Origin: Nitrososphaerota archaeon | Lineage (GTDB): Archaea > Thermoproteota > Nitrososphaeria_A > Caldarchaeales > Caldarchaeaceae | Length of the DNA: 18,135 nucleotides | Assembly: GCA_038891515.1 (NCBI GenBank) | Contig: JAWAEB010000029.1 | Span: 1 to 18,135, forward strand | Direction of reading: 5' to 3' | Shown: in pieces, positions 1 through 18,135 of the stretch | Numbering within the stretch: the first letter of the stretch is position 1 | Layout of the letters: each line of letters starts with the position of its first letter | Translations under genes and position numbers: made by a program | Notes under the pieces: generated by a model | What the model was told of the DNA's origin: nothing | Database searches by the model: none | What the model saw: only the letters and a program-made list of their open reading frames with translations

Positions 1-227
1 GCAACAAACCTAAACAACTGGGCTGGCCTAACGTATACTCTATCAACCATAAGCTAGAGCTACGCTAGGCTGGCCAAAAACATTATGAATCAAGCTTTTA
101 GAAGATAGTTTTCGGGATTCTTCTGTTTTCTATGTATTGTGAATTTTATTGGCTTGTAGAACTTTGCCCTAATGTGTGCCCTGATGTAATTAGGCAGGTT
201 TTAGAATTACGAAGCAGTTCAGCCCTT

Positions 228-518
228 TCAGGGTTTAAATGGTTTGTATGATTTTAGATCTGTTAGTAATATTTTGCCTTTGTTGTTTAATGCTATGACT
301 GGTCGGGACATGCTCTTGTCTGCAAGCTCTATAAGGGGAGCTACTTCACCACGGCTCACATGCTTCCTATTCTTACACTCAACCAAGATGGCTACACCTT
401 TCTTCAGACATACTAGGTCTACTGGCTTTGATGCGGCGGCCCTTATGACAATCCAGCCCCTCCTCCTAAACAGGTCCCTCACCCTATACTCGAACCTCCT
501 ACCCTTCCGATAGCTCAC
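228..518 (-). CDS. hjc: Miniature Holliday-junction-resolvase-like nuclease (Hjc family, PD-(D/E)xK), 96 aa
   Basis: ORF track 228..518(-), GTG start. The translation shows the Hjc catalytic order: KGRRFEYRV (Glu), ASKPVDLVC (Asp), ILVECKNRK (E-x-K). It lies 43 nt downstream of the helicase gene on the same strand. It is shorter than the usual Hjc of roughly 120-145 aa. Confidence 0.7.
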   Translation of the reverse strand: MSYRKGRRFEYRVRDLFRRRGWIVIRAAASKPVDLVCLKKGVAILVECKNRKHVSRGEVAPLIELADKSMSRPVIALNNKGKILLTDLKSYKPFKP

Positions 519-540
519 GAAAGTTAATTGGCAAGTGATT

Positions 541-548
541 GTATTAAA
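541..548 (-). promoter_or_regulatory. Putative TATA box (TTTAATAC on minus strand) for the hjc-like gene
   Basis: An A/T-rich octamer is centred about 27 nt upstream of the GTG start. This fits a leaderless archaeal transcript. The call rests on sequence pattern only. Confidence 0.35.
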
Positions 549-561
549 GGCTTCAGCAAGA

Positions 562-2904
562 TTAGCTTATTATGTCATGTACTGAAACATATGTCACACC
601 GCCGATCTTTGTAATGGTTGTCATGGCCTTGAACACTTTTCCCTTTTTTATGTTGTCTCTTGGGCCGTTGTATCTTGACGGCTCCAGCCTTGCCCTGAAC
701 TTTTCATCCACCAACACAATGGCGAATCCCGGGTATATCTTTTCAATCGTTATCGTATGAATCTTCCCATGTGGTTGTTTCGACATGCTTCTCACCACTG
801 CTTTAGCCACTATCCTACCGCCGATACGTGTTACCAACCCGTCTCTGTAGAGGTGTTTTATTGCAGCTCTAATTGTGTCCGGTTTCTGGTCTGGATCCTC
901 CAGTATCTCCGCCTCAGATAGTCCTTTCAACCCCTGTTTGAGAAGCTTCTTATACAGGTATTTTGCGTAGTAGTATACTTCTCTGCTGCTGGGCCCCATC
1001 CTTGGAGGCCTGACCTCCTGCGGTTCCTCTGCCGATAGCTCTTCTAAAGAAGTCTCCGGCGATGGCTCGGCTTCTTCACCCCTCTCAGGTATCTCTATGA
1101 TATCTCCCTTCTCCTCAGGAATTTTTATTATTTCTGGCTCTCTTCTCCACGGCCATGGTTCTCCTGGAGTCGGTTTAGGCCCCTTCCTTGATATGGTGAA
1201 CTCTTTCAGCTTCTCCGAAACTTTCTCAAGTATTGTGGACATCTTCCTAGCACGTTTATACCCCTCCCTGAAGTAATATTCATCAACTGTGTTTCGCGTC
1301 ACTAGGATTGTCACCTTTCCGGGTAGTATTCTGCCTGTCCTGCCCCTCCTCTGGATGTATCTTATGCCCGAGACAGCAGGCTCGTAGAAGATCACATAAC
1401 CACATTCTGGTATGTCTAAACCCTCTTCACCTATAGATGTGGCCACCAGTGTGGTTATGTCGCCGTCCCTGAATTTTTGGAGTATTTTTCTCTGCTCCTC
1501 CTGGGTCATCCTGGGCCCCCCCTTACCCTCAGCTTTTCCAACAAATAGTTCAGCGGATATGTCTGCTTGTTTAAGCCTTTCAACTATGATCTCTGCGGTA
1601 TGTCTTATGTTGGCGAAGACCATAACCCTGTCGGTTGGCTTCTGTGTTAAATGCTGTGAGACAAGTTCGACAAGTCTTTCAAGTTTTGGATGATCTTTCT
1701 CCACTCTGCCTGCCTCAGTTAAGAGATTTTGAAACTCGTATGTTCTTGAGAGCATTTTATGACTTTTAAGCTCTGACCTAGAAACCTCCTCAAGGTATTT
1801 TCTTAGTGAGCGTATGTGCTGACTCTCCACAAGCTCCATAGCATGGTATAGGCTGAGTATCTCTGAGCACAGGGCCATGTAGTGCATGTTAAGTCCTTTG
1901 ATGCCTGACTCTATCTCAGCCCTAAGCCTTGCCATGAACTGGACTATAGCCCTCCTGTTGACAGCTTCTAAAGGTGTTTTGAACAAACCTGATCCATACA
2001 GCTTTTTTACCCGTTCTTCAATCATCTTCTTTACCTTCTGCCTCACATTCTCATACTCCTCTGGAAGGGCGACCCTCTCCCATGAAATGGAAATGCCCGG
2101 TATATGCCCCGCAACATCTTCATCGTCCTCACCCCTCCAAACTATTTTCTCAATCATAAGGTTTCTGCATACCTCCATTACTTTTTCCTCTTCGCTTCCG
2201 GGGCTTGCTGTTAGGGCAAGTATTAGAGGCCATGGACACCTCCTGACATATTCTGAAGCAATCTTGGTGTACGCGTATCTGCTCCTGCTTCTATGACATT
2301 CATCGAAGACGAGTAGTGAATATTCCTCAAGCCTTACAAGACCCCTCCTGATATCGTTCCAAACTGTCTGGGGTGTTGCGAAGAATATTTTTACTCCGCT
2401 GCTCCACAACCTCCCCCTCCCAGATGTTTCACCTGTTACTACCGCTGTCGTATCCCCTGTGCCGATGATTAGATGTTTTAGAAAGCTTTCCCTATGTTGT
2501 AGTGTCAACGGTTTTGTGGGAGCCATGACAAGTATCTTCGAGCCAGGATGTCGGTGAAGTAGCTCGGCAGCAACAAGTTCAGCTATCACCGTTTTTCCCA
2601 AAGCTGTCGGCAGGACGACAAGCGTATTGCCTTCCAAAGCCTCTTCAACCAAAACCCTCTGGTAGGCTCTGTCCTCAACAACTCCCTCCCTGACCATTGG
2701 ATGTTCGACATATTTCTTAGGGGTTGTCTGTTGTAGGTTCGGTGTTATTAGCCCTTCTGAGAGCTTGACTGCGTATATATGTTTGCACTCCTTTCTCCTA
2801 AACATGTAGTCGGGACATGTGCATGTAAACCCTGCTCCAGTAAATGTTACTGTGTATCTTACTGAAGGCTCTCTCTGGCTTGGAACTGTCCAAGTAACAG
2901 GCAT
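562..2904 (-). CDS. SWIM zinc-finger + Hef/FANCM/Mph1-type (COG1111-like) DEXH helicase with a non-nuclease C-terminal extension, 780 aa
   Basis: N-terminal CxCx(n)CxH signature (FTCTCPDYMFRRKECKHIY). SF2 motifs I PTALGKT, II FDECH and III LTASP. A long helical insertion sits between the two RecA lobes. Motifs IV VMVFANIR, V LVATSIGEEGLDIP and VI YIQRRGRTGR follow. The C-terminal ~220 aa are an acidic linker, a winged-helix-like segment and a beta-rich tail. No ERCC4 nuclease motif was recognised. Confidence 0.85.
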   Translation of the reverse strand: MPVTWTVPSQREPSVRYTVTFTGAGFTCTCPDYMFRRKECKHIYAVKLSEGLITPNLQQTTPKKYVEHPMVREGVVEDRAYQRVLVEEALEGNTLVVLPTALGKTVIAELVAAELLHRHPGSKILVMAPTKPLTLQHRESFLKHLIIGTGDTTAVVTGETSGRGRLWSSGVKIFFATPQTVWNDIRRGLVRLEEYSLLVFDECHRSRSRYAYTKIASEYVRRCPWPLILALTASPGSEEEKVMEVCRNLMIEKIVWRGEDDEDVAGHIPGISISWERVALPEEYENVRQKVKKMIEERVKKLYGSGLFKTPLEAVNRRAIVQFMARLRAEIESGIKGLNMHYMALCSEILSLYHAMELVESQHIRSLRKYLEEVSRSELKSHKMLSRTYEFQNLLTEAGRVEKDHPKLERLVELVSQHLTQKPTDRVMVFANIRHTAEIIVERLKQADISAELFVGKAEGKGGPRMTQEEQRKILQKFRDGDITTLVATSIGEEGLDIPECGYVIFYEPAVSGIRYIQRRGRTGRILPGKVTILVTRNTVDEYYFREGYKRARKMSTILEKVSEKLKEFTISRKGPKPTPGEPWPWRREPEIIKIPEEKGDIIEIPERGEEAEPSPETSLEELSAEEPQEVRPPRMGPSSREVYYYAKYLYKKLLKQGLKGLSEAEILEDPDQKPDTIRAAIKHLYRDGLVTRIGGRIVAKAVVRSMSKQPHGKIHTITIEKIYPGFAIVLVDEKFRARLEPSRYNGPRDNIKKGKVFKAMTTITKIGGVTYVSVHDIIS

Positions 2905-2906
2905 GC

Positions 2907-3095
2907 CTATATCTCTATCGTCTCCTTACTACTTGTCCTACTATCCCTCTTAGGGTTAACCTTCTCAGGCAATTTCATCAGCGTATCTAGTTTATCGTCG
3001 TTTATTATCTTCCTAAAATCCTCCAAATCTACATACCCTCTCAATACAAGTCTTCTCCTCTTCTCTGTCTGTCGAGAAGGATCTACATGGCTCAT
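2907..3095 (-). CDS. Hypothetical 62-aa protein, possibly the 3' part of a frameshifted ~105-aa gene
   Basis: ORF track. Its stop lies 2 nt before the helicase ATG. The sequence looks protein-like (RRRLVLRGYVDLEDFRKIINDDKLDTLMKLPEKV). AGGAG abuts the ATG with no spacer, so independent initiation is doubtful. Confidence 0.35.
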   Translation of the reverse strand: MSHVDPSRQTEKRRRLVLRGYVDLEDFRKIINDDKLDTLMKLPEKVNPKRDSRTSSKETIEI

Positions 3096-3222
3096 CTCCT
3101 ACCGTTATCCCCGCACCACCCGGAATCTTAACTAGGGAGACGCCCAGTACTGTGGCCCCCCTACTTTCCCAATTCTTGCCATCTCTCAGGAAGGCCTGAA
3201 GCCTGAAAACAACTGTTTCCAT
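3013..3222 (-). CDS. Hypothetical 69-aa protein, first ORF of the helicase operon
   Basis: ORF track. A strong Shine-Dalgarno-like AAGGAGG (plus-strand 3230-3236) lies 7 nt upstream of the ATG. The C-terminal 27 codons overlap the next ORF in another frame and look less protein-like. Confidence 0.4.
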   Translation of the reverse strand: METVVFRLQAFLRDGKNWESRGATVLGVSLVKIPGGAGITVGDEPCRSFSTDREEEKTCIERVCRFGGF

Positions 3223-3391
3223 TTATCTGCCTCCTTATCTACATTATTGAAAGACGTTAATATGTTTTACCGACTAGGGCCGCAATGTTCAGCCATCAAA
3301 TGATCGGGACGCGTCTTAGCAAGCCCGGAATATGCCTTATGTATGTGGGTCTACTGCCAGAGCTCAGAAAGTCTTTCCACAGAGCCGCCCC

Positions 3392-3775
3392 TCATTTTCC
3401 AAGATCAAGGCTCTTCCCTTGTTTTGAGTATGAAGTGTAGGTATGTTCAGTCTTGTTATGATAGGGGAGATGGATATTGTAGCAGATGTCGTGGAACACA
3501 TAGAAACATGGATAGATACCCCAGAATTCAGGGCAAAATTTAGTTAAAACCAAGGAAAAATGTGGGGAGAGGCTTATGAGGTCGGCCATGATGTGGTTCC
3601 GGCATATTATCGTGACGTTTCTCACACCCTCCATACGGGATGCAAGGCCCTTCACCGCCTCAGCGTATGATAGTGCTGTGGGTGCGTAGGGGTCGCGTGG
3701 TGTTATCGTGAGCAGTATGTCACCCTCCCCCCGCTCCTCCATAGCCACGTCAATTGCCCATCCCTTGTACTGCAA
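3392..3775 (-). pseudogene. Truncated, diverged paralog of the 11720..12010 DUF59-like gene
   Basis: Residues AIDVAMEERGEGDILLTITPRDPYAPTALSYAEAVKGLASRMEGVRNVTIICRNHIMADLI align without gaps to the intact copy, with 47 of 61 identical by hand count. The N-terminal ~30 aa of the intact copy are missing. After ADLI the frame reads through into a Cys/Tyr/His/Phe-rich, non-protein-like tail. Homology spans roughly 3584-3765. Confidence 0.55.
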
Positions 3776-3807
3776 GGCTTAAATGTCCTCATGGGGCGGT
3801 ATGGGTT

Positions 3808-5118
3808 ATGAACACGGATGAGGTTCTGGCTCTTCGGGACAGGTATATGGTGAGGGCTTTGGTCCCGAGGGAGCCTATAGTGGTAAAGAGAGCCTATGGA
3901 TTCTATGTGGAGGATCTTGAGGGAAACACCTACATTGACCTGTTCTCCGGCATAAGCACCAACAACTTGGGCCACTGCCATCCGGAGGTTGTCAAAGCCA
4001 TTGTGGAGCAGTCAGGCAGATTCATGCATGTCTCGGGATACTATAATCACAGCCTCGAGGTGGAGCTGGCTAGGACGTTGATAGAGCTTGCTCCCAAGAG
4101 TCTGGCCAAAGTCTTTTTCTGTAACAGCGGAACAGAAGCGGTGGACGGTGCTGTGAAGCTGGCCAAGAAACTGGCTTTCCATGAGGGGAGGCAGGGATCA
4201 AGCGTCATAGCTTTGCAGGGCTCTTTCCACGGGCGACTCTCCCTAACACTAGCCCTCACGGGTCAGAGGAAATACAAGGCTAAGCTGGGCAACTACGCCA
4301 ACTATCCGGGAGTCATCCACGCTCCATGTCCATACCACTACAGGCTTGGAGGTGACATGGCTCCAGACGAGTTTGGGAAGAGATGTGCCGACCAGGTGGG
4401 CGAGCTGATAGACTACTACGTAGCCGGTGACGTAGCTGCTGTTGTTGTGGAGCCCATCCTCGGAGAAGGAGGCATAATCGTCCCACCCGACACATACCTG
4501 CCTAGGCTTGAAAAAATATGCCGGGAGCAGGGTGTGCCTCTCCTCGTGGACGAGGTCCAGACAGGATTTGGAAGGACCGGCCGAATATTTGCCTGTGAGC
4601 ACTGGGGCCTCCAGCCAGAGGCTATGGCAATGGCCAAGGCCCTAGGGGCTGGTCTTCCTCTAGGTGCGATTGCTGTCTCTGAAAGGGTAGACGCTGGACT
4701 GGAGCCGGGCGACCACTTCAACACATTCATGGGGAACCCGGTGTCATGTGCTGCGAGCTTGGCTGGCCTGAACGTGCTCAAAAGGGAGAGGCTGCATGAG
4801 AATGCGGCGAAGCATGGCGAGATCATCATGAGGGTTGTGGGTGAGGCGATGGATGAGATACCGTTCATCGGTGAGGTAAGGGGCCGTGGCCTGATGATAG
4901 GTGTGGAGCTGGTGGAGGACCAGAGGACTAAAAAACCTCATCCACAGCTGGCCGACAAGACGAGAGCAGAGATGAGGAGAAGAGGCTACCTAGTAGGAGT
5001 TGGCGGCCTATACAAAAACGTTCTCCGAATACAGCCACCACTAATTATAAACCGTGAGACAGCCGAGAATTCAGCCCAAGCCCTAGTATCGTCCATCAAG
5101 GAATCAGCCAAAAGTTAA
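3808..5118 (+). CDS. Class-III pyridoxal-phosphate aminotransferase (acetylornithine/LysJ/GABA aminotransferase family)
   Basis: Family motifs seen: GNTYIDLFSG, CNSGTEAVDGAVKLAKK, and DEVQTGFGRTGRIFACEHWGLQPEAMAMAKALGAGLPLGA, which contains the PLP-lysine context. The first in-frame ATG is at 3808. The TTG at 3754 given in the ORF track overlaps the opposite-strand fragment. Confidence 0.9.
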   Translation: MNTDEVLALRDRYMVRALVPREPIVVKRAYGFYVEDLEGNTYIDLFSGISTNNLGHCHPEVVKAIVEQSGRFMHVSGYYNHSLEVELARTLIELAPKSLAKVFFCNSGTEAVDGAVKLAKKLAFHEGRQGSSVIALQGSFHGRLSLTLALTGQRKYKAKLGNYANYPGVIHAPCPYHYRLGGDMAPDEFGKRCADQVGELIDYYVAGDVAAVVVEPILGEGGIIVPPDTYLPRLEKICREQGVPLLVDEVQTGFGRTGRIFACEHWGLQPEAMAMAKALGAGLPLGAIAVSERVDAGLEPGDHFNTFMGNPVSCAASLAGLNVLKRERLHENAAKHGEIIMRVVGEAMDEIPFIGEVRGRGLMIGVELVEDQRTKKPHPQLADKTRAEMRRRGYLVGVGGLYKNVLRIQPPLIINRETAENSAQALVSSIKESAKS

Positions 5119-5226
5119 CGTTGAAGGATGGTGTAACTAAGAACTCAGTATGCCGTGTAGAACCTATAAACTTTCTCTCCCCCAATTCTTGAAATACGTT
5201 TTATCATACCTCGCCATACTATAGAC

Positions 5227-5977
5227 ATGGTTTCCCGCCGCAGCTTTCTGAGGAGCGGAAGCCTAATCTTCGCCCTTGTAACCTCTGCCATAATAGGCTT
5301 AGTTGTATTGACAAGCCTTGTATTTTGGGAGAGAAGAGAGGTGAGTGGCAGAAGACCTGAGGCTGGGCGGATGATATCCTTACCTAGACCGAGGACTGAA
5401 GGGCCGATGTCAGTTGAGCAGGCCCTACAACGCCGAAGGTCAAGGAGAAATTACCGAAATGAGCCTCTCAAGTTGGAGCATGTTTCGCAGCTTCTCTGGG
5501 CTGCTCAAGCGGTTACGGCGCCCCATCTATGGACTGGACTGAGGACAGCTCCTCCGCCGGCGGACTCTACCCGCTCGAGACGTATATAGTCGTGAGAGAG
5601 AACGGTGTTGAAGAGTTGGAGGCCGGCGTCTATCACTACAATCCCCACAAACACGAACTCTCAGCTGTCGTAAAAGGTGACTATAGTAGAGACTTGATGT
5701 CAGCATGTGTGGACCAGGAATGGGTTGGTCAGCGGCTTTTAACATAGTGTTCACGGCCGTGGTTGAGAGGACGAGCGTTAAGTATGGCGGCAGGGCCCTC
5801 CAATACATCTTCCAAGAGTCGGGCCATGCGGCGCAGAACATATACCTACAGGCAGAGGCCCTGGGCTTGGGATGTGTGGTTATTGGGGCCTTCTACGAGG
5901 ATGAGATACGCCTTATTCTTGGGATAAATGAGGCCGAGCTTCCTGTATACGTGATGCCGGTTGGCCGGCCCGCTTAG
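5227..5977 (+). pseudogene. SagB-type nitroreductase-family dehydrogenase with a twin-arginine signal, split over three frames
   Basis: ORFs 5227..5589, 5529..5747 and 5705..5977 together form one protein. It starts with a Tat-like SRRSFLRSG motif and a hydrophobic helix. Family motifs follow: RRSRRNYRNEPL, then SAGGLYPLETYIVV...GVYHYNPHKHEL, then ERTSVKYGGRALQYIFQESGHAAQNIYLQAEALGLGCVVIGAF. The frame changes occur near 5551-5556 and 5727-5735. Confidence 0.75.
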
Positions 5978-6539
5978 CCAGCTGAACATTTACCGAGCTG
6001 TCTTAGTGTTGCTTGTCAGCGTGATAGCTTATTTTATGGCGGTGGGCGTGGGGCCCCTCACTGAAGGGCACGTGGGCGGCCTGATGTCTATGGACCTCAA
6101 AGGAGATGGCTGGCTTGGTTATAGACTAGGGTATGCGGAGGCCGTGCTGCTCTTGGCCGCTCAGGTATATCTGTTCAGGCCAGGGTTCATCTCCAAGCCC
6201 GCCTGGCTGGACATCCACTGCCAGCTCACCACGGTGGGAGGAGTATTGATTCAGGTCCATGCAGGGTTCCCCTATTCGTTCGGCTACTGGACGCTCCCAC
6301 GCATGTATCCGGAGCTGGGAGTCTTTGGCTTAGTGGGCCTTCAGGGTGTGGCATCGTGGCTGGTCCTAGCATTGATAGCCAGCGGGTTCTTCGGAAGATA
6401 CATTTACCGTAAAGCAGCCCAAAGGAGCAGAGCCTTCAGATGGTGGCACAGCGCACACGCCATCACCTCAGGCCTACTCTACGTCACCGGGTTCATACAC
6501 CTTCTACTAGCCGTTCAGCTAAGATACCTCACGGCCTAG
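5961..6539 (+). CDS. Polytopic membrane protein with His residues inside predicted helices (possible haem-b/cytochrome-b-like)
   Basis: ORF track, TTG start overlapping the nitroreductase 3' end by 17 nt. Several hydrophobic segments are present. Conserved-looking His contexts include QVHAGF and RWWHSAHAITSGLLYVTGFIHLLLA. The function is inferred only. Confidence 0.55.
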   Translation: MAGPLSQLNIYRAVLVLLVSVIAYFMAVGVGPLTEGHVGGLMSMDLKGDGWLGYRLGYAEAVLLLAAQVYLFRPGFISKPAWLDIHCQLTTVGGVLIQVHAGFPYSFGYWTLPRMYPELGVFGLVGLQGVASWLVLALIASGFFGRYIYRKAAQRSRAFRWWHSAHAITSGLLYVTGFIHLLLAVQLRYLTA

Positions 6540-6604
6540 ACATCAATAAAGGCTGAGAGGGACGGGCTCTCCCGAGAGTATGGGGTGTATAAAAAATTGG
6601 GAGT

Positions 6605-6778
6605 TTATGGCTTAATGGCTTTCTTCACTTTCTCAAGAACGTCGGGTGGAATTTTCTCTATCTTGTGTGCGTGTTTTGCGTGTGCGCTGAGAATGGTCAT
6701 CAGCTCATCCGTCGTGGAAGCGTTTTTCACTTCAAAGGAGCAGTTGGGCATCACATCCCGGCAATTAAAGCTCGGCAT
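6605..6778 (-). CDS. DUF1059-family small metal-binding protein, 57 aa (below the ORF-track length cutoff)
   Basis: Hand translation of the minus strand gives MPSFNCRDVMPNCSFEVKNASTTDELMTILSAHAKHAHKIEKIPPDVLEKVKKAIKP. This matches the DUF1059 pattern as I recall it: an N-terminal Cys pair (C6 and C13 here), the F-E-V context, and an H-A-x-x-x-H motif. A TTTATTA box lies about 30 nt upstream. The plus-strand ORFs 6585..6803 and 6665..6892 are its antisense shadows. Confidence 0.75.
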   Translation of the reverse strand: MPSFNCRDVMPNCSFEVKNASTTDELMTILSAHAKHAHKIEKIPPDVLEKVKKAIKP

Positions 6779-6858
6779 AGTTTTCTATCTTTTTTGGCGA
6801 TAATAAACTTTTCCCCAAAAATTGAGCCGATTTTTCCGCCACCCCACAACCTCGTGCA

Positions 6859-7219
6859 TCAAAGCTTGACGTTACCTCCGCCCCAGCCCTGAGGCATGTC
6901 TATGATGAGGAAGAAGACATTATTCTCCACGGGAGATATAGTTACATCTGCCTCCCCATCTTCCACATAGTAGGCCACGAGTCTACCATACATCTCGGAT
7001 GTGAACCCAACCTTGACCTAGGTGACAGAAGGGCCTACACTCAGGATGTCGGTTATCTGTAGTAGCCCGTTTTCAGTGAGCTTGATTACCCGCTCCGAGG
7101 CGGCTATCTCCTGGCCGGCGACTATTGGATAGACTGTCAACAGGGCCGCAGCCAACAGTAGTATCCAGAGCCAAGTCCACCGGCAACCAGAATTAGGCGT
7201 TATTAACCTTAAACATCAT
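6859..7219 (-). pseudogene. Disrupted small secreted or membrane-anchored protein gene
   Basis: One minus-strand frame reads ...CRWTWLWILLLAAALLTVYPIVAGQEIAASERVIKLTENGLLQITDILSVGPSVT-TAG-VKVGFTSEMYGRLVAYYVEDGEADVTISPVENNVFFLIIDMPQGWGGGNVKL-stop. The internal TAG is at 7018-7020. The only ATGs upstream (7219/7216, MMFKVNNA) are in another frame. Confidence 0.4.
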
Positions 7220-7243
7220 ATACCGCTGAACAACAATGAGAGG

Positions 7244-7278
7244 GGGCCCGTGGCCTAGAATGGATAGGGCGTCGGCCT
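7244..7278 (+). tRNA. Orphan 5' half of a tRNA gene (positions 1-33; Arg-like body), with no 3' half in the window
   Basis: Folds as acceptor GGGCCCG, then UG, D-stem GCCU/GGGC with loop AGAAUGGAUA, G26, 5' anticodon stem UCGGC, then C32 U33. The following AUUGUGGUUUAG has no complementary GCCGA, T-arm or 3' acceptor. The Arg-like assignment is from memory of archaeal tRNA-Arg bodies. Confidence 0.6.
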
Positions 7279-7765
7279 ATTGTGGTTTAGAGTGTTGTTT
7301 GTCCTTCTTTTTTCTTGGGTTTTTTCTTAAAACTCTGTTGCAGTATGAGCATTTATCCTTGTTTCTGAATGTTTGCTGACATACGCTACAAAAGCATTCT
7401 CCCCTATCATATCTTGGATGCCTGCCTGAAGGAGTATAAAGAGGCTCTTCATGGTCTTTATAGCTGAAGTGAGGCATCCCGTTCTCAGCCCATAGGGTTA
7501 TCCTAACCTGTCTCTCGTCATGGGACTCTATGTGGAAGAGGTTTTTGTAGGCTGACGGTATTCTAAGCCTGAAGCCTGCTGTAACATCATACCTTCCCTG
7601 AAACATGTCTTTCTTAACGCAGGCTGTATAATCTCCTTTATCTGGTATGTTTAGTGCTTGCGATACCGTTTTAGGCAGTTTAAGCTTCATGCTTCCACCG
7701 TTCTCGTATATTATTCTTGCGACGCATTCAAAAGCGTTAGGAAGGAAGATTTGCTGGTGAGCCAT
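7277..7765 (-). CDS. Hypothetical 162-aa protein: duplicated AbrB/B3-like strand-Pro motif plus a C-terminal CxxC...CxxC zinc ribbon and basic tail
   Basis: ORF track. Two internal repeats of the same pattern are present (KLKLPKTVSQALNI and RLRIPSAYKNLFHI). The zinc ribbon is CSVCQQTFRNKDKCSYCNRVL and the tail is RKNPRKKKDKQ. Its TAG stop (7277-7279) overlaps the last 2 nt of the tRNA fragment. Confidence 0.55.
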   Translation of the reverse strand: MAHQQIFLPNAFECVARIIYENGGSMKLKLPKTVSQALNIPDKGDYTACVKKDMFQGRYDVTAGFRLRIPSAYKNLFHIESHDERQVRITLWAENGMPHFSYKDHEEPLYTPSGRHPRYDRGECFCSVCQQTFRNKDKCSYCNRVLRKNPRKKKDKQHSKPQ

Positions 7766-8463
7766 TCAACTCAACAGCATCCAGCCACGATGAACCCATG
7801 GCTGTCGTCATGGATTTTCAAACGATACATAGCCAATCAGAGGGTTGTCGTAGAGCCTGTGTGCGGGGTGGGGTGAACAGCTGTGTAGGCTCCTATCCTC
7901 ATCCAGCCCATAGCCTGCGGACTGCATGCCGGTCAAACATTCATCATCAACGACATAAACCCCAGCTATGCTATAACAGCACATGGTATTATTTCGGAGC
8001 TTCTGAGGTTTACGAACCACAGCTCGTCGGTGTTTAAGTTCGAAGGCCCCGCCGAGACACTGCATTATACGCTCAGACGATTGTCTCTGGAGCACGGTTT
8101 GCCTATCCGAGGGGGGTCGCTAACACTGTGGTGTTCAGCCCGCCCTACTGCAACATCATGTCTTCGCCGAAGAAGGAGCTACGTGGCTTCGCTAAGGATG
8201 AGGTGAGGACTTTTCTTGGTGGCAACTACAGGGCTTTCATACAGCAAATCATAGCCTCGGCCTACATCATGCTGAGGCGGTTCGGCTGGTGTGTTGTCGT
8301 CGTTAAGCATACTGTTTCGACGGCTCCGAAGCTTCGGATTCCAGAGACTGTGGAAGAGACTATGAAGACGATTGGATTTAAAAACGTTGAGAGACATGTT
8401 TTCCAGCTAGCCAAGCCTTCGGCCTACTTCGAGTTGCATAAAAGCCGTGGACATACCTGCTAA
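7757..8463 (+). pseudogene. SAM-dependent N6/N4 DNA (or RNA) methyltransferase inactivated by two nonsense codons and at least one frameshift
   Basis: Frame A reads HPATMNPWLSSWIFKRYIANQRVVVEPVCGVG-TGA-TAV-TAG-APIL...FIINDINPSYAITAHGIISEL. This covers motif X, motif I and the post-I region. The stops are at 7874-7876 and 7886-7888. After a frame change between about 8040 and 8127, ORF 8128..8463 carries motif IV (VVFSPPYCN) and downstream motifs (YRAFIQQ, LRRFGWCVVVVK). A possible further shift leads into 8447..8851. Confidence 0.6.
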
Positions 8464-8851
8464 CACCTCAGATACGAATATGTTATCATTGGTCAGAAGA
8501 CCGCTCAACGTCCATTTGCGGGGGCTGAGGCCAATGCCTGAAACCGCTTTAGAAAGCATCAGAGACAGATACGCAGACCTCTTCATCCTTGCTGGTGATA
8601 AGGCTGAGTTTGAGAGGCTTATAGAGGCCGTGGACAACGCGGTTAACACCTCTATCTCCGACGACGTCGGCGTAATAGCCAAGTTTATGGCTTTAACTAA
8701 TGCTGAGAAAACCATCGACTCTTTCGCAGACTTCTACAGGAGATACATTCAGCCAACGGTTGTCAACAACTTGTCTGAAGACCTTAGATGGGTTCTGGAG
8801 AAGGCCAGAGAAACAGCGACAATACTATGGCTGGAGGGATGTAAGAGATGA
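8447..8851 (+). CDS. Hypothetical 134-aa ORF, possibly the frameshifted C-terminal/TRD part of the methyltransferase
   Basis: ORF track. It overlaps the end of the methyltransferase frame. The N-terminal NMLSLVRRP resembles the hE.ilv..K motif that ends methyltransferase catalytic cores. The rest is helical and unrecognised. Confidence 0.35.
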   Translation: MDIPANTSDTNMLSLVRRPLNVHLRGLRPMPETALESIRDRYADLFILAGDKAEFERLIEAVDNAVNTSISDDVGVIAKFMALTNAEKTIDSFADFYRRYIQPTVVNNLSEDLRWVLEKARETATILWLEGCKR

Positions 8852-9279
8852 TGGCCACCCCGAATAGGGGTTTATAAACCTCTCGGGAAAGTAGGTAGAA
8901 TAGGCTCATATCTGTCTAGGGTGCTGAGGATTAAGCTGTGGCCCTAGCTTACTCAATGTCTCCGAGTACCATGGCCCTCGTATCTGAAAAATGTGGACAC
9001 ATTGGGACACTTGCTACTACATGGTTGATCACAAGCATCGCATTCTAACCCCTCTTCCTAAGGGTAGCCCTAACAGCTATAATCATGCCGGAACTCGCGT
9101 CGCCAGCAGTCAAAACGTATACCACCTTTCCCGAGAGTTTCATCTTGCTCTCATCTACTACATTAACTCTCCTTTCGTCTATCGCGGGACCTAGGAGAGC
9201 CCTGCCAACAATCCTAACACGTAGACCAAAGCCCCGATAATGCAGGCTGAAGACCTGTGTGTCGGCGATTAGGCCCGTC

Positions 9280-10494
9280 TCAAAGTATGAACCTTAGTGA
9301 AAACAGGGTATGAAGGGAGAGGAGGGGTGACTTCAGAAGGCCTAGTCGAACCAAGCATTGCTGGAGTCTCCGTTGTTTTCTCTCGATCGTGAATCCTATG
9401 TGTTTGTAGAACGTCAGCCGAAAGGCAGCAGGAATGTGGAGAATGTAGACGTCCTTCTTTGTATAGTGTATTTTACCGCTTCTCGGCTCTTTGATAGGTG
9501 TTCCACTCTTTGTTTGAAGACGTGGTTCTGTCGTATTTACACCCATTGAAGACAACAGACTCCAAATATAGTTCAGCAGTGCTAAGTCAGTGTTGGATAC
9601 AGTTATCACTCCATCCTTCCGTACACTGCCTTCGCTGTCAAAGAACCCCCTTAGGAATGCCGACTTGCATTCTTCGTCATGTCCCACGAATTTTCTGACT
9701 TTCTCTAAGTTGATGGGCTTCATCAGTAGTTGGTATAGCGTTTTGGACTGAACGGCGATGACGAATAACCTTCCTGACCATTTCGGCTTTGGCGGCTCTC
9801 GTCCCAAAATTACTCCAAGACACCTTGAGAATTCCTCGGCGAACTCTCTATCCTTCACCATCAACCCTATGGACGCTCTTTGATAGGATTTTTGAGGTCG
9901 TTTTTTCCGCCACACGTATCCGTCGCCAGCGACAACTCCGATGACGTACGCGAGCTCTTTAGAAGGTCTGAGAACTTCTACTGATGGTATTCGTATGCCG
10001 TTGTATGGGTTATGGATTTGTCGAACCCATTCACTGATGTGGGATTTTCTTAACGTTATGCCACGTTCCTGCCTTATGATATCAATGATTCTACTGTAGG
10101 AGAACCCTTCTTCCCTGAGTCTTCTCACGTCTTCGTATAGTTTTATCCGCAGCTCTCTCGGCATGTATGGGCCTCTTCTTACTGTCGTAGTGTGTTTAGG
10201 AAATTTTTGCGGGATTGTTTCAGATGTCTTCGAACCCCTCCCCTCTCCAGATGCCCAGGCCTTGTCGAGGGATGGCGGGCATCCAGACCATCCCCCGCCC
10301 CCTGCAGCATTGGGTTGCTCTGGCCCGGGAGCAGACCCCTCCCCAACGCCGGAGGCAGGGCCTTCAACCATGTCCCCCGTGGACATGGCTCTCCCGGGAA
10401 GGCCTGGGCCGCCGGAGAGCATCCCCGACAGGAGGAAAGAACCTCCCGCCGGAGAACCACTCTCCAGCGGAAGGCCCTCCCATCGGGGAAACAT
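9280..10494 (-). CDS. Free-standing HTH + double-motif LAGLIDADG homing-endonuclease-like protein; the conserved part probably starts at the ATG at 10164
   Basis: LAGLIDADG motif 1 is LAYVIGVVAGDGYV and motif 2 is AFLRGFFDSEGSV. The N-terminal HTH-like segment is RRLREEGFSYSRIIDIIRQERGITLRKSHISEW. The first 110 codons of the maximal ORF are Gly/Pro-rich low complexity and lie in a region open in five of six frames. The real start is therefore more likely MPRELRIKLY, giving 9280..10164 and 294 aa. Confidence 0.8.
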   Translation of the reverse strand: MFPRWEGLPLESGSPAGGSFLLSGMLSGGPGLPGRAMSTGDMVEGPASGVGEGSAPGPEQPNAAGGGGWSGCPPSLDKAWASGEGRGSKTSETIPQKFPKHTTTVRRGPYMPRELRIKLYEDVRRLREEGFSYSRIIDIIRQERGITLRKSHISEWVRQIHNPYNGIRIPSVEVLRPSKELAYVIGVVAGDGYVWRKKRPQKSYQRASIGLMVKDREFAEEFSRCLGVILGREPPKPKWSGRLFVIAVQSKTLYQLLMKPINLEKVRKFVGHDEECKSAFLRGFFDSEGSVRKDGVITVSNTDLALLNYIWSLLSSMGVNTTEPRLQTKSGTPIKEPRSGKIHYTKKDVYILHIPAAFRLTFYKHIGFTIERKQRRLQQCLVRLGLLKSPLLSLHTLFSLRFIL

Positions 10495-10496
10495 GA
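10215..10496. other. G+C-rich island free of stop codons in five of six frames, with nested inverted repeats
   Basis: The ORF track shows all three plus-strand frames and two minus-strand frames open here. By hand count, 163 of 240 nt (68%) are G+C in 10261-10500. An 11-nt perfect inverted repeat pairs 10253-10263 with 10399-10409. Hairpins lie at 10269-10294 and 10369-10387. The direct repeat CCGCCGGAGA occurs at 10409-10418 and 10446-10455. Confidence 0.6.
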
Positions 10497-11102
10497 AGGG
10501 GTTTGTCTTAGATTGCTTTAGCGTTTATTGTTAAAATCAGCTGCGGCGACGATGGTTTTCCCTTGGCTGTTCAGGCTCTAGCGCCTGACCTGTTTGAGAG
10601 CACGAACGCTCTCTTTCTGCGGGAGCTCGAGCGCTCCCCAACAGCCCCAGCCACACAAAGGGGCATTACACCTTCTCCCTCCACGTGTGGCCGTGTGTAT
10701 GGTGTTCTGGCTTTGTAAAAAATTTATCTTCCCACTTTCAGCCATCTCTCATACCTCAAATCTAAATCTCTATGATGCTGTTTAGACCAATTAAACTCGA
10801 AAAGGGTTTATATTCGAAAAGTCTGGTTGTAGGGGTAAAGGGGTGCTGGTGTGTATGGGGTGGCAAAGGGAGGTTGTGTTTTTGAGGCTCGTTTGAATAG
10901 TCTTCTGGCGGCTGGCAACCTTCAAACAGGCCATCCACCTGCGTGGCGTTATAATACGTTCTAGAATCAGCCATCAGCCCATCCATCTCAATTTTCAGTT
11001 CTTTAGGGGAAGGGTGTGAAGCTAAAACCCACTCACATCACACTAAGAAACCCAAGCCTCCAAATAGGAACGAATCTGGATAGTACATTAGCTCGTGGTT
11101 AG

Positions 11103-11600
11103 GACGAGCTGACCAGCTTAGGCGTGATATCCAGTAGGGGTTGAGTAAGATCTCAGGGCGAATGGATTATCAACCTCCCAAAAACATCCCGCATGGTAAA
11201 AGGTATGGACTAGGAGCAGATAGCCTCCGGATAAGGAGCGGTATTTTATGGGCTTAGGCCTGTCACGAATGTCTAAGAACATTTGTCAGGTTTTCCTCTA
11301 GACTAAGTTTTAGGCGGTGTATAACCGTGGGCAAGACAGCTGCAAGTTGCTGGCTCTGACAGATTCCTATGATAGGATCTGCCTAAATTCTTTTCCATTC
11401 CTTAAGAGCGCTCTCAAACAATCTCTAATTCTATGGGCAGTTACTGTGTGGGTCCATGGTATCCACGGGCATTGAGAAACACGGACTAAATGAGCACCAG
11501 AGAATCGCCATTAGGAACGAGCTTGAGAGGTTCTTCAGACACCTCAAGAAAAGGACGTGTATCCCACCAAAGGCTACGCGCAACACACAATGCGCATGAA
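11103..11600 (+). mobile_element. Degenerate DDE transposase remnant (IS6-family, ISC774-like from memory), broken by multiple frameshifts and stops
   Basis: Fragments in three plus-strand frames follow the order of the transposase catalytic region. KLLALTDSYDRICLNSFPFLKSALKQSLIL comes first. VGPWYPRAL (11451-11474) comes next. HGLNEHQRIAIRNELERFFRHLKKRT comes last and contains the RN-x-x-E-R-F motif with the catalytic Glu. The remnant ends 14 nt from the tRNA-Gln 3' end. Confidence 0.5.
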
Positions 11601-11613
11601 ATATATACGAGTA

Positions 11614-11686
11614 TAGCCCGGGCCGGATTCGAACCGGCGTCGAGGGGTCCAAAGCCCCCCATCCTTGGCCGCTAGACGACCGGGCT
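11614..11686 (-). tRNA. tRNA-Gln (anticodon UUG), 73 nt, no encoded CCA, no intron
   Basis: Hand-folded cloverleaf. Acceptor AGCCCGG/CCGGGCU with A1-U72 and discriminator A. D-arm GUCU-AGCGGCCAA-GGAU. Anticodon arm GGGGG-CUUUGGA-CCCCU. Variable region CGAC. T-arm GCCGG-UUCGAAU-CCGGC. Confidence 0.9.
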
Positions 11687-11708
11687 TCATTTAATCTTAG
11701 CTACCGTA

Positions 11709-11718
11709 TGATAAAAAA
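11709..11718 (-). promoter_or_regulatory. Putative TATA box (TTTTTTATCA on minus strand) for tRNA-Gln
   Basis: An A/T-rich element is centred about 27 nt upstream of the tRNA 5' end, immediately after the stop codon of the DUF59-like gene. Pattern only. Confidence 0.4.
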
Positions 11719-11719
11719 T

Positions 11720-12010
11720 TTATGGCTTCTGGTTTAGCCTCATGTTGATTAGGTCCGCCATGACGTGGTTCCGGCATATAATGGTGACTCTCTTTACACC
11801 CTCCACTCGGGAGGCTATTGCTTTGACCGCCTCTGCGTATGATAATGCTGTGGGCGTATATGGGTCTCTCGGCGTTATTGTGAGGATTACGTCACCGCCC
11901 CCCAGCTCCTCTATAGCAATGTCAATTGTGAGTGGGAATGCAGGAGCTCCGGAGGTAGGGTCCCGTATGCGGGTGAGGGATTTGTAGAGTCTCTGGGCCA
12001 GCTCTCCCAT
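11720..12010 (-). CDS. Small conserved protein, DUF59/MIP18-like (tentative), 96 aa
   Basis: The C-terminal 96 codons of ORF 11720..12226, starting at MGELAQRLYKSL (ATG at 12010). Coding status is supported by conservation with the 3392..3775 paralog. The upstream 72 codons of the track ORF are Ser/Thr-rich and antisense to the ATPase H-like gene, so they were rejected. The family assignment is uncertain. Confidence 0.65.
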   Translation of the reverse strand: MGELAQRLYKSLTRIRDPTSGAPAFPLTIDIAIEELGGGDVILTITPRDPYTPTALSYAEAVKAIASRVEGVKRVTIICRNHVMADLINMRLNQKP

Positions 12011-12083
12011 ACATATGTGATGGGTTGCTGTGGAATTTAAGGATGGGAAAAGACTAAATGAAGGTCTTTGACATGTTTGGGCT

Positions 12084-12419
12084 GTGGAAGGCGAAGGCTC
12101 TGAGCTGGAGAAAGTAGTGCATAGGCTTTCTGAAGTGGAGTCGGAGTTGGATAAGCTTGTGGCCGAGGCTGGCAGGGCGGGGAGAGAGCTTGTTCTCACC
12201 GCCGAGAAAGAGGCTGTGAACCTCAAGGCTAAGCTCTTGGCCGAGATGCAGTCCGTTCAGGAGAGGCTTCTCGCAGAGACCAGCGCAGAGGCGGAGGCTA
12301 GGGCTAGGGAGATAATGGAGAAGGCTGAGAGAGAGGCGGCTGAGGTTAGGGCGAGGGCGGAGAGGCGGGTGGATGAGGCTGTTAGGCTTGCTGTCTCGGC
12401 TCTGCTGGGGGAGCGCTAG
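12084..12419 (+). CDS. atpH: A-type (V-type) ATP synthase peripheral-stalk subunit H-like coiled-coil protein, 111 aa
   Basis: ORF track, GTG start. The Glu/Ala/Arg-rich coiled coil (AEAEARAREIMEKAEREAAEVRARAERRVDEA) is typical of archaeal subunit H/G. It lies directly upstream of the subunit C gene. Confidence 0.5.
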   Translation: MEGEGSELEKVVHRLSEVESELDKLVAEAGRAGRELVLTAEKEAVNLKAKLLAEMQSVQERLLAETSAEAEARAREIMEKAEREAAEVRARAERRVDEAVRLAVSALLGER

Positions 12420-12431
12420 AGAGGCAGTGGC

Positions 12432-13490
12432 TTGATGCGGGAGATAAAGCTGGACTCGGTTTACAGTGTTGCAAGGTCCTATGCGTTAAAGTCGTATCTC
12501 CTCCCATATCCAAGCATCGAAGAGCTGGTTGACTCTAGGAGCCTTGAAGATTTCGTGGATAGGTTGAGGGCAACACCCTACGGGAGCCACCTAGCACAGA
12601 TGCAGCGTCCAATCACTCCTATTAGGGTTGAGCGGGCCCTCTGGAGGAGCCTTGTGGACACACACTTTAGCATGATGAGAACCTCCCACAATAGGCCCAT
12701 CCTTGACGCCTACTTCAGCCGACACCTACACATCAACCTCAAGGCCGTTCTGAGGGGGAAGGCCATAGGCAAATCCTATGAAGAGATTATGGAGACTGTG
12801 GACCTCTACCCGGAGACGCTGCTCCATGTTAGAGATCAGGTGATGAGGGCTGTGAACGCCCGAGACATTCAGTCTGCTGTTGCGGAGGTGGCGAAGACAG
12901 AGCTGGGAAATGTGGCCAGAATCTCTTTGAGAGTCTGGAGTGAGCATAAGGATCTGGCCGCCTTCGACGCCGCGGTGGATAGGATATTCCTTGAGAACTT
13001 GCTGACCAGCTACCAACGCCTGTCCAAGAGCGATAGGAAGGACTACAAAGCGATAATCTCACTAGATGTGGACACGGGCATAGCTGTCACAATATTGAGG
13101 CTGAGGAGCTGGGGGGTTCTACCGCCGGATGTGGTGAAGTTCATACCTAAGGCCGGTGTGGAGATAGGTGATGAGGATATTAGAGGCCTTCTGGATGTGA
13201 AGGAGCCGGGTGAGGCTGTTTCCATCCTCTCAGGGGCTTTCGCCTGGCTCAGGACAACCGCTGTCAAGGATTTCCAGACTCTTATTAGGGAGCTGGAGAG
13301 GATGGCAGTGGAAGCCAAGATATCTCTAGCGTCCAAATACTACTTCAGGAGACCGATGAGAAACGTTCTCACACTTGCAATACTTATCCTGAAGGAGGCC
13401 GAGGTCAGGAATCTCGCCACGATTGCCACCGGATTGTATGAAGCCCAACCCAGCTCAAGCATCATCTCAAGGCTAGTCAAGACTGTCTGA
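12432..13490 (+). CDS. atpC: A-type (V-type) ATP synthase subunit C (AC39/d family)
   Basis: 352 aa. The N-terminus ([44 protein letters not shown]) matches the subunit-C pattern, and the size fits. The ATG at 12435 is an equally likely start. Confidence 0.8.
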
Positions 13491-13758
13491 TGCGGAAGCC
13501 AATATGGCCTTGGGCTGGCCCGCTCCAAGACACCTCAACTTTATCAACCCTGGCGGAGGGAGGGCCCCTATGACACCACTCCACCAGCCTGCGTACACTA
13601 TCTTCAGAGCCCTCGGCGTAAGCTTCCACACTTCCATCAGGCAGGTTTCTCACCCAACCCGAAACACCGAGACCGTCAGCCACATCCTTCATGTTAACCC
13701 TGAAGAAGACGCCCTGAACCCTTCCATAGACACGGATATGGGCTGAAACCCTTCTCAT
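13477..13758 (-). CDS. acyP: Acylphosphatase
   Basis: 93 aa with both signatures: [11 protein letters not shown] and [17 protein letters not shown]. It is convergent with atpC, with a 14-nt overlap. Confidence 0.9.
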
Positions 13759-13791
13759 ACTTATATCACCTCACCAGCAATATTTATTGAA

Positions 13792-14943
13792 TTGCCGGGT
13801 TCCGATGTGGCTGTTGTGGGAGCTGGGCCGGCGGGCCTATTGGCGGCTAGGGAGCTGGCCAGAAGAGGGGTTTCCGTCTTGGTCTTCGAGGAAGACCGAA
13901 CAATAGGCAGACCAGAGAGATGCGCCGGACTCTACAGCATCTCAGGACTAAAGTCTCTAGGACTCCCACTGGATGGACCCTATGTCCAAAACACGGTGCG
14001 TGGAGCAACGTTCATCTCACCAAGCGGTCACAGCTTCGTGGTGGAGGCAGCAGATGATGTTGCTGTTGTCTGTAATAGGGAGAGGTTTGATCAGTATATC
14101 GCTGAGACGGTTTTGGATGTTGGCGGGTGCCTGAGGCTCGGCGAGCGGGTCAGGAGTATTAGAAAGTTGGACGGCGGCTTCGGAGTCGAGGCAGGCGACG
14201 GGCTCTACAGTGCGGCATATCTCATAGTGGCTGAGGGTAGGCGGGCCCACATAGCTAGGCAGGTACATCCAAGGTATGGGCTGGGGAGGTGGACGCCGAT
14301 CATACAGTATCAGGTGGCGGGGCATGGAATGAACCCCAGCCATGTCTACTTGTTCTTCACTCACTATCTACCCGACTTCTTCGCATATCTCGTCCCTGTT
14401 GACGAGCGAATTGGGAAGGTGGGGGTTGCAGCCATGCGTGACACTTGGGGAGCGGGCCGGAAATTCCTCCATCAATACTTTCCCAAGAGCCGTGTGGTAG
14501 GAGTCTCATCCTCATCCATCTACGTTGGCCCCCCACTAGACGAGCCCATGTGGGATGGCGCCTTCCTAGTGGGTGATGTGGCTGGTCAGGTTAAGTCTAC
14601 GACAGGGGGAGGGGTTATATATGGTGGGCTATGCGCCATCGCTGCGGCTAGACACATAGCAGGTGAGGGTGAGTTCGGCAGACTAGCCTCACCTCTCCTC
14701 ACTGAGCTGAGGAGAACATACCTTCTCAGGAGGCTTGTGTCTAGGCTTGACGCCAGAACGCTGGACATCCTCTTCCATGCAGTGAGTGAAAGCGGCCTAG
14801 ATGCTAGGATTGGTGAGGTAGGTGATATGGAGCGACACCTTCCCACTATCGCTAGATCGTTGCTCCACATGAGAGGGTTATCCTTCATCACCCACCTGCT
14901 AAAGACTTACCTGGTGGATGGGGCGGCAAGACTTAAAAGCTGA
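13792..14943 (+). CDS. Geranylgeranyl reductase-family FAD-dependent oxidoreductase
   Basis: N-terminal dinucleotide fold DVAVVGAGPAGLLAARELARRGVSVLVFEE, a later LVGDVAGQVKSTTGGGV motif, and about 380 aa. TTG start at 13792, with GTG at 13807 as an alternative. Confidence 0.8.
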   Translation: MPGSDVAVVGAGPAGLLAARELARRGVSVLVFEEDRTIGRPERCAGLYSISGLKSLGLPLDGPYVQNTVRGATFISPSGHSFVVEAADDVAVVCNRERFDQYIAETVLDVGGCLRLGERVRSIRKLDGGFGVEAGDGLYSAAYLIVAEGRRAHIARQVHPRYGLGRWTPIIQYQVAGHGMNPSHVYLFFTHYLPDFFAYLVPVDERIGKVGVAAMRDTWGAGRKFLHQYFPKSRVVGVSSSSIYVGPPLDEPMWDGAFLVGDVAGQVKSTTGGGVIYGGLCAIAAARHIAGEGEFGRLASPLLTELRRTYLLRRLVSRLDARTLDILFHAVSESGLDARIGEVGDMERHLPTIARSLLHMRGLSFITHLLKTYLVDGAARLKS

Positions 14944-14962
14944 CATGGGTGATGGATGCATA

Positions 14963-15142
14963 ATGAGTGTGCAGCAAACTGTTCCCGTATGCAGCTGGTG
15001 CCACAGGCCGATAATACCTAGCGAGTCAGCCGTCTCCTTCCCATGCCCCAGCTGCGGCAAGTCAGTCATATGGCGTTGCGAGGTATGTAGGGAGCTCGCT
15101 AGGCCCTATGTATGCCCAACCTGCTGGTTCAGAGGGCCGTGA
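14963..15142 (+). CDS. Four-CxxC zinc-ribbon protein (COG2888-like) that commonly precedes aEF-1beta
   Basis: MSVQQTVPVCSWCHRPI...CPSCGKSVIWRCEVCRELARPYVCPTCWF carries four CxxC pairs. It sits immediately upstream of aEF-1beta, a known archaeal arrangement. The internal ATG at 14963 is preferred over the track start at 14918. Confidence 0.7.
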   Translation: MSVQQTVPVCSWCHRPIIPSESAVSFPCPSCGKSVIWRCEVCRELARPYVCPTCWFRGP

Positions 15143-15153
15143 GGGGACTGCTA

Positions 15154-15423
15154 ATGGCCAATGTCCTGCTCGTCGTAAGAGTGTACCCAGAAACCCCCGA
15201 AGTTGACTTGTCTGGGATTCTGGAGAATATTAGAGCCGGTCTTCCCCACGGCGTTAGACTCAAGGACCATAAAGTTGAGGAGATGGGTTTCGGGCTACAA
15301 TCACTCTTGCTGGGCCTAACTATGCCCGACAGCGAAGGTGTATCAGAATCTGTGGAACGGTCCCTGCAGAGCGTCCCAGGCGTCTCAGAGGTAAACGTGG
15401 AGAGGGTTACGAGAATACTCTAA
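15154..15423 (+). CDS. ef1b: Translation elongation factor aEF-1beta
   Basis: An 89-aa product from the ATG at 15154 (MANVLLVVRVYPETPEVDLSGILENIR...GFGLQSLLLGLTMPD...VERVTRIL) matches the size and pattern of archaeal EF-1beta. Confidence 0.85.
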   Translation: MANVLLVVRVYPETPEVDLSGILENIRAGLPHGVRLKDHKVEEMGFGLQSLLLGLTMPDSEGVSESVERSLQSVPGVSEVNVERVTRIL

Positions 15424-15471
15424 AGCGTTTAGAATCGGTTACGCTTAAATTATCCTAGTCACCGGTCTGGG

Positions 15472-17655
15472 ATGATGAGTGTTAAAGAGCTGAGGCTCCG
15501 AGTGGCCGAGGCTAAACAGCGTGATGTGGGCTACGGGATAGCTAGAATTGATAGGAGCGTTGGCTCTGAGGCAGGCCTCTCCACAGGCGACGTGATAGAG
15601 ATTAGGGGGAAGAAGCTCACAGCTGCTACGGTCTGGCTTGGATACGTAGAAGAGGAGAAGGATAAAGACATAATAAGGATCGACGGTCACATAAGGAACA
15701 ACGCCGGAGTCTCACTTAACGATTATGTGTTGGTGAAGAAGGCGCAGGTGAAGGAGGCACAGCTGGTCGTCCTCGCTCCCTACAACTCATCAGTTAAGCC
15801 CGATGAGAACTTTACCAAGTTGGTGAAGAGCAGGCTCATAGAGTATCCAGTGGTGCATAAGAACATAGTTCCTGTCCTATTCTTCGGCAACCTCTTCACC
15901 TTTGCTGTTGTCCAGACAAGACCAACGGGCATAACAAAGATAACGCCCAAAACCAAGCTCGTTATACAGTCGAGGATTGTGCAGGAGAAGACGTTGAGAA
16001 CCAGCATCACCTACGAGGACATAGGCGGTCTACAGGAGCAGATTCAACGGGTTAGGGAGATGATAGAGCTGCCCCTCCGCTTCCCAGAGCTTTTTCAGAG
16101 GCTGGGCATAGAGCCTCCCAAGGGTGTTCTCCTCTATGGTCCGCCTGGCTGTGGCAAGACACTCCTAGCCAAGGCAGTGGCCACGGAGGCTGAGGCCAAC
16201 TTCATACTCATCAACGGCCCCGAGATAATGAACAAATACTACGGTGAGACCGAGGCCAGGCTCAGGGAGATCTTTAGAAAGGCGGAGGAGGAGGGTCCCA
16301 GCATAGTATTCATCGATGAGATAGACGCCATAGCTCCCAAGAGAAGTGAGGTGACAGGCGAGGTGGAGAAGAGGGTTGTGGCGCAGCTCCTAGCCTTGAT
16401 GGACGGGCTTGAGGGACGTGGCTCTGTAATAGTGATAGGAGCTACTAACAGGCCCAACGCCCTAGACCCAGCGCTCCGTAGGCCTGGCAGGTTTGATAGG
16501 GAGATAGAGATTGGAATACCGGATAAGAGGGGGAGGACCGAGATACTTCACATACATACTAGGGGCATGCCCCTAGCTAAGGATGTTATTGTAGAGAAGC
16601 TGGGAGAAATAACTAGAGGCTATACCGGCGCAGACCTCACAGCCCTATGTAGGGAAGCTGCCATGAAAGCCATAAGAAGGATCCTGCCCAACATAGACTT
16701 CTCCGAGGAGAAGATATCACCGGAAATCCTCAACAACCTTGAGGTGACCATGAAAGATTTCATAGACGCCTATAAGGAGATAACGCCCAGCGCATTGAGG
16801 GAGGTGGAGGTGGAGACACCTACTGTGAGGTGGGAGGACATTGGTGGTCTTGGCAGTGTCAAGCAGAAGCTGATAGAGGTTGTGGAATGGCCCCTCAAAT
16901 ATCCTGAAAAGTTCCAAAAGCTTGGGATAAAGGCTCCCAAGGGTGTTCTCCTCTATGGTCCGCCTGGCTGTGGCAAGACACTCCTAGCCAAGGCAGTGGC
17001 CACAGAGAGTGAGGCTAACTTCATAACCATCAAAGGTCCGGAGGTGTATTCCAAGTGGGTTGGCGAGTCTGAGAAGGCGATTAGGGAGACCTTCCGCAAG
17101 GCCCGGCAGGCGGCGCCGGCGGTCATCTTCCTGGATGAAATAGAGTCAATAGCGCCGAGGAAGGATATGATGGAGGATAGCTCGGGTGTAACGAATAGGG
17201 TTGCGAGTCAGCTGCTGGCGGAGATGGATGGGATAGAAGAGTTGACCGACATAGTGGTCATCGGAGCTACCAACAGGCCGGACCTGCTGGACCCAGCCAT
17301 CCTGAGACCGGGGAGGTTTGACAGGCTTGTATACATACCTCCGCCTGATGAGAGGTCGAGGCTTGAGATACTCACAATATACACGAGGGATATGCCGCTG
17401 GCTGAGGATGTCAGTCTAGATGATATGGCGAGCCGTAGTGAGGGATTCTCTGGGGCTGACCTCGAATCCCTATGTAGAGAGGCTGCTTTAGCGGCTTTGA
17501 GGCGGGACATAAACTCGGAGAAGGTGACGAGGATAGACTTTGAGGAGGCGTTCACCCTAGTAAAGCCTAGTATCTCTCCGCAGATGCTGAGGGAGTATGA
17601 GAGGCTGGGTGAGGTGCTCCGATCTTCCGAGAGACCGCTGGCCATGATAGGATGA
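15472..17655 (+). CDS. cdc48: CDC48/VCP-type AAA+ ATPase (N domain + D1 + D2)
   Basis: 727 aa. The CDC48 N-domain is visible (LRVAEAKQRDVGYGIARID...GDVIEIRGKK). Both AAA modules have Walker A GPPGCGKT, Walker B (FIDEID / FLDEIE), and second region of homology ATNRP...PGRFDR. Confidence 0.95.
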   Translation: MMSVKELRLRVAEAKQRDVGYGIARIDRSVGSEAGLSTGDVIEIRGKKLTAATVWLGYVEEEKDKDIIRIDGHIRNNAGVSLNDYVLVKKAQVKEAQLVVLAPYNSSVKPDENFTKLVKSRLIEYPVVHKNIVPVLFFGNLFTFAVVQTRPTGITKITPKTKLVIQSRIVQEKTLRTSITYEDIGGLQEQIQRVREMIELPLRFPELFQRLGIEPPKGVLLYGPPGCGKTLLAKAVATEAEANFILINGPEIMNKYYGETEARLREIFRKAEEEGPSIVFIDEIDAIAPKRSEVTGEVEKRVVAQLLALMDGLEGRGSVIVIGATNRPNALDPALRRPGRFDREIEIGIPDKRGRTEILHIHTRGMPLAKDVIVEKLGEITRGYTGADLTALCREAAMKAIRRILPNIDFSEEKISPEILNNLEVTMKDFIDAYKEITPSALREVEVETPTVRWEDIGGLGSVKQKLIEVVEWPLKYPEKFQKLGIKAPKGVLLYGPPGCGKTLLAKAVATESEANFITIKGPEVYSKWVGESEKAIRETFRKARQAAPAVIFLDEIESIAPRKDMMEDSSGVTNRVASQLLAEMDGIEELTDIVVIGATNRPDLLDPAILRPGRFDRLVYIPPPDERSRLEILTIYTRDMPLAEDVSLDDMASRSEGFSGADLESLCREAALAALRRDINSEKVTRIDFEEAFTLVKPSISPQMLREYERLGEVLRSSERPLAMIG
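16115..16184 (+). repeat. Copy 1 (D1 Walker-A region) of a perfect 70-nt intragenic direct repeat
   Basis: Checked letter by letter: ctcccaagggtgttctcctctatggtccgcctggctgtggcaagacactcctagccaaggcagtggccac is identical to 16934-17003. Confidence 0.95.
16934..17003 (+). repeat. Copy 2 (D2 Walker-A region) of the perfect 70-nt intragenic direct repeat
   Basis: Identical to 16115-16184. The nucleotides flanking both ends differ. Confidence 0.95.
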
Positions 17656-17873
17656 CACTGTTGTCCACATACTACTCCATATTGACAGTCCTCAGGAAGA
17701 GTGGTGGGAAGGCTATGTTGCAGAATCTACTTGACGAACTGCATAGGACTGGTGTGGATATATCGAAGGGCGAGCTGAACCAAGCTTTGATGAAGCTGGA
17801 GATACATGGCAAGGTTAGGGTGACTAGCCTTGATGAGGTGCGGAAGGTTGTCGAGCTTGTGGATGAGGGCTAG
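17652..17873 (+). CDS. Small hypothetical protein, winged-helix-like, 73 aa
   Basis: ORF track. Its ATG overlaps the cdc48 TGA (ATGA), suggesting translational coupling. The helix-rich sequence ends in a beta-hairpin-like GKVRVTS. It is convergent with fen, with a 4-nt overlap. Confidence 0.5.
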   Translation: MTLLSTYYSILTVLRKSGGKAMLQNLLDELHRTGVDISKGELNQALMKLEIHGKVRVTSLDEVRKVVELVDEG

Positions 17874-18135
17874 CTGAGGAATGCGTCGAGGGTGCCTCCG
17901 GCCCGGCTCTTTCTCCCCCTCAAAATGTCGAGAGCCTTGACCACCCGCTCCTCACTAAAGTCATACTCGCCGCATAACATCGCCACCACGGCCTCGGTGT
18001 CAACCTCACCCCACTCTAGCCTATAGCTATCAGTTACCTTAGGATTTTTGAAGAGCTCCCTAACGGACTTGTAGTCAAAGACTATCTGTATCACACCCTT
18101 CTCCGCAGCATTCTCTATGGAGCCATGCTCCTGCA
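17870..18135 (-). CDS. fen: Flap endonuclease FEN-1, C-terminal part (gene continues beyond the window)
   Basis: The frame is open to the window edge (...QEHGSIENAAEKGVIQIVFDYKSVRELFKNPKVTDSYRLEWGEVDTEAV...FSEERVVKALDIL). It ends with a PCNA-interacting PIP-like tail, GGTLDAFLS. Confidence 0.85.
   Translation of the reverse strand, partial: QEHGSIENAAEKGVIQIVFDYKSVRELFKNPKVTDSYRLEWGEVDTEAVVAMLCGEYDFSEERVVKALDILRGRKSRAGGTLDAFLS

Follow-up and report, generated by a model that had tools for sequence, protein, structure and literature searches.

A nuclease-less Hef-type helicase with a SWIM finger and a genomically linked minimal Hjc resolvase in Caldarchaeales

The 18,135-nucleotide window analyzed here, the whole stretch of DNA under study, is a contig of a Caldarchaeales (Aigarchaeota, Nitrososphaerota) metagenome-assembled genome carrying the "split Hef" version of this lineage. 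The locus (Table 1) comprises an ATG-initiated open reading frame for a 780-aa helicase and, downstream of a 43-nt spacer (519-561), a GTG-initiated frame for a 96-aa Hjc-type nuclease, mini-Hjc; the remains of a third gene lie upstream of the helicase. Both intact frames are on the minus strand, which the original prediction for this DNA did not state. Around the locus the window holds ordinary chromosomal genes (aminotransferase, V-ATPase, CDC48).

Table 1. Features of the helicase-hjc locus, in window coordinates.
Feature	Position	Strand	Evidence
Mini-Hjc, PD-(D/E)xK Holliday-junction-resolvase-type nuclease	228..518	(-)	Pfam Hjc, PDB matches, model
TATA-like box TTTAATA, candidate hjc promoter	542..548	(-)	Sequence read directly
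780-aa nuclease-less Hef/FANCM-type SF2 helicase ("ERCC4-like helicase", COG1111)	562..2904	(-)	Profiles, alignment, 1wp9
N-terminal SWIM zinc finger, residues ~17-49	2758..2856	(-)	Pfam SWIM, conserved ligands
Hef-type helicase core, residues 71-551	1252..2694	(-)	1wp9, Pfam DEAD, PF21210, Helicase_C
Helicase linker, residues 552-639	988..1251	(-)	Alignment
Winged helix-turn-helix domain, residues 640-707	784..987	(-)	Model, weak Pfam GntR, Foldseek
5-stranded beta-barrel, S1/cold-shock-like OB fold, residues 714-778	571..765	(-)	Model, Foldseek
Disrupted ~105-aa helicase-associated gene	2907..3222	(-)	tblastn and HMM matches to intact ORF elsewhere

A database protein identical to the helicase (P0001) is named "helicase-related protein [Nitrososphaerota archaeon]". 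The SF2 motifs I (PTALGKT), II (FDECH), III (LTASP) and VI (IQRRGRTGR) were all present and were invariant in an alignment of 16 homologues. Over the core, Pfam reported DEAD and Helicase_C together with PF21210, the helical domain found between the lobes in Hef; PF21210 scored 37.6 bits (cut-off 27) at residues 292-377 and places a helical "thumb" insertion between RecA lobe 1 and RecA lobe 2. The Pyrococcus furiosus Hef helicase (1wp9) aligned continuously to residues 71-551 (E 2.5e-109), a far stronger match than that to LGP2 (E 7e-35), and the NCBIfam Hef model (NF010337), which has 781 positions, was matched only from 3 to 512 (E 5e-166; 554 bits, below its cut-off of 610). Judged by these comparisons of sequence, the closest relative of the helicase is by far the DNA-fork enzyme Hef. 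The N-terminal SWIM signature was C28-x-C30-x9-C40-x-H42, with all four ligands invariant across the 16 homologues. The Pfam SWIM profile (PF04434) reached E 1.4e-3 on this helicase (18.6 bits, cut-off 19.6) and is a precomputed match in most of its close homologues; the finger is restricted to the Caldarchaeales branch of the family. Profiles, alignment and a model of the C-terminus thus agreed with the domain order originally read from the protein: SWIM finger, Hef core, acidic linker, winged helix and beta-rich tail.

The original prediction had also found no recognisable ERCC4 motif in the helicase, and this held. An ERCC4 domain was not found by the Pfam search, the NCBIfam Hef match ended at position 512, and the top 50 structural matches of the C-terminus (Foldseek) included no XPF, Mus81 or Hef nuclease. 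The core is followed instead by a linker with a conserved RKGPxPxPGxPWPW motif specific to Caldarchaeales (P578, G581, W584, P585 and W586 invariant in the alignment) and then a variable acidic segment. The last 151 aa were modelled with a pLDDT of 86 as a winged helix and a 5-stranded barrel (WH-OB), not as a diverged nuclease. In the winged helix, helices at model residues 11-31, 35-39 and 46-58 preceded a hairpin at 62-71; Pfam GntR matched weakly at residues 663-697, and structures of ArsR, IclR and GntR were among the Foldseek matches. The barrel carries a family-wide GPRELIKKG loop motif. The best Foldseek match of the C-terminus was the RNase R S1 domain (E 6e-4, over 145 columns), and others for the barrel were UNR cold-shock domains (TMt 0.68), aIF2alpha, NusA and Rrp4/Csl4, making RNA-binding S1 and cold-shock domains its closest structural relatives. 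A profile of the WH-OB module retrieved 150 cluster representatives; all 10 of the long matches that were checked were Hef-type helicases with the module at their C-terminus, the remaining matches being mostly short and partly fragments. The module marks a nuclease-less Hef subfamily of Nitrososphaerota and Hadarchaeota and, according to the model, fills the slot of the nuclease and HhH2 module, so that this slot is not empty.

The original prediction had assigned the 96-aa protein to the Hjc nucleases, and the Pfam search, PDB matches and structural model all pointed to an Hjc fold with an intact catalytic pattern. Pfam Hjc (PF01870) matched with E 2.9e-11 (43.6 bits, cut-off 21.1), and the Hjc chains 1gef, 4tkd and 1hh1 matched at E 1e-5 to 6e-5; the NCBIfam Hjc equivalog (NF040854) scored 20.2 bits, below its cut-off of 70. 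The catalytic residues are E10, D34 and E47-x-K49. Across the aligned family E10 and D34 did not vary, conservation of E47 and K49 was at least 90%, and D34, E47 and K49 aligned to the D and E-x-K of the Sulfolobus solfataricus Hjc chains. The model (pLDDT 92) had the topology a1-b1-b2-b3-a2-b4-b5 and stopped after b5 and a short strand. Its top 24 Foldseek matches in the PDB were all Hjc (E 1e-6 to 1e-4, TMq 0.61-0.82), with TMq up to 0.82 to P. furiosus Hjc. Members of the family were 96-111 aa long. Several subgroups, among them one from Calditenuis, occur by themselves, and linked and stand-alone members were interleaved in a neighbor-joining tree; most likely mini-Hjc is the general resolvase of the lineage rather than a dedicated paralogue.

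Proximity of the helicase and hjc genes in related genomes was one of the tests on which the original prediction was to stand or fall, and it was found to be conserved. Among 14 distinct Caldarchaeales loci with a SWIM-helicase, 13 had mini-Hjc within 3.1 kb (12 within 165 nt and one further locus at 3 kb); the exception was L077, in which the helicase lies among GmrSD-like and OLD-like genes. When searched from the Hjc side, 35 of 46 informative metagenome loci had the helicase within 4.4 kb. Five arrangements were seen: hjc first in tandem, helicase first in tandem, a divergent pair, a convergent pair, and a pair with 3-4 kb between the two genes. Genes further out varied between loci, and the order in the window was not the one found in its nearest relatives (L011-L014); proximity has therefore outlasted rearrangement. 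Nitrososphaerales and Hadarchaeota have the same helicase family with no adjacent Hjc; linkage to Hjc coincides with the SWIM fusion in Caldarchaeales. Other neighbours included mre11-rad50 directly upstream of the cluster in one locus (L003); in 10 loci a TOPRIM gene of the archaeal DnaG-like type, which we take to be exosome-associated DnaG, was close to the helicase.

The two genes had originally been described as co-transcribed. The TTTAATA box lies inside the 43-nt spacer with its centre 27 nt before the GTG of hjc; from its sequence and position it may be a promoter of hjc's own that yields a leaderless mRNA. AT-rich boxes like it were located at a comparable distance from the hjc start in two other loci, L001 and L019; where hjc precedes helicase, such boxes also stand ahead of the helicase start codon. 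Because each gene thus appears to have its own TATA-like box, co-transcription was not supported, and the divergent or convergent orientation of the genes in many relatives likewise speaks against it.

Nor was the locus adequately described as a two-gene module, since a third gene, which had gone unnoticed, is the best and most widely conserved of the helicase's partners. This gene encodes a protein of ~105 aa with an acidic EVLEI tail and no match to any known family, and it is found immediately before the helicase throughout the family. The copy in the window, whose stop codon is 2 nt before the helicase ATG, is frameshifted: an N-part ORF (3013..3222) and a C-part ORF (2907..3095) in different frames correspond to profile positions 6-34 and 45-108, respectively, and both matched one intact ORF in other loci (tblastn, HMM). 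Deletion of one G around 3096-3121 would restore the frame, with ~4 residues still missing and the otherwise invariant F27, N46-P47, G52 and G59 changed. The contribution of this protein may thus be missing here.

Conservation of the helicase-hjc neighbourhood suggests joint processing of stalled replication forks. From the domain identities, intact catalytic motifs and conserved linkage observed, the reading we favor, at a probability of roughly 0.55, is that the helicase serves as a motor for remodelling forks and is coupled in the genome to the compact junction resolvase of its lineage. The thumb insertion and the WH-OB module, acting in the manner of a wedge, would let the helicase recognise stalled forks or four-way junctions; ATP would be spent on fork regression or branch migration, and a mini-Hjc dimer would cut the resulting junction. 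The SWIM finger, the acidic linker or both might, more speculatively, recruit Hjc or the small partner. The favored reading is supported, beside the linkage, by mre11-rad50 ahead of the L003 cluster, by the genetic interaction of Hef and Hjc in Haloferax, where a hef hjc double deletion cannot be made (PMC7776575), and by the cooperation of Hjc with branch-migration ATPases in Sulfolobus (PMC6061704). Against it stand the apparently separate promoters, the helicases and mini-Hjcs that occur unlinked, the lack of Hjc in L077, the RNA-binding relatives of the barrel and the broken ~105-aa gene of the window. A stronger version, in which the SWIM-Hef translocase, a ~105-aa adaptor and the minimal Hjc form a physically coupled three-part fork/junction machine, with the resolvase docked through the SWIM finger or the WH-OB module and Hef and Hjc cooperating in an archaeal analogue of RuvAB-RuvC assembled from members of the FANCM family, we regard as tentative and on balance doubtful.

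The same proximity would be seen if these were independent housekeeping genes of genome maintenance, brought together by shared regulation or by drift. The separate TATA-like boxes at about -27, the frequent divergent or convergent orientation of the genes, the unlinked mini-Hjcs of other lineages and of some members of Caldarchaeales, and the helicases outside Caldarchaeales with no Hjc beside them are consistent with this explanation, as are the genetics of Haloferax, where Hef and Hjc act in alternative pathways and not in a cooperative one (PMC7776575). However, proximity was kept in at least five arrangements with otherwise unrelated flanks, which is hard to explain other than by selection for linkage, and it coincides with the fusion of the SWIM finger to the helicase; we consider mere neighbourhood unlikely. 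A role in RNA metabolism or R-loop removal, on an RNA or RNA:DNA-hybrid substrate, is suggested by a C-terminus in which a winged helix-turn-helix and an S1-like barrel are arranged as in the N-terminus of RNase R, by the RNA-binding S1 and cold-shock domains that the barrel resembles, by the RNA-sensing RIG-I and Dicer helicases within the Hef/FANCM clade and by the DnaG-like neighbour. This role is improbable given the much stronger match to Hef than to LGP2, the linkage to a nuclease of DNA junctions and the mre11-rad50 genes adjoining one cluster, and OB folds bind single-stranded DNA as readily as RNA.

In the original interpretation a PD-(D/E)xK protein was suggested to take the place of the absent XPF/ERCC4 domain, so that two genes together would equal euryarchaeal Hef, and a nuclease gene does adjoin a nuclease-less Hef helicase in a linkage kept within the lineage. 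Yet the slot of the nuclease and HhH2 is taken by WH-OB, the nuclease-less helicases of Nitrososphaerales and Hadarchaeota do without an Hjc neighbour, and the enzymology differs, Hjc cutting four-way junctions symmetrically and XPF incising flaps or forks. Related genomes, moreover, have been reported to encode a separate ERCC4-type nuclease (PMC3082918; PMC7819960), and replacement of XPF by mini-Hjc is very improbable. The other original suggestion, a defence-like pair directed against phages, draws on the pairing of helicases with PD-(D/E)xK nucleases that is common in defence systems and on the company of the L077 helicase. It fared worst: in PADLOC-DB the helicase gave only partial, generic helicase-lobe matches and mini-Hjc and the ~105-aa protein gave none, so that no system model fits, and the helicase family occurs phylum-wide among ordinary cellular genes (as in the window) with no evident mobile element, a distribution consistent with vertical inheritance. 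A defence function is accordingly scarcely credible.

The Hef/FANCM helicase lineage is ancestral to FANCM, and to our knowledge the targeting and nuclease partners of its archaeal members are known only from a few euryarchaea. A review also places the lineage as ancestral to the helicase domain of Dicer (PMC4571572). The subfamily described here represents a different solution within it, in which a winged helix and an OB barrel replace nuclease and HhH2 and a small protein is the constant partner, and to which one order, Caldarchaeales, adds a SWIM finger together with an Hjc that is tethered in the genome. Were the linkage to stand for a complex, Hjc would gain a candidate motor outside Sulfolobus, and the view, drawn from Haloferax genetics, of Hef and Hjc as alternative pathways only would be challenged. 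The helicase, Hjc and the partner are small, thermophile-derived and easily expressed, making the idea directly testable.

The helicase belongs to the aigarchaeal/thaumarchaeal "ERCC4-like helicase" family (COG1111), which is encoded apart from the ERCC4 nuclease and served only as a phyletic marker in the literature searched. That helicase and XPF are split in Aigarchaeota and Thaumarchaeota has been on record since 2010-2011 (Nunoura et al. 2011, PMC3082918), the two being separate genes in Caldiarchaeum subterraneum and in thaumarchaeotal genomes (PMC3082918); the absence of the nuclease is thus not new. A C. subterraneum metagenome-assembled genome (locus L018) holds an orthologue 60% identical to the helicase of the window. 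What appears to be new is the Hjc linkage together with the SWIM fusion, and the ~105-aa gene; the literature searched yielded no description of these or of the WH-OB C-terminus. Like euryarchaeal Hef (P. furiosus, 1wp9), the helicase has an SF2 core with a thumb-like insertion and a disordered linker after the core; unlike it, it lacks the ERCC4 nuclease and HhH2, has WH-OB in their place and adds a SWIM finger at the N-terminus. Precedent for a nuclease-less Hef comes from Thermoplasma acidophilum, in whose Hef the helicase core is followed by a terminal PIP box that binds PCNA (PMC4838364). In contrast, the helicase of the window runs on for ~230 aa beyond the core (linker, winged helix, OB), and no conserved PIP-like motif was seen in it or in the aligned homologues. 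Mini-Hjc shares its fold and the E...D...ExK pattern with archaeal Hjc (P. furiosus 1gef, S. solfataricus 1hh1/4tkd, Archaeoglobus fulgidus 2wcw), at 96 aa against 120-145 aa, the structural matches spanning ~80-100 columns of the longer chains. Functional analogies are offered by FANCM with FAAP24/MHF, a Hef-family translocase with no nuclease activity and with small partner proteins, by RuvAB-RuvC, in which a resolvase is joined to a motor for branch migration, and by RecG, a fork-remodelling helicase with an OB-fold wedge; homology to the present system would extend no further than the helicase core of FANCM. In Sulfolobus, Hjc works with the branch-migration ATPases PINA and Hjm (PMC6061704), whereas the candidate motor partner for mini-Hjc is neither PINA nor Hel308 but a Hef-type helicase.

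The translated helicase carried the four SF2 motifs quoted in the original prediction, and these were invariant in an alignment of 16 homologues, as were the SWIM ligands C28, C30, C40 and H42. Pfam identified DEAD, Helicase_C and the Hef inter-lobe helical domain (PF21210); the Pfam SWIM score fell slightly below threshold in the window protein, and a precomputed SWIM match was present in most homologues. The NCBIfam Hef model matched with an E value of 5e-166, over model positions 3-512 of 781 only. The nearest solved structure was the Pyrococcus furiosus Hef helicase domain (1wp9; E 2.5e-109, residues 71-551), with far weaker matches to FANCM and the RIG-I-like/Dicer helicases. A protein identical to the window helicase, P0001, carries the annotation "helicase-related protein" and comes from a Nitrososphaerota MAG.

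The core is followed by an RKGPxPxPGxPWPW motif that was limited to the Caldarchaeales branch, P..NPM[ST]..E[IL] occupying the same position in the alignments of other branches, and then by a variable acidic linker. A PIP box in the linker was considered and rejected, as the homologue alignments contained no conserved candidate. The last 151 residues were predicted (pLDDT 86) to form a winged helix and, after it, a barrel of five strands (WH-OB). Foldseek matched the first half to ArsR, GntR and IclR winged helices. Its matches for the barrel were OB folds of the S1 and cold-shock types, from RNase R, UNR, aIF2alpha, NusA and exosome cap proteins, and the top 50 structural matches of the C-terminus included no XPF-type nuclease. 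Because of this modelled fold and the lack of an XPF-type match, a diverged ERCC4 domain was rejected, in agreement with the earlier reading that the C-terminus has no recognisable ERCC4 motif. Free-standing ORFs encoding the barrel alone were found at L020 (9907-10239) and L021 (9929-10264), the latter in the MAG that also contains L015, a locus with the full-length helicase. The barrel therefore occurs on its own as well, as an independent module or a gene fragment.

A word-indexed search with the 151 residues returned a single fragment. An exhaustive search of 1.84 billion cluster representatives with a WH-OB profile found 150 proteins; all 10 long proteins checked were Hef-type helicases with the module at their C-terminus, and most other matches were short, fragments among them. 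Among species-representative genomes, WH-OB was present in Caldarchaeales, Nitrososphaerales, Nitrosopolaris, Conexivisphaera, Gagatemarchaeum, Methylarchaceae and Hadarchaeota. The helicases from outside Caldarchaeales were 35-40% identical to the window protein and started at the helicase core, without the SWIM finger. Small separate SWIM-motif ORFs were located 1-6 kb from SWIM-less helicases of Nitrososphaeraceae (L055 301-519(+), L065 1579-1848(-), L070 1733-1924(-) and L074 1622-1891(-)). Their motif (YTVT..CSCPDY..CKHVYAVE) closely resembles the helicase N-terminus, a hint that SWIM and helicase are associated also as separate genes.

Features of the window, with strand and description
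Feature	Position	Strand	Description
mini-Hjc gene	228..518	-	GTG start, 96 aa; 43 nt from helicase ORF
TTTAATA box	542-548	-	centre 27 nt ahead of the hjc GTG; read by eye
helicase gene	562..2904	-	ORF, 780 aa
RKGPxPxPGxPWPW motif	1175-1219	-	helicase residues 573-586; invariant; between core and acidic linker
disrupted ~105-aa gene	2907-3222	-	ORFs 3013..3222 and 2907..3095 in different frames
nitroreductase gene, split	5227-5589, 5705-5977	+	two frames; Pfam positions 2-31 and 87-167
404-aa ORF	9280-10494	-	LAGLIDADG_3 homing-endonuclease domain, residues 275-367

The small nuclease passed Pfam Hjc and aligned with Hjc chains from Pfu and Sso, its catalytic D, E and K matching those of Sso Hjc. 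Relatives of 96-111 aa retained E10, D34 and E47-x-K49. The model (pLDDT 92; topology a1-b1-b2-b3-a2-b4-b5) had Hjc structures as its best 24 PDB matches in Foldseek (TMq up to 0.82), and the NCBIfam Hjc orthologue model scored 20 bits against a cut-off of 70. Sequence and modelled fold together indicate that the 96-aa protein is a compact Hjc, as had been proposed, too divergent for the NCBIfam threshold. The original observation of a SWIM-finger, Hef-type helicase adjoining an Hjc-type ORF was confirmed by motifs, Pfam, NCBIfam and models; its interpretation was supported only in part. In one subgroup, represented by the protein P0174 (L008-L010, 6001-6297), the catalytic lysine is replaced by arginine and the gene lies in a run of unannotated genes adjoining an AAA_5-like ATPase, surroundings that might represent mobile or viral DNA.

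The adjacency of the two genes was conserved within Caldarchaeales. At 12 of 14 distinct SWIM-helicase loci a mini-Hjc lay within 165 nt, and at a thirteenth it was 3 kb away; the remaining locus, L077, had none within 5 kb. The L077 helicase (5001-7361) is neighboured by GmrSD_N, an OLD-like TOPRIM ATPase and HATPase/NOV_C, which resembles a defence island. When the search was started from mini-Hjc, a helicase was found within 4.4 kb at 35 of 46 informative metagenome loci and was not nearby at the other 11, each flanked by 5.9 kb or more on either side. The two genes occurred in tandem with either hjc or the helicase first, divergently, convergently, or separated by 3-4 kb; genes further out were unrelated from locus to locus, and the window's gene order was unlike that of its nearest relatives. 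This variety around a retained pair argues for selection on proximity in Caldarchaeales. Outside this order Hjc was never beside the helicase in the flanks available. The SWIM finger coincides with Hjc linkage. A TOPRIM gene, judged archaeal DnaG-like by eye only, was located 0.2-3.8 kb from the helicase at 10 loci of Caldarchaeales and Hadarchaeota (L001, L012-L014, L017-L019, L027 and L043 among them). Archaeon HR02 has mre11 and rad50 (L003, 1-2755) immediately upstream of its clustered genes for the small partner, hjc and the helicase.

Mini-Hjc was unlinked to the helicase in several lineages, including a Calditenuis-type group. In a simple neighbour-joining tree, built without support values, linked and stand-alone sequences interleaved. 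A dedicated helicase-linked paralogue was for this reason not supported, and the sequences fit one orthologous resolvase family in which linkage would have been gained and sometimes lost.

A scan with bacterial promoter and terminator models gave 6 hits against 5.0 expected, no signal above shuffles. Since these models do not cover archaeal promoters, TATA-like boxes were read by eye. Boxes like that of the window, equally spaced, were seen ahead of hjc in other arrangements and ahead of the helicase at loci with hjc as the leading gene; leaderless transcripts of archaea typically show this distance. Given this spacing and the many divergent arrangements, helicase and hjc are more likely to have independent promoters than to form an operon, and the suggested co-transcription is not supported.

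A third gene looks like the real operon partner of the helicase. The two overlapping window ORFs upstream of the helicase both match a single intact ORF of ~105 aa elsewhere (examples in L022-L054 and L069, e.g. L024 1356-1685, L028 3173-3526 and L053 246-575). In the clustering of neighbours no other gene accompanied the helicase as widely (31 loci). At about 20 loci, from Hadarchaeota, Nitrososphaerales, Conexivisphaera, Methylarchaceae and Gagatemarchaeum, it lies directly upstream of the helicase in the same orientation, the gap ranging from -55 to +121 nt, and it is also nearby in most Caldarchaeales loci; in the window the helicase starts 2 nt after its stop. A two-gene module, as originally proposed, is not supported, since the best-conserved partner of the helicase is this overlooked third gene. 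The consensus (..FLxxGxDWxR..PGxFVLKxP...LAVExNP..G..KRRGLxLR...VNP...EVLEI) ends in a conserved acidic ...EVLEI tail. Pfam, NCBIfam and PADLOC contained no matching family, and the best result of a profile search against PDB had an E value of only 0.16. At most, the alignment might be read as an alpha-beta-beta-beta-alpha topology resembling dsRBD or SRP14. The window copy has a frameshift between 3096 and 3121, where deletion of one G restores the frame, as well as a deletion of about four residues and substitutions at several invariant positions; it represents a pseudogene or else results from an error of assembly. The split nitroreductase is a second disrupted gene on the contig, with the same two explanations. 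The rest of the window is unremarkable archaeal chromosomal DNA, with genes for a class-III aminotransferase, subunits of the V-ATPase, CDC48, EF-1beta and tRNA-Gln; the N-terminal 270 residues of the 404-aa ORF had no family match.

These data are most likely explained by a fork- and junction-remodelling translocase genomically coupled to the compact resolvase of its lineage, in which WH-OB would replace the nuclease and HhH2 module as the DNA-recognition end of the helicase. The mre11-rad50 genes adjoining the HR02 cluster support a role in DNA repair. The main rival is that helicase and hjc are mere neighbours without physical partnership. A lesser one, prompted by the S1-like barrel, is that the helicase acts on RNA or R-loops. 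That Hjc substitutes for a lost XPF domain, as originally suggested, is unlikely, because relatives reportedly have a separate XPF and helicases elsewhere have no Hjc neighbour. The alternative suggestion of a defence-like pair was rejected for want of PADLOC support and on the gene contexts.

Literature searches on SWIM-Hef, Thaumarchaeota Hef and Aigarchaeota Hjc yielded statements on split Hef only, and no published description of the SWIM fusion, WH-OB, the Hjc linkage or the ~105-aa partner was found. Separate genes for the ERCC4-like helicase (COG1111) and for the ERCC4 nuclease are reported in C. subterraneum, as they are in Thaumarchaeota and some few euryarchaea (Nunoura et al., PMC3082918; also PMC7819960). 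In Sulfolobus, PINA and Hjm are ATPases for branch migration that cooperate with Hjc (PMC6061704). A nuclease-less helicase is itself already known: the studied Hef of T. acidophilum is like the window helicase in lacking the nuclease (PMC4838364), and the leads beyond it lie in the extra domains, in the conserved linkage to Hjc and in the small partner.
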